The notes under the pieces are model-generated. The model saw only the letters and a list, made by a program, of their open reading frames with translations, had not been told where the DNA came from and ran no database searches. Positions 1-64,000 of a stretch of 64,000 nucleotides of DNA are shown piece after piece. The translations under genes and the position numbers were made by a program. The stretch's first letter is position 1, and the number at the start of each line of letters is the position of its first letter. Source of the stretch: an uncultured Spirochaetota bacterium (GTDB lineage: Bacteria; Spirochaetota; Brevinematia; Brevinematales; JAOACQ01); contig CAWIGG010000004.1 in assembly GCA_963835575.1 (NCBI GenBank), forward strand, positions 160,001 through 224,000, given 5' to 3'.

Positions 1-278
1 TAAATTTTGACTAACCCATTTATTTTCTTCGTGTTCTTCGTGGTCTTCGTGGTGAAATTTTGACTTTTCATACAGTCTGCAAGACGGGGCTCTGGACAGG
101 CTCCGGACACACACATAGATATTATAATATATTTTTCAGCTGCTTTATGGATTTTACCCTCTATTCGACAGGGCCAGGGAAAGCGCGGTGAAATTTTGCG
201 GTTTTTTCTTCCCGGAAGTACAATATCTGATGCAGAATGATAGTTTTTCCTATTTGTAAAAATTATAGAGGAGGATTT

Positions 279-866
279 ATGAAAAGAAAAGGGTGGCTGA
301 TCACAGTATTAATCGTGGTATGTATTTCTTGGGTTTATGCCGTTAACAAGTACGGTATTAAATCCGGTATTATAACAATGGAAAGCGTAAGCACAATCGG
401 TAAAATGAAAATAAAAATGACAAAAATCATTTATTTCGACGATTACGGAATGAAAGAATGCCAGGAAACTTATACGGACGGCAAGATAAGTCATGTGTTT
501 TTCTGCGACGGGAAGGAAAAGATTTCTCTGACGCCTTTAAAGAAAAAGGCTCTTAAACAGGGCGCGGCAGACAACGGTATCGGAATGCGGGTCGATATCA
601 ACGATATGGGAACGAAAAAAGACATCGATTCGGGGATGGTAAAAAAAATGCCGCCCATGACCATTGCCGGCCAGTCATGTGAAATTATCCAGGTCGCCAG
701 AAAAGACGGCGCTAAAGATATCTACGGCGGATGGAATAACGTGCTGGTGTATTTGAAAACAAGCGCTTCCGGTGTAGCCACCGAGATGAAAGCCGTCAAG
801 ATTGTAGCAAACGCGGCTGTACCGAAGGATAAATTTCAGGTCCCGGCCGGATATACCGTGCAATAA
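279..866 (+). CDS. Secreted hypothetical protein (signal peptide; KSGII...YFDDYG motif, possibly DUF4412-like)
   Basis: ATG at 279 after GAGGAGG; basic plus hydrophobic N-terminus. Confidence 0.7.
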   Translation: MKRKGWLITVLIVVCISWVYAVNKYGIKSGIITMESVSTIGKMKIKMTKIIYFDDYGMKECQETYTDGKISHVFFCDGKEKISLTPLKKKALKQGAADNGIGMRVDINDMGTKKDIDSGMVKKMPPMTIAGQSCEIIQVARKDGAKDIYGGWNNVLVYLKTSASGVATEMKAVKIVANAAVPKDKFQVPAGYTVQ

Positions 867-937
867 AATTCAGGCAATAAAAAAAGCCGTACTGTCGACG
901 GTTTGTTATTTATTTTAATTCATCTCTGATTATAATT

Positions 938-2110
938 TTACCTGTCAGCCGCTTTTTCCGGCGCGGGCACCAGGTCTTCCAATAGTTCGACGGCGCGGCC
1001 GGCATCAGGCATCGCCGCGATTTCATTTTGAATGCTCCGTGCGCGCTCGCGGTAGCTTGCGCTGCCGAGCACTTCGCGCACTCCGTCCCGTATTGCCTGC
1101 GGGTTCAGCCGGTCGGGTGAAATGACACATGCGGCGCCAAGTTCGGCGCAGCGCTCCGCGTGGGCCGGCTGATCTGCCCCGATTGGAATGACCAGCATCG
1201 GCAATCCATGGCTTAAAGCCGACATTACCGTGTTATAACCCCCGTGGGTGATAACCATGCCGCAATGAGGGAAGAGGAGCGTTTGCGGGATGTACCGCTC
1301 GATATGAATGTTTTCCGGCTGCGGACCGAAAGCATCGGGATTTTGCGTTCGTCCTACAGTGAGGATAAGGTTTAAGGGCTCGTCCCGCAACCCGGCAAGG
1401 ATCATGTCGAAAATGCCTCTGCTCATCTGGTTATAGACAGTTCCAAGGGTGGCGTATACCACCGGCCGAGCAGAAAGTTTTTCAACCCAATCGGGCAGGG
1501 TTTCTGTTCCGGTGCGGTCAAACACCGGCGGACGGATGCTGTGCGCTGTCTTACCCGCTGATGCGGCCGGCTGGAAACTGTCCGGGAGACAATGCAGGTA
1601 CAGATATCGATAAAGTGTTTTAAGCTGAGGGTCAGGCGGCAGCCCATAGGCAGCGCGCAGACCGTCCAATTGTCTGCCGATCCAGTCCATCGACTGGAAA
1701 AAACCGATCCCAAGCACGGCATGCGGCAAATTCAGCACCTCGGCCGCGATGTAACCCCCGAATTCCCAGGTTTCACGCAAGATGATATCGAAATGCTGAT
1801 CTTTTACTATCCTGATTAGATCTGATGCCATGGGCTGGGCCGCGGCATGACTGAAGACAAACCTCGCGGCGAAATCGGAGATTTCAGTTAAAGTCATTGT
1901 CTGTATTTGAGGGAAGGTTTTTTCGGTCTCATCCGTGTTCCAGTCAAGACCGGCCGGGACCGTTTTTAATCCAGCCGCCTCGACCGCCTGGCAAAATGAA
2001 CGGGCACAGGCTACCGTAACTTCATGTCCGGACTTTTCGATTGCCTTTGCCAGGGGAACCATCGGATGGAAATGCCCGTAGGACGGCTCGGTTGTCAATA
2101 AAACTTTCAT
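938..2110 (-). CDS. GT1 glycosyltransferase, MGT/EryCIII-like (small-molecule glycosylation)
   Basis: GHFHP N-terminal motif, YATLGT, ITHGGYNT and DQP UDP-sugar motifs; GGAGG before ATG 2110. Confidence 0.85.
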   Translation of the reverse strand: MKVLLTTEPSYGHFHPMVPLAKAIEKSGHEVTVACARSFCQAVEAAGLKTVPAGLDWNTDETEKTFPQIQTMTLTEISDFAARFVFSHAAAQPMASDLIRIVKDQHFDIILRETWEFGGYIAAEVLNLPHAVLGIGFFQSMDWIGRQLDGLRAAYGLPPDPQLKTLYRYLYLHCLPDSFQPAASAGKTAHSIRPPVFDRTGTETLPDWVEKLSARPVVYATLGTVYNQMSRGIFDMILAGLRDEPLNLILTVGRTQNPDAFGPQPENIHIERYIPQTLLFPHCGMVITHGGYNTVMSALSHGLPMLVIPIGADQPAHAERCAELGAACVISPDRLNPQAIRDGVREVLGSASYRERARSIQNEIAAMPDAGRAVELLEDLVPAPEKAADR

Positions 2111-2295
2111 AGCGGCCTCCGCATAAAAACATTCAAAGAATGACAACGTTTTCCTTTCCAGTCTTCCACCTGATAGTTATAGGAAATATTAAAATCCTTC
2201 TACCGCCGGATATTCTACCTCAAGGCATAAAAAACCTCAAAAATTCACCGCGTTTCTTCTGTATCCGGTTTGATTTCAGGGTCTATTAAAATTTT

Positions 2296-3339
2296 TTACA
2301 CGATCAGCAATTTGAGAAGGCTGCTCACCTCTTCTTCCACGACCTGTTTTGTCTGGGCGCCCTGCATCGTCCCCGCCAGACTGCCGTCCTTAAAAATCAG
2401 TAATGTCGGTATGGAAGTGATTTTATATTCAGAGGAAATGACGGGGTTTTCATCGACATTGAGCTTGCCGTAAACCACCCTTCCGGCGTATTCTTTTGCC
2501 AGCTCTTCAATCACAGGGGACATCATACGGCAGGGAGCGCACCATTCAGCCCATGAATCGACGACAAGGCGCGGGTATTTCAATAGCGCTTCCTTAAAAT
2601 TGGATTCTCCCAGTAATATGACGCTGTCCGGATTGTCTTCTAATACCATCGCCTCGGCTTTTTCTTTCTCTTTCTGCTTTAAGTATTCCTCAAAGGCCCC
2701 GGAACCATATCTCAGTACTTCAGTTAATAATTTCGGCTCCGGCTGGACCCCGAGCATCCGGCTTTCTTTCACTTCGTTAACCATCAGTATCGGCACAGAG
2801 GAAATGTCCAGGTCCTGCGACAGGCTTAAATTTTCCTCCGCTTCTATCACCTCGGATGAAACAAGGTCATTCCGGGCCACGGCAAAGCGGTTCGCCAGCG
2901 CGGCCGCCTGCGGGCAGTACGGACATGATGTCGTCACAAAAGTCTGGAGTTTGACCGGTTTATCAAGCTTTTTGACCGCCTCAAGCGATTCGGCGGAAAG
3001 CCCGGCTTCGCCTGTGGAAATCATCTTGATCGTCTCAATCAGGGTATTGGCCTCATGACCGGCCGGCGTCCCGCTGAAATAGATTTTATAACCCAGGTCC
3101 TCGCCGAACACGATATACGGGTCAATCGGAAATCCTTTCTTTTTTCCTTCTTCAGCGCTGAAAATATTGATCTTTATTTTATCCGAAATAAGGGCAAGCT
3201 CTCTTAAAAACTCGGCCGTGAATTCGGCGTACTGCCCCGTTTGCGCGGAATAGACTTTAATATCAACGTCCCTTTTGAGCGACTTATCAAACGTGTCCTT
3301 TAAAAAAGCCGTTGTCGCCTCATCAATCAACCGTTCCAT
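2296..3339 (-). CDS. Protein-disulfide oxidoreductase (AhpF-N/PDO-like) fused to thioredoxin
   Basis: FSGTPAGHE, CPYCP and SVP in the N-terminal part; WCAPC and SIPT thioredoxin at the C-terminus. Confidence 0.85.
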   Translation of the reverse strand: MERLIDEATTAFLKDTFDKSLKRDVDIKVYSAQTGQYAEFTAEFLRELALISDKIKINIFSAEEGKKKGFPIDPYIVFGEDLGYKIYFSGTPAGHEANTLIETIKMISTGEAGLSAESLEAVKKLDKPVKLQTFVTTSCPYCPQAAALANRFAVARNDLVSSEVIEAEENLSLSQDLDISSVPILMVNEVKESRMLGVQPEPKLLTEVLRYGSGAFEEYLKQKEKEKAEAMVLEDNPDSVILLGESNFKEALLKYPRLVVDSWAEWCAPCRMMSPVIEELAKEYAGRVVYGKLNVDENPVISSEYKITSIPTLLIFKDGSLAGTMQGAQTKQVVEEEVSSLLKLLIV

Positions 3340-3509
3340 AAACATCTCCTTTCTTCTTATAATATAATCAATAATTATGACTTTTGCAAAAATATTTAGC
3401 ATCAAACCCGAGTCCCCAATTTATTAATACCGTTCATTTTTTTCCTGAATAAAAGCGATATTCTTTTTTTATATTCCTCAAAACGGATTCATACTTTTCC
3501 ATAATTTAC

Positions 3510-3553
3510 TTGACATCTATATCGTTGTATTATACAATGTTTGTATCATACAA
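3510..3553 (+). promoter_or_regulatory. sigma70 promoter TTGACA-17-TACAAT with two palindromic operators TTGTAT-N-ATACAA (3525-3537, 3541-3553)
   Basis: Read directly from the sequence upstream of marR. Confidence 0.8.
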
Positions 3554-3567
3554 TACAGGAAATTATT

Positions 3568-4032
3568 ATGAATATTCAGGATGTAAAACAATTCAGGGCC
3601 GGCTTAAGGGCCCTGGAAAGGGAAATCGGCGACCAGATAAAAAAAGATGTCACATGCTGCGGCGTCAGGCAGGACGAGTGCCATACGCTGATGGAGCTGG
3701 ACGATGAAAATGAGATGAGCCTGAAAGATCTCTCGGAAAGGCTCGATACCGACAAGGGCAATTTAAGCCGTACGATTGACAGGCTTGTCAAAATAGGATT
3801 TGTCCGCAGGGCCGGGTCGCCCTCAGACAGGCGGCAGGTTCTGGTCTCTCTAACAGAAAAAGGCAGAATAAAAGCGGCCTCGATCCATGAAATCTGCAAC
3901 CCTGAATACCAGGAGCTTTTCAGTTATATCCCCGAGGAAAAACACGACGCGGTCATAGAAGGGATAAAACTCCTGGCGGACGGACTTTCCCGTATGAAAA
4001 AGAAGCGGGAAAACGCTTCCTGTATAAAATAA
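3568..4032 (+). CDS. MarR-family regulator with a CC motif
   Basis: wHTH ...LSRTIDRLVKIGFVRR...DRR; TCCGV..ECH. Confidence 0.9.
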   Translation: MNIQDVKQFRAGLRALEREIGDQIKKDVTCCGVRQDECHTLMELDDENEMSLKDLSERLDTDKGNLSRTIDRLVKIGFVRRAGSPSDRRQVLVSLTEKGRIKAASIHEICNPEYQELFSYIPEEKHDAVIEGIKLLADGLSRMKKKRENASCIK

Positions 4033-4050
4033 AGATATTAGAGGATTTAT

Positions 4051-5133
4051 ATGGCCCAAAACACATGCTGCGGGAATGATCCCGGCCCCAATACGGGGAA
4101 AAACTTATCGTCATTAAAAAATAAATCAATAGTTTTATGGAAAGACACACCGGCCGGAAAAATCCCGATTGTGTCCGCAAAACTATCTCTCGGAGACAGA
4201 CTCGGCGGCTGGCGCGTCCGCTGGCGCTTTAATAGGGATAACTACAGGGTCCGGCCCGGCCTTTACGGCGTCGGGGAACCGGATAAGACTTCGCCCGTTT
4301 TTGTCAGCGCCAATTATAAATTTTCTTTTGACGCGCTCAGGAAAGAGCTTTCCGACATTGACGCCTGGGTCCTTGTCATCGACACAAAAGGCATCAATGT
4401 CTGGTGCGCCGCCGGGAAAGGGACTTTCGGCACAAAAGAGCTGATAGCAAGGATCATCAATCATAATCTTGCCGGTCTGGTCAGTCACAGGAACGTGATA
4501 CTTCCCCAACTGGGCGCTGTCGGCGTGTCGGCGCATAAAGTGACTTCATTCACGAAGTTTAAAGTCATTTACGGACCTGTTAAAGCGGAAGATATCCCCG
4601 CTTTCTTAAAAAATAATTATAAAAAAACCGAAGAAATGAAACTTGTACCATTCGGCTGGAAGGACCGCCTCATAATTGTTCCCGCCGAATTAGTCGAGTC
4701 TTTTCTCCCGGCGCTGGCTGTCCTTGCCGTTATTTCCATTTTCTATTTCATCCAGCGGCATTCATTAAATCCTGATATAATGAAAAGTCTTGTCCCATTC
4801 ATCGGCTCGATCATAACCGGAGCGGCGCTTGTGCCCCTGTTCCTGCCGTTCATTCCCGGCCGGTCCTTCGCATGGAAGGGTTTTCTTATAGGATTATTAT
4901 GGGCCTTAATTTCAATTCTAATTTATTCCCGGTCCCTGGTTTATTCCCTGTTTCTTCTATTAACGCTTCCGCCCATCAGCTCTTTTATCGCCTTGAACTT
5001 TACCGGGGCGACAACCTTTACTTCGCAGACGGGGGTTAAGAAGGAAATGCGCTACGCCATTCCCTATTATATTGTATCAATCGGACTGGGTTTGATTGTA
5101 AAGACAGTTTCCTTATTTATTCCGAATATATAA
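4051..5133 (+). CDS. hgcA: Mercury methylation corrinoid protein HgcA
   Basis: Cap-helix motif GINVWCAAGKG, PGLY, ANYK, LPQL; C-terminal TM helices with NFTGATTFTS. Confidence 0.97.
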   Translation: MAQNTCCGNDPGPNTGKNLSSLKNKSIVLWKDTPAGKIPIVSAKLSLGDRLGGWRVRWRFNRDNYRVRPGLYGVGEPDKTSPVFVSANYKFSFDALRKELSDIDAWVLVIDTKGINVWCAAGKGTFGTKELIARIINHNLAGLVSHRNVILPQLGAVGVSAHKVTSFTKFKVIYGPVKAEDIPAFLKNNYKKTEEMKLVPFGWKDRLIIVPAELVESFLPALAVLAVISIFYFIQRHSLNPDIMKSLVPFIGSIITGAALVPLFLPFIPGRSFAWKGFLIGLLWALISILIYSRSLVYSLFLLLTLPPISSFIALNFTGATTFTSQTGVKKEMRYAIPYYIVSIGLGLIVKTVSLFIPNI

Positions 5134-5174
5134 AGTAATCTAAATAAGAGATATTATGATCTCGGATAACGGGT

Positions 5175-5266
5175 AATCCGCTAATGCACGCGAATAAACG
5201 CGAATGGATTTGATAAATTTGTGAAATATTTTATTAGCGTGTCTTCGCGCGGCTTAGCGGAAGATT
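5175..5266. repeat. Palindromic intergenic repeat family A (AATCCGCTAA..CACGCGAA...TTCGCG..TTAGCGGAAGATT)
   Basis: Copies at 5645-5710, 26071-26190, 37942-38036 (inverted), 63757-63868. Confidence 0.8.
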
Positions 5267-5313
5267 TCAACCTTTTTAATGTATATTAATGAATATGAAT
5301 TGAGGAGAAAATT

Positions 5314-5601
5314 ATGAAATTGCAATACCTCAAGAATATAACGACCCTCCGGCTCTTTCAGGATAAATGCACAGGCTGCGGCATGTGCTCCGAAGTCTGC
5401 CCGCATGCTGTGTTCATAATTAACGACAAAAAAGCTATAATAACAGATAAAGATTCATGCATGGAATGCGGGGCATGCATGCAGAACTGTCCTGCCGGGG
5501 CCATTCAGGTCAATACCGGCGTCGGCTGCGCCGCCGCTCTTATCAGGGGCGCCCTGACCGGCTCAGACCCGGCCTGCGGTCCTTCCTGCGGATGCTCATA
5601 G
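5314..5601 (+). CDS. hgcB: Mercury methylation ferredoxin HgcB
   Basis: Two CxxCxxCxxxCP motifs (CMECGAC), GVGCA and a C-terminal Cys tail; downstream of hgcA. Confidence 0.95.
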   Translation: MKLQYLKNITTLRLFQDKCTGCGMCSEVCPHAVFIINDKKAIITDKDSCMECGACMQNCPAGAIQVNTGVGCAAALIRGALTGSDPACGPSCGCS

Positions 5602-5644
5602 TTATCCTGAATTAAGCAATTTATTTAACAAATATGATACGGAT

Positions 5645-5710
5645 AATCCGCTGATACACGCGAATGAACACGAAGGCCTCACCCCGCCTCGCAAGGCTTA
5701 GCGGAAGATT
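5645..5710. repeat. Family A repeat, internally deleted copy
   Basis: Aligns with both ends of 26071-26190. Confidence 0.75.
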
Positions 5711-5769
5711 GATCTCTCTTGTCTCTGTGTTGAGATCAAAAGTATTAAAAAGATGATATGAGGTGAAAA

Positions 5770-6645
5770 ATGATCGGGAAAAAACCAAAAATTACCGGCG
5801 TCTGGCTGCCGATCGTCACGCCGTTTCTTGACGGCGAGGTCGATTATGAATCCTACGAAAAGCTTGTCCGGCATTATATCAGTAAAGGCATTTCAGGTAT
5901 CATTCCGGCGGGGACCACAGGCGAAAGCCCGGCCCTGTCCGATTATGAATACGAGAAGATAATGGAAAAAACAATTGAGGCCGTTGATGGAAAAATCCCC
6001 ATATATATGGGTTTGGGCGGTAATTATACAAAAAAAGTGGTTGATCATATAAAGACTGTTGAAAAATATAAAATCGACGGGATCCTTTCCGTCTGTCCCT
6101 ATTATAACCGGCCTGACCAGCGGGGTATAGAGGAGCATTTTAAGAAAATTTCCGGGGCGACTGATCTCAGTATCATCATTTATAATATACCTTACAGGAC
6201 CGGCAGGAACATTGAAAACGCCACAATCCGCAGGCTTGCCGGACTGGCCAATATCGCCGGGCTTAAAGATTCATGCGGAGACATCAGGCAGACCATGGAG
6301 CTTTTAATGAATCCGCCGCCGGACTTTTCTATTCTGACAGGCGAGGATATATTATATTACATTACTCTAACGATGGGCGGAGATGGTGGAATTTTGGCCG
6401 CGGCGCATCTTTACACGGAAGATTATATCGATATATTTAATTCCCTGCAGGAGAATAATCATCAGAAAGCGCTGGGAGTCTGGAAAAAGCTTTCTCAAAT
6501 AATCCCGCTCCTCTTTATCGAGCCCAATCCGGCGCCCGTTAAATATTGTCTGAGAAAGCTCGGATTAATAGCCTCGGATGAAGCGCGCCTGCCGCTCATG
6601 TCCATTACTGAAACTCTCAGGAAGGAACTGGATAATTTTTTATAA
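5770..6645 (+). CDS. dapA: 4-hydroxy-tetrahydrodipicolinate synthase
   Basis: GTTGE, PYYNRP, YNIPYRTG, KDS, EPNPAPVK. Confidence 0.9.
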   Translation: MIGKKPKITGVWLPIVTPFLDGEVDYESYEKLVRHYISKGISGIIPAGTTGESPALSDYEYEKIMEKTIEAVDGKIPIYMGLGGNYTKKVVDHIKTVEKYKIDGILSVCPYYNRPDQRGIEEHFKKISGATDLSIIIYNIPYRTGRNIENATIRRLAGLANIAGLKDSCGDIRQTMELLMNPPPDFSILTGEDILYYITLTMGGDGGILAAAHLYTEDYIDIFNSLQENNHQKALGVWKKLSQIIPLLFIEPNPAPVKYCLRKLGLIASDEARLPLMSITETLRKELDNFL

Positions 6646-6654
6646 ATCTTTTTT

Positions 6655-7635
6655 TCAAAACGCTATGGAAAGCGGAATAATCGTCCAGGCTATATCATGA
6701 TTCAATATGCCGTACTCAATAGCCCCATAAGCAAAAAGTATTTGCGCTCCAAGTATCAGCCTTAAATCCATTAATGAATAAGGTTTGGGCGTTGTGTCGC
6801 CGGTTATTGTGGGTAAAGTATAAGGGCCTCCGAGGCTGTTTAAAGTATCATCCAGGGTAGCGGTTGTTACAACCTGACCGTAATTCATATTAAGGCCGAG
6901 TCCCCCGAAAACCCCTCCTATAAAAGGTATATTCACTCCCGCCATTATTTTCGCTCCGATGGAAACTCCGCTCCACTGCATATTCATACCGATTTTATAA
7001 TCGTTTGTTCCGATTACAAGACCGTTTGTACTGGCTTCATTATTCCCGGTATATGACATGCTGATTTTTCCGCTGTCATAATCAACTGAAAGCCTGCCGT
7101 CGATTTTAATCAGGCCCAGTAAATCGAACAAAACATAACGCCCTTCGGCCCCCAGATGAAACTGCCCGAAATTCACTGTTGCCGCGTCATTTTTCAGGTC
7201 CATTGACGGTATATAGCCGATCCGGACCCCGACATCCATAGGCAATAAAGGTATGCCTATCTTAAAATAAGCCTCGTCATAAGGGAAAGGCACAAGAGCG
7301 GCGCCCTTCGACATAGTATCAAAATAGGAGTCCATCGGGTTTGAATAAGTGTTTGTAAACACAATCTCTTTATTCAATGTCCTCATTAACAGGTCCGTCG
7401 TATTAAAGCCGAGACCTATACCGGCCTTTATTCCTGGAAAGCCCGAAGTATTGACAGGCGAAATATTTCCGGAACCGGTATAATATCCCAGATGCTTTGC
7501 CATCTCTGTCGATATAGGATCAATGGCGCCGGACAGGATTTTCTGCAGTTCAGCCTGCATATCGTCCTGAATAGCGGCGGAGAGCATACCGGAAGCGGTG
7601 ATGACAAATATTAATGCAAATAAAATCCTCTTCAT
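6655..7635 (-). CDS. Putative outer-membrane beta-barrel/surface protein (possibly DUF6588-like)
   Basis: Signal peptide, Gly/aromatic-rich amphipathic strands, C-terminal Phe. Confidence 0.6.
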   Translation of the reverse strand: MKRILFALIFVITASGMLSAAIQDDMQAELQKILSGAIDPISTEMAKHLGYYTGSGNISPVNTSGFPGIKAGIGLGFNTTDLLMRTLNKEIVFTNTYSNPMDSYFDTMSKGAALVPFPYDEAYFKIGIPLLPMDVGVRIGYIPSMDLKNDAATVNFGQFHLGAEGRYVLFDLLGLIKIDGRLSVDYDSGKISMSYTGNNEASTNGLVIGTNDYKIGMNMQWSGVSIGAKIMAGVNIPFIGGVFGGLGLNMNYGQVVTTATLDDTLNSLGGPYTLPTITGDTTPKPYSLMDLRLILGAQILFAYGAIEYGILNHDIAWTIIPLSIAF

Positions 7636-7808
7636 AAAAACCTCCTTTATGAAAATAATTATCCTCTCAAGCGAATTATACATCATTTTTGCTGAAAATC
7701 AATATAAATATCAATTTTAAATTCTCAAGAGATTATTAAATAAGTAAGCGACAGTTTTGAATATAATCATTGAAAATGAAAAAGTGATTTAAAAATCAAT
7801 ATTTTTTG

Positions 7809-8811
7809 TCAGAAAGAAAGCGACACCGGCATGATGATCCATGCCAGGTCTTTATTCAGAATGCCGTATTCAAAAGCCGCGCAGGCAAAAAAGAGCTGTG
7901 TTCCCATAATCAGCCTGACATCAAAAAGATTATACGCTTTTGCCGGGGCCGCGTTTAATTCCGGAAATCCCACTGCCGGTTCGATAACAGGAGAGAATGT
8001 ATCATTTATTTTGGCAGACGTTGTAACTCCTCCCAGATTGATATTAACGCCCATGCCGATATACGGACCGCCGACATAGGGAATATCGAGCCCCATCATA
8101 ATCCTGCCGCCGAGTGAAATCCCCGCCCATTGATAATTCAAATCAATCCTGTAAGCATTCGTCCCGACAAGAATATCATTAGTATAGGCCTGGCCCTGCC
8201 CGCCATATGAAAATCCGACATGCCCTTCGTCATAATCGAGGGAAACCCTTCCGTCGACTTTAAAAAGACCTTTATATTCATATATCATGGCGCGGCCTTC
8301 GGCGCCGATATGAAACTGGCTGAATGAAACAACTGTGGATTCATCCAGCTTTAAGTTAACGGACGGAACAAAACCGATCCTTAAACCCGCGTCCATCTGT
8401 TTTCCCGGAATGCCGATTTTATAATAAAACTCGTCATAAGGAAAAGGCACCAGCGCGACAGCCTTGGAAAGCGTGTTATAATACCGGATCATCAGATTGG
8501 TAGAATCGCTTTTAAAAACATCCTCGCCTTTTTTTGTACCGGTTATAAACATCCGTTGTATTGAAACCAAACCCCAGGCCGAATTTCATATGCATATCCC
8601 CCGATGTATTCACAGGGCTTAGATTTCCTGAACCGGTATAAAACCCCATATGGTATGCCATTTCTGAGGAAATAGGGGTCAGGGCTATTGTCAATAGTTT
8701 CTCCAGATCAGTCTTTACGGCATCCGACAGCGCGTCGGCAAAAAGGCCTTGAATTAATAAGAGCGTCAGAACAGCAGTCAAAATCAGTATCTTCACAAAA
8801 TCCACCTTCAT
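7809..8811 (-). pseudogene. Tandem paralog of 6655-7635, frameshifted at an A7 tract (8529-8535)
   Basis: Shared YTGSGN.SPVNTSG, GFNTTD, ALVPFPYDE and EYGILN motifs split over two ORFs. Confidence 0.85.
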
Positions 8812-8857
8812 GAATAAATTAAACTTTATTTGAGATATTATATACAAATTATTATAA

Positions 8858-9061
8858 GGGCAGTTCTAAAAACTCAAATATTTAGAACTGCCACTATTGT
8901 ATGAGTTCATGCTACCGCTCGAGTTCGCTGTCTGAAAAGAAAGCCGGCCAGCGAACTCTATACGGTAGCGCCATTTGCATTTAGAAGGAATTCTTTACCC
9001 GGGGCAGTTCCAAAACTTATTGTGGAAATATCTGATAAATTTTTAGTTTTTGGAACTGCCC
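8858..9061. mobile_element. MITE-like element with terminal inverted repeats GGGCAGTTCYAAAAACT and internal copies
   Basis: IR pairs at 8858/8892 and 9002/9061; solo end at 14825. Confidence 0.55.
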
Positions 9062-9087
9062 ATAAATCAAAAAGAATGAAATTAAAT

Positions 9088-9927
9088 TTAAATTCTTCCA
9101 AAAACCATGCCGAGGATATACAGCGAACCCAGAAAACCGAGTGATAATCCATTTGCCAGTTTGGCTGTTTTCGGATCCTTTTTAAAAGCAAAAAGTATAT
9201 TGATCAGTGAACCGGTTATTATAATTCCTATCATACAGTATAAATAGTAAACACTGAATTTCCCTGTAAAAAATGCCGCCAGCCCGAACAAATAAGAAGC
9301 AGCCTCATGGAAAAAGAGAAATTTAATGGAAAAGCCCATCCCGTATTTTCCCGGTAAAGTAACCAGACCGGCTTTTTTATCAAAATCCAGGTCCCGGATA
9401 TCCCCCAGCACCTTTCCGCCGGACATCGCAAAAAAAAGAAATAAAGAAAGCATAAGAGGCGCCAATCCCGTATTTCCCGCCGCCAGGGCCCCAATCCAGA
9501 CATAAAAAGCCTGCAGGGCGCCCAGGCTGTATGCCCTGCCCAATGGGCTGTCAAGAATACCCGACCCTAACCCGGCTATGACCAGTATAACGCATGATAA
9601 AGGTATTAAAATGAATGGCGTCATTATAATAGTGAAAATAACAGCGGTAATGAGCGCGCAGACCGTAATGCAGACACCGGTATAGAAAGAAATTGCCCCG
9701 GCAGCTATTGGATTGGATAATTGACCGGATTTTTTATCTTTTTTAAAATCAAAAAGATTATCCATAAAAAAACCGGCCAAAGAAAGTAAACCGCCGGTTA
9801 ACCCCGCATAAAAAGTGTTTTTAAAAGACGCTCCCAGCCCATAGGCTGTTGAAGCTGTTACAATTGAAAGCATTAAAACCCGGTAAATCCTGAATGATTC
9901 CAGGGCCCTGTGAATATTTAAAAGCAT
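9088..9927 (-). CDS. UbiA prenyltransferase family membrane protein
   Basis: DNLFDFKKD and DIRDLDFDKKAGLVTLP Asp-rich motifs; multiple TM segments. Confidence 0.85.
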   Translation of the reverse strand: MLLNIHRALESFRIYRVLMLSIVTASTAYGLGASFKNTFYAGLTGGLLSLAGFFMDNLFDFKKDKKSGQLSNPIAAGAISFYTGVCITVCALITAVIFTIIMTPFILIPLSCVILVIAGLGSGILDSPLGRAYSLGALQAFYVWIGALAAGNTGLAPLMLSLFLFFAMSGGKVLGDIRDLDFDKKAGLVTLPGKYGMGFSIKFLFFHEAASYLFGLAAFFTGKFSVYYLYCMIGIIITGSLINILFAFKKDPKTAKLANGLSLGFLGSLYILGMVFGRI

Positions 9928-9933
9928 CTTGCC

Positions 9934-10809
9934 TTATTCTATCGGAGTACCATGAGAATTTACATAATTCTTGAATTTTTTTACGAGCTCCCTGGTAATC
10001 TTACCCGGTTTTCCATCGCCTATGACACGGCCGTCAATTTGAATGACCGGTACGATTTCCGCACCTGTCCCGGTCAGGAAGACTTCGTCGGCAATAAACA
10101 TTTCAGCGCGGGAGAAGAATTTCTCCGCCACTGAATAACCGGCGCTTTCCGCGAGATCTATCACAGTGTCCCTTGTAATACCGGGCAGGGCGCCTGCGAC
10201 AACGGAAGGCGTATATATCTTGTTTCCCTTTATCATAAAAATATTATCGCCGGAGCATTCCGCAACATATCCGTCATTATTGAGCATGATCACTTCTTCA
10301 ACACCGGCGATCTTGCCCTCAATCTTGGCCATTATATTATTCAGATAGTTCAGCGACTTCACCATCGGGCTTACGGCCTCGTTTAAATTCCTTCTAGTCG
10401 GAACCGTAACAACCGGCATGCCCTTTTCATAGAGCTCCTCAGGATACAGCTGTATTTTATCAGCTATGATTATTACAGAAGGCCCTTTACATATCCAGGG
10501 AGAAAGCCCGAGGTCCCCCTCTCCTCTTGTGACAATAGGCCTGATATAACCGTCGGTAATTCCATTGGCCTTGCAGATTTTTATAACAGCGTTTTTAAAT
10601 TCATCTTTTTTGACGGGTATTTCAAGCATGATGACTTTTGCCGAATTATACAGCCGGTCGATATGCTCATCCAGCTTGAATATCCTTTTGCTGTAAGCGC
10701 GTATGCCTTCAAATACGCCGTCGCCGTACAAAAGACCGTGATCAAATACGGAAATCTTCGCGTTCTCCTTTTCCACCAGTTCGCCGTTTAAATAAACATA
10801 CTTACCCAT
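9934..10809 (-). CDS. ilvE: Branched-chain amino acid aminotransferase
   Basis: DHGLLYGDGVFEG, KSLNYL, LPGITR, EVFLTGT. Confidence 0.92.
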   Translation of the reverse strand: MGKYVYLNGELVEKENAKISVFDHGLLYGDGVFEGIRAYSKRIFKLDEHIDRLYNSAKVIMLEIPVKKDEFKNAVIKICKANGITDGYIRPIVTRGEGDLGLSPWICKGPSVIIIADKIQLYPEELYEKGMPVVTVPTRRNLNEAVSPMVKSLNYLNNIMAKIEGKIAGVEEVIMLNNDGYVAECSGDNIFMIKGNKIYTPSVVAGALPGITRDTVIDLAESAGYSVAEKFFSRAEMFIADEVFLTGTGAEIVPVIQIDGRVIGDGKPGKITRELVKKFKNYVNSHGTPIE

Positions 10810-10909
10810 ATCAGTCTCCTCATTATATCTACAGGAATTATCCTTTTAAAAAATCCTTATAATAAAATAACGCCATTAATTATCGTCTTTCGGTTATTTA
10901 AACCTGAAT

Positions 10910-11572
10910 CTATCCCAGATCGATAATTCTATCGCATTTTTTCGCTATTTCCATATTATGCGTCGCGATGATAAATGTCTTATTGAATTTTTCCTTTAAA
11001 TCCCACATCAGCGACTCAACATTCGACGCGTTCCGTTTATCAAGGCTTCCCGTGGGCTCGTCGGCAAATACGACAAGCGGGTCATGGATCAATGCCCTGA
11101 CTATGGCCACTCGCTGTCTTTCCCCGCCGCTCAGCTGATCGGGATAATGGGAGTGCCTCTCCTTCAGCCCTACAATATCAAGCATTCTTAACGCGTTTTC
11201 CCTGACATAATCGGTTATCGGCGTGCCCTTGATCCTGAGAGGAATGAGGACATTGTCCAGGGCGGTAAAATCCTCCAGGAGGTAGTGGTGCTGAAATATA
11301 AATCCGACGCTCCTGTTCCGGAATTCAGAAAGCCTTTCTTCATCAAGGTTGTCAATCCTCAGTTCATTAAAAACAACTTCTCCCGATGTCGGCCTGTCCA
11401 GGCCGCTCAATATGTTGAGCATCGTTGTTTTTCCGCGTCCGCTCTGCCCGATAATGGCGACAGCCGATCCTTCTTTAATTTCTATATTCATTCCTTCAAA
11501 AACAAGGACACTGTCCACGGCCGTTTTGTATGTTTTTGCCAGGTCTTTTGCGGCAATGATGGGCTTAGTCAT
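10910..11572 (-). CDS. lolD: LolD-like ABC ATPase
   Basis: Walker A GQSGRGKT, LSGGERQR, ADEPTG; adjacent to a LolE-like permease. Confidence 0.8.
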   Translation of the reverse strand: MTKPIIAAKDLAKTYKTAVDSVLVFEGMNIEIKEGSAVAIIGQSGRGKTTMLNILSGLDRPTSGEVVFNELRIDNLDEERLSEFRNRSVGFIFQHHYLLEDFTALDNVLIPLRIKGTPITDYVRENALRMLDIVGLKERHSHYPDQLSGGERQRVAIVRALIHDPLVVFADEPTGSLDKRNASNVESLMWDLKEKFNKTFIIATHNMEIAKKCDRIIDLG

Positions 11573-12848
11573 TTCGGAGTACCTCTACAGGCCTGAATTT
11601 AGACGCTTTTAACGCCGGTATGATAACGGCGACAGTACTGAGAACAACAGACAGCGCCATTACGAATAAAATATCCTCATAGAGGATTTTTATCGGGAAC
11701 TTATCTATATAATATACACTCGAATTAAAAAATTGAAACGGAACCGGCGCCATCACCGGCCTGAAACCTTTAACCAGTAAATAAGCCGTCCTCGATACAA
11801 AATTGACGGCTGTTTCAATTAATTTCAATATATCATTAAGCGATACGGTAAACAATAGCCCTGTTATGATGCCGATAATGCTTCCGACCACTCCCAGGAA
11901 AAAACCGTCCAGTAAAAAGACCTTGAGGACACCGCTTGGTTTCAGCCCCATTGCCTTTAAAATACCGATTTCCACTTTCTTATCCAGGACCATGGCGATC
12001 ATGGTGCTGAGAATATTGAAAGTGACCACTATAAAAAAGACGGAAAGAATAATTTTAATCAGCATACTTTCGTCCTGGAGCGCGGCCAGGTCATTCCTGT
12101 GCAGATCTTTCCAGCTATAGACATAAAAGGGCGTCGCTTTTTTTATGGCGGGAAGATAATTATCGATCGCATAAGGGTCATCAACCTTGATGCCCAGTCC
12201 GTATGCGTAACCTTCGGCATTAAAGATCTGCTGGGCGTCTTTAAAAGAAATAAAAGCGAGCGTTGAATCGTAATCCTTATGTCCTGCGGTAAAAACCCCG
12301 GTAACCCTGAACCGGTATTCAATCGGGATATAATCTTCGCCGTAAACCATTACGGACAGAATGCTTCCGGCGTTGACGCCGAGGTTCAGGGCCAGGTTAT
12401 AGCCTATCATGATGGATTTATTCTCTTTAAAGCTGAAAGAACCTTCATTCATCTTGAACTGTTTCTGGAAATCCTTATCAGTCTGATACATATTCTCCGG
12501 GATACCCATTATGATGGAACCCCATACATTGAGGCTTCCCTTGAGAAGCGCCTGCTTCTCAAAATAAGGGGAAACTGTCTTTATTCCTTTTATCTTCAAT
12601 AAATCTTTTCCATATTTTTCATAATTCTTTACACCCCGGCCGGGCCCCAGGATAATGGCATGGAAATCCTTGGCCATCAGCTTCTGCATGAAATTATCAT
12701 GGATGCCGTTTGCCGCGGAAAGGATGACAATGGCCGCAGCGCAGCTGATAACGATCGTAAGGAGCGCGATCACAGCTATCGCAGACAAACCCCTGTCGCT
12801 TGCCTTGAATTTTAAGTATTTTGAAGACAAATAGAGTATTATGTCCAT
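11565..12848 (-). CDS. LolC/LolE-type ABC permease (FtsX/MacB domains)
   Basis: EIGILKAMG, VYYIDKFP, PVEVLR. Confidence 0.85.
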   Translation of the reverse strand: MDIILYLSSKYLKFKASDRGLSAIAVIALLTIVISCAAAIVILSAANGIHDNFMQKLMAKDFHAIILGPGRGVKNYEKYGKDLLKIKGIKTVSPYFEKQALLKGSLNVWGSIIMGIPENMYQTDKDFQKQFKMNEGSFSFKENKSIMIGYNLALNLGVNAGSILSVMVYGEDYIPIEYRFRVTGVFTAGHKDYDSTLAFISFKDAQQIFNAEGYAYGLGIKVDDPYAIDNYLPAIKKATPFYVYSWKDLHRNDLAALQDESMLIKIILSVFFIVVTFNILSTMIAMVLDKKVEIGILKAMGLKPSGVLKVFLLDGFFLGVVGSIIGIITGLLFTVSLNDILKLIETAVNFVSRTAYLLVKGFRPVMAPVPFQFFNSSVYYIDKFPIKILYEDILFVMALSVVLSTVAVIIPALKASKFRPVEVLRND

Positions 12849-13090
12849 TTAAGAAAATACCTGTCCTATCCGATATCAATACCAAAGATTATAATTGATA
12901 ATAATATTTTAGTAAATAAATAATTAGCAATAAGGAGAAGCTGAAAAAAGCGGGATAATTAACCGCTTTTATTTTAAATACTTATTAATTAAAAATTGCT
13001 GTTTCAAGTAAACAGAATTATAATTAGATGCCTTTTTAAAATTAGAATGCTATTTTTTAATAAATACTTTATTTCCGATTTGAGGTTTTT

Positions 13091-14116
13091 ATGGCCGCTG
13101 AAGTGAAAATGGACAATTCATATATTGTAATAAAAGGCAGGTTCCGCGCTGTAGCATCGAGTTCCTACGGCGTTTTTATAGTATTTCTGGATAATATCAC
13201 CAAAAATGTGGATAAATACGATATTGTCTCATCCCACTTCAGCACTCTCTATGAAAATAATATCAGCATGCCCTGGCATGAGCTGGAAGAAATCATCTCC
13301 AAACTGAAATGGAGGGGCGAATACGCGACGAGCCTCACTCATGATATCCAGGCCAGCATGGAAGATATCTTTCAAGCCGGAACAGGAAGGACACAGGATA
13401 TCTGGTCCAACATAAAAAAAGCGCAGCTCAATAAAGTGTCGGACATCTTCGACGAGGTCTTGGCGCGGCCTACAACCGATAAAAACGTAAAATGCGAACT
13501 CACTATTGAATCCATCATGAAAAGCGAGATTGAAGAAGCCAAAAAGCTCCGCACCGAGCGGGAAGCAAAAGAATTATTCTCAAATGCGGATGCCGGCGGT
13601 CAAGCCAGCCTTCCCAGCTCGATGCCTGTTCTTGAAGAATCGGCAGTCGTTCTGGAAGTTTCGCTGGTGCTTTCGCCCATATCAGGAATTCCCATATACG
13701 ACCTTAAGGAAGATGATAAGATTTTGATCAAAATCAGCGAGCAGTCCAGCCGGGGCCAATATTTTATCGACCTCCTGAACGCTTCCGAGGACAACGAAAT
13801 TGTCCCGATTCCCGCGACTGTCGTCAAAATGACTAAAGAGGGTAAAATATATACGGTCCTGGTGAATATCGGGCCCGGCATCTACGGCAAATCTCTTGAT
13901 GAAGACACGGTCAAAGTTAAAAAATACGATCCGGCCGATGATAAAAGAAAGAAAAAGGAAGCCGCGCCTCAGGTCGATTTTATGCAGGCCTCCCCGGCAA
14001 CCACGCCGGAAAAGGAAAAAAAGAGAAAAGGCAAGGAAGCCCTCAATATCATCTTTATCATAATCGGAATTATGGCCATCCTCATGCTGATTATTATCAT
14101 TTATCTTTTTATGTAA
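13091..14116 (+). CDS. Hypothetical protein with a C-terminal membrane anchor
   Basis: 341-aa ORF, GAGG RBS, hydrophobic tail. Confidence 0.7.
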   Translation: MAAEVKMDNSYIVIKGRFRAVASSSYGVFIVFLDNITKNVDKYDIVSSHFSTLYENNISMPWHELEEIISKLKWRGEYATSLTHDIQASMEDIFQAGTGRTQDIWSNIKKAQLNKVSDIFDEVLARPTTDKNVKCELTIESIMKSEIEEAKKLRTEREAKELFSNADAGGQASLPSSMPVLEESAVVLEVSLVLSPISGIPIYDLKEDDKILIKISEQSSRGQYFIDLLNASEDNEIVPIPATVVKMTKEGKIYTVLVNIGPGIYGKSLDEDTVKVKKYDPADDKRKKKEAAPQVDFMQASPATTPEKEKKRKGKEALNIIFIIIGIMAILMLIIIIYLFM

Positions 14117-14127
14117 CCACAATCGAC

Positions 14128-14195
14128 AGCCTTTAGCGGTTAGTCAGAAGCTAACCGCTAAAGGCTAAAAGCTAATAGCTAATAGCTAACGGCTA
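14128..14195. repeat. Hairpin plus 7-bp periodic repeat (AANRGCT)n between convergent genes
   Basis: 16-bp stem followed by AAAAGCT AATAGCT AATAGCT AACGGCT. Confidence 0.7.
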
Positions 14196-14804
14196 TTTTA
14201 TACTGTCCGAATCGATCAATATCACTCCCGCTTTTTCCATTTCATCAAAGGCTTTTTTCGAATCGTCTTCCGCTATATTGACGCCCCTGCAGGCATCCCG
14301 GATTACAGCTGTTTTATAACCGAGGGCAATGGCGTCCAGCGCGGTGAATTTAACGCAATAATCAGCTGCCAGTCCAGCTATATAAATTTCATTAACACCT
14401 TTTGCCTTCAAATATGGCGCAAGGCCCGTCGATTTTTTATGGCCGTTATCAAAAAAAGCGCTGTAGCTGTCTATATTTTTATCCGTGGCTTTATAAAATA
14501 TCTTTCCTATTCTCTCCTTCTTCAGCTCCTTATGAAGCTCCGCTCCATGGGTGCCCTGGACGCAATGGTCGGGCCAGAGCGTCTGTTCAAGACCGAAAAG
14601 CATAATTTGATCATAGACATGCTTTCCCTGAACGCTGGCAAAACTCCCGTGGTCCTTCGGGTGCCAATCCTGCGTGGCGACCACAACATCAAATTTATCC
14701 TGAAGTGAATTGATTATAGGAATGACTTTATCCCCTTCTTTAACCGGGAGGGCGCCGCCCGGACAAAAATCATATTGAATGTCGACAATAATAAACGCTT
14801 TCAC
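14193..14804 (-). CDS. pncA: Nicotinamidase/pyrazinamidase
   Basis: VDIQYDF, QDWHP, WPDHCVQ, DSYSAF, DYCV. Confidence 0.93.
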   Translation of the reverse strand: MKAFIIVDIQYDFCPGGALPVKEGDKVIPIINSLQDKFDVVVATQDWHPKDHGSFASVQGKHVYDQIMLFGLEQTLWPDHCVQGTHGAELHKELKKERIGKIFYKATDKNIDSYSAFFDNGHKKSTGLAPYLKAKGVNEIYIAGLAADYCVKFTALDAIALGYKTAVIRDACRGVNIAEDDSKKAFDEMEKAGVILIDSDSIK

Positions 14805-14865
14805 TATGAGCCTCCTTTTATTAAGGGCAGTCCTAAAACTTGTGGTGAGTTTATCGAACCAACAT

Positions 14866-16332
14866 TCAGGTTTTTCTTCGTGAAAATACCATCCCTGTCT
14901 TTAAATCGAATAAGGACTTTTCCAGACCGACCGGGTAAACATGAGGATTCACAAATCTCTTGATACCGGAATGAAACTGTCCCAGGTTAATTTGCGTATT
15001 TTCCCGTATTTTTTGAATATCGATTTCAGGTGAAACCCTTTTTCCTTTTCTAAATACCGGGACAAGCAGATCAGCGTACTCCGTTTTATTATCCAGTTTC
15101 TTCTGTTTTGTATGATCAAGCGGATCAACTATCACGCATCCGCCGCTGAGATCGGTATGGATATCAAAAATACAATCGGCGGAATTTCCCCCTTTTTCTT
15201 TGTATCGGCGTATCTGCAAAATCCCCGGATTGGTAATTTTTACGGCCTGCTCTGAAAGTTTGATCTCATATTTCCACTCTTTTCCGGGCATCCGGACAGC
15301 GGAAAGTTTATATACTCCGTCAAGAGCGGGCTGGTCATACGCCGTGACAAGCTTGGTCCCTATGCCCCAGAGGTCTATCCTGGCCCCCTGTTCCTTCAAA
15401 CTGAGAATGATGTTCTCATCCAGCTCGTTGGAAGCCAGGATTTTCGCATTGGGAAATCCATTCTCATCAAGAATCCTGCGCGCCATGATGCTGAGATAGG
15501 CCAGGTCGCCGGAGTCAAGCCGGATCCCGGCCATTTCATAGCCCTTCTTTCTGAGCCATTGGCCTGCCTTGACCGCTTTTTTAACTCCCTCAAGACTGTT
15601 ATAAGTGTCCACTAAAAAAATACAGTTATCAGGCATCGCCTCCGCATACGCCCTAAAAGCCTCTTCCTCATCATCAAAGGACATCACCCAGCTGTGCGCA
15701 TGAGTCCCCCTGACGGGTATGCCGAAGATCTTGCCGGCCATCACGTTGGATGTCGCCGTACAGCCGCCGATATAAGCCGCCCTGCTCGCCGCGATGGCAC
15801 CGTCCGGGCCCTGCGCCCGCCTGAGCCCGAACTCGATTACCGGGTCGCCCTTGGCCGCCATGACAATTCTCGCCGCTTTTGTGGCTATGAGGGTCTGAAA
15901 GTTGATGAAATTCAGTAATATTGTCTCCAGGATCTGGCACTGTATGATCGGCCCCTGAACGCGGACAAGCAGTTCATAGGGAAAAACTATCGTGCCTTCG
16001 GGCACGGCATCGACATCGCATTCAAAACGGAGATCTTCCAGATACTTCAAAAAGCCTTCTTCAAACAGCTGCCTGCCGTCGCCGCCCTTGAGCGATGAGA
16101 GATAATCCAGGTCTGACTTGTCAAAATTAAAATTTCCCAGAAAATCCGCGGCGTATTCCAGGCCGCATGCCGCGGCAAAGCCGCCCTGGAAAGGATTTTT
16201 ACGGTAGAACAAATGAAAAACCGCCTCTTTTTGAAAAGTCCCGCTTTTCCAGTAAGCGTAAGACATTGTCATCTGGTAAAAATCGGTGAGAAGATTGAGA
16301 GACTGGTTGTAAGCCAGGGTCTTGTAATTCAT
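14866..16332 (-). CDS. pncB: Nicotinate phosphoribosyltransferase
   Basis: LLTDFYQ, EFGLRRA, GTHAHS, LVDTY, RLDSGDL. Confidence 0.95.
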   Translation of the reverse strand: MNYKTLAYNQSLNLLTDFYQMTMSYAYWKSGTFQKEAVFHLFYRKNPFQGGFAAACGLEYAADFLGNFNFDKSDLDYLSSLKGGDGRQLFEEGFLKYLEDLRFECDVDAVPEGTIVFPYELLVRVQGPIIQCQILETILLNFINFQTLIATKAARIVMAAKGDPVIEFGLRRAQGPDGAIAASRAAYIGGCTATSNVMAGKIFGIPVRGTHAHSWVMSFDDEEEAFRAYAEAMPDNCIFLVDTYNSLEGVKKAVKAGQWLRKKGYEMAGIRLDSGDLAYLSIMARRILDENGFPNAKILASNELDENIILSLKEQGARIDLWGIGTKLVTAYDQPALDGVYKLSAVRMPGKEWKYEIKLSEQAVKITNPGILQIRRYKEKGGNSADCIFDIHTDLSGGCVIVDPLDHTKQKKLDNKTEYADLLVPVFRKGKRVSPEIDIQKIRENTQINLGQFHSGIKRFVNPHVYPVGLEKSLFDLKTGMVFSRRKT

Positions 16333-16432
16333 AACCCGCTCCGGCGCAACAAATAATATTAATTAAAACGGTCAAAATAATCAAGCTGAAAACATCATAC
16401 AGTATGCTTCCAGACAGTGTTCTATACCAAAA

Positions 16433-16581
16433 GCCATCATTGCGAGTCAAAAGACTTGAACCGGGCCAATATTCATTATACGAAGCAATCTGTCTGCAAA
16501 CAAAGATGGCTTAAAGAGTTGACAGATTGCTTCGCACTATAATAATCGTCGAAGATAAAATCAGTCGCTCGCAATGACGGC
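16433..16581. repeat. REP-like palindromic repeat family B (TCATTGCGAG...GAAGCAATCT...AGATTGCTTCG...CTCGCAATGA)
   Basis: Nested inverted repeats; second copy at 31862-32062, partial copy near 46352. Confidence 0.8.
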
Positions 16582-16840
16582 TTTTGTATTGAAATTCTTA
16601 GTTTTTCAACAAGTCCTATTTAATTATCAATAAAAAAAACTATTTACCGGCTCTTTCCGACAAAAAACAGAACAAATCATTTAATTTAAGTAACAGCTAA
16701 TATTGATTAAACTCATGTTTTAATTTAAAATATCTTTAACAGCATATATAAAATAAATCATGTTTCTTTTTCCCGGTTTTCTTATTATACTTATATTGAA
16801 TCATTTATTAAAAAGCGGAGATTAAAAAAGGAAGAATATT

Positions 16841-19420
16841 ATGAAATTTGCAGGGATGGTTAAGGTCACGCCGAATATACCTCCCAATATAATTAGAATA
16901 AAGGAACTTTCTTATAATGTCTGGTGGTCGTGGAACCCTGAAGCCGTTAAATTATATCAATTGATTGATGAAAGGCTCTGGGAGGAAGTATACCACAATC
17001 CCGTCAAATTCCTTCTGAATGTTACGCAGACAAAGATCGAAAAAGCCGCCAAGTCCAGGACCTATCTTGAGCTCTATAACAAAATAATGGAAGAATTCGA
17101 CAGTTATATGAAAGATGAGAACACATGGTTCTGCCAGACTTTCCCGGACTGTAAAAACGATCTGATAGCCTACTTTTCGGCAGAATACGGAATTCACGAA
17201 TCCCTTCCCATTTATTCGGGCGGCCTCGGGATTTTGGCCGGAGACCATGTCAAAAGCGCGAGCGACATCGGCCTGCCGTATGTCGGGATCGGGCTTCTGT
17301 ATAAACAGGGATATTTTACTCAAAAGCTTACAAACGAGGGCTGGCAGGAAGCGGTTTACTACAATCTTGATTTCTCACAGCTGCCCTTGAATAAAGCCCA
17401 GGACAAAAACGGCGATCAGCTTACCATTGATGTCGACCTGCCGGGAAGAAAAGTCTATGCCAATATCTGGTATATACAGGCGGGGCGAGTCCGCGTTTAT
17501 CTTCTTGACACCAATATTGATAAAAATAAGGCGGAAGACCGCTGGTTTACATCCCAGCTGTACGGCGGCGACCAGGAAATGCGTATTACCCAGGAGATCA
17601 TACTGGGGATCGGCGGCGTCAGGGTCCTGAGGGCGCTGGGGCTTAAACCGGCTGTATGGCATATGAATGAAGGACATTCCGTATTTATGGGCCTGGAACG
17701 GATACGCGAGATTGTCGCGGAAGGTTTAACATTCTATGAAGCCCTGGAAGCCGTCAAAGCCTCCACGATATTCACCACCCATACGCCGGTGCCTGCGGGA
17801 AATGACGCTTTTCCCCTTCAGCTTCAGGCGAAATATTTCCGGAGCTACTGGGAAAAAGTAAAAATCAGCGAATCGCAGTTCATGGAGCTGGGCAAGGAAA
17901 TTGAACCCGGCGGTTCCCAGATCTTCAGCCTTACCATGCTGGCGCTGAAGCTGGCCGGCAGGGCAAACGGCGTAAGCGAACTGCACGGACATGTGTCCCG
18001 CAAGCTATGGGAAAATGTATGGGCAGGCGTCCCCTATGAAGAAAACCCGATCACTCATATAACAAACGGCGTCAGCACCGGCACATGGATAGCAGGCGAA
18101 ATAAAGAACCTGTATGATGAACATATGGGAATTGATTGGAAAAAGCGCCTGAACGACGCGAAGTTCTGGGAAAACGTTAAAAATATTCCGGACAAAGACC
18201 TCTGGCGGACACACCAAGCGCTTAAGCAAAAGATGGTGGATTATGTCAGAGAAAAAGCAATACAGGAATGGAAAAGATACGGCATTTCGCTCTCGGACAT
18301 TGCCGAAGACGCGGAAGACCTTCTCAATCCCGAGTATTTCACAATCGGATTCGCCAGAAGGTTCGCCACATATAAGAGGGCCGTCCTTCTATTCCGCGAC
18401 AGGGAAAGATTGAAGAAGATACTCAATAATCCCGAAATGCCGATGCAGATCATATTCGCGGGAAAAGCGCATCCCAAGGACAAGCCCGGCCAGGAATTCA
18501 TCAAAATGATTTTCGATCTGGCAAAACAGGACGGGTTCAAGGGCAGAATATTTTTCCTTGAAGATTATGATATGAATGTGGCGAGATATCTTGTTCAGGG
18601 CGTGGATGTCTGGCTGAACACGCCCCGCAGGCCTTACGAGGCAAGCGGAACAAGCGGCCAGAAAGGCCCGATCAACGGCGTCATTAACTTCAGCGTACTG
18701 GACGGCTGGTGGAGAGAGGCTTATGCCCTTAATCCCGGCTGCGGATGGTCGATCGGCCAGGACCAGGATTATCCAAACCCCGATTTTCAGGACCAGGAAG
18801 ACGCGCTGGACATTTACTCAAAACTGGAAAAAGAAATTCTCCCGCTTTACTATGATAGAGAGAAAGACGGTATCCCTGCCGGATGGGTCAAAAAAATGAA
18901 ACTTTCCATGCAGACCGTTATTCCTCATTTCAGCACCGATAGAATGGTCAAGGATTATACGGAAAGACGCTATGTAGAAGCGGCGCGGCAGGGGAAGAAT
19001 TATATAAAGGATAACTATGAAAAATCTAAAATCGCGGCCGCCTGGAAGTATAAGATCGCGTCCCAGTGGAACCAGGTCCATATAGACGCGGATTCTATTA
19101 CAAAATCCGACGCGTTTCAGGAAGTGTCCCTGAAGGAAGGCTTTCCTGTAAGCGCTGTCATAAGCCTCGGTCCGGTAAAAACACAGGATGTTTTAGTTGA
19201 GATTTATTATAGAAAGGTCGATGATAAAGGGAATATCACGGAAGAAAATCTCATAAGCGGAATGAAGCTTTCGGAAGAGCTGGGGAATGGCAGGTTCCGC
19301 TTTAACGGGATCTTAAAGCCGCTTAACGGCGGGCATTATGAATATACAATAAGGGTCATTCCATTCCTGGAAGGTACGGCGCATAAGTTTGAAATGGGTT
19401 TAATTAAGTGGCTGGATTAG
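16841..19420 (+). CDS. glgP: Alpha-glucan (glycogen/maltodextrin) phosphorylase
   Basis: YSGGLG, MNEGH, FARRFATYKR, EASGTSGQK. Confidence 0.95.
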   Translation: MKFAGMVKVTPNIPPNIIRIKELSYNVWWSWNPEAVKLYQLIDERLWEEVYHNPVKFLLNVTQTKIEKAAKSRTYLELYNKIMEEFDSYMKDENTWFCQTFPDCKNDLIAYFSAEYGIHESLPIYSGGLGILAGDHVKSASDIGLPYVGIGLLYKQGYFTQKLTNEGWQEAVYYNLDFSQLPLNKAQDKNGDQLTIDVDLPGRKVYANIWYIQAGRVRVYLLDTNIDKNKAEDRWFTSQLYGGDQEMRITQEIILGIGGVRVLRALGLKPAVWHMNEGHSVFMGLERIREIVAEGLTFYEALEAVKASTIFTTHTPVPAGNDAFPLQLQAKYFRSYWEKVKISESQFMELGKEIEPGGSQIFSLTMLALKLAGRANGVSELHGHVSRKLWENVWAGVPYEENPITHITNGVSTGTWIAGEIKNLYDEHMGIDWKKRLNDAKFWENVKNIPDKDLWRTHQALKQKMVDYVREKAIQEWKRYGISLSDIAEDAEDLLNPEYFTIGFARRFATYKRAVLLFRDRERLKKILNNPEMPMQIIFAGKAHPKDKPGQEFIKMIFDLAKQDGFKGRIFFLEDYDMNVARYLVQGVDVWLNTPRRPYEASGTSGQKGPINGVINFSVLDGWWREAYALNPGCGWSIGQDQDYPNPDFQDQEDALDIYSKLEKEILPLYYDREKDGIPAGWVKKMKLSMQTVIPHFSTDRMVKDYTERRYVEAARQGKNYIKDNYEKSKIAAAWKYKIASQWNQVHIDADSITKSDAFQEVSLKEGFPVSAVISLGPVKTQDVLVEIYYRKVDDKGNITEENLISGMKLSEELGNGRFRFNGILKPLNGGHYEYTIRVIPFLEGTAHKFEMGLIKWLD

Positions 19421-19450
19421 TCTTTTTTTTAAATAAGCGGGAGGCAGAAG

Positions 19451-20590
19451 ATGATGAATTTTAAAGAGGAATTGGAAAAGGCAAGAAATTTATACAAACA
19501 GCAGGAATATGAAGATACGGAAAAGATCTATACACAAATCCTGAATGAATTAAAGTCTTCAAATGAGCCTGATCAAAACCTGATGCATGAAGCGCTGCAG
19601 GGTATCGGCGATTGCTTGAGGGAACAGCTCTATTTCGAGGAAGCGATCCCTTATTTTCAGGATATTATTAAGATGGCGCCTGATAATAAAAAAGCGATGC
19701 TGGGAATGGCGGACAGCTACCGAGGCCTGAAAGACTGGGACAAAGCCCTGGAATACTGGTTCACCCTCCTGAAGCTCGATCCCGGCGATTTTCTGGTCGC
19801 TACAAGAATAGCCGACGCTTACAGGAAAAAAAGCGATTTCGCCAATGCCGAAAAATATTATCTGGTGTCTCTCGAAATCAACTCCAAAAATAAATTCGCC
19901 CTGATGGGACTGGGCGACCTTTATTATAAGAACAAAAAATATAACAAGGCCCTCGAATACTGGAAAACCCTGCTGGAGATCAACCCTAAATTCATCAATA
20001 TACTCACCATGGTCGGCAACATCTACAGGACATGGAAGCAGTTCGACAAGGCCATAGACTACTATCAGAAGGCCCTGGAAATTGACCGCAATAATTTTTA
20101 CGCCCTTTACGGTATTGCCGACTCGCTCCGCGGCAAAAAGAGATTCAGGGACGCAATCAAGTACTGGAAAAAGATCCTTTCCAAGGAGCCTAATAACGAC
20201 AGGATCCTGACAAGGCTCGCGGACTGCTACCTCAAGGTTGGAAAGATCGACGACGCCGAGAAGATCTATACCGACGTTATGGCCAACAGCTCCAATAAAT
20301 ACACTATGATCGGTCTGATCCGCATACATATCGAAAGGAAAGAATGGGAGAAGGCCACAGAAATGTGCCTGGATTATCTCAGGAAATACCCCAATGATAC
20401 GAGGGTCGTCCTCATCCTGGCCAAGATTTATGAGGATGCCGGCCAGAAGGAAAAGACAATGGAAGTCTATGAAAAGTACAGCACGATCTTTAATGATAAA
20501 AAGGAATTCACCTCCAGGCTCGCTTCATCGACGATAGAAAATTTTCAAAATGAGATTGAAGAGTTTAACGACCATGATATGGACAAATAA
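19451..20590 (+). CDS. Tetratricopeptide repeat protein
   Basis: Repeated 34-aa G.AD.YR...A..YW units. Confidence 0.9.
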   Translation: MMNFKEELEKARNLYKQQEYEDTEKIYTQILNELKSSNEPDQNLMHEALQGIGDCLREQLYFEEAIPYFQDIIKMAPDNKKAMLGMADSYRGLKDWDKALEYWFTLLKLDPGDFLVATRIADAYRKKSDFANAEKYYLVSLEINSKNKFALMGLGDLYYKNKKYNKALEYWKTLLEINPKFINILTMVGNIYRTWKQFDKAIDYYQKALEIDRNNFYALYGIADSLRGKKRFRDAIKYWKKILSKEPNNDRILTRLADCYLKVGKIDDAEKIYTDVMANSSNKYTMIGLIRIHIERKEWEKATEMCLDYLRKYPNDTRVVLILAKIYEDAGQKEKTMEVYEKYSTIFNDKKEFTSRLASSTIENFQNEIEEFNDHDMDK

Positions 20591-21161
20591 GCCTGTACTT
20601 TTTCTTTCTTTTACCCTGTTTCTTTTCTCGCTGTATTCACGCTCTTACTGCATCCGTTTTCCTGATATCTCTTATTTCCCGATTCTTCCTAATTACAGCT
20701 TTTCACTCATTTCCGGGAAAAGCAATACACTTGATGTCTCCATGAAAATCGAGATACCTAGGGACGAAGAGATCTATGACAAGTTCTTTTTAAACTGCCT
20801 TATCGTATTGAATATCGATAAGGAGAAATTGATTTATTCCCTGCGGTTCACTCTCATGACCAACGGCGATGTTTATCTGACGGAAATGCGCGACAGCGCC
20901 TTCCAGAGGTCTTTCCCTCCTGACATACTTATCTTTCCGGTCTATCCTTCATACGACAAACCGGTTGTTATCGGCGAGAATATATCCCTGAAATACTCAA
21001 AATCTTTCGGCAAAATGAGCGAGAAGGATTTTAAAAAAGTTTATAACAATGTCGTCACGGCCGAGCTCAAGCTCCTCGACGATCCCTGCCTTATTTATTT
21101 CTCAAAAGACTACGGCATTGTGGGGATTAAGGCAAGAGATGAGGTTTTCAGAAGAAAATAG
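20550..21161 (+). CDS. Hypothetical, probably exported protein
   Basis: Hydrophobic N-terminus; start codon uncertain. Confidence 0.55.
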   Translation: MRLKSLTTMIWTNKPVLFLSFTLFLFSLYSRSYCIRFPDISYFPILPNYSFSLISGKSNTLDVSMKIEIPRDEEIYDKFFLNCLIVLNIDKEKLIYSLRFTLMTNGDVYLTEMRDSAFQRSFPPDILIFPVYPSYDKPVVIGENISLKYSKSFGKMSEKDFKKVYNNVVTAELKLLDDPCLIYFSKDYGIVGIKARDEVFRRK

Positions 21162-21440
21162 ACGTTTTTTTGATTATTCCGCTCTAAATATGAATACCCT
21201 TTCTTAAATTAATTTTATAACTCACCTCAAAATAAGCTCTTGGTATTTATTGACAATTTCAATTAATTATATTAAATTTGTCTGAAAACAAATGAATCAA
21301 CCCGATTTGAGTGATGTTTTATTGACTATAAACAATTTTATCTTTTTTTGGCTTTGAATCATAAGGAAATGAATTTAAATAAGGCTTTCAACAGCTTTAT
21401 GGGTCTCACATAATTTTATTATGTGCCCAGGAGGCCTGAA

Positions 21441-24400
21441 ATGAAAAAGAAAACTAATCCTGCTCATATAAATGATAAAAAGAAGAATAATATTGCCCTT
21501 GAAAACGCCGAACTGCGAAGAAAATTGAAGGAATCCGAAGAGAAACTGAATTCCATCATCGGGTCTCAAAACGACGCTATTCTTATCTATGATCTTGAGC
21601 TGAACGCCGTTCAGGCAAACCCTTCTTTTATTAAAACATACGGCTTCAACCCCGCCGGTTTAAATTTGAAGGATATCATCAAAAAAGTCAATTGCCGCCG
21701 TCTCGACGGCAAGCCTTTAAAACCGGATGAACAGCCGGCGCCTCAAGCCCTTCGCGGCAAAAAAGTCAAAAGCGCTGTCATTCTGGTGAGTAAGGCCGAC
21801 GGTTCTGAGGCCGTTGTGGAGTCTTCCACCGGCCCCCTGAGGAAAGGAAAATTACTAACAGGCTCCGTAACGATCTGGCATGATATTACCGGCCAGATGA
21901 AGGCCCGGGAAGAATTTCATAAGACAAACAGAACGCTTAAAGCCCTCAGCCGCTCAAGCCAGGCCATCATGCGCGCGGCGGATGAAATGTCATATATGAA
22001 GGATGTCTGCAGGATTATTGTGGAAGACTGCGGCCATGCGATGGTATGGATCGGTTTTTCCGGGAATGATGAAGACAAGACTGTCCGGCCTGTCGCTTAT
22101 GCGGGTTTTGAGAAAGGTTATCTTGAAACACTTCATATCACATGGGCGGACACTGAGCGCGGGCGCGGCCCTACCGGGACGGCCATCCGCACAGGAAATA
22201 TTTGCATGTGCAGAAATATGCTGACCGATCCCGAATTTGAGCCCTGGCGCGAAGAGGCAATAAAGCGGGGTTATGCCTCCTCGATCGTTTTACCCCTGTT
22301 CGAAAACAAGAAAACTTTCGGGGCGATAAACATCTATTCAAGGGACCCTGACCCGTTCTCGGCGGATGAAGTCAGTCTTTTGAGTGAATTGGCCGGAGAC
22401 CTTTCTTACGGAATTATGACAATAAGACTGCGTGAAGCGCATGCAAATGCTGAAGAAGCCCTGATGCAGAGCGAGGAGAAATTCAGGCTTATCGCCATGA
22501 ATACGCCGGACCATATCCTGATACAGGATGCTGATCTCCGCTATACAATGGTCATAAATCCTCAATTGGGTCTGACTGAAAAGAATATGATCGGAAAGAC
22601 GGATTTTGAAATTCTTTCAAAAGAGGACGCGATTAATCTCACAAAAATAAAGGAAAGGGTCCTAGAAACCGGAAACCCTGAATCTATAAATATTCCGCTT
22701 GTTAATGATAAAGGAGAAGCGGAATATTTTGAAGGATCTTATGTTCCGAAACGTAATCCGCTGGGCCGGATTGACGGGATATTGGGGTATTTCAGAAATT
22801 TGACAGAACGTAAAAAAATGGAAGAGGCGCTGCGGGAAAACGAGAAGCGCTACCGGTCGCTCTTTAACAGTATGACCGAGGGATTTGCCCTGCATGAGAT
22901 TGTCTGCGACGGACAGGGTATTCCATGCGATTACCGCTTCCTTGAAATAAATCCGGCTTTTGAGCGTTTGACAGGGCTTAACCGCAGGAATGTGACAGGC
23001 AGACGTTTGAGCGAAGTAATGCCCGATGAAGATCCGAAATGGGTCGAAATCTATGGAAATGTCGCCCTGACGGGCAATCCGGTCCATTTCGAGAATTATT
23101 CGCCCGTTCTGAAGAAACACTTAGAGGTCTATTCCTACAGGCCTTCCCCGGGACAATTCGCGGCGATTTTCATAGATATCACCGAACGCAAGCTGGCCGA
23201 GGAATCCCTGCGCCGGACCCGCGACTTTCTGGAAAAACTGATCAATTACGCCAACGCGCCGATCATCTGCTGGGACACTCAATTCAATATTACGATATTT
23301 AACCATGCCTTTGAGCATCTATCTCACTATAAAGCCATTGAAGTTGTCGGGGAGAATTTAAGCATTCTTTTTCCTGATGAAAGCCGTGAGGAATCGTTAT
23401 CAAAAATCATGCGCACACTCAGCGGCGAACACTGGGAAGGGGTTGAAATTCCCATCCTCCGAAAGGACGGGGAAACACGAATTGTATTATGGAACACGGC
23501 CAATATATACTCTGAAGACGGAAAGACGCTGGTCGCCACCATCGCGCAGGGGCAGGATATAAGCGAACGCAAGCATTCCGAGGCGATGATGTCCTATCTG
23601 GCGTCCTTTCCGGAATTAAATCCCAATCCAATTACTGAAGTGAGCATAGAGGGAAAAACGCATTACATCAATCCTGTCGCTGAAAAGCTATTACCTAATC
23701 TCAAGACGCAGGGAATCAAGCACCCATGGCTTGACGGACTGGGAAGTATTACAGAATATCTGTTGAAAAGGAAGACGGGGTTATTCGTCCGGACAGTCGG
23801 AATAAAAGACACCTGGTACCAGCAGACATTCCACTATCTCGAAAGCGACCGGCGGATCCGCATCTATGGGATCGATGTTACAAAGCGCGTTCTTGCCCAG
23901 AAAGAGCTTCAAACCGCCAAGGACGCGGCGGAAGCGGCCGACAGGTCAAAATCCAGCTTTCTGGCCAATATGAGCCATGAGCTCCGTACGCCCCTCAACG
24001 CCATCCTGGGATACTCCCAGGTCCTGAGTAATGAAAGCAACTTGCCGGAAACGCATAAAAAAGATATCGAAGCCATAAGGCGGAGCGGCGAACATCTTCT
24101 GCGTATGATCAATAACCTCCTGGATTTTTCCAAGATAGAAGCCGGAAAGATGGAAGTGAAGAACCAATCATTTCATTTCCAGAATTTTATCAATTCCATT
24201 ATCGAACTTATTGAAATACAGGCAAAGGAAAAACATCTCGATTTCATTTTTGAGGCGTCATCGGCGCTTCCGGTTTTGGTTTCAGGAGATGAAGTCTGCC
24301 TGAGCCAGGTCCTGCTCAATCTGCTCTCAAATGCCGTCAAATTTACCGATAAAGGAAGCGTGACCCTTCACTTAAAGAATTATCAGAAGATCATGAATGA

Positions 24401-24956
24401 TAATAATATGCCGAAACATAAAATCCGTTTTGAAATTGCGGATACAGGCATCGGCATCCCGTCAGAGCAATTAGGTTCTGTTTTTGAACCTTTCAGACAG
24501 CTGAAGGACCGCAAAATTAAGGCAAAAGGAACTGGTCTTGGCCTTACAATCAGCCGGCAGCTGGTACGGATGATGGGCAGCGAACTTTATGTCCAGAGTA
24601 AATACGGGGAAGGGAGTATTTTCTGGTTTGATCTGGTTTTCGACAGTAATGAAACGGCTGACCAGGATATTAAAACTATAAGTCAAATGAAAAAAGCGGC
24701 GTCAGGCGCTGAAGAAAAGCAGGCTAAAATTATCCCACCTTCAGCAGAAGAGCTATCAGCTTTGCTTGATTTGGCTAACACAGGCAATATTATGGGAATA
24801 AGGAAATGGACAGAAAAAACGGATTCAGGCAGTAAAAAATACCTTGCTTTTACAGAAAAGATCAGGCAAATGGCGAGAGATATAAAACTGGAAGAAATAA
24901 GGCTCTTTATCAGGCAATATTCAGGAGGAAAAAATGAAACCAGATCAGTACCATGA
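21441..24956 (+). CDS. Cytoplasmic PAS-GAF-multiPAS histidine kinase
   Basis: FLANMSHELRTPLN H-box; NLLSNAVKFT, DTGIGI and GTGLGL boxes. Confidence 0.92.
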   Translation: MKKKTNPAHINDKKKNNIALENAELRRKLKESEEKLNSIIGSQNDAILIYDLELNAVQANPSFIKTYGFNPAGLNLKDIIKKVNCRRLDGKPLKPDEQPAPQALRGKKVKSAVILVSKADGSEAVVESSTGPLRKGKLLTGSVTIWHDITGQMKAREEFHKTNRTLKALSRSSQAIMRAADEMSYMKDVCRIIVEDCGHAMVWIGFSGNDEDKTVRPVAYAGFEKGYLETLHITWADTERGRGPTGTAIRTGNICMCRNMLTDPEFEPWREEAIKRGYASSIVLPLFENKKTFGAINIYSRDPDPFSADEVSLLSELAGDLSYGIMTIRLREAHANAEEALMQSEEKFRLIAMNTPDHILIQDADLRYTMVINPQLGLTEKNMIGKTDFEILSKEDAINLTKIKERVLETGNPESINIPLVNDKGEAEYFEGSYVPKRNPLGRIDGILGYFRNLTERKKMEEALRENEKRYRSLFNSMTEGFALHEIVCDGQGIPCDYRFLEINPAFERLTGLNRRNVTGRRLSEVMPDEDPKWVEIYGNVALTGNPVHFENYSPVLKKHLEVYSYRPSPGQFAAIFIDITERKLAEESLRRTRDFLEKLINYANAPIICWDTQFNITIFNHAFEHLSHYKAIEVVGENLSILFPDESREESLSKIMRTLSGEHWEGVEIPILRKDGETRIVLWNTANIYSEDGKTLVATIAQGQDISERKHSEAMMSYLASFPELNPNPITEVSIEGKTHYINPVAEKLLPNLKTQGIKHPWLDGLGSITEYLLKRKTGLFVRTVGIKDTWYQQTFHYLESDRRIRIYGIDVTKRVLAQKELQTAKDAAEAADRSKSSFLANMSHELRTPLNAILGYSQVLSNESNLPETHKKDIEAIRRSGEHLLRMINNLLDFSKIEAGKMEVKNQSFHFQNFINSIIELIEIQAKEKHLDFIFEASSALPVLVSGDEVCLSQVLLNLLSNAVKFTDKGSVTLHLKNYQKIMNDNNMPKHKIRFEIADTGIGIPSEQLGSVFEPFRQLKDRKIKAKGTGLGLTISRQLVRMMGSELYVQSKYGEGSIFWFDLVFDSNETADQDIKTISQMKKAASGAEEKQAKIIPPSAEELSALLDLANTGNIMGIRKWTEKTDSGSKKYLAFTEKIRQMARDIKLEEIRLFIRQYSGGKNETRSVP

Positions 24957-26055
24957 AACAAAAATCCTGATCGTCGACGATGATCCGGACAATCTCAATA
25001 TTTTACTGGATCTTCTCGACAAATCCCATTTCAAAACCCTGGCGGCGACCGACGGCGAAAGCGCCATCGAACAGATTGTCAATTCCGAACCCGATCTGAT
25101 CCTTCTGGACGTCATGATGCCCGGGATTGACGGGTTTGAGACCTGCCGTGTCTTGAAAAAAAACAACGCGACAAAAAATATTCCGGTTATTTTCATGACC
25201 GCTCTTTCAGATACAGTTGATAAGGTTAAAGGGTTCGCGGCGGGCGGCGTGGATTATATAACCAAGCCCTTTCAGTTCGAAGAGGTGCTGGCGCGGGTCA
25301 ACGCGCACCTGACGATACAAAGGCTCCAGAAACAGCTCCAGCAGCAGAAAAAACAGCTGGAGGAACTCAATGCCAGCAAGGACATGTTTTTTTCAATACT
25401 GGCCCATGACCTGAAGAGCCCGATGGTCGTGTTTTTATCCTACGCGAACCTTCTGGACAAAATCGACAGCATGAAAAAAAGCGAATTTAAAGTCTTTACG
25501 ACCAAACTGCAGGATACGGCCGGGAATTTATTCGCCCTGCTTGAAAACCTTCTGACCTGGTCCACCGTCCAGCATGGCCTGATCGAGTATGCCCCCATAC
25601 AAATGAATATCAGCTCCGTTATCGATGAAAACATCAAATTGATGACCCCAAAAGCTTCGCAGAAGTATGTCCAGTTTAATAATCTTGTCCAGGAGGAAAT
25701 CCAGGTATTCGCCGATAAAAATATGCTGAGTACCATTATCAGGAACCTGCTGTCAAACGCCGTCAAGTTTTCACATCCCGGAGGAACTGTTAAAGTATCC
25801 GCGGTTCCGGATGATGACAGTGTCCAGATATGCGTTTCCGACGAAGGGGTCGGCATCGATAAAAAAAACCTTTCGAATCTTTTCAGGATTGATGTCAGGA
25901 CAAAACAGCCCGGCACCGCCGATGAGAAGGGGACAGGGCTGGGCCTGATACTCTGCAGGGAATTCGCGGAAAAGATGGGCGGAAGCATCGAGGTGGAAAG
26001 CGAGGAATTGAAAGGCACGACGGTCCGTTTCAGCATCCCCGTATCCGGGAAATAA
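24934..26055 (+). CDS. Hybrid response regulator/histidine kinase (REC-HisKA-HATPase)
   Basis: ILIVDD, LLDVMMP, ITKPF; AHDLKSP; GTGLGL. Confidence 0.92.
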   Translation: MKPDQYHETKILIVDDDPDNLNILLDLLDKSHFKTLAATDGESAIEQIVNSEPDLILLDVMMPGIDGFETCRVLKKNNATKNIPVIFMTALSDTVDKVKGFAAGGVDYITKPFQFEEVLARVNAHLTIQRLQKQLQQQKKQLEELNASKDMFFSILAHDLKSPMVVFLSYANLLDKIDSMKKSEFKVFTTKLQDTAGNLFALLENLLTWSTVQHGLIEYAPIQMNISSVIDENIKLMTPKASQKYVQFNNLVQEEIQVFADKNMLSTIIRNLLSNAVKFSHPGGTVKVSAVPDDDSVQICVSDEGVGIDKKNLSNLFRIDVRTKQPGTADEKGTGLGLILCREFAEKMGGSIEVESEELKGTTVRFSIPVSGK

Positions 26056-26070
26056 CCGCTGAAAAACGGT

Positions 26071-26190
26071 AATCCGCTAATGCACGCGAATAAACGCAAA
26101 TGCCTCACCCCACCTCGCAAGGCTCGGCACCCCTCTCCAAATTTGGAGAGGGTACGGGGGTGAGGCATTCGCGCGGCTTCGCGGAAGATT
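26071..26190. repeat. Family A repeat carrying a nested CCTCACCCC...CCCTCTCC..GGAGAGGG..GGGGTGAGG hairpin
   Basis: Read directly from the sequence. Confidence 0.8.
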
Positions 26191-26220
26191 GGTTAAGTCT
26201 TCGTATTCAATTTTATTTTT

Positions 26221-27033
26221 CTATTCATTATTGACTTCATGGAAAACCAGGACTATTCCCTTGCCGGTCATATTGCTATCCTCATCCATAATAGGAGAAA
26301 TATTAAAATTAACAAATATTTCCACGCCTTTTTTGTTGACAAGAAGGCAGTTTTTATAATTCTTAACGCAGAACCCTTCGTCCTTAATCTTTGAAACAGG
26401 ATTTTCCAGCGGGATATGTTTCTTACCGTTCAGAATGTAAAATACTTCCGAAAGAGGGCTTCCACCGGCATCTCTTGATTTAAAGCCGGTATAGGCTTCG
26501 GCGACAGGATTGATAAAAGTCACCATACCATCGAAATCGGCTGTGATGACTCCTTCGCCAATGCTGTTCAATATACTGTAAAAGCTGTCCCTGCTTTCCT
26601 TCAATTCCTTATTTTGTTTTCTTATCCGCAGCGCCATATCTTTGTTTATTCTTTTCAAATCAAGAAACGCCAGAGCCTGATCGATTGTAACCAACAGCTC
26701 CTGATCATTCCATGGTTTTGTCAGATAGCGGTAAATTTCGCCTTCATTGATGGCTTCTATGGTGGCCTTGATATCGGAATAGCCGGTCAGAAGCATGCGG
26801 ATTGTGTCCGGATAATACCGTCTGACCTGTTTTAAGAATTCAGTGCCGGGCAGATCCGGCATCATCAGATCGGAAATGATGATATCCATATCCTCTTTTT
26901 TTAAAAGGGAAAAACCGTCTTTTGTGTTCTGAGCCGAATAGATTTCCGGATCATGCCTGTCCCTGAAAACTTCTTTAAAATAGCTGAGAACATCCGTGTC
27001 ATCATCGACTATCAGTAACTTGTGGTCGCTCAT
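26221..27033 (-). CDS. Response regulator, REC plus PAS, with no output domain
   Basis: LLIVDD, ISDLMMP, YRYLTKPW; PAS SIGEGVITAD. Confidence 0.85.
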   Translation of the reverse strand: MSDHKLLIVDDDTDVLSYFKEVFRDRHDPEIYSAQNTKDGFSLLKKEDMDIIISDLMMPDLPGTEFLKQVRRYYPDTIRMLLTGYSDIKATIEAINEGEIYRYLTKPWNDQELLVTIDQALAFLDLKRINKDMALRIRKQNKELKESRDSFYSILNSIGEGVITADFDGMVTFINPVAEAYTGFKSRDAGGSPLSEVFYILNGKKHIPLENPVSKIKDEGFCVKNYKNCLLVNKKGVEIFVNFNISPIMDEDSNMTGKGIVLVFHEVNNE

Positions 27034-27294
27034 GATTTTTCCTCCTGTTAATAAAAAATAATGCCCGCCATGATACAACCCCCTGCCGTACTATCCTCCG
27101 CTAATTACTCCCATGATAAACTGCCGTTTAAATAAAAAGTAATATTATATTGCCGGAAAGTCAATACAATTATAAAAAAATGATTGGATCAGCATTGAGT
27201 ATTTCTTTTTTTCTTTGAAAATTAATGCTATATTGTTTATAATTAAATGCATAGTAGAGACGCACGGCTATGCGTCTCTACTTTGGAGGAATTT

Positions 27295-28776
27295 ATGAAA
27301 AAAATAACCGTTCTATTCCCCATTATTTTTATATTGGTTTTATTATTCTCCTGCGGCAGCACGGCAAGCGCCGTAAAGCAGGACCCCTCGCCCCAGGTTT
27401 CTTCCGGCCAGCCTTCCTGGGTCGGTACTTCTAAAAAAGATAAGGATTATTTTTACGCCGTGGGCTATGTTGAGGATACGGCGGGCCTGGATGATGTCAA
27501 AGCGAAAGCCTTCCAGAACGCCAAAGGACAGATCGCCAACAATATTTTTGAGGAAACATCCGTTGAAAAGGTTTTTACCGCTTCGGGCGGGCTTTCCGAT
27601 AATGAAGAACTGAAAAAAGGGTACCAGGAAAAAGTCAGAAGCGAGAGCGCCGTGAATCTTTCCGGCGTGGAAATCGAGGATGTCTATTCCGAAAAAACCG
27701 AGGATTCAGGCTTGACGGTGTATAAAGTATGGGTCCTGGCGAAAATATCCTATAAAAACCTGGAAAAGGAAAGGAACCGCGTTATAACCGAACTGCAGAG
27801 AAAGCTCGCTCTTGTGGATAATAATATCAAAGCGGCCCAGGGTTTTACTAATGGCGGCAGGATAATTGACGCCGTCAACGCCTATATAACAGCAGCTGTC
27901 AGTTCTACAAAAGTTAAAGAAAGGACCGACGAATTCCCCATTTATGTCAGTAAAGCGGAAAAACTCCTGGAAGGCATTATAATAGAAGCTCAGGATAATC
28001 CCTCCTCAATCGACACGGTTAAAGGCGGGGTTTTCGGTTTTAAAGTCACTTATGCCTCGCCGTCCGGTAAAATCCCCTTAAGCGGAGCTAAAATCAATTT
28101 TGTGATTAAAAATAATGACGGCGAATATGAAAAGAGCGGGGTTTCCGCTACGAACGGAGTTGTCGAGTGCCGGATAAAAAAGCTTAAAGAAGTAAAAAGC
28201 GATAACCGTTTATACGCGGTTTTTTCCTTCGATTTTCCCGATATTTTAGATCTTGGGAAGGAGTACCAGAAATATTATTCATCCCTTAAAGACAGCGAAG
28301 AGAAAATCAGCGTCTATACCGAATTTAAAACTATTTCCCGGGAAAACAGGAATATTCCCACAACGGTGATCGCCATGATCGCCGGGGAAAACGGGCTGAA
28401 AAATATCCCGGGCCTCTCTGCCGAAGCACAATCCTACCTGATCGACAGGGGTTATAAAGTGGTCAAATTTTCCGGCAGCCTGCCGCTGGAAGACATTGCC
28501 GAGGTCAAGCAGAGCGCGCTGGAAGAGCTGGCCTCAAAAGGGATCAAGCGCGTATTTATTCTCTCCGTGGCATCCCAGGCTAGCCCCAAATACAACCAGG
28601 AGCTGGACAGGTATCTGGGCGTATATTCCGTTTCCGCCCAGCTTGTCGACACGTCGAGCGGTGAGATCATTTCTTCGAAAAATATAAAAGTCAGCGCGAC
28701 CGCTCAGACAGAAAGCGGCGTGTTCGACTCCTTCATCAAAGCGGCCGGCAATCAGATTAAAAACCTGATCGAATAA
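27295..28776 (+). CDS. LPP20-like lipoprotein
   Basis: Lipobox LFS-C; PSWV...YFYAVG. Confidence 0.75.
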   Translation: MKKITVLFPIIFILVLLFSCGSTASAVKQDPSPQVSSGQPSWVGTSKKDKDYFYAVGYVEDTAGLDDVKAKAFQNAKGQIANNIFEETSVEKVFTASGGLSDNEELKKGYQEKVRSESAVNLSGVEIEDVYSEKTEDSGLTVYKVWVLAKISYKNLEKERNRVITELQRKLALVDNNIKAAQGFTNGGRIIDAVNAYITAAVSSTKVKERTDEFPIYVSKAEKLLEGIIIEAQDNPSSIDTVKGGVFGFKVTYASPSGKIPLSGAKINFVIKNNDGEYEKSGVSATNGVVECRIKKLKEVKSDNRLYAVFSFDFPDILDLGKEYQKYYSSLKDSEEKISVYTEFKTISRENRNIPTTVIAMIAGENGLKNIPGLSAEAQSYLIDRGYKVVKFSGSLPLEDIAEVKQSALEELASKGIKRVFILSVASQASPKYNQELDRYLGVYSVSAQLVDTSSGEIISSKNIKVSATAQTESGVFDSFIKAAGNQIKNLIE

Positions 28777-28782
28777 AGCAGA

Positions 28783-31700
28783 ATGGGTTTTATAAATTTT
28801 CACAGCCACAGCGAATATTCTTTTCTTGCGTCTCTTTTAAAAATCGATGAAATTGTCCAATTTTCCCTCTCCGGCGGTTTTGAGGGGTGCGCCGTTACGG
28901 ACACTCTTTCAACATACGGCTTTATAGAACTGTCCCGGACATGTCTTAAGAATAAAATTAAGCCGGTATTCGGCTGCGAGCTTTTTATAAAAGGGTCCGG
29001 TGGAAAGGGCCATTACCCGGTCCTTCTCATAGCCCTGGACAGACGCGGTCTGGAAAATATTTATCTGCTGAACAGCTTCGCCCACAAGCTTTACCTGAGC
29101 GAACACATTTATACATTACCGCAGGAAGTCCTTTTCTCTCATTATGAAGGACTGGCCGTACTGGCCGAATCAGAAATCTACTTTAACAGGAAAAATAAAA
29201 CAAGGGCACTAAAAATTGTTTCGCTCTATCAGGATGTTTTCAAGGAAAACTTTTTTGTCGAAGTGAATTATACCGGCGAAAAAAAAGTCCCTCTGCTCAA
29301 GGAAATAGTGGATCTGATCGAGGCCAACCGTTTCCCGGCATTGGCGGCATGCGAAGCCCGGTATTCCCGGTATGACGGCGATGCCTTTCCGGCACTGAAC
29401 GCTTACAGGGAAAAAAAAGAAGCGGGTAATGAAAAGGGCCTCCCTCTCGATACCGGATTCGATTTCTCTTTGAAAACAAAAGATGATTTCAGCCATTATT
29501 TTAAAAATCACCCGCAATATCTGGCCAACGCGGAAAGCCTCTTTGCCAGGATCGAGGACAATATCATTAAAAAAAGCTTCCCCGTGCCTCATTATATTAA
29601 AAGCCTGTCGAGGCTCAGAAAAATCTGCGAAAGAAAATTAAACGCTTATTGTTCCGATTCATTATACAGGATCAGGCTGGAAGAGGAACTCGGAATTATT
29701 GAGAAGGAAGGCATCTCTGATTATTTTATTTTCGCTTATGACATCGCCTGTTTTATCAAGATCAATAAGATCCCTTACGGGTTCGGGAAAGGCTCTCTTC
29801 CGTCGTCCCTTGTTTTATTCCTTCTGGGGCTGACAAAAATAGATCCGGTCGAACATGGGCTCCTTTTTGAGCTTTTTGTCCCGCCCGGTCTGCCCTTTTC
29901 GTATGAAATTGAACTGGATATATCCAGGAAAAAGAAAGGCGCGGTCTTTTCATATGTCCATTCAAAATTCGGAAAGAAAAATGTGTCATTTCTTTCGGTG
30001 ATAGACCGCTGGACAATCCGCTCGGCATTCCGGGCGGTCTCGAAATACAGCAGACTGGACAGGGATTCCGCAAAAATCCTTTCCTCATTTTTTAACAGGA
30101 GTAATTTTTCCATTGAAGAGGAATTAAATGCCGATTCGCGTTTTGCATTTCTCTATAATGAAAATAAAGAATTAAAAGAATGTTCGGACACGGTCCGCCG
30201 CCTGGACGGGAAAGCCTGTCAGAACCAGGTCCAATCGGACTGTTTTACCGTAATCCCTGGAGGTCTTGAAAAACAGGCCTCGCTGGATTACAATGCCGGA
30301 GGGGAACCATTTGCCGAATTAACCCGCGACGACGGTAGAATCAGCCCATTCCTCCGCGTTGTTTTAAATTCAAACCGCTCGGTCGCGATTATTGAAGAAA
30401 CAATGAGAACGGCAAAATTAAAAGACATAAATTATAATGACGGAGAAACCTATCTTTTATTAAGCGAAGGCAGAACAGCCGGCATCTTTACGCTGGAAAG
30501 CCCCGGCATCCGTGAATTTATAAAAAAAGCGCAGATAGATTCACTCTCATGCCTGTGCGATATTATCACCCTGTATAGAAAAGACCCCCTGACGCTTGGC
30601 ACGGCTTCAGATTATATTACCAGGAGAATCAACAACCTGAACTATGGGAAAGTCTCTCCGAAAGCCCATGAGACAAATCCGATCACATGGGAAACCTACG
30701 GTCTCATCCTGTATGAGGAGCAGGTTTTAAGGATTATCCATGAAGCGGCGGGGGTTGAACTGGATAAATCCATCCTGTTTCTCCAGGCGCTCCTTAAAAA
30801 AAACAACCCGGCGGTCCTTTCTTTTAAAAAGCAATTCATAAAGGGCTGCGTTCAAAACGGCAGCGATAAGGAATTCGCTCAAAGGCTTTTCGGTATTCTT
30901 CTCGAAGTCGGAAGGTGGGCCGTTAAGAAGTCCCATACTCTCAATTATGCTTACCTTGCCTATGCCGGGGCGTACCTGAAAACCCATCATCCCCTTGAAT
31001 TTTATCTTTCATACCTGAACAATAATCTCGACCTGTCTGAAAATTTAAATAAGATTATTATGGACATCCGCTTTTATTCCTGGAACATTAATATTCTTCC
31101 CATAAATATCAATAAAAGCAGATGCCTGTTTTCACTGGAAAACGGGAATATCAGGGCCGGACTTTATCTCATCAATCATTTAGGGCAGGAAACAGCGAGA
31201 AATATTGTCAGGGAAAGAAATAAGAATGGGATGTTCAAGGATATGCTTGATTTTACGCTCAGGATGTCATCATTCGATCTGCATGAAAAAGCCCTGGAAA
31301 ATCTCATCAAGGCCGGCGCTTTTTCTGAATCAGACCGCAGCGTATCAGAACTGCTTTCCACGGCGCATTCCGTATATAAATTCGCCCGGAAAGAAGAAAA
31401 GGACGAGGAAAACAGCCTCTTCGAACGGGGCGAACAGATCCCGGACCTGGAATACTTTATCAGGAAAAATCCGCCGGCGGACATGCCGGTCAATTCCATG
31501 GATGAATTTGAGGCCACGGATGTCTTCCTTACCCATGATCCTCTGGACAGGGTTAAAGACGTGCTCGGCCGGTACAGCGTGGACGAAACCGATCAGATGC
31601 AGAACCTGGAAAAAGGTACCTTTATCGCCTATCTGTTTCAGCTCAGGGCCGCGCGCAGCCGCCGGGGCGGAATGACGGCATCCGCACAGATATGCGACAG

Positions 31701-31860
31701 AAAAGGCATTGCCCGGGCCGTATTTTTCCCTTCGGTCTATCAGCGGTATTCTTCCATCCTGCAGAACCATACAATATACCTGATGAAGGGAAAAATAAAT
31801 AATAACCAGTTGATTGTCGAACAGATATTCCTCTTTGACGAGCTGATTAAAAACGGATGA
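28783..31860 (+). CDS. DNA polymerase III alpha (DnaE) paralog with degenerate active site
   Basis: PHP HSHSEYS, GIFTLES, TYGLILYEEQV, KSH..YA, OB fold; catalytic motifs altered. Confidence 0.85.
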   Translation: MGFINFHSHSEYSFLASLLKIDEIVQFSLSGGFEGCAVTDTLSTYGFIELSRTCLKNKIKPVFGCELFIKGSGGKGHYPVLLIALDRRGLENIYLLNSFAHKLYLSEHIYTLPQEVLFSHYEGLAVLAESEIYFNRKNKTRALKIVSLYQDVFKENFFVEVNYTGEKKVPLLKEIVDLIEANRFPALAACEARYSRYDGDAFPALNAYREKKEAGNEKGLPLDTGFDFSLKTKDDFSHYFKNHPQYLANAESLFARIEDNIIKKSFPVPHYIKSLSRLRKICERKLNAYCSDSLYRIRLEEELGIIEKEGISDYFIFAYDIACFIKINKIPYGFGKGSLPSSLVLFLLGLTKIDPVEHGLLFELFVPPGLPFSYEIELDISRKKKGAVFSYVHSKFGKKNVSFLSVIDRWTIRSAFRAVSKYSRLDRDSAKILSSFFNRSNFSIEEELNADSRFAFLYNENKELKECSDTVRRLDGKACQNQVQSDCFTVIPGGLEKQASLDYNAGGEPFAELTRDDGRISPFLRVVLNSNRSVAIIEETMRTAKLKDINYNDGETYLLLSEGRTAGIFTLESPGIREFIKKAQIDSLSCLCDIITLYRKDPLTLGTASDYITRRINNLNYGKVSPKAHETNPITWETYGLILYEEQVLRIIHEAAGVELDKSILFLQALLKKNNPAVLSFKKQFIKGCVQNGSDKEFAQRLFGILLEVGRWAVKKSHTLNYAYLAYAGAYLKTHHPLEFYLSYLNNNLDLSENLNKIIMDIRFYSWNINILPININKSRCLFSLENGNIRAGLYLINHLGQETARNIVRERNKNGMFKDMLDFTLRMSSFDLHEKALENLIKAGAFSESDRSVSELLSTAHSVYKFARKEEKDEENSLFERGEQIPDLEYFIRKNPPADMPVNSMDEFEATDVFLTHDPLDRVKDVLGRYSVDETDQMQNLEKGTFIAYLFQLRAARSRRGGMTASAQICDRKGIARAVFFPSVYQRYSSILQNHTIYLMKGKINNNQLIVEQIFLFDELIKNG

Positions 31861-31861
31861 A

Positions 31862-32062
31862 GCCGTCATTGCGAGCATCCGACTTTATACTCTGCCGAAT
31901 ATTTTAAAGCGAAGCAATGGTTCGACAAGTTCACCACGGCGTCTGTCAGCTTTTAATACAGACTTGCCCTGAGCTTGCCGAAGGGTTGCTTCGCGCGATA
32001 TTCAGCGGCTAAATGAAAACAGGGTGCTCACAATAGCCTGCCCTGAGCTTGCGAAGGGACGG
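31862..32062. repeat. Family B repeat with three ~23-bp insertions
   Basis: Alignment by eye with 16433-16581. Confidence 0.75.
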
Positions 32063-32148
32063 TCTTAGTTTTTCATTAAACCTTCAATAATAACAACTTT
32101 TACAATCGGAACTCCGTAACTTACTGAAAAATAAGCGGTAAGAAAATA

Positions 32149-32238
32149 TTGACAGATTATTTTTAACCCCTTAAAATATTAAAGATGATTGAACGGATAT
32201 GACTAAAAGGGAGTCGGATGAGCCGACTCCTTTTTTAT
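32149..32238 (+). promoter_or_regulatory. rimP operon promoter (TTGACA-17-TAAAAT) and leader hairpin GGAGTCGG..CCGACTCC plus T tract
   Basis: Read directly from the sequence; terminator/attenuator-like. Confidence 0.65.
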
Positions 32239-32259
32239 TAGCCTTTTTCAGGATCGTTT

Positions 32260-32733
32260 ATGAAAGACAAAATCCTGGCCCTGGCCAGGGATACTGTAGA
32301 GACACTGGGTTTTATTTTTGTTGAAGCGAAGATACTTATTGGAAAAAGCAGTAAAACCCTCAGGGTCGTTATTCATAAAACCGGCGCGGATGTCTCGATG
32401 CAGGATTGTTCCTCGGCTTCAAATGTCATGCAGAGGCGGATCGAAATCGAGGTCCCCGGATTTTCGGAAAATTACGGCCTTGTCGTGGAATCACCCGGAG
32501 CGGATAGAAAGCTCTCTTCTTTACAGGAAGTGGAGATTTTTAAAGATAGAGAAATGCGTTTTGTGCTGAAAGAGCCGGCAAAGCACGGCATGAAAGACGG
32601 ACTTGCTGTAGGCCGGGTACAGAATATAACAGGCAATACACTGCGCGTCCTGACTGACGGAAAGGAACTGGAGTTCAATTGGGAGGAAATTGCCGGCGTG
32701 AAGCTCTATTTTGATATGAAGAATTACCTATAA
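32260..32733 (+). CDS. rimP: Ribosome maturation factor RimP
   Basis: DC..S, VESPGADRKL; upstream of nusA. Confidence 0.85.
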   Translation: MKDKILALARDTVETLGFIFVEAKILIGKSSKTLRVVIHKTGADVSMQDCSSASNVMQRRIEIEVPGFSENYGLVVESPGADRKLSSLQEVEIFKDREMRFVLKEPAKHGMKDGLAVGRVQNITGNTLRVLTDGKELEFNWEEIAGVKLYFDMKNYL

Positions 32734-32747
32734 CTGGAGGCAATGGA

Positions 32748-34109
32748 ATGGCTATAGTGGATTATATTACAGAGTTTGCCAAGGAAAATAAGATCTCGAA
32801 GGACCTGGCTACTCAAATTTTGAGGGAAGCTCTCATCAGCGTTTATAAAAAGAAATTCGGCAAGGAATATGATAATGTCGAGATTGAACTGGAAAAGAAA
32901 CTGACCATTCATCAGATCAAGGAGATCGCCGAGACTGTCGAGAATAATGTCACTCATATCACTCTGGACGAGGGCAGGAAATACTCAAGAAAGAAAAGCC
33001 TGGGTGTAGGCGATAAGGTAAAAATACCCTTAGATATTGACAGCTTCGGCCGGCAGATCGCCCAGATTGTCAAGCAGATTTTAAAACAGAAGGTCAGCGA
33101 GATCCAGAAAGACATTATTTACAATGAATACAAGAATAAAGTCGGTGAAATCGTCGTCGGAAAAGTCAAATCCAGAATGGAGGGAAGAAATAACGGTTAT
33201 TTCGTGTCCATCGAGCCGAAAGAGGCGGAAGCTTTTCTTCCCGCTTCAGAGACAATTCCCGACGAGATTTTTGAAAGAGGGGATTTCCTTAAAGCGCTTT
33301 TGCTGCAGGTGAATGAAGTCTCAAGCCGGGAGGAATCCCAGCTCATTCTTTCCAGGGCAAGCGAGGATTTCGCCAGGCAGATGCTGCGGACAAATGTCCC
33401 CGAAATCTCGGACGGGACATTTACCATAAAGGCCATTGCCAGGAAAGCGGGCGAAGTGACAAAAGTCGTGCTTTATTCCAATGTGGACTCAATCGATCCG
33501 GTAAGTGTTACCATCGGCAAGCAGGGTTCGCGTATTAAACCCATCCGCGCCGAGCTCGGTTCTGAAAGAATTGAGATTATCCGTTATAATGAAGACTCGA
33601 AAACCCTGATAAAAAATGTTATCGCCGCGAGCCGTGTTCTCAAAAACAGGATAGCCGAAGTTTACAATATTGACCTGAACAGCGAGACAAAGAACGCGTC
33701 GGTTGTTGTCCCGAACGAATTTGTCGCCCCTCTTATAGGGAAAAAAGGCGTTCATCAAAGAATGCTTGAAAAAATCACGGGATGGCGCATCCGGTTTACG
33801 CCCTATTCCGAATATGAGATCAAGATCGCCGAAAAGCAGAAAGAAGTCGATCAGATCCTCGGTATTACCGGGAATGAAGAGGTTGAATTCATTGAGGAAG
33901 AGCAGATCCCTATTTCAATGCTTCCTTTCAGTCCCGGACAGGTCGTGATACTGCAGAACGCCGGGTTTGAAGATGTGGCTGAGATTATAGAGTATTCCAT
34001 TGAAGAGCTGGCCCGGAAATGCGAGATCAGCCTGGATGAAGCGATGATCATCTGGAAAGTGATAGAGGATAATGTGGATATTGAAGAGGAGGCTGATGGA
34101 AATGAATAA
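32748..34109 (+). CDS. nusA: Transcription termination/antitermination factor NusA
   Basis: FGRQIAQ, LILSRA, VPEISDG, S1/KH domains. Confidence 0.92.
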   Translation: MAIVDYITEFAKENKISKDLATQILREALISVYKKKFGKEYDNVEIELEKKLTIHQIKEIAETVENNVTHITLDEGRKYSRKKSLGVGDKVKIPLDIDSFGRQIAQIVKQILKQKVSEIQKDIIYNEYKNKVGEIVVGKVKSRMEGRNNGYFVSIEPKEAEAFLPASETIPDEIFERGDFLKALLLQVNEVSSREESQLILSRASEDFARQMLRTNVPEISDGTFTIKAIARKAGEVTKVVLYSNVDSIDPVSVTIGKQGSRIKPIRAELGSERIEIIRYNEDSKTLIKNVIAASRVLKNRIAEVYNIDLNSETKNASVVVPNEFVAPLIGKKGVHQRMLEKITGWRIRFTPYSEYEIKIAEKQKEVDQILGITGNEEVEFIEEEQIPISMLPFSPGQVVILQNAGFEDVAEIIEYSIEELARKCEISLDEAMIIWKVIEDNVDIEEEADGNE

Positions 34110-34233
34110 AGTATTTAAATATTTAGATACTTTATTCGAGTTTTTGATGATTATGAAAAATTCTGGTTTATCTGTATGAACTGACTGAAATACAGATTTT
34201 GAGTAATTATATGGCCCGTAAGGAGGCTTGGTT

Positions 34234-36570
34234 ATGTCTGAAGAGCAGAAAAAGAAGATCATAAAAAAGATCATAAAACTGAAAGCGCCCGGCGGAACCG
34301 AGAAAAAAGTTGAATCGGTAAAAACCGCGCCTAAAGAGGCTGGCGTAAAGAAACATACAGGCCCTGCTGACCCTGCTGGAGCCGCCGTGAAAAAAACCAA
34401 GCCTGTAAAAGAAATAACCCCTCAGCCTCAGCAGAAGGAATTCAAGCCCAACGAAGCCGCCAGACCGGCCGGACAGCCGCCCCGCAGGTTTGAATATCAA
34501 AAACATAATAAAGATAACAGGGTGGAAAGACCGGGACAGCCATTCAGGCCCGGCCAGGGTTTCCAAAAACGTCCGAATCAGGGCGGCCCTTTCAACAGGG
34601 ACAGGTTCGGTTACAAGCCGTCCGAAACACCCATTGTTGAAAAAGAACAGGCGGGCAAAGGCATGCACAGGAATGTGTTTTATGACCGGCCCAAAAGCGC
34701 TTTTGACATCAAGGAAAAAAACAAAAGCAGGGAAGAGGAAATACTTCTCTCTAAAATGGAAGATTCCATCCGTAAAAAATCAAAAAAAGGCGAGGCCGCG
34801 ATACCTCCCGAAATTGAAATCGGCGAAATAATAAAGATTACCGACATGGCGAAGAAAATGAACCTGAAGGCCAGCGAGATCATACAAAGGCTGGTCGACC
34901 TCGGCGTTCAGGCCACAATAAACGATACGATAGACGCCGATACGGCTTCCATAGTCGCTTCGGAATTCAGCTGCAAGGTTAATGTAAAAAGCCTGAAAGA
35001 GGAAGTGGAAATAAAAGAGGAAGAGGATAAAGCCAAAGACCTCAAGCCCCGTTCGCCGGTGGTGACCATTATGGGGCATGTGGACCATGGCAAAACCAAG
35101 CTTCTGGACGCCATCCGGAATTCCTCAATCGCCGAGCATGAATCCGGCGGCATCACACAGCATATCGGCGCGTACCGCGTAAAAACACCCAAAGGCGAAA
35201 TTACATTCATAGATACACCCGGCCATGAAGCCTTTACGGCCATGCGCGCCAGAGGCGCCAATGTCACCGACATTGTCATTCTTGTCGTTTCAGCCGTGGA
35301 CGGGGTCATGCCCCAGACTATTGAAGCGTTAAATCATGCCAAGGCCGCCAAGGTGCCTATCATTGTCGCTGTCAATAAAATCGACCTTCCCGACGCGAGC
35401 GTTGACAGGGTCAAGCAGCAGCTTTCAGAGCATGGCGTCATGTGGGAAGAATGGGGAGGCGAATCCATTTATGTTAATGTTTCCGCTCTCAAGAAAATGG
35501 GCATTCAGGAACTCCTGGATTCCATTCTTCTGCAGGCTGAAATGATAGAGCTGAAAGCCAACCCGAACAAAAAAGGAATGGGCTATGTCATCGAATCCAA
35601 AATGGACATCGGAAGGGGCGCCGTTGCCACAGTCATTGTCAAAAACGGCAGTATCAAGACCGGGGATAATTTTGTGGCCGGCACGACAATGGGCAAGGTG
35701 AGAGGAATGTTTGACGAAAGCGGCGCCAAAATGGACATTGCTATGCCTTCCTATCCCGTTGAGATCATGGGTTTTGATGAAGTCCCCAATGCCGGCGATA
35801 AATTTTATGTTGTCGAAAACGAGGAAACGGCAAAATCCATCTCATCGAAAAGACAGGACCTAAAGAGAAGCGAAGACACTGCCAATATCAAGCGGGTTCA
35901 GATGCAGAATGCCATGGAAGCCATCACTTCCGGAACTGTAAAAGAAATAAAAGTGGTCATCAAAGCGGATGTCCAGGGTTCCGTCGAGGCGATAAAGACA
36001 TCGCTCGAAAGGGTTTCCGCGGGCGACATAAAAGTAACTGTCATCCACGCGGGGGTCGGCGCCGTGATTGAAAGCGACGTCCTTTCGGCAACAACGACGG
36101 CAAATACGGCCGAAACAGGCGTTGTCATACTGGCGTTCCGCGTACGGGTCGATTCCATAGCAAAGGAAAAAGCTGAATCGGAAGGCATCATCATAAAAAG
36201 ATTTAATATCATATATGAGCTCATTGATTATGTGGACGGACTGGTAAAAGGCATGATCAAGCCGGAAATTATAGAAAAAGTCATCGGAAGCGCCGAAATC
36301 AAAGAAATATTCAAGATCAAGGATATCGGTAAAATCGCGGGCTGTATCGTTAAAGATGGCTTTATCCGCAAGAGCGAGAAAGTGCGCCTGTTCCGCGACG
36401 GGGTCCAGGTCTGGGAAGGAAAAGTAAAGGACATCCGCCGGTTCAAAGATGAAGTGAATGAGGTCCAGGAAGGTTTTGAATGCGGGATTTCCTTAGTTAA
36501 TTACGAAAACTTCAAGAAAGGCGATATCATCGAGTGCTTTACATCCGAAGAAAAAATAAACCTGAAATAG
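34234..36570 (+). CDS. infB: Translation initiation factor IF-2
   Basis: [30 protein letters not shown]. Confidence 0.97.
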
Positions 36571-36579
36571 GAAGATTGA

Positions 36580-36954
36580 ATGGCTACAAATAGAAGGATA
36601 CAGAGAATTAATAAAACGCTCATGAAGGAAATCAGCGAGGTGATCCTGCGGGAAGTCAAGGATCCGAGAGTGATTTCGCTGGTTTCAATAGTGGACGCGA
36701 ATATGGCGAGCGATATGAAATCCGCCAGGATTACAATCAGCATCTTCGGCAAAGACGAGCTGGAAAACCTGAAAACCCTGGAAGCGCTCAACAGCGCCGC
36801 GGGTTTTATCTCATCCGTGGTCAGTAAAGGGCTCCGTCTGAGATTCGCGCCCCATATTACTTTTGAAAGGACCCATGCGATTGAGCAGGGTGTTTCAATG
36901 TACTTCAAATTAAAGGAAATAACCGGCAATGAAGAACAAATTCAAAATCCTTGA
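36580..36954 (+). CDS. rbfA: Ribosome-binding factor A
   Basis: KDPRV, AAGFI, LRFAP. Confidence 0.92.
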   Translation: MATNRRIQRINKTLMKEISEVILREVKDPRVISLVSIVDANMASDMKSARITISIFGKDELENLKTLEALNSAAGFISSVVSKGLRLRFAPHITFERTHAIEQGVSMYFKLKEITGNEEQIQNP

Positions 36955-37933
36955 ACAAAACGCCCTTAAAAACAAATTAATAGAACTTTATAATCTGATC
37001 CTGAATTCCAGAGGCGTTATCATCGCGGGGCATGTGACGCCCGACGGCGATGATGTGTCCAGCCAGATCGTACTGGGGGAATTTCTCCAGTCCATCGGCA
37101 AAAAGTTCGTCATAGCCTGGAGCGAGGATGTTCCGAAATCCTTCCATTTTCTGCCCGATGTCAAATCAATAAAAAATATTCATAAAGAGCCGGTAAATCC
37201 CGATGATTATGACCTTTTTATCATTGTCGACTGCGGCGACATTGAAAGGATCGGCGATGTCAGACAGCTTATAAGAAGCGGCCATACCATAATAAATATT
37301 GACCACCATAAGATCAATTCAGAATTCGGGGCCATGAACATTGTCGCGGAAAACGCATGCAGCATCGGGGAAATCCTGTATTATTTCTTTATCGTCAATA
37401 AAATCCCGGTCACGCGCCAGATGGCCGTCAACCTTTACGTGTCGATTGTTACCGATACGGGTTCCTTCAGCTATGACTGCATGCATACGGAGGTCCATCT
37501 GATCGCCGCCGACCTGCTCGAGAGGGGAATCGTCCCGTCCGATTTTAACATTTTCCTATACCAGAGTAAATCCTACTCTTATATTAAACTGCTGACATCC
37601 GTCCTGTCGCGTCTCGAGCTCATCGAAAACGGGAAAATCGCTTTTTCTCATTTACCCTTATCTGATTTTGCCGGAAACATAGAGGATGAAACGGACGGCA
37701 TTATCGAATATCTCGGCATGCTGGAAAGCGTTTCCGTTTACGTCCTGATAAAGGAAAAAACGCCGGGAGTCTTTACGGCCAGCATGCGGAGCAAATTCAA
37801 TGTGGATGTGGCGAAAATCGCGTCCCGGTTCAACGGCGGCGGCCATATGCGCGCGGCGGGATGCCGGACCGAAAAATTGAGCTATGATGAATTCAAGAAC
37901 AAGATCATTTCACTTATCAAAAAACAGCTTTGA
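36929..37933 (+). CDS. DHH/DHHA1 phosphoesterase (NrnA-like)
   Basis: PDGDD, IDHH, TDTGSF, GGGH. Confidence 0.9.
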   Translation: MKNKFKILEQNALKNKLIELYNLILNSRGVIIAGHVTPDGDDVSSQIVLGEFLQSIGKKFVIAWSEDVPKSFHFLPDVKSIKNIHKEPVNPDDYDLFIIVDCGDIERIGDVRQLIRSGHTIINIDHHKINSEFGAMNIVAENACSIGEILYYFFIVNKIPVTRQMAVNLYVSIVTDTGSFSYDCMHTEVHLIAADLLERGIVPSDFNIFLYQSKSYSYIKLLTSVLSRLELIENGKIAFSHLPLSDFAGNIEDETDGIIEYLGMLESVSVYVLIKEKTPGVFTASMRSKFNVDVAKIASRFNGGGHMRAAGCRTEKLSYDEFKNKIISLIKKQL

Positions 37934-37941
37934 ATCATAAG

Positions 37942-38036
37942 AATCTTCCGCTAATCCACGCGAATTCACGCTAATTTATTATTTTCTTCCAAATCACTCA
38001 ATTTTCTTCGCGTCCATTCGCGTGAATTAGCGGATT
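37942..38036. repeat. Family A repeat, inverted orientation
   Basis: Reverse complement of the 5175-5266 ends. Confidence 0.75.
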
Positions 38037-38238
38037 ATCCGTTCTTCAGAAAAGCAATACCTCATCCTTCAGCAGGCTCGGGAACCAGGCATAACATTCC
38101 GGAGGAACACGCCAAATTACATCAAATTTAAAATTCAAAATCTTGATTTGACAGCTTCCGAAATCCTTTTTAGATTGAATATTTTTCATATTCTTATTAA
38201 AATATCCAGATGAATACAGAATATACGGAGGTCCCATT

Positions 38239-39525
38239 ATGACATTTAAAGTAAAGGCCGCTGCTATCGGCGGGCTCTGTCTGATTCTTTTCTCAGCATC
38301 CCTTCTTTTCAGCGAAAGCACAGAGATAAAAGCGGATTTCTCAAAGCTGACTGTCAAAATAAAGCCGGAATCGATCCGCGGCGTTAATGTGAATAATTCC
38401 ATGCAGATCGCCGCCGTCAGGGATAAAATAAAGCTCATGAAAATACCGACGATCACTTATCCCGCCGGGAATATAGGCGATGAAAGCGATATGAACAACA
38501 AGGCCAATTTGAGCTTCTTCTCGCTTCAGCAGGGAATGCTGGGGAACCCGTTCACGTTTGTCCAGGTACGCGTTTTTAACGGAACCGTCGAAGGCGCAGT
38601 CAATTCAATCCCGTCAGCCGCCACTAACGACGTCCGCGTGGATGTCTGGAGCATCGGGAACGAGCCGGACCTTTACTACCGGAACAACGCGCCCGACTGG
38701 ACCTCTGATAAATACAACAAGGTATTCCGGGAATATGTCACCGCCATGAAAAAGACCTATCCGAACCTGAAAGCCGCCGGACCGATGGTCAGCCAGCCGA
38801 AAGACGACTGGATCAAGAGTTTTATAAAGGAAAATGGGGACCTTGTGGACGTCATGGCCTGGCACTGGTACCCGACTGACGGCAGCTGGTCGGACCCGGC
38901 GGCGATCGGTACGGCGCCCATGATTGTCGATCAGATCAAACGCTACAGGGAATGGCTCAAGGACCCGGCCATGAACCCGAAAGGCTATAACAGGGATATC
39001 AAACTGGCCCTGACGGAATACGCCATACACTGGAATACGCCGAAGGCCACACAGCTTGCCGATATGACCGGCGCGATCTGGACGGCGGAAGTGATGGGCT
39101 ATTTAGCGCAGAGCCAGATAGACTATTCGCACTATTTCTGTCTGGGCGCTTACGGCGGGCATGCTGTTTTTGAGCCCAACTCTAACATCCGCAGGCCTGT
39201 TTATTACGTCTTCGCTTTTTACGGCAGCCACTTCGGGGACCAGATGGTTTCCGCTTCTTCTTCGGATAATGAAGTCAAAACATTCGCGAGCATCGACAGC
39301 GACGGCATAAAGCATCTGATTGTTATTAACGAAAACGCTTCCGACAGTAAAGAATTATCAATCACACTTGAGGGATTAACCCAGAATATAAAGAACGTAA
39401 AAGGCTTTCTGCTGAGCAAGGAATCGAACGGCAAGGATATGGACCCCAAGCTGATAAAGAAAGCTTTTAGAAAATTGACGGTAAGCATGCCGGCTTTTTC
39501 AGTGGCCGCGTTTGATATTGAATAA
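38239..39525 (+). CDS. Secreted clan GH-A glycoside hydrolase (GH44/51/79-like)
   Basis: Signal peptide, WSIGNEPD acid/base, LTEY nucleophile, C-terminal beta-sandwich. Confidence 0.75.
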   Translation: MTFKVKAAAIGGLCLILFSASLLFSESTEIKADFSKLTVKIKPESIRGVNVNNSMQIAAVRDKIKLMKIPTITYPAGNIGDESDMNNKANLSFFSLQQGMLGNPFTFVQVRVFNGTVEGAVNSIPSAATNDVRVDVWSIGNEPDLYYRNNAPDWTSDKYNKVFREYVTAMKKTYPNLKAAGPMVSQPKDDWIKSFIKENGDLVDVMAWHWYPTDGSWSDPAAIGTAPMIVDQIKRYREWLKDPAMNPKGYNRDIKLALTEYAIHWNTPKATQLADMTGAIWTAEVMGYLAQSQIDYSHYFCLGAYGGHAVFEPNSNIRRPVYYVFAFYGSHFGDQMVSASSSDNEVKTFASIDSDGIKHLIVINENASDSKELSITLEGLTQNIKNVKGFLLSKESNGKDMDPKLIKKAFRKLTVSMPAFSVAAFDIE

Positions 39526-39544
39526 GATTTGGATAAAAATACTT

Positions 39545-39575
39545 AAGGCGCATCTTTCCGGATGCGCCTTTTTTA
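39545..39575 (+). terminator. Rho-independent terminator
   Basis: AAGGCGCATC-TTTCCG-GATGCGCCTT followed by a T tract. Confidence 0.8.
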
Positions 39576-39665
39576 TTATTGATTAAATATTATTAAACAT
39601 CCCTCTTTTGCTGACCCCAATTCGGCAGGATCAACAGGATTGAACAGAATTTTCAGGATAGGGTA

Positions 39666-39779
39666 TTAGCCACAGAATGTCACGGAAAAACACTGAACTT
39701 ATTCCATTTGTGTCAGTATGTTAAACTTATAATTTTATATGTTTTATTTCCGTGTACTTCTGTGTCATTCTGTGGCTAA
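39666..39779. repeat. Inverted short-period repeat (CACAGAA../..TTCTGTG)
   Basis: TTAGCCACAGAATG ... CATTCTGTGGCTAA. Confidence 0.7.
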
Positions 39780-39872
39780 CCCCGTGATTTTACTCAATAC
39801 AATCAATAATAAAACACAAAGCCAGTTTCCATTATATTGCGCTCTAACCGTCCATAGCCTATAATGATATCT

Positions 39873-40832
39873 ATGCAGAATAATTATTCATTCACCATTA
39901 CAAAAGAGCTGGAAAGCTTGCGCCTTGATTCGGCTATAACGGCATACTGCCTTGAGAACTCCATCGAGCTGTCGAGGAGCGCTTTAAAGGCGCGGGAGAT
40001 GCCCGTCTCCGTCAACGGCCGGGGTGAAAAGCTCAGCTTCAAAGTCAGGGAAGGCGATAAAATTGAATTCACATTTATCGGGCCTAAAGCTCTAAATGCG
40101 ACCCCTCAGCCTGTCGAATTCGGCATAGTATACAGGGACGAAGACATCGCCGTGATCAACAAACCGTACGGGCTGACCGTTCATCCGGCCAGGGGGCATG
40201 AAGACCGCACCCTTGTGAACGGCCTTCTGTATTACTTCGATCAGAAATTACCGTCGCATGGAGGCGACGAGCGCCCCGGAATAGTCCACCGCCTGGACAA
40301 GGACACGGCCGGGCTGATGATCGTGGCGCTCAATGAAAAAGCGCATCACCGCCTGACTGAGGATTTTAAAAACAGGAAAATCGGCAAGATATACCATGCC
40401 GTTCTGAAAGGGACGCTTGATAAAGAAGGCCGGATAGAAGCACCCATCGGCCGTTCAAAGAGAGACAGAAAAAAAATGGCTGTCATCCCGGCCGGAAGGC
40501 CGTCAGTTACGGAATACCATGTCCTTGAGTACCTCAAAGACCACAGCTACATCGAAATCAACCTGCTTACCGGAAGGACGCACCAGATCCGCGTTCATTT
40601 TTCCAGCATCGGCCACCCTGTCGCCGGAGACCCTCTTTATTCCCGCGGCTTTAATCAATATGGGCTGACTGGGATCGCCCTCTGTTCGAAAAAGCTTTCT
40701 TTTACCCATCCGGTCAGCGGAAGGCCTCTGAATTTCGAGATCGACCTTCCTGAAGAGATGCAGAATCTTATTAATAAGTTAAGGACCGAACAAACCCCTT
40801 TTAAAATTGAGAATTCCATCAATAAAGCTTAA
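39873..40832 (+). CDS. rluD: RluA/RluD pseudouridine synthase
   Basis: RPGIVHRLDKDT, TGRTHQIRVH, S4-like N-terminus. Confidence 0.85.
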   Translation: MQNNYSFTITKELESLRLDSAITAYCLENSIELSRSALKAREMPVSVNGRGEKLSFKVREGDKIEFTFIGPKALNATPQPVEFGIVYRDEDIAVINKPYGLTVHPARGHEDRTLVNGLLYYFDQKLPSHGGDERPGIVHRLDKDTAGLMIVALNEKAHHRLTEDFKNRKIGKIYHAVLKGTLDKEGRIEAPIGRSKRDRKKMAVIPAGRPSVTEYHVLEYLKDHSYIEINLLTGRTHQIRVHFSSIGHPVAGDPLYSRGFNQYGLTGIALCSKKLSFTHPVSGRPLNFEIDLPEEMQNLINKLRTEQTPFKIENSINKA

Positions 40833-40871
40833 AATAATGCAGAAAATAAATATAATAGGAAAAATCAACTT

Positions 40872-41537
40872 GTGAGCATATTAAATAAAATTTATCACAA
40901 TAGATTATTTTCAATGCTTTTTCATACATTACTGTATACATTGAAAAAAGAGCTGTCTGACTGTAAGACTGTGCTCGACCTGGGGTGCGGCCCTTCCTCC
41001 CCGCTTCAGCATTGCGGAAACATACAATACAGCGTCGGTGTGGAAGCGTTTAAGCCTTATCTCGATGAGTCCAGGAAAAACAAAATCCATTCGGAATATC
41101 TGCAGAAAAACATCCTGGAATTGGATTACCCCGATAACAGCTTCGACGCCGTAATCCTGATAGAAGTGCTTGAGCACCTGCCGGAAGAACAGGGCCTGGA
41201 AATCCTGAAAAAGGCTGAAAAATGGGCCGGGAAAAAAGTTGTTGTGACATCGCCCAACGGTTTTGTCAGCCAGAAGGAACTCGATAATAACCCCCTGCAG
41301 AATCATCTTTCGGGCTGGGATGCCAAAAAAATGAAATCCCTGGGTTACAGGAGCCGCGGGTTGGCCGGACTAAAAGGACTGAGGCAGGAAGCGCAGTCTG
41401 ACTCCATGGATGAAATCACCTCAACCATCCGGTTCAGGCCCAGGTTTTTCTGGTTTATCATCGCGACCCTCAGTCAAATATTTACTTATTTTATACCGGG
41501 GCTGGCCTTCGAATTATTCAGCGTAAAAAAGAAATGA
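40872..41537 (+). CDS. Class I SAM-dependent methyltransferase
   Basis: VLDLGCG, EVLEHL. Confidence 0.85.
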   Translation: MSILNKIYHNRLFSMLFHTLLYTLKKELSDCKTVLDLGCGPSSPLQHCGNIQYSVGVEAFKPYLDESRKNKIHSEYLQKNILELDYPDNSFDAVILIEVLEHLPEEQGLEILKKAEKWAGKKVVVTSPNGFVSQKELDNNPLQNHLSGWDAKKMKSLGYRSRGLAGLKGLRQEAQSDSMDEITSTIRFRPRFFWFIIATLSQIFTYFIPGLAFELFSVKKK

Positions 41538-41549
41538 CCCGGCAGACGC

Positions 41550-42572
41550 CTAATTCTTAGGTTCGCTGATATTGTATTCAAACCGGATATGCTTCAGGAA
41601 TTGAGAATAGAGTTTCTTTTTATACCAGTCAACCATCGGGATCAATATAAAAGCCGGCAATATAATACATCCCAGGCTGAAAAACCAGAAACGGAGCGAC
41701 AGAAGATTTTGAGGCCTGTATTTGATCAAATAAAAAATCTCCCTTAAAAGATACCTGTATTTCCCATAGTTCCTGATCTGCACCAGGCCGACATAATTTT
41801 TAGAGGCGATATTTTTGATACAGAATTCCTTTATCTTCTTAAACTCCGGTTCGCTGTAAACCGACTGAAACATCTCAACCCAGCTTTTCACCGGGGATTT
41901 TTTGTAAATCGAGGACAATAAACGGGTCTGGCTGGTCGCTATTCTGACGGCTATGGTGTAGTCCTTGAGAAAAACGACCGGGCGCTTTTTCAAAATGGAA
42001 GCAAATGGATAGATGTGGCATGGAAATATGTCCTCATGAAACGGAAGGTCCATAAATTTCTTCCTGAAAGCAAGGCCCGACAGCTGTCCCAGGGTATCAA
42101 ACATGCACCGGATCCTTTCCGGACTGTCATGGATGGAAACTATTTCATCCGCGTCCGGGTTCAGCTGCCCGGTTGCCCTGACCGGCCGGTCGATAGATTC
42201 CTGGAACCAGTAATACGGTCTTGTCACAGCCCCGATTCCGGCATCCTTCCTGAATATTTCACAGGTCCTCATCAGGGCATCTTTGGCCAGAATATCATCC
42301 TGACCCATTAAGAAGAGTATATCCCCGTTAGCTTTTTTGCGGCATTCCTCCAGGTTTTTCGGATAGCCCAGATTGACGCTGTTCTTATAAAAATGAATCC
42401 TCTTGTCCTTTATGGAACGGACAACCTCTTCGGTATTATCTTTTGAGACGTCATCCTGGATGATGATTTCATAATTTGTAAAGCCTTGGTTTAAAATGCT
42501 GTTGAGGGTCTCTTTCAACACGTAACCGCCGTTATAGGTCGGTATGAGAATACTGAAAAACAAACCATCCAT
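41550..42572 (-). CDS. GT2 glycosyltransferase
   Basis: SILIPTYN, DDVSKD, QDD. Confidence 0.88.
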   Translation of the reverse strand: MDGLFFSILIPTYNGGYVLKETLNSILNQGFTNYEIIIQDDVSKDNTEEVVRSIKDKRIHFYKNSVNLGYPKNLEECRKKANGDILFLMGQDDILAKDALMRTCEIFRKDAGIGAVTRPYYWFQESIDRPVRATGQLNPDADEIVSIHDSPERIRCMFDTLGQLSGLAFRKKFMDLPFHEDIFPCHIYPFASILKKRPVVFLKDYTIAVRIATSQTRLLSSIYKKSPVKSWVEMFQSVYSEPEFKKIKEFCIKNIASKNYVGLVQIRNYGKYRYLLREIFYLIKYRPQNLLSLRFWFFSLGCIILPAFILIPMVDWYKKKLYSQFLKHIRFEYNISEPKN

Positions 42573-42589
42573 CCTTTTTTATCCTTTCA

Positions 42590-43486
42590 TTACTTATTTT
42601 TTCTGAGAAAGAACCTGGTCCCGACCATAAACCGGAGAAAGTACATCCCGGATGTGAGCAGCGGATGGGATAACAGCTTGATCCATTTTCCTTTTTCCAG
42701 AAAAACCCCCAGGAAGCGGTAGAAAAACCCGAACTGTTTTTTGATGTCCGGGTTGTTCCTGCCCCATTTCCGGATATAGCCGTCAAAACTCCGGGCATAA
42801 TAACCCTTCTTGGCCAGGTATTTCTTTAAGTCAAATTCCGATTCATTGTGGTATATCACATTTTGATATTGCAAGGGGTCCACACCATTATTGTTAATAA
42901 AATCCGCCATGTCCCATTTCAGAGCGCCGCCGGGCTTTCCCGGCAGTAACAGGCCGATCCTGCCGTTTTGCCTGATCTTTTTATCCATGTCCCAGTCTTC
43001 CGGGCCGCTCATGGCGGTATCAAATCCGCCTGTTTTAACAAAAGCTTCTTTTAAAAAAAAACGCACTCCGTCAATGACAGTTCCGTTATAAAAACTCCTT
43101 TCGAAACGCCGGACTTTGCTCCAGTAGCTTCTTCCCAGCACAATTTCCGGAATATGCAGAGCGGAGTATGGGCCGGTATTGATAAAAGCCAGGCAGTTTT
43201 CAATAAGACCGGGCGACAAAACCATATCCGCGTCGGCATACATTACGTATTTGCCGCCTGACTGATCGATCATTCCATAGTTCCGCTGGGCTGAGCGCTC
43301 CGGCCCTTTATTGAAAACGCGGGCATTATGGGCCAGGGCTATTTCCCTTGTTTTATCGGTTGAGCCGTTGTCGACAACAATGATTTCAATGTTTTTATAA
43401 GTCTGAAGTTCAATGCTTTTAATGCAGTTACCGATATTTTTTTCTTCGTTTTTTGTTGTGATTATGATGGAAACCAGATCAGCCAT
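42590..43486 (-). CDS. GT2 glycosyltransferase
   Basis: VVDNGSTD, RSAQRN, DADM, GGFD..EDWD. Confidence 0.88.
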   Translation of the reverse strand: MADLVSIIITTKNEEKNIGNCIKSIELQTYKNIEIIVVDNGSTDKTREIALAHNARVFNKGPERSAQRNYGMIDQSGGKYVMYADADMVLSPGLIENCLAFINTGPYSALHIPEIVLGRSYWSKVRRFERSFYNGTVIDGVRFFLKEAFVKTGGFDTAMSGPEDWDMDKKIRQNGRIGLLLPGKPGGALKWDMADFINNNGVDPLQYQNVIYHNESEFDLKKYLAKKGYYARSFDGYIRKWGRNNPDIKKQFGFFYRFLGVFLEKGKWIKLLSHPLLTSGMYFLRFMVGTRFFLRKNK

Positions 43487-43559
43487 TATTCATCCTTTAA
43501 TTCATGAATTATCAATTTATTATACTATATCAGTAATTTTATATCCAAAACTATTCGGA

Positions 43560-44774
43560 TCATGATTTGCAATACTTCCGGATCAGCTCCAATTCTTCAT
43601 TGAAAAGCTTGTCCCAATTGTAGCTTTGTATGCGCTCCAGCCCCGCATTTTGATATTTTTTATAGAGGCCGGGGGCTTCCAGCAGTTCAAGGATTTTCCC
43701 GGCAAACAGCTTTTTATCAAAACCGGGGCAGTAATCCACCGAGTCGCCGTAAACCGAATGGTAAGCCGGCAGGTCATACGCGACAACCGGAAGCCCGCAC
43801 GCGAAGGCTTCGCCGATGGCGATCCCCCAACCCTCCTCATGGGAAGGTGCGATAAATAAACGGGCGGATTTCAGTATTTTGAATTTCTCCTCATCCGTTA
43901 CCATTCCGGGATACTCTACATTGCCCGCCAGATTATATTTTTCAAATTCCTTTGTTAAACGGACCCGGTCGTCTTCGGATATTTTCCCTATCAAACTTAT
44001 TTTAATATCAGGGTATTTTTCCCTTACGGGCCGCAAGATCTCAGGCAGGTCATAGATTCCTTTGTTCGGGCGCATACCGATATGGATGATGTCCCGCTTC
44101 CGGCCGCCGGATTGTATTTCCTTTATCTGATCGATATTGAGGCCGCATTTGACAAACAGAATATCCTTTGGAAAACCCATGGATTTGACCGTTTCGCCTG
44201 CCTCTTTTCCCTCAAGGCTGTCCAGGATCATGCACTCGTCAAAAAACCCGGAAATTAATTTGAAAGACCGGAGCTGGAGGCGGAACACAAGCCAGTTAAG
44301 GAAATAATTGCCCTTTCTTTTTGACGGTTCAGGATAGCGGTGATAAATAGAAGAGAACAATACCCTGATCCTCTTTTTCTTTTTCATTAAAACCAGCGGA
44401 TAAATATCAAACAGGAAATCGCTGAACGCGTAGGCCAGGTCAAAATCGCCGGGACGGCCGAACCGGATCTTGAGGATAAAATGTATGATAGATATGAAAT
44501 TCGACCAGTACCGGAACATCCGGAAAGGCTCATTTTTAATGAACAGGGATGCTTTCAGAAGCACTACTTTCACTTTTTTTATAATATCCGGCCGGTCATG
44601 ATAATAGGTTAAAAACGAATTATACCCGCCTGAAGTCGTTACAAAAGTGATATCAAAACCGCCGTCTGATAGAAGCATCCTGATAAACTCAAACTGGCGG
44701 GTTTCACCGCCCGAGAATTCGGTCACCAGGCCGTTGCCCAGGCATGGCAAAAGGATTTTGATTTTATCTTTCAT
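43560..44774 (-). CDS. GT4 glycosyltransferase
   Basis: PSHEEGWGIAIGEAFACGLPVV. Confidence 0.9.
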   Translation of the reverse strand: MKDKIKILLPCLGNGLVTEFSGGETRQFEFIRMLLSDGGFDITFVTTSGGYNSFLTYYHDRPDIIKKVKVVLLKASLFIKNEPFRMFRYWSNFISIIHFILKIRFGRPGDFDLAYAFSDFLFDIYPLVLMKKKKRIRVLFSSIYHRYPEPSKRKGNYFLNWLVFRLQLRSFKLISGFFDECMILDSLEGKEAGETVKSMGFPKDILFVKCGLNIDQIKEIQSGGRKRDIIHIGMRPNKGIYDLPEILRPVREKYPDIKISLIGKISEDDRVRLTKEFEKYNLAGNVEYPGMVTDEEKFKILKSARLFIAPSHEEGWGIAIGEAFACGLPVVAYDLPAYHSVYGDSVDYCPGFDKKLFAGKILELLEAPGLYKKYQNAGLERIQSYNWDKLFNEELELIRKYCKS

Positions 44775-45000
44775 GAACGGCCGCTCTTCTTTTTATTATT
44801 TAATCGGCAGGAATTTTATAAATTCCTGCCGGGATAGTGTAACTGAAAGTCAGAATAACCGCAAAAATCGCCGGTTTTTCCCGATACGGATCTCAAGTCC
44901 TGAAGGGATTATCTTGAAAACTTTAAACGGATAAGCCGAAATAATTTTCCGGAAAGAATTTACTCCGGATATCATTATAAAGATACTCGTCAAAAGGAAT

Positions 45001-45030
45001 AAAAAACCCCTCCTGGCCGGGAGGGGTTTT
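45001..45030 (-). terminator. Rho-independent terminator after asd
   Basis: AAAACCCCTCC..GGAGGGGTTTT. Confidence 0.8.
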
Positions 45031-45036
45031 AATTTA

Positions 45037-46119
45037 TTATTTCGCTGTAATATACCCTTCGGCTTTTAAAAGCTCAGCGATCAGCACTGCCCCGCCGGCC
45101 GCGCCGCGGATGGTATTATGCGAAAGGCAGACAAACTTATAATCGAAGAGCTTGTCTTCACGGAGCCTGCCCATGGAAACTCCCATGCCCTTTCCAAGGT
45201 CCCTGTCCGGCTTTATCTGCGGCCTGGTTTCCTCATCAAAATAGGTAAGGAACGGCACCGGCGCACTGGGAAGCTTTAATTGCTGCGGCTTACCGGTAAA
45301 GGCTTTCCATCTTGAAAGAATTTCCTCTTTCGACGGCTTTTTTTCGAACGATATAAAAACCGCCGCCAGATGCCCGTCGGTCACCGGGACGCGTATGCAC
45401 TGCGAAGTGATGACAGGGCCCGCCGCATTGACAATTTTACTGTCTTTGACATCGCCCCAGATCTTAAGCGGTTCGTTTTCGCTTTTCTGCTCCTCTCCGC
45501 CGATGAAGGGTATCACATTATCAACCATTTCCGGCCAGCTTGCAAAGGTTTTTCCCGCGCCGGAGATGGCCTGGTAGGTGCAGGCCAGCACTTTGACCGG
45601 CTTGAATTCCATCAGGGGGTGAATCGCCGGGACATAGCTCTGGATCGAGCAGTTCGGCTTGACAACGATAAAGCCCTTTTTTGAGCCCAGCCGCTTTTTC
45701 TGCGCGTCAAGAACGGCAAGGTGCGCATGGTTGATCTCAGGGATCATCATCGGCACATCGGCAAAACCGCGCGCCGCAGAATTATTGGACACAACCGGGG
45801 TTTCATGCCGGGCGTATTCTTCCTCGAGCTTTAAAGTATCCTCTTTAGGCATGTCAACAGCGCAGAAAACAAAATCCACCAGACCGCTGACTTTATCCAC
45901 ATCAGACGCGTTATATACCGTCATTTTTTCGACATTTTTGGGAATAGGGCCTGACATGGCCCAGCGTCCCTTAACGGCTTCCGCGTAAGCCTTTCCGGCC
46001 GACTGCGGACTGGCCGCGACAAGAGTCACGTCAAAATAGGGATGGTTCTCAAGTAAAGTAACAAACCGCTGGCCCACCATTCCAGTGGCGCCGAGGACGG
46101 CGACTTTGAGCTTGCTCAT
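45037..46119 (-). CDS. asd: Aspartate-semialdehyde dehydrogenase (archaeal/eukaryotic-type clade)
   Basis: [32 protein letters not shown]. Confidence 0.93.
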
Positions 46120-46439
46120 AACTTTTTTCCTCCGAACTCTTTTCTTCCGTCCCGGTCTGGACGGAAATATCTTACTTATATACAAAGCTGGATATTATAG
46201 CAGAAAATACCATATTTCTCAAAATATTTTTCACTGACTACCATTAGGATTTTTTCCGGCAGACTGCCAGGGGTTTTGCGTACTTTTTTTCTTTTCAAAA
46301 AGAAAAAAAGTACGCCCGAAAAAAAGAAAACAGGTCGAGGCCATTTTCATACGAAGCAATCTGATCGTATTGATGTGTGTTATCCGGTTTTAATAAAAAC
46401 GATTCTATAATTTCATAGCCGCCTTAAAACGCTATCCTT

Positions 46440-48256
46440 GATACCGCTGAAAAATGGCACCTTTACAAAAACCGATTTCCTTAGATAACTTCAAGATTTA
46501 AAAAATTGAACACTTGAAGACACAAAAACAAAAATGACGCCAAATCCAAATAAAAGTAGATGATTCTACTTCATAATTCCCTTAATTCATCTCCAAAACT
46601 AACTTTTTGACAAATCTCTTTAAATTTAAAGCACAGGCTGCCATGTAATATTGCTGAGAACGGCCTGATTCCCCTTTATATTTCATCATTCTTAAACCAT
46701 GAAATCGAACCAGTGCGCTTATCGTCGATTCAACTTGTGCCCGAACTTTCATTTCTTCTTTAAATTTATCGGTCTTTTGTTCTTCTCTCCGCTTGCACAA
46801 AGTTGTGTATTCTTTTGTGATACATAATTTTCGCCCCCCGCACTTTTTACTTGTTCTTCTGACACATAACCCATAATTTATACAATTTCCGCATGTTTTC
46901 ATGTGAAAGGACACTTGATACGAATTACTTTTCTCACTAAAATTCCAGGAATCATTCGTCTTTCCTGCCGGACAGACAGCTTTCCGGTTTTGAATATCTA
47001 TTGAAAATTTATCCAATCTGAATTCTGCCGGAACTTCGTTTGAAGTTTTTTGTATATATCCCATCAGTACCTGGTCTTTATCTTCATATTCTTTAATCGC
47101 GCTGCTGCTGATATAATTGCTATCCGCAAAGATTTTCTTCGGATTTAATTTTGAATTTTCATTCCTTCTATCCAATTCCGGTAATATTTTATTGTCATTT
47201 TCCTTGTTTGATTGTGGTATCATATCAACTATGAAATTCACCTCGCCTTTGTTTGCTGTTTCAACGATATGGCATTTCTCGCCTGACCAGCTTGTTTTTC
47301 CTTTCTTTCCTAATTGAATGGTTGTATCCCGCGGGTCAATTACGCTCTGCATCGGCTTTTCTATTTCATCCACTTCTATAAACACTTTTTCACCTACTTC
47401 TTTTTCTCGAATGATCACATTTTCCTGAAATACGGTTTTCATTATTTTTAGCTGTTTCAAGACTTCTTCATTTTCTATCTTAGAACCCTCAATCATCCGC
47501 GTTATTCGATAGCCATCTTCCACAATCTCCGCCTGCTTGTCCGATCTCTTCCCCTTTGACATCCCGAATGAACTGAATTTCTTTGAGTAGCGTTCAATCA
47601 AATCCGCTGGAATATTTTCTTCATACCACACGGGATTATTTCTTTCTAATACTTCCAGTAATACTCGCACAGTTCTGAAGAGTAGTTCTGTCGTTGATAT
47701 CCGGTTTAAATGTTTTACAATATGAGTCGCGTCAATACGCTGGTGTGAATTACTTTTAATCAAACCTTTTTCCCGGCAAAACTCCACCATTTTCTTAAAG
47801 GCGTTATTTTCTTCTCCATTATTCCGAAAACGCTTTCTGAAATTACAGAGTGTGCTAGAGTCAAAAATGAAAACTTTCTCGATCGGCAAATGTAATGCGT
47901 ATTTCCAATCCAGCCGCAAATACACAGCTTCCGCTGCTTCTGAGTCTGACAGAGAATCAAAATATTGCAGAATGGTAACCATTGATAGAAATGCCGGTGA
48001 TATTCCATTGCGTCCTTTCCTGGAGTATAAATGTTTAAAATCCCCATCATGAAATATGGGATATATTTCCCTGGAAAATATCTTTAATGGGTTTGTTTCT
48101 TCAAGTAAATCCGACATCAAATTAGTTACCGAATATAGTTCATCCTGGCTATGTCTTTTTAAACTCATTTTATTACCCTGCAATTAATTATGTTAAATAT
48201 TATGACACATTAATATAATTACAGCAATGTATGTTAATGCATTTTTCAGCGGTATC
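46440..48256 (-). mobile_element. IS1182-family insertion sequence, 1817 bp
   Basis: Perfect 17-bp terminal IR GATACCGCTGAAAAATG (46440-46456 / 48240-48256); no target duplication seen. Confidence 0.85.
46582..48168 (-). CDS. IS1182-family DDE transposase
   Basis: GR...LSD.EA..RLDWKYAL, IDATH, ADSNY, CPAGK, R..VE. Confidence 0.9.
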   Translation of the reverse strand: MSLKRHSQDELYSVTNLMSDLLEETNPLKIFSREIYPIFHDGDFKHLYSRKGRNGISPAFLSMVTILQYFDSLSDSEAAEAVYLRLDWKYALHLPIEKVFIFDSSTLCNFRKRFRNNGEENNAFKKMVEFCREKGLIKSNSHQRIDATHIVKHLNRISTTELLFRTVRVLLEVLERNNPVWYEENIPADLIERYSKKFSSFGMSKGKRSDKQAEIVEDGYRITRMIEGSKIENEEVLKQLKIMKTVFQENVIIREKEVGEKVFIEVDEIEKPMQSVIDPRDTTIQLGKKGKTSWSGEKCHIVETANKGEVNFIVDMIPQSNKENDNKILPELDRRNENSKLNPKKIFADSNYISSSAIKEYEDKDQVLMGYIQKTSNEVPAEFRLDKFSIDIQNRKAVCPAGKTNDSWNFSEKSNSYQVSFHMKTCGNCINYGLCVRRTSKKCGGRKLCITKEYTTLCKRREEQKTDKFKEEMKVRAQVESTISALVRFHGLRMMKYKGESGRSQQYYMAACALNLKRFVKKLVLEMN

Positions 48257-48262
48257 GTCCGT

Positions 48263-48306
48263 GCCCAGCACCACTTTGAGAACAGGCAATCAAAGTGGTG
48301 CTGGGC
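48263..48306. repeat. Perfect 17-bp-stem hairpin next to the IS end
   Basis: GCCCAGCACCACTTTGA ... TCAAAGTGGTGCTGGGC. Confidence 0.7.
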
Positions 48307-48527
48307 GTCGGTTTTGACATCCGTGTCAAAAGTATGTGCTTCCTCTCTTCTATTATATAGCGGATGACACAACTTGATATTGAGATATTTAATCTGCCGA
48401 TTATGGTTAAGAGGAAAATGGCCTCGGGAACGGATGTTTATTTACGGAGGAGCGGAACGTCTACGCCGAGTTGTACGAAGGAACGTGCCAATTTTTATAA
48501 TAAGCAAGGCACGGATGCCGTTGGTTT

Positions 48528-49466
48528 TTAACAGTTCTTTAAATCTCTTAAAATTTCTTTATTATAAATTGAATATATTATTAAATGTTTAACTATAAGA
48601 TTTAAAAAACTAAAACTCTTTTCTGGCGATTGAATAATTTGAAGATCTTTTTTAAAATCATGAGTTTCTCCATGTGCTAAACAATTTCTATAATCGTAAA
48701 GTTTATTTAAGATAGAACTTACATAACAAGAAGTATCATTTTCTTTATTGAAGTATTCTTTTATATCAATTGTATTATCACTTTGATTATTTAATAAAAT
48801 TATTTTGTTTACAAATTGATTCCTTAATGAATTTTCATTTCCTTTTGAATTATGAGTCAATAACAAATCTATAATTGTAAACAATGATAGAGTTTTTAAT
48901 TCACCATCAGGAAAATCAAATGTATTTTGATAATCAAGCAGAGCTTTATTTATGAAATTAAATTCATCTTTTAATAAATCCGATTTGATTAATTTAATTT
49001 GATCAAAATACTTCTGTATGTTTATAACATTTTTTAAGTTTAAATTGGAAATTCTTTTTCTTTTTTCATAATTTAAGATTCTTTGCTGGAAAAAATAATT
49101 TTTTCTATTATTTAAATCTCCTGAAATTTGAATTGCCCAGCAAATATCGTCATTTAATAATAATGATAAATATAAATCATTATCAATTTCTTCATCTGGG
49201 TGTTCAATAATCCAATATTCCCATTCCTCAATATTTAAAAATTTCATCACATTTTGATCAAGTTCATTTTTTTCAATTTTCCATTCATGATCAAATCTAA
49301 AAATACTTAACTTAAGAAAGGTTTTATAAAAATCTTCGATTATTTTTAAATGGTCTAATTCTGCTTTTTTTAGGAAATGATTTGGTATTAATTGAAAATT
49401 ATTTAAGTTTGAATCAAAAAAATCACCCAAGACAATAAAATTCATAATCATTCCTATTACTGCCAT
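48528..49466 (-). CDS. HEPN-domain protein (Apea-like, putative RNase toxin/defence)
   Basis: YDYRNCLAHG Rx4H motif; very AT-rich. Confidence 0.75.
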   Translation of the reverse strand: MAVIGMIMNFIVLGDFFDSNLNNFQLIPNHFLKKAELDHLKIIEDFYKTFLKLSIFRFDHEWKIEKNELDQNVMKFLNIEEWEYWIIEHPDEEIDNDLYLSLLLNDDICWAIQISGDLNNRKNYFFQQRILNYEKRKRISNLNLKNVINIQKYFDQIKLIKSDLLKDEFNFINKALLDYQNTFDFPDGELKTLSLFTIIDLLLTHNSKGNENSLRNQFVNKIILLNNQSDNTIDIKEYFNKENDTSCYVSSILNKLYDYRNCLAHGETHDFKKDLQIIQSPEKSFSFLNLIVKHLIIYSIYNKEILRDLKNC

Positions 49467-49667
49467 TCAAGGATGAGTGACTGACATTAAAATTTTAAAC
49501 TGGCACGTTCTTTCGTACAACGGTCGGCGTTTGCGAAGCCGCTGGGAAGCCGTACAGCTCCGCTGTAGGCGAAGCGGTTTGGTGAGCCCTGCGTTGCGCT
49601 TCTCCGGCCTACCCGCGGCAGGGCGAGGAACGGAGCCGCTGTTATTAGATGAAGGTTGCGCCAAATG

Positions 49668-50138
49668 TTATTTCCATAAATTACCGGTTATTGACAGAAT
49701 TATTAAGGTAATTGGTATTAAGATATCCGGAATAACAGTAATTGCATTATAGGGTTTAAAATTCTTTTTTACAACCATTTCTTTTATATGGATAATAGCT
49801 GCTCCTAAAAATAGAGAAGAAAAGGCAATAATTACCGCAAGCCAAAAATTTCCCTTGAAATAATTGCATAGAATGCCAGTTACTATAAACCCTAATTCTG
49901 CAAAACCGAGCTCTTTTTGGAAAGGATTGCCTTTCGCCCAGCCAATTGATTCTGCAATTTTGTCAGAAAAGAATACATGCCCAAAAAATCCAGAAATTCC
50001 GGACATAGTAACACTTAAAGTTAATTGATAAAACAATAAATTGTTTGATATTGAAGTAATGTCTCTCAATGATGGATTTAAAATTGTTGTTACTATTCCA
50101 ACAATTAATCCAATAATCCAAAATAATAAGAATATCAT
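49668..50138 (-). CDS. DUF6790-like membrane protein
   Basis: GH.F..D.IA.SIGW...PFQ.E.GFA. Confidence 0.7.
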   Translation of the reverse strand: MIFLLFWIIGLIVGIVTTILNPSLRDITSISNNLLFYQLTLSVTMSGISGFFGHVFFSDKIAESIGWAKGNPFQKELGFAELGFIVTGILCNYFKGNFWLAVIIAFSSLFLGAAIIHIKEMVVKKNFKPYNAITVIPDILIPITLIILSITGNLWK

Positions 50139-50427
50139 ACAAAAGTCTCCTATAAATTTATTTTAATATAAATAAGCTTGGCAACTTTCATCTAACTTGT
50201 TATAAATGAATTAATCCATTTAAAATCATCATAATGAACTGCTGAAAATAATTCAAGCTTTGATATGTATTTAAGCTTTTATTCAGGAATTAGACAATCC
50301 GTGAAAATCCACCCTAATCCGTGCCAATCAGTGTGGACAATCGGATATTATAAAAAAGAATTCATCTATAAAAAGCATAATCGTACAAAATCTTCAGTAT
50401 TAAATCAAGCCAATGATTTAAAAAATC

Positions 50428-51021
50428 CTACTTATCGTTCCCGTCCCCCATGACCTGCTTTTTGACATAATCCTCAAATTGAGGAGCCAACAGGTCCTGA
50501 GGGCACCATATCGGATAGCTGATCTCATGGATCCCTAAAAACTTGTGCCTGTGATGGACGTCGCAGAGTACCCAGAGATTGTCCTCGGAATGATCGACCC
50601 AGTCCTTGATTTCGTCCAATGTCATATCCTTTTTATAGACCGGGTTGTCCGGGTGGCGGTGAGCGAGATTGGGGCGCAGCGCCTTATTGAACCGCGCGGC
50701 GTCAATGGCGTTGGCTAGGGCCCATTCTATGATGTGATGGTGCGTCTCCATCGCCCGCGCGCCGTAGGTGTTTTCCTCCGGGTTTTTAAGCGTCGAGTTT
50801 TTCACTCCGCAAACCATACAGGGCAGATCGAGATCAATGCAGAGCTTTTTGTGCACCGCCGAATACTTGCTCGACTCCGTCCTCTTATCGTGGGCGGGAT
50901 AGAACGCCCGTTCATCAAGCTGCCTCCGGTTCTCATGGATATCCTTGACAACCTGCTGTGTCGCCAGCTGGTCATGGACCACCCTGGAATTGTCTGTGTA
51001 CCGGGAATGACTATTCTTCAT
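50428..51021 (-). CDS. HNH-like Zn-binding protein
   Basis: CMVCG...ETHHH...NLWVLCDVHH...GIH; GGAGG RBS. Confidence 0.65.
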   Translation of the reverse strand: MKNSHSRYTDNSRVVHDQLATQQVVKDIHENRRQLDERAFYPAHDKRTESSKYSAVHKKLCIDLDLPCMVCGVKNSTLKNPEENTYGARAMETHHHIIEWALANAIDAARFNKALRPNLAHRHPDNPVYKKDMTLDEIKDWVDHSEDNLWVLCDVHHRHKFLGIHEISYPIWCPQDLLAPQFEDYVKKQVMGDGNDK

Positions 51022-51255
51022 ACCGCACCTCCGTTATTTATGATTAACTGAAATCTGATTTTCTAATAAGACGGAGCTAATCTGATTCATTAAATATACT
51101 CTTAAAATTTGAAAAATGGAAATAAGGATGTTTTATTTTTTTGCCCATGGTAAGACTGCCTCTGCTTACTTTGGCGGCCACTGTAAAAAAAGTCATGACC
51201 CAATTAGCATATTACAATGCGAATCAAGTCATGACTCTTGAATAATAATTTTAAT

Positions 51256-51537
51256 TTACTCCTTTGCCATTCTGGAGATCCTGAACGTTACATATCCATG
51301 CGGGCAGAAGATGTCAAAATCGTCCTTTTCTTCCCATTCCAGTTTATCGGTCATCATCTTGGCAAAAGCCATAGGAAATATCGCCCCGAATGCCGTACTG
51401 CAGATTCCTTTTGAACCGCCGGGCGTCCTTCCGTCGATAATGTACTTTTCATCTTTTTGGGTCTGCGCTAATCCCGGGCATATCCCTGTTTCCGTTCTGA
51501 CTTCCACCGCCTCACACTTGATCGGATGTACTTTCAT
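51256..51537 (-). CDS. Small Cys-rich protein, TIGR04076-like
   Basis: G.CP, IC..AF, CP.G.VTF.ISR. Confidence 0.65.
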   Translation of the reverse strand: MKVHPIKCEAVEVRTETGICPGLAQTQKDEKYIIDGRTPGGSKGICSTAFGAIFPMAFAKMMTDKLEWEEKDDFDIFCPHGYVTFRISRMAKE

Positions 51538-51559
51538 GTTTATCCTCCTTACTTTATGG

Positions 51560-52084
51560 TTATTCAACACTATTTATTTTATAATTCTTTTTCGATAAAT
51601 AATTACCTAATAATATTGAGGAAATAATAATGAGCGGAATTGAAACAACATAACGGATTATGGTAAATTTAACTCCCAGATAAGAAGCTTCGAATACGGT
51701 CATTGGTATTCTGCAGGCGGAAGCCGCTCCGATAAAGGTAAAAATGACGCTTAACCGTGCTCCCTTCTTATGTAAAGATTGCGCTATCGGAAACGCGACA
51801 AACACCGGACCGACAATAGTCCCGCCTAATAAAACGGCCCAGATAAACCCTTTAAAACCTGATTTTTCACCTAAATGCTTTTTGATTATATCGCTGTCAA
51901 CCCAGACTTCGAAAAGTCCGATGAGAATGAAAGCGGCCGGCAAGACCTTCAGCAAATCCAGTGAATAATTTAAAAAATTATTACCGATATCTTTTCCCGG
52001 TTTAAAATTATTAACAAAAGATAAAATAATGAATACTATATAGGCAGCCGAAGCAAAAATTATCATAAAATATTTTTTCTTCAT
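51560..52084 (-). CDS. ArsP/DUF318-like half permease
   Basis: LIGLFEVWV, GP..VAFPIA..L.KKGA. Confidence 0.75.
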   Translation of the reverse strand: MKKKYFMIIFASAAYIVFIILSFVNNFKPGKDIGNNFLNYSLDLLKVLPAAFILIGLFEVWVDSDIIKKHLGEKSGFKGFIWAVLLGGTIVGPVFVAFPIAQSLHKKGARLSVIFTFIGAASACRIPMTVFEASYLGVKFTIIRYVVSIPLIIISSILLGNYLSKKNYKINSVE

Positions 52085-52563
52085 AAAAAGACCTCGCCGA
52101 AGAATATTCCAATGAATACAGCTACAATCAATGCTATTAAAAAAGATAAAATATTTCTTATTAAAGCCGCTTTAAATCCAAGATAAGCCTTTTCCAACGG
52201 AAAAGTGAGGACCCCCACCATCATCAATGTTGTGGTAAACGCTGAAATGACCATGTAACTCACGCCATTTCCCCTTAATATTCCTCCCAGCGGAAATGCA
52301 ATATAGCCCGGCATTAAACTGATGGAACCGATTAAGGCCGCAATTAAGGAACTGATGTAAATATTTTTATCATTGAAATATTTTGAAACAATATTTTGAG
52401 GAAATAAATAAAGAATAATTGATAATGTTATGATCATTGTTAATAAAGAAAGTGATATTCCCAGAAAACGTTGTAAAGCTATTTTCAATCCTTTCAATGT
52501 TTTCTTTTTATCCATTATGAATGACAAGATTACAGTAGCAATCGACATAATAATTAATATCAT
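52081..52563 (-). CDS. ArsP/DUF318-like half permease
   Basis: MPGYIAFPLG, TTLMMVG..TFPLE. Confidence 0.75.
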   Translation of the reverse strand: MILIIMSIATVILSFIMDKKKTLKGLKIALQRFLGISLSLLTMIITLSIILYLFPQNIVSKYFNDKNIYISSLIAALIGSISLMPGYIAFPLGGILRGNGVSYMVISAFTTTLMMVGVLTFPLEKAYLGFKAALIRNILSFLIALIVAVFIGIFFGEVFL

Positions 52564-52617
52564 TACATTAACCTTTTTTAGTTTATTTGCATATACTTAT
52601 ATTGTATATAAAAAAAA

Positions 52618-52977
52618 TTACGCTTCTTCTTCAATACAATTTATGGCATCGGAATTTGTTTTACATTGGTCCTTCATCTCGCAATCGACACTCAATTTCG
52701 AAATAACTTCATTGACTCTTATACCAAGCCTGTCCAGCGCTTCATTATTCACAGAATAGTGAATATGATATCCGATTCTATCCGCCTCAACCAGCCCGGC
52801 ATTTTTGAGTATCTTTAAATGTTGGGATACCGCCGGCTGGGTTATTCCCATTTTTTGAGCCAATATTCCCACACATAAGTTATTCTGATATGTTTTGATC
52901 AGCATTACCATCTTCAGCCTTGTCGGATCACTGAGTGCTTTAAAAAGGGCAGCCAATTCTTTGATATTTTTTTCCAT
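52618..52977 (-). CDS. ArsR/SmtB-family regulator
   Basis: FKALSDPTRL, LCVG, SQHLKILK; C-terminal Cys residues. Confidence 0.9.
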   Translation of the reverse strand: MEKNIKELAALFKALSDPTRLKMVMLIKTYQNNLCVGILAQKMGITQPAVSQHLKILKNAGLVEADRIGYHIHYSVNNEALDRLGIRVNEVISKLSVDCEMKDQCKTNSDAINCIEEEA

Positions 52978-52987
52978 AAAAATCTCC

Positions 52988-53038
52988 ATAAGTATATAAT
53001 AATATACCTATATTAATTTAATAAAATTATTTTGTCAA
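52988..53038 (-). promoter_or_regulatory. arsR promoter TTGACA-17-TAATAT with a 10-4-10 inverted-repeat operator
   Basis: ATAAGTATAT-N4-ATATACCTAT at 52988-53011; similar site at 52577-52600. Confidence 0.7.
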
Positions 53039-53144
53039 GAGTTTTTTAAAATATTTTATAAGTTTTTTATTTATTGAATTATAATCCTTCGTTAATTATA
53101 ATTATTCCAATCAATTAACAAAAATATATAATCGTGAGGTTTTT

Positions 53145-53942
53145 ATGCTGAAAAAACAGAGTCAGATTGCCCTAATACTTGTTTTAATAACTTTCACTTA
53201 TCTTTGGTCTCAAACTTTACAGGGCAAAAATACCCATCCGGTTTATTATTATATTTACAATGACCCGTTTGCAAGCCTTGAAGATATCATGCATCTTGTC
53301 TGCCCGCTGTACCCTGATGTTACAAACTTTCGTGTAGGGGAGTATTTATATGATCTCAATCCCGGAAAGCTTCGGATTTTTCCTCTCAACGACATAAAAA
53401 TAGATAATCAATCCCATGAAGGTATACTTGTTATAGGTTATTTGCCCAATAAAAATACCAATCAATGCGGACTGAGCTATTATATTGTCGCAAAAGTCAA
53501 CTGGAAACTCAAAATAGCCGCCAGCCTTGATGAAATATATCCCGAACCGGCAGGGGAAATTCGGCTGCTACCTGATTACTTATATAATCATAATGAATAT
53601 ATGTTTGCCCTGGGTTTTTATAACAATAACGTTGGTAACAAAGGCGGTACCCGGGAGGAAGAGGTTATCTGGTATCGTATTATTAATGAGCGTATAACAG
53701 AAGTGCTCCGGTATGAAAGAGAGCTCTATGAACATTATTATGACGGATTCCATGATAGACAATCATATACAACCTTGGATATAAATAATGGCACATATGA
53801 CAATTTTGGTTCTGCGGATTATGTAATGTACACAGTTAGCTACATTCTCCCGGACGATGATATATCGTTGAAGCCTGTGATAAAAACACAAATTTGTACC
53901 TGGAATGGAAAATATTATGAAAAGAAAGAGATTAAGAAATAA
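53145..53942 (+). CDS. Secreted hypothetical protein, Tyr-rich
   Basis: Signal peptide; GAGG RBS. Confidence 0.7.
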   Translation: MLKKQSQIALILVLITFTYLWSQTLQGKNTHPVYYYIYNDPFASLEDIMHLVCPLYPDVTNFRVGEYLYDLNPGKLRIFPLNDIKIDNQSHEGILVIGYLPNKNTNQCGLSYYIVAKVNWKLKIAASLDEIYPEPAGEIRLLPDYLYNHNEYMFALGFYNNNVGNKGGTREEEVIWYRIINERITEVLRYERELYEHYYDGFHDRQSYTTLDINNGTYDNFGSADYVMYTVSYILPDDDISLKPVIKTQICTWNGKYYEKKEIKK

Positions 53943-54029
53943 AAATATTATATTGTTTTTCAGCCCAATTTTCCGGATAGATATGACAAACAATCCGCGC
54001 TCATCCGCAGCCCGCCCCTTCCTGTGAAA

Positions 54030-54107
54030 TCATACCTTCCTGCTCTTGATAAACCACCCTGCCGCGGGAACGCAGAAGGCCGCAAAAATGGCTGTCAGCA
54101 TTCTCAT
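54030..54107 (-). pseudogene. Diverged 3' remnant of the MFS gene
   Basis: Encodes ..FAAFCVPAAGWFIK.. versus MFS ..FALFCVPAAGLFIR.. Confidence 0.75.
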
Positions 54108-54109
54108 TC

Positions 54110-55465
54110 TTATTTTAAAAGATTTTTTAGATCAGGAGAAGGATAATAATATTTATTTTTCCCTTGTTTTTCTGTGAGAAGGAAACCATGTGCACTTAAT
54201 AATTTTAAGTCATTTATCGCTGTTAATTTTGAAATCATATGGGTGTTTTTATGGATTGTCGGCGTTGTTTTTTCTTCCGGGTGCTCTATGAAATATTCCA
54301 GTAAATCCAACTGACGGGCATTGAGTCCGTATGTAATCTTAACATTCAGCATCGATTCACTCTGTTTTATTTTTTCCCGAGATTTTTTTAAGAAATAACC
54401 AAGGGAATCATTAATTTTTTGGATATTATAATTTATAAAATAGGTCAGGTCATTATCGTCCTGTTCGCTGTAAAGATAAGCGTTTTCATACTGCTTCCTG
54501 GATCTTAAAATCAAGTAAGAAAAGGACAGATAGGTAAAAATCCAGTAATCTTTTTTTATGAGGTGCCAGTAGAATAAAATCCGGGCTAGCCTTCCGTTTC
54601 CGTCGCAGAAAGGATGCAGATATCCAATCCAGAAATGGATCATGACCGCTTTTGCCACTGGATGGATAAATGACCCCGGATCCTCATCATTGGCAAACAT
54701 GATCAGGCGTTCTATCTCTTTCTCAACAAAATCCGCTTTCGGCGGTATAAAATAGATCGTTTCTCCATCATTTCCCATGACAACAATATTATCGGAGTCA
54801 TTCCGGAACCTTCCGATATCTTTTTGTTCCAGAGTATTTTTAGTCAATGTATCATGCATTTCCAGGAGCAGTTCTTTCGATAATTTCTTGTCCTTGTACT
54901 CTTCCTCAATGGACCGCATGGCCTGATAATTATTAAGGATCATCTGTTCCGACTTGTTAATCGGCTTTCTTCCGGATTTTATCAATTCCTTCGCCATTCT
55001 TCGCGTCGTGTTGGCACCCTCAATCTGGGAGGAAGTTATGGCTTCCTCAAGGATTCCCCGGGTTTTAAATCGATTCATTGTTTTTTTATCTAATTTTGCC
55101 TGTCCTAACACATCCGATCCGAAAGAACCGGCGAACTGTAAGTCTATAAAGTGAAAAAACTCCTCATAATGGGGAAGTTTTACCCACCTAAAGAATTCAC
55201 CTTTTTCATTTTTTACCGGCACTTCAACGGATGCCTCTTTCCTGTATTCTTTGATAGCTATCCATAAATCCTCTTTAACAACATCCGGCAGTTTGTATTT
55301 CAGTTTATCCCAGTAAAGATAATCCGGTCCAAAAGCTAAGGATTTGTATTCTTTATACTTTTGAGCTATTGCATATCTTAAAGCTGGTTCATCACTGGCT
55401 TTATAATCAGGAGGGAGCCTGAGATATTTTTTTAAATCAGGTTTTTCTATCTGGTATAACTTCAT
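54110..55465 (-). CDS. Fic-family protein with C-terminal wHTH
   Basis: HPFCDGNGRLAR catalytic motif; SSQIEG inhibitory helix. Confidence 0.92.
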   Translation of the reverse strand: MKLYQIEKPDLKKYLRLPPDYKASDEPALRYAIAQKYKEYKSLAFGPDYLYWDKLKYKLPDVVKEDLWIAIKEYRKEASVEVPVKNEKGEFFRWVKLPHYEEFFHFIDLQFAGSFGSDVLGQAKLDKKTMNRFKTRGILEEAITSSQIEGANTTRRMAKELIKSGRKPINKSEQMILNNYQAMRSIEEEYKDKKLSKELLLEMHDTLTKNTLEQKDIGRFRNDSDNIVVMGNDGETIYFIPPKADFVEKEIERLIMFANDEDPGSFIHPVAKAVMIHFWIGYLHPFCDGNGRLARILFYWHLIKKDYWIFTYLSFSYLILRSRKQYENAYLYSEQDDNDLTYFINYNIQKINDSLGYFLKKSREKIKQSESMLNVKITYGLNARQLDLLEYFIEHPEEKTTPTIHKNTHMISKLTAINDLKLLSAHGFLLTEKQGKNKYYYPSPDLKNLLK

Positions 55466-55708
55466 ATAAGCCCCAATAGGTACAATAATATTTTAATTAT
55501 ACCTATACTATACCTATTTGTCAATATTCAACAGGTATATTTTTATATATAACTTACCTATTATATACCAATAAAAGGATAATCAGCGCAAATCCGCCGT
55601 ATCCATGTCATCAGTGTTCACAATCGGATATTATAATGAAAGAATCTCTGATTTTTATTTTACAAAAAGAAATATATTTCCTTTCCCGTCTTCCCGACTT
55701 CCTGTGAA

Positions 55709-56857
55709 TTAACTCTTTTTCCTAATAAACAACCCTGCCGCGGGGACGCAGAACAACGCAAAGAGCGCCATGGAGATAAAGATCGATACCGTGCCGAAAA
55801 AGTCTCCGACAAGCCCGAACAAGGTGGAAACAAAAACGGTGCCGAATGTATAAAAAGCGATGAATGTATTGTTAAGGGAGAATTTTTCCCTGTCATGGCC
55901 TGAATCCACAAAGGCCGCACTGAGGACGGGATACAGGATCGAATGGCCCAGACCGTATAGAAGGCCGATGCCGTAGAGCTGCCATGGAAAATGAAGGACG
56001 GCCGTCAAAATCATCGAAAAGAATACCAAACCTGAGCCCAGCATGACAAGGTCCCTTTTCGAAGTCCGGTCGATAAACCTCGAAAATACCGCCCTGGAAA
56101 GAAAGGCGATCAAGGCGTTCGCAATAAAATAGGCCGAAAGGTTCGCCATCCCCAGCCTCTCTTTCGTGAAATTGGGAATAAACGTGGCCAGGACGCTCCA
56201 GCCTCCACCGACCATGATCCCGGCGATGATGAGAACAAACAGTTCTTTCCTCTTTATGACATCCCAGAATGAAATGCTGATATGGTCCTCTTTCTTCTGC
56301 TTTTCTTTCTGGATAAAGAAGACCAAAATAAGCGCCAGCAGGCAGAATAGCCATGAAAGCGCAAATAAATAGCGCGGATGAAGATATTTGACAATCAGTT
56401 CGCCGAAATAGGAACCGGCCGGGCCGGCCAGGACGCCTGAAAGGCCGAAGATCGCGATCCCGCCCGTCCTGTATTTTTGGGGGATGATCTCAAAGGCAAG
56501 GCCGGCGTTTATGGTAAATCCGAAAGCGTAGGAAAACGAAGCCAGAAACTGCATAAAGAGAAGGAACAGGAGATTCTCAGGGAACAGGAACATGAAAATG
56601 AGGGCGAAAAACTGCAGGATAAAGCCGGTGAGCAGAAGCTTTTTTTTATCCGCCCGGTCGGCCATTTTTGTGAAGAATACGACAAAAATGACCAGGACAA
56701 GCGAGCTCAGGTTCATGAAAAAACCGATAAAGCCTTTTGTCGCCCCCAGAGTGGTAAGATAAGGCGGCAGCATATTGAGAGAATTCCGCGTTGTAAAAAA
56801 GAAAAAATTCTCGAGAAACAATATTAAAAAAGCCGGGCTGAACAGAACTTTTTTCAT
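55709..56857 (-). CDS. MFS transporter
   Basis: About 12 TM segments; MADRADKK motif A-like. Confidence 0.85.
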   Translation of the reverse strand: MKKVLFSPAFLILFLENFFFFTTRNSLNMLPPYLTTLGATKGFIGFFMNLSSLVLVIFVVFFTKMADRADKKKLLLTGFILQFFALIFMFLFPENLLFLLFMQFLASFSYAFGFTINAGLAFEIIPQKYRTGGIAIFGLSGVLAGPAGSYFGELIVKYLHPRYLFALSWLFCLLALILVFFIQKEKQKKEDHISISFWDVIKRKELFVLIIAGIMVGGGWSVLATFIPNFTKERLGMANLSAYFIANALIAFLSRAVFSRFIDRTSKRDLVMLGSGLVFFSMILTAVLHFPWQLYGIGLLYGLGHSILYPVLSAAFVDSGHDREKFSLNNTFIAFYTFGTVFVSTLFGLVGDFFGTVSIFISMALFALFCVPAAGLFIRKKS

Positions 56858-57029
56858 AATAAATGTTAAAACCTGTATAACTGTATAATTTAATTATTGA
56901 GAATTAATGTGATTAAAAAGCTCAAGAGGAATAGTTTAAGATAAACGGCTTAAAATCGCAAAATAATACTTCTTGCCCGTCTGTTCTGATAGATTTTATT
57001 ATTAAAAGCTTATCAATAACCCTTTTTTT

Positions 57030-57058
57030 TTGACAACCGGTTAAAAGATTCTTAAAAT
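57030..57058 (+). promoter_or_regulatory. sigma70 promoter TTGACA-17-TAAAAT
   Basis: Upstream of the ankyrin gene. Confidence 0.6.
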
Positions 57059-57086
57059 CATATCTTATGATTCCGGAGGTCGATCT

Positions 57087-57926
57087 ATGAAAAGAACAAT
57101 GATACTATTTCTGGCAATATTAATCCCGGCGGTATACGGATTTTCGCTGACAGCCGATGAGGACCAGCTGCTCAAAGCGGCGAAAAGCGGCGACACGGTA
57201 TTACTAAAGCAATTGATTAAAAAAGGCATCAACCTGAACGTCAGGGAACAGGACGGCACAACGGCATTGATGTGGTCTGCCTGGAACGGACAGGCGGAAG
57301 CGGTGGACGCGCTGCTCAACACACGGGGTTTTTTCGAGAAGCTTTCCCGCGGAGGAGTTGATGTAAACGCTCAAAATGGTTATAAAGTCACGGCGCTGCT
57401 TATGTCCGCGGGGACCAACAACTGGGATACCATCGACAGATTAAAAATAATGAATTTGCTCCTGAAAGCAGGGGCCGATGTGAACGCCAGGGACGATTCG
57501 GGCTGGACGGCCCTTATGGGAGCCGCATATGCCGGACGGCTGCAGGCTGTAAAACTCCTGCTGGAAAGCCGGGGATTTTTCTCAAAAATCACCGGCCAGG
57601 GAATTAAGTTAAACGTGATCAATAGTTACGGCATGTCCGCCCTGCTTCTTTCGACCGGGACAACAGTCTGGGGTTCCGATGAGCAGCTGCAGATTTTAGA
57701 CTTGATCCTGAAAGCGGGAGCGGATCCGGATATTAGAGACAGGAACGACCTGACGGCTTTGATGACCGCAAGTATGACCGGAAGGATTGAAGCGGTTAAA
57801 CTGCTTCTTAAGGCCCATGCCAATATAAATTTGACGGCCCACAACAGTAAAACGGCCTTGATGTTTGCCCTGGACAATAAACACAATGATATAGCCAATC
57901 TGCTTAAAGCGCTTGGAACAAAGTAA
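57087..57926 (+). CDS. Secreted ankyrin-repeat protein
   Basis: G.TALM.A repeats, GADVN; signal peptide. Confidence 0.9.
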   Translation: MKRTMILFLAILIPAVYGFSLTADEDQLLKAAKSGDTVLLKQLIKKGINLNVREQDGTTALMWSAWNGQAEAVDALLNTRGFFEKLSRGGVDVNAQNGYKVTALLMSAGTNNWDTIDRLKIMNLLLKAGADVNARDDSGWTALMGAAYAGRLQAVKLLLESRGFFSKITGQGIKLNVINSYGMSALLLSTGTTVWGSDEQLQILDLILKAGADPDIRDRNDLTALMTASMTGRIEAVKLLLKAHANINLTAHNSKTALMFALDNKHNDIANLLKALGTK

Positions 57927-57987
57927 TTAGCTGTTAGCTTTTAGCTTTTAGCGGTTGGCGGCTAAAAGCTAGATGCTAACTAACAGC
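57927..57987. repeat. Inverted 7-bp periodic repeat (TTAGCTT/GCTAA)
   Basis: Same family as 14128-14195. Confidence 0.65.
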
Positions 57988-58043
57988 ACGGAATGAAGTA
58001 AAAATACTGGAATATATATAATTTATTTAACAGCTTAAGATTT

Positions 58044-58087
58044 CACACACTAAGTCCGTCATTGACGGACTTAGTGTGTGTTTTTTT
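58044..58087 (+). terminator. Perfect hairpin plus T tract
   Basis: CACACACTAAGTCCGTCA-T-TGACGGACTTAGTGTGTG followed by TTTTTTT. Confidence 0.75.
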
Positions 58088-58096
58088 CAGCAAGCC

Positions 58097-58555
58097 CTAT
58101 TTATAAAAAATAGAACTGAGAGCCAATACTATTGACAGACATGAAATGGCCAGAATGCAGACGACGGAAAAGATATTCGCCAGTTTTGAATTCACATATT
58201 CGCCCATCACCTTCCTGTCATTAATAATAAAGAGCATGGCGATCAGGACAACGCTGTTGACAAACTGGGAAAACCACATGATCATAATAAGCGGAAGGTT
58301 TGGAAAAAGGACCACAACAGAACCGATAACGATGAGGAATGTATAAAGAAGATAAAACTGCGGCGCCTCTGAAAATTTTTTATCCACGCCTGTCTCCCAG
58401 CCGAAGCTTTCGCTGACGCTGAACGCCGTCGACAGCGGCAGAATGGACGCGGCAAATAAGGACGCGTTCAGTAGCCCGAAGGCGAATAAAAGCGCGTTGT
58501 ATTCCCCGGCTATGGGCTTGAGGGCGATTGCCGCGTCGGCGGCTGTCTGGATATA
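58097..58555 (-). pseudogene. 3' remnant of a second Nramp-family gene
   Basis: DAAIALKP...FAFGL...KKFSEAPQFY; no 5' part, in-frame stop upstream at 58556-58558. Confidence 0.85.
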
Positions 58556-58713
58556 TTATAAAATGGCAATATTGTTTATCAAGCTCATAAATCAATTATT
58601 TTTTAATAGTTTGAAAATTTATTATCAGCACATTAGAATAATACTGTAGGTTTTCCTCACATTAATTAATTATTATCTAATTAAAGTTTGCTTTTTGCTT
58701 GAAGGTAATCAAA

Positions 58714-59991
58714 ATGCATTATGATAAAAATTCTGTTTATCTTTCAAACCTGATCCAATTTTCTATAAAAGTCGGCGCTCACAATAAAAAAATCGGCAGG
58801 GTTATTGACGTTTCTGCAAGCCTTAAACAGGCTTATCCTAAAGTATCCGGCATCATGATCAAAAGAAAAAAAAATGAAACCTTATATATTCCCTGGTCAA
58901 ATGTAAAAAAAGTATATATTAAAGGGAAAACTATTTTTATAAAGGATGTTCCTTTAAAATCCAATCTTCCGAAAAACTTTTCAGAAAATGAAATTATGAT
59001 TAAAGCAACTTTTCTGGATAAGCAGATAGTTGATATTTCGGGTTCCAAGGTAGTCCGGGTAAATGACCTTCATTTTTTTATTGAGAATGAAAACTTATGG
59101 CTTATTCATATTGACGTTGGAATTAAAGGATTATTAAGAAGACTGGGCTGGCTTAAATTTTTTAACGGTTTAACGCAATGGCTTCTTTCCAGGGAAATTA
59201 AAGACAAATTTATTCCATGGAAATATTCTCAGCCTATCGGCACGACAAATATCCATGGGGCCCTCTCCCTGAAAATATCCTCAGCGAGTTTATCTGAAAT
59301 CCATCCGGCCGACCTGGCTGATATATTAGAGGACCTTGGATATGACGAAAGGCTTCTTTTATTTCATTCGCTTGATTACCCGACCTCTGCGAAAACCTTA
59401 CAGGAATTGCCTCTTTCAATGCGCACCCAAATAGCAGAAGAAATACCGCCGGGGCGTTTCGCGAATATTATTAATGAAATGGCGATAGACGAGGTCGTTG
59501 ACCTTCTTGACAAACTTCCGCAAGAGAAAATTGAGCAGTTATATATGTCGCTTCCGATGGAAAAGGTTGTTGAAATAGAAGAGCTGTTGTCTCAATCCGG
59601 AAGCGGCGCCGGCAGCCTTATGAATACGGAATTTATCGCGGTGAATAAAAAATTCACCGTCAAGAAAGTTTTGAATTTGATCAAAAAAGAATACAGTAAG
59701 GCCGAATCCATATATTATATTTATGTCGTTGATGACAATCAAATCCTTATCGGCGTCGTCACGCTCAGGGACCTCCTCATGTCAGGGCCTGAAACAGCCG
59801 TTTTTGACATTATGCGGGAAAGCATAGTTAAAATCGATATTCATGAAAAAGTCAGAAGGATCGCAAAAATTTTTTTTAAATATAATTTCAATGTTGTTCC
59901 GGTTGTTGATAAACATGGTGTGATAAAGGGAATCATTTCCATGAAAGATGCTCTGGAACAGGTTTTCCCGGAAATGAGGGATGATTCTTAA
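58714..59991 (+). CDS. MgtE-N/CBS cytoplasmic protein with PRC-like N-terminus (no membrane domain)
   Basis: LDKQIVDI.G.KVVRVND, HPADLADILE, AGSLMNTEF, CBS pair. Confidence 0.85.
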   Translation: MHYDKNSVYLSNLIQFSIKVGAHNKKIGRVIDVSASLKQAYPKVSGIMIKRKKNETLYIPWSNVKKVYIKGKTIFIKDVPLKSNLPKNFSENEIMIKATFLDKQIVDISGSKVVRVNDLHFFIENENLWLIHIDVGIKGLLRRLGWLKFFNGLTQWLLSREIKDKFIPWKYSQPIGTTNIHGALSLKISSASLSEIHPADLADILEDLGYDERLLLFHSLDYPTSAKTLQELPLSMRTQIAEEIPPGRFANIINEMAIDEVVDLLDKLPQEKIEQLYMSLPMEKVVEIEELLSQSGSGAGSLMNTEFIAVNKKFTVKKVLNLIKKEYSKAESIYYIYVVDDNQILIGVVTLRDLLMSGPETAVFDIMRESIVKIDIHEKVRRIAKIFFKYNFNVVPVVDKHGVIKGIISMKDALEQVFPEMRDDS

Positions 59992-59999
59992 AAAAATAT

Positions 60000-61268
60000 T
60001 TATTGTTTTGTAAGCGATTGTATAATCGGCGAAACAAATAAAACCACACTCAGTATGATGAGAACAATTGTGGTAGTCCACCCTGTGACATTCTGGAATA
60101 AATTATTCCGGTGTTCCCCCATCACATCTTTTCTCCCGATTATAATGATCATACAAATCAGGACGACGGGCAGGAGTACTGCATTAAGAACCTGCGACCA
60201 TATTGTAATCAAAATGAGCGGCGCGTTTGGCAATAAAATAACAATAACCGCAATGACAATAATCGCTGTAAATAATGCGTAAAACTGCGGGGCTTCACTG
60301 AATTTTTTATTGATGCCCGCTTCAAAGCCGAAAGCTTCGCATACATAGAATGCCGTCGCTATGGGAAGGATGGCCGCTGCAAATATCGAAGCGACAAAAA
60401 GCCCGAACGCAAAAAGCGCCGAGGCAAAAATCCCTGCAAGAGGTTTAAGAGCAAGTGCAGCGTCTTTCGCCTCATCTATTTTCACGCCGTTTACATTCAG
60501 CGTTGCCGCACAGGCGACAACAATAAAAAAAGCGACAATGATAGTAACAGTACTTCCTATTATAACATCCCACACCGTGAATTTATAATCATCAATCTTA
60601 ATGCCCTTTTCTATAACCGCTGATTGCATATAAAACTGCATCCACGGCGCGATGGTCGTACCGATAATCCCAAGCACCATGCTGATATAATCGGGATTCC
60701 ATTGTATAGACGGGCTGATCAGCCCTCTCCCGACTGCATTCCAGTCGGGTTTTGATAATAAAGCCGATACAATATAAGAGAGCAGAAAAAAACTGAGAAC
60801 CAAAAATATCCTTTCTGAAATTTTATAATTTCCTTTAACAACAAAAATCCAGACCAGCAGGGCCGCTAATGGAACGCTGATGTATTTACTGATCCCAAAA
60901 ACCATCATACTGCCGGCCACGCCGGCAAACTCAGTGGCAGTATTGCCGATATCCGCGATCAGGAGAAAAACGAATATTAAAAAAGTGATCTTGACGCCGA
61001 AATTTTCCCTGATGAGGTCCGCCAGCCCTTTGCCCGTCACAATACCCATACGGGCATTCATTTCCTGGACAACTATAAGAACAATAAAAGACGGAATCAG
61101 CACCCATAACAGATGATATCCGTATATCGCACCGGCAACCGAGTAAGTGGTAATACCGCCGGCATCGTTATCCACACTGCCCGTGATAATACCCGGGCCC
61201 ATAATGCTAAGAAATATCAATATATTCCTTAATGCGGGATTTTCTTTAATCTTTTGAAAGAATTTCAC
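60000..61268 (-). CDS. Nramp-family divalent metal transporter (Nramp-related Mg transporter type)
   Basis: MGPGII..DNDAGGITTYS, GTTIAPWMQF. Confidence 0.9.
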   Translation of the reverse strand: MKFFQKIKENPALRNILIFLSIMGPGIITGSVDNDAGGITTYSVAGAIYGYHLLWVLIPSFIVLIVVQEMNARMGIVTGKGLADLIRENFGVKITFLIFVFLLIADIGNTATEFAGVAGSMMVFGISKYISVPLAALLVWIFVVKGNYKISERIFLVLSFFLLSYIVSALLSKPDWNAVGRGLISPSIQWNPDYISMVLGIIGTTIAPWMQFYMQSAVIEKGIKIDDYKFTVWDVIIGSTVTIIVAFFIVVACAATLNVNGVKIDEAKDAALALKPLAGIFASALFAFGLFVASIFAAAILPIATAFYVCEAFGFEAGINKKFSEAPQFYALFTAIIVIAVIVILLPNAPLILITIWSQVLNAVLLPVVLICMIIIIGRKDVMGEHRNNLFQNVTGWTTTIVLIILSVVLFVSPIIQSLTKQ

Positions 61269-61347
61269 CTAATCCTCCGTTTAAGGAGTTAAGTTAATTT
61301 TTGTTTTAATGAATATTTTTTTGAATTTGACGCATTTATAAGCTTGT

Positions 61348-62529
61348 CTATTCCTTGGTAATCAGCTTGATTTCCACACGCCTGTTCAAACTTCTGCCTT
61401 CGTCTGTTGTGTTCGGCGCTAACGCGTTTTTGCTTCCGAGGCCTATGTAGGATAGCCTAGTCGGGCTGATACCTTTTTTTATCAGGAAATCCGCGACAGT
61501 CTTTGCCCTGTTTTCGGATAAAAGCAGGTTGTAGTTTTCCGATCCGACATTGTCCGTATATCCCGATACGGCAATATCGATCTGGGGATATTTCCTGAGA
61601 ACGTCCGCGACAGATTCCAGTTTTTTCTCAAACTCGCTTTTAAGAGAATATTTATTAAAATCAAATAATATGTTCCCGAGGCTTAAAATTATCCCGTCCG
61701 CGACATCTCTTATGGAAATCCCGCTGTTTTTAGATATTTTATTGCTCATCTCGGTAATAATTTCCTTTTTCTGGTCGCCGCCGATATCGCTTACCAGTTC
61801 GCCCTTGCCTTCCGATTGCCCGGTATAATAAACGGTCTCGCCTGTATGAAGCGTATAGAGGAAAGCGTAATCTTCATTATAAAAAGCGGGGCAGCTGTTC
61901 GAAATATCCCAGTAATAAATGGAATGGGAATAACCCGTAAAGCTGAATATGTTCGGGTCGTTCTTGGGGTAGTGCATGATATGATAATCAATTGAAAATT
62001 TCGAGTACATCTTGTTTTCTATCAATTCATCGCCGAGGTAAATATAATAAACAGGGAAATCGGCCTTCATGATATTATTACGGGTCAGAATCCCTTCATG
62101 AATTTCCTCCCCATCCGCCTTCCATGAATCCCCCGGCTTTAGATCATTGGTCGGGAAGGTCGGGACGCTCCGTAGAACCGGCATTAAAACATCAGAGGAA
62201 ACTATCATTTTTCCCAATTCATCCTGATAAAAACTGCTTCCGTATTCATTTTCAAGTTTATAGGACTCGTTTAAATTAATGTTTTTTTCATAATAATCGT
62301 ATTTTCCCTGATAGAGAGCGTAATCATTGCTTAATTTTATCACCTCAAGCATTGCTTTATCCATCGATTCAACGCTCCTGTTTATGACCCCATTGACAAA
62401 CACATCCTGCTTGATAAGATTTTTAATCCTGTATTTTCTTCCAACAGTATTGTCATAGCGGAACACTGTACCAAAGATGAGACAGGGGATAAAAAAAGCA
62501 ATCAATAGAAAAATTGCTCTTTTTTTCAT
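61348..62529 (-). CDS. OmpA-C domain protein
   Basis: ILFDFNK, GYTD..G, LSENRA, NRRVEI. Confidence 0.88.
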   Translation of the reverse strand: MKKRAIFLLIAFFIPCLIFGTVFRYDNTVGRKYRIKNLIKQDVFVNGVINRSVESMDKAMLEVIKLSNDYALYQGKYDYYEKNINLNESYKLENEYGSSFYQDELGKMIVSSDVLMPVLRSVPTFPTNDLKPGDSWKADGEEIHEGILTRNNIMKADFPVYYIYLGDELIENKMYSKFSIDYHIMHYPKNDPNIFSFTGYSHSIYYWDISNSCPAFYNEDYAFLYTLHTGETVYYTGQSEGKGELVSDIGGDQKKEIITEMSNKISKNSGISIRDVADGIILSLGNILFDFNKYSLKSEFEKKLESVADVLRKYPQIDIAVSGYTDNVGSENYNLLLSENRAKTVADFLIKKGISPTRLSYIGLGSKNALAPNTTDEGRSLNRRVEIKLITKE

Positions 62530-62575
62530 CTTTTCCTCCCTGAAAAGAAAAAACGGGGAGCAAGTCCCCGTTTAT

Positions 62576-62809
62576 TTACTGATGACTTTTAATATAATTT
62601 ACCGCATCACCAACATTCTTGAGGTTTTGAGCCTCTTCATCGGGAATATCAATACCGAACTCTTCTTCCAGAGCCATAATTAAATCAACAATATCCAGAG
62701 AATCGGCTCCTAAATCTTCAATAAATGAAGCTTCGGGCTTAACAGCACCTTCATCCACTCCCAGCTTGTCCACAATAATCTCCTTTACCTTGTCAAAAAC
62801 ATCAGCCAT
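62576..62809 (-). CDS. acpP: Acyl carrier protein
   Basis: DLGADSLD. Confidence 0.95.
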
Positions 62810-63035
62810 AAAAACCTCCTCTATTAATAACAACATTACGCAGGGTGCTCATTGATCCTAAAAAACCACTCTTCATCATTTTATTAGTTCAAAATAATTC
62901 TGTCAAGATATCTATAAATAGTTTTTCTTTAAGATATTATCTGATTTTTTTTTATAAAACCATACATTTGCCGCTGAAAATATGAAATAAACGCTGTATA
63001 TTGTCGATAAAGATAATAAATCGGACAGGGAAAAC

Positions 63036-63671
63036 ATGAAGAAAATTATATATATATTATTTCTATCTTTAATCATCAGCCCGGGTTTTTCTCAGGATGA
63101 AAGAGTATCTGCCTTTTATTCTCAGGTGGTCAGGATCGCGAAGGAATCCATCGGATTAAAAAGGGTGCCTCCCATTAACGGTAAATATTTCACATCCGAC
63201 TGCATCGGCTTCGTACGGTATGTTTATTACAGGGCCGGCTTTGATCTTGTCAGCGCATATGGGGGCAACGGCAGGGGCGGGGTCAGCCTGCTCTATAACG
63301 GACTGGCAAGATACGGATTTACTTATAAAAGCAAACAGGCGAATCCGGGCGATCTGGTATTTTTTGATAACACCTATGATGTTAACAGGAATGGAAAATG
63401 GGATGATCCCTTAAGTCACATCGGTATAATCACAGGCGCCGGAGAATATAACACTTTGCATTATATCCATTTCGCCAACCATGGTGTTGCGGAGGACGAG
63501 CTTAATCTCTATTACCCCAATACGCACGCGTTCCGCCAGCCGAACGGGAACCTTTTTGTCATCAATTCCTATCTCAGGGTCAATAGAGGGGAAGGCTACG
63601 CTAAAAAGGATTATGTCGCTGCGTTCTTTTACCGGGCTTTTGCCCATATCAGGCTGAAGGCCAAAGATTGA
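63036..63671 (+). CDS. CHAP/NlpC-P60 peptidoglycan hydrolase
   Basis: DCIGFV, PGDLVFF, SHIGI. Confidence 0.85.
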   Translation: MKKIIYILFLSLIISPGFSQDERVSAFYSQVVRIAKESIGLKRVPPINGKYFTSDCIGFVRYVYYRAGFDLVSAYGGNGRGGVSLLYNGLARYGFTYKSKQANPGDLVFFDNTYDVNRNGKWDDPLSHIGIITGAGEYNTLHYIHFANHGVAEDELNLYYPNTHAFRQPNGNLFVINSYLRVNRGEGYAKKDYVAAFFYRAFAHIRLKAKD

Positions 63672-63756
63672 GTTATACAAAAAGTCTTTCGTTCTCACAC
63701 ATCCGTTAATTCATAAGAATAAACCCGGCAAAAATTAGAACTGATTTACGGGAAAG

Positions 63757-63946
63757 CCCGCTAATGACGCGAATAGATGCGAATGGGTACGAATGATATT
63801 AATTTGTGTTCGTGGTAAAACCCGCTTATAAAAAATATAAATTAGCGTTAATTTGCGTGATTCGCGGGAAGAAAACCCATTTAGTCAGTGAATCTTGGTG
63901 TTCGGAGCCTGTCCTGAACGAAAGCGAAGGATGTCTTGGTGGTAAA
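63757..63946. repeat. Family A-like repeat plus a short-period repeat carrying a micro-insertion
   Basis: CCCGCTAATGACGCGAAT ... ATTCGCGGG; insertion at 63906-63931. Confidence 0.65.
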
Positions 63947-64000
63947 AGAAGAAGGGATTTTTGGTTATAAACAGCCGCTCATTATTCCAGCATCTTTCTC

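Follow-up and report, generated by a model that had tools for sequence, protein, structure and literature searches.

A DnaE-family protein with an erased polymerase site in the Brevinematales and its possible role as a clamp-docking scaffold

The window, the whole 64,000-nucleotide stretch of DNA that was analysed, contains an uninterrupted open reading frame for a DnaE-family protein from which the polymerase site has been lost. The family shows itself to be an accessory polymerase whose activity was lost lineage by lineage; members that keep the site are here called active and those without it dead. A non-catalytic scaffold that would dock on the sliding clamp and on DNA, as the remnant of such a polymerase, is the reading we prefer for this gene, belief and doubt being about evenly balanced. 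The features of the gene are as follows.

28783..31860, plus strand: DnaE-family pseudo-polymerase, 1025 aa (open reading frame, Pfam, alignment with E. coli alpha, structure model)
28783..29568, plus strand: PHP domain, aa 1–262; metal site degenerate family-wide; N242-H243, Y163 and P79 family-specific and kept in active and dead members
29569..30378, plus strand: palm and thumb, aa 263–532; fold retained in this copy, catalytic and substrate residues gone
29902..29919, plus strand: YEIELD replacing PDFDVD (D401>E375, D403>E377)
30361..30363, plus strand: V527 replacing the third catalytic aspartate (E. coli D555)
30379..30990, plus strand: fingers, aa 533–736; the R709/R710 equivalents are L667/Q668
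30991..31392, plus strand: HhH/beta-binding domain, aa 737–870; the most conserved part among dead members
31408..31422, plus strand: ENSLF, candidate clamp motif, aligning with the E. coli internal clamp-binding motif 920–924; LF invariant
31573..31842, plus strand: OB fold, aa 931–1020; the protein terminates after it, without a tau-binding domain

Pfam matches to PHP, palm, finger, HhH and OB domains were found, and the predicted structure (pLDDT 87.6) gave TM values of 0.75–0.86 against Pol III alpha structures. The genuine dnaE, which an earlier note on this DNA had proposed to seek elsewhere in the genome, is present: DnaE1 is intact on contig C2 and 27% identical to the pseudo-polymerase.

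A survey of C-family polymerases that admitted only proteins with an intact site called the aspartates D401, D403 and D555 of E. coli alpha 'absolutely conserved' (PMC3919608). In the pseudo-polymerase these aspartates are replaced by E375 (29905), E377 (29911) and V527 (30361), as the earlier note had recognised in describing an intact DnaE paralog with an erased polymerase site. Further changes relative to E. coli alpha are R362>K, R390>L, R396>L, H511>Q, K553>R, R709>L, R710>Q and N757>K, and 5 of the 16 scored site residues are retained. All 12 active-type proteins keep 16/16 of these, and the 17 dead proteins 0–9/16. As a control, all three aspartates are present in 135/135 other DnaE library matches and in 27/27 DnaE1 proteins of the class. 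The pseudo-polymerase is probably catalytically inactive. Lost PHP metal ligands had been counted earlier as part of the same erasure, which does not hold: catalytically intact orthologues carry the same changes, and PHP-ligand loss was rejected as a sign of death. Since active orthologues show both, the loss of the PHP ligands and of the tau-binding tail is, by this comparison, older than the loss of activity.

The family was found in 22 of the 35 genomes of the order, which includes Thermospira aquatica; in family f6 the gene was found in none of 12 genomes, so its job is dispensable. The polymerase site is complete in 10 of the 22 orthologues and lost in 12. Whether close orthologues retain the aspartates, a point raised by the earlier note, thus has a mixed answer: 10/22 keep all three, among them that of genome G008 (45.5% identical), but all five members of this gene's genus are dead. 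This result points to an accessory polymerase losing its activity by lineage, and for this gene leaves the idea unrefuted. Dead copies fall into at least three lineages on the DnaE1 tree and on the lipoprotein tree, and a single loss is still compatible with the tree of the family itself (p-AU 0.082); judged on the two proxy trees, activity appears to have been lost several times over.

One orthologous locus presents a natural series that runs from fully active members, through this gene, which is dead yet whole, to forms with the thumb deleted and forms with the palm deleted. The thumb is largely deleted in the four congeners; in the Thermospira form (WP_271435646.1 of T. aquatica, from a single-contig genome) most of the palm is deleted, and PHP, HhH, LF and OB are retained. 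Sixteen of the 17 dead proteins are long open frames of 781–1049 aa, the 17th being a 750-aa library fragment. A 445-aa DnaE fragment from G029, on a contig of 1.3 kb, is no closer to one paralogue than to the other and was excluded from the counts. The sister order has an 820-aa DnaE remnant that shows no LF motif; should it be orthologous, the core function would lie elsewhere than in the clamp motif.

The earlier suggestion that selection maintains the gene is borne out among its dead relatives. In six dead pairs (dS 0.74–4.2) dN/dS was 0.078–0.186, and dN/dS = 1 was rejected in 10/10 dead pairs (2dlnL 216–504). None of 500 simulated neutral copies remained stop-free at 0.1 changes per site. 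Values of dS above about 5 were not interpreted, and pairs including this genome's gene are saturated (9.9, 14.3), as the search for close strains yielded none: of 261 pattern matches that the protein gave in a metagenome scan, 0 were confirmed. One DNA run gave three short identical pieces within the gene, without variants. The G015–G025 pair was omitted for the C-terminal part, where G025 is frameshifted and its value of 1.2 an artefact. Dead pairs evolve at 2.5–4 times the DnaE1 rates, and relaxation extends outside the palm (dN/dS 0.06–0.21 versus 0.03–0.08 in two clean active pairs). As dN/dS of palm plus thumb among dead copies is still low (0.13–0.27) and relaxation is seen everywhere, much of the constraint may be folding alone.

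The domains nevertheless differ. From active to dead members, the share of near-invariant columns falls from 29% to 1.5% in palm plus thumb and from 31% to 2% in the fingers; it passes from 22% to 16% in HhH, 12% to 10% in the linker, 6% to 8% in OB and 23% to 10% in PHP. Conservation has collapsed in palm, thumb and fingers and persists in PHP, HhH, OB and the LF motif.

In E. coli alpha the 920–924 motif and OB elements 1003–1013 and 1035–1043 touch the clamp, and R877 faces DNA (PMC4703070). The LF, which in the pseudo-polymerase sits in a linker predicted to be disordered, is kept in 17/17 dead members and in 11/11 active members reaching the motif (28/28), whereas columns 860–878 and 881–886 reach at most 10/17 among the dead. 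The earlier observation that a clamp-motif-like ENSLF and the OB fold remain is sound. E876 stands where the QL[S/D]LF-type motif has its consensus Q, so any binding to the clamp may be weak; the Q is also missing from the DnaE1 of this genome. Among equivalents of the E. coli clamp and DNA contacts, dead members keep Y986 in 17/17, G962 in 14/17 and K836 (as K/R) in 16/17; the F1031 equivalent is lost in 7/17, and some dead lineages have lost several DNA-facing basic residues and the HhH glycine.

Two features lie upstream of the gene.

27215..27243, plus strand: sigma-70-type promoter-like site, TTGAAA-17-TATAAT (11/12 matches), ahead of the lipoprotein and pseudo-polymerase pair
27295..28776, plus strand: predicted exported lipoprotein, about 493 aa; lipobox LLFSC; GGAGG at 27285–27289; longest ORF from 27247

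The promoter-like site, from which the pair might be expressed, is joint best among 14 sites found versus 8.1 expected by chance. TGnTAT-type extended -10 look-alikes were seen by eye upstream in several relatives. The lipoprotein has no Pfam match; among its Atlas look-alikes are clusters in which 17% and 90% of the members carry LPP20. Its gene lies directly upstream in 20 of the 21 loci for which upstream DNA is available, at a distance of -1 to 6 nt, and the earlier description of this locus, with a 6-bp gap and no imuA/imuB neighbours, is correct. An obligate link between the two proteins was rejected because the lipoprotein is exported, was lost in G003 with the pseudo-polymerase family gene kept, and is present in 8/8 genomes of the sister order, where none of the four loci read has a DnaE-like gene next to it. 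The locus is fixed among housekeeping genes, its G+C is like that of its neighbours, and no mobile or defence neighbours were found within the window.

For the preferred reading the following scheme is proposed. The ancestor of the order would have carried a second, accessory DnaE behind the lipoprotein gene, already without PHP proofreading and the tau-binding tail, as the active orthologues show. This ancestor would have had a non-catalytic job besides DNA synthesis, and it is that job which selection would now keep. With its xxxLF motif and contacts made by the OB fold, the protein would dock on the beta sliding clamp, its HhH little finger would touch duplex DNA, and its PHP surface would be offered to a partner. 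Binding of dNTP and primer extension are presumably beyond it, and it has no tether to tau. Where a clamp has been loaded on DNA, as at primer ends, gaps or stalled forks, it could serve as a placeholder or as a hand-off scaffold and leave the chemistry to DnaE1 or a different enzyme. Of the roles offered earlier, scaffold or clamp competitor agrees with the true DnaE1 elsewhere, the purifying selection and the invariant LF; the suggested DnaX (tau) partner is unlikely because the tau-binding domain is absent.

An entrenched structural subunit, whose partner would bind the PHP face or the whole fold with clamp binding incidental, is possible though unlikely. It would account for N242-H243, Y163 and P79 being kept in active and dead members (H243 in 22/22); K60-P61 match K63-P64 of the epsilon-binding surface in E. 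coli (PMC3919608), and N242 aligns with D252, near the epsilon linker (PMC3664792). K63/P64 are, however, found in most DnaE (110/135 and 131/135) and so are not specific, and an invariant LF in a disordered linker would go unexplained. An epsilon-type partner was rejected as no protein resembling epsilon follows the distribution of the gene; the DEDDh domain present throughout the order lies inside RecJ and also occurs in f6, which lacks the gene.

It is quite improbable that the protein is an ImuB-like mutasome scaffold that recruits a polymerase of the Y family, DinB or UmuC, to the clamp. Dead polymerases act so in ImuA-ImuB-DnaE2 (PMC12926913), and 7/8 dead-copy genomes outside Thermospira, versus 1/10 active-copy genomes, have a second PolY of the UmuC type, in most cases as part of a umuD-SRAP-umuC cassette. 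This co-occurrence rests on two lineages, however; PolY matches number 0/4 in Thermospira-genus genomes with the dead copy, two of them single-contig, the cassette is absent from this genome, and no PolY gene is adjacent in the 22 loci. LexA was over the cut-off in 0/35 genomes, and SOS control was rejected for want of LexA.

More improbable again is the slow decay of a dispensable gene, carried by read-through from the lipoprotein gene and constrained by folding only. The high rates of the dead pairs, the loss from f6, the accumulating in-frame thumb and palm deletions and a gene with no obvious ribosome-binding site of its own (by eye) are all consistent with it, but 16/17 dead frames are open at dS far above the level at which neutral frames break, the constraint is domain-specific, and G003 retained the gene after deleting that of the lipoprotein. 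Still less credence is given to a surviving enzyme, with weak polymerase activity via E375/E377/D379 or a new PHP-based one. Acidic residues do remain at 375, 377 and 379 (E377 in 5/5 congeners), and the PHP face of this copy retains H7, H9, D40, E66, E191 and R193; yet the third aspartate and the dNTP-binding arginines are lost, in the congeners the first aspartate position is occupied by G, S or T, and the Thermospira form lacks the palm core and H7, D40, E191 and R193. Least probable of all is the decoy suggested earlier, here for phage or plasmid replisome inhibitors: outer replicase surfaces are kept and evolution is faster than in DnaE1, but the gene occupies a fixed housekeeping locus of neighbour-like G+C, without mobile or defence neighbours in the window and patchy only by whole-family loss, dN/dS shows no sign of exceeding 1, and the protein shares no more than 27% identity with DnaE1, the enzyme to be imitated.

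A wider proposition, advanced tentatively and somewhat against our own expectation, extends the docking scaffold to DnaE-type polymerases in general: a separable scaffold role (PHP, HhH, clamp motif, OB) would keep a 3-kb gene after catalysis is gone, and would have been exposed at least three times in the order and perhaps in the sister order. If true, dead DnaEs would form a class of bacterial replisome or repair subunits that has escaped notice because surveys were filtered on an intact active site. The series from active to palm-deleted makes testable which roles DnaE has besides synthesis and why some bacteria keep a second copy. Annotations such as 'DNA polymerase III alpha' or 'PHP domain protein' can hide pseudoenzymes.

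Among known polymerases, DnaE1/Pol III alpha (E. coli, T. aquaticus, M. tuberculosis; 5fku, 2hpi, 7pu7) has the same domain order, PHP-palm-thumb-fingers-HhH-clamp motif-OB, with TM up to 0.86; the pseudo-polymerase differs in lacking the catalytic aspartates and the tau-binding domain. Grouping the family in one clade with DnaE1 of the order was rejected (p-AU 0.007), and it lies outside the 98/98 DnaE1 cluster in the tree. DnaE2 and the unassigned 'DnaEX' (PMC3919608, PMC12926913) are likewise second copies beside DnaE1 with a degenerate PHP site, no C-terminal domain and an LF-only clamp motif, but those papers give their polymerase site as intact. The family falls outside the DnaE2 clade in two trees built with only 13–14 DnaE2-like references, and a joint clade was not rejected with seven of these in the AU test (p-AU 0.084). 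The PRK05672 score of the pseudo-polymerase, 252 bits, is far below the cut-off of 939 bits, and the DnaE2 traits of imuA/imuB/PolY linkage and LexA control were not found at the locus and in the genome, respectively. No PolC above the cut-off was found in this genome (94% complete), and the co-occurrence trait of DnaE3 is lacking.

No paper on a natural dead C-family polymerase was found in a search that covered few subscription journals; the supplements of PMC12926913 and PMC3919608 may list such proteins, and Thermospira and Brevinema are absent from one supplementary file of the former. ImuB, inactive Y-family proteins and PolX with an inactivated site share a polymerase fold without catalysis, ImuB also having a clamp motif (PMC12926913). 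These belong to other polymerase families, whereas the pseudo-polymerase is dead at both its polymerase and its PHP site, has no linked gene for a partner polymerase, and has orthologues at the same locus that are still active. In eukaryotic Pol epsilon (Pol2) an inactive C-terminal polymerase module is kept as a replisome scaffold; it is of the B family, fused to an active polymerase, and essential. Both are dead polymerase folds, but the pseudo-polymerase stands alone and was lost in one family.

The pseudo-polymerase gene is a single open frame, and it lies in the window among the following features:

21423-27078: a PAS/GAF histidine kinase gene and two response-regulator genes, an insert that separates the lipoprotein gene from the TPR/203-aa genes and that the four congeners lack
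27295-28776: conserved lipoprotein gene (about 490 aa), without a Pfam match
28783-31860 (+): DnaE pseudo-polymerase, 1025 aa
31860-32075: intergenic; it contains repeat-like units that are short and palindromic (GCCCTGAGCTTG is seen twice), certain 18-mers are present in 2-3 copies in the genome, and similar pieces lie on unrelated contigs

The product has Pfam matches to PHP, DNA_pol3_alpha, finger, HHH_6 and, weakly, OB, and its AlphaFold2 model (pLDDT 87.6; 19-row alignment) resembles known structures of Pol III alpha (best TM 0.86). An earlier note had described an intact frame with an erased polymerase site, and this is borne out: on alignment to E. coli alpha, the triad D401, D403 and D555 is replaced by E375, E377 and V527, while R362, R390, R396, H511, R709, R710 and N757 are also substituted. 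Five of 16 site residues are kept, the set being our own choice. Triad numbering follows PMC3919608. As controls, the triad is intact in 135/135 non-family DnaE matches of the representative library and in 27/27 DnaE1 proteins of the class.

Exactly two polymerase-domain matches were found in the source genome (94% complete), and no PolC over the cut-off. The second match, on contig C2 (C2:912891-916379), is the genuine dnaE that was to be looked for elsewhere, a DnaE1 of 1162 aa in which the polymerase and PHP motifs are intact; it is 27% identical to the pseudo-polymerase. Separately, locus L179 (G000:C4:836832-839093, minus strand) specifies a 753-aa protein that is RecJ-like (DHH motif), with an inserted DEDDh/DnaQ-like exonuclease domain; the next gene resembles holB. 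Long frames matching PF00929 occur in 34/35 genomes of the order and in 0/8 of the sister order.

A profile search revealed orthologues in 22 of the 35 genomes of the order and none in G009 (57% complete) or in 12/12 genomes of family f6. The family is small, supplying 15 of the best 150 matches (the top 14 plus one lower) among 1.84 billion representatives searched; one member is the NCBI 'PHP domain-containing protein [Thermospira aquatica]', which marks the order as a spirochete one (Brevinematales). The lipoprotein gene is directly upstream in 20 of the 21 loci with upstream DNA, at a gap of -1 to 6 nt, and the pair is preceded by a sigma-70-type promoter-like site (11/12 matches). In G003 the lipoprotein gene is deleted except for its last codons and the DnaE-family gene is retained. 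A distant lipoprotein paralogue exists in most genomes (e.g. G000:C2:851428-852090), and both lipoproteins are absent from 12/12 f6 genomes. Neither imuA nor imuB adjoins the DnaE-family gene, as had been remarked, nor does PolY. LexA over the cut-off was found in 0/35 genomes of the order, though cassettes (L080-L087) of UmuC-type PolY and umuD-like peptidase S24, mostly with SRAP, are present in G001-G006, G013 and G017; the source genome has no such cassette.

Only some of the orthologues are dead. PDxDxD, GRGS, HxGG and KxD are missing in 12 of the 22 genomes (G000-4, G006, G013, G017, G014, 18, 21, 24) and kept in 10 (G005, 7, 8, 10, 11, 12, 15, 19, 22, 25); a further 4 active and 6 dead proteins come from the representative library. 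In a 29-protein set, from which the partial or frameshifted G019, G024 and G025 were excluded, each of the 12 active members has 16/16 site residues and the 17 dead ones have 0-9/16, of which only the 13 non-triad residues are independent because the labels were assigned by the triad. The G025 copy (L048:7910-10964) is an active-type orthologue frameshifted into 729- and 387-aa frames, through assembly error or as a recent pseudogene. The PHP changes, previously counted as part of the erasure, have to be set apart from it, being common to active members. Active and dead members alike end right after the OB fold; the E. coli tau-binding domain is residues 1079-1160 (PMC4703070). Judging from these features shared by active members, the ancestor was an accessory DnaE without PHP proofreading or a tau-binding domain.

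Trees were built under LG+G4 without a mixture model. A DnaE1 tree covering 28 genomes requires 3 changes to explain the dead state across its 20 labelled rows, and placing all dead-copy genomes in one clade is rejected (p-AU 1e-5); the lipoprotein tree agrees on the three groups (genus g1 together with G006, genus g7 and the Thermospira genus) and also rejects a single dead clade (p-AU 3e-5). When the tree is made from the family itself with the catalytic core left out, dead members are scattered, long branches meet, and the one-clade topology is not rejected (p-AU 0.082). If inheritance of the locus was vertical, and its fixed position points that way, the site would have been lost at least three times. 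The active members group in a clade of their own (100/100), next to unnamed library DnaEs and separate from both the DnaE2-like (99/99) and DnaE1 (98/98) clusters. Grouping with the order's own DnaE1 is rejected (p 0.007) and grouping with DnaE2 is not (p 0.084); the most fitting label for the family is that of an unassigned accessory DnaE, which may be basal to DnaE2. Second DnaEs of about 1000 aa also occur in other spirochetes (L131-L140); their aspartates are intact, several have a PolY gene as neighbour, and nine group with DnaE2.

Selection was assessed with our own pairwise codon model (GY94, F3x4). Decay would be marked by dN/dS near 1, which was not seen: six dead pairs with dS of 0.74-4.2 gave 0.150, 0.113, 0.096, 0.186, 0.111 and 0.078, and a value of 1 was rejected in 10/10 dead pairs (2dlnL 216-504), the other four, both source-genome pairs among them, having saturated dS. 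Clean active pairs gave 0.032, 0.054 and 0.038. Under neutral simulation the frame stayed stop-free in 2/500 runs at 0.05 and 0/500 at 0.1 changes per site. Palm and thumb were always the highest region in dead pairs (0.13-0.27; elsewhere 0.06-0.21) and reached 0.026-0.035 in active pairs. The dead gene is therefore relaxed yet clearly maintained. Its product is very probably inactive as a polymerase and kept by selection.

Near-invariant columns (at least 14/17 dead or 10/11 active members) make up 1.5% of palm and thumb in dead versus 29% in active members, 2% versus 31% of fingers, 10% versus 23% of PHP, 16% versus 22% of the HhH region, 10% versus 12% of the linker and 8% versus 6% of OB. 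The thumb, 78 residues at full length, measures 20-39 in the four congeners. Most of the palm is gone from the Thermospira forms (781-787 aa), whose model has high confidence in PHP, distal fingers/HhH and OB alone; its best matches are still DnaE structures. The clamp-motif-like ENSLF noted earlier ends in L879-F880, the counterparts of residues 923-924 in the internal clamp motif of E. coli; both are invariant in 17/17 dead and 11/11 active members, 24-36 residues past the HhH anchor in an otherwise variable linker modelled as disordered. Many DnaE3 and DnaE2 retain only these two positions (PMC3919608). At the OB elements that contact the clamp in the E. coli cryo-EM structure (PMC4703070) residues persist, as does the equivalent of DNA-facing R877; PMC3664792 was a further source of contact sites. 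Counting against docking, the consensus Q is missing, other DNA-facing residues vary, and the F1031 equivalent is lost in 7/17 dead members. In the sister order (f7), 8/8 genomes match another DnaE remnant, highly degenerate and about 820 aa long (L151-L158, e.g. G036:C68:105963-108425), which is open in all 7 whole copies, with dN/dS 0.09 (one pair) and no LF motif seen. The genes directly before it are rplW-rplB-like.

Repeated loss together with retention is most simply explained by a second, non-catalytic role of the ancestral accessory polymerase, carried by the outer parts. There is about an even chance that the protein is a scaffold docking on the clamp through LF and OB, touching duplex DNA by HhH and presenting its PHP face to a partner, and so holding clamp-loaded DNA or passing it on to a repair enzyme or DnaE1. 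It is distinctly less likely that the protein is an entrenched subunit which a partner binds through PHP. An ImuB-like partner of DinB/UmuC is improbable: a UmuC-type gene accompanies 7/8 dead-copy genomes outside Thermospira versus 1/10 active-copy genomes, but the Thermospira genus lacks PolY and the source genome lacks UmuC. Slow decay is a shade less probable still, followed closely by a residual enzyme, and a phage decoy is the least credible.

The triad is 'absolutely conserved' in the C-family according to PMC3919608, whose survey admitted only intact-site sequences. In the available portion of PMC12926913, dead polymerases are described for the Y- and X-families but no such group for the C-family; strongly diverged sequences had been removed before tree building. 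No natural dead DnaE was found in the literature searched. Pseudo-polymerases are an already known kind, of which this is a real C-family case; what is new at this locus is that active orthologues survive and that the losses form a graded series.
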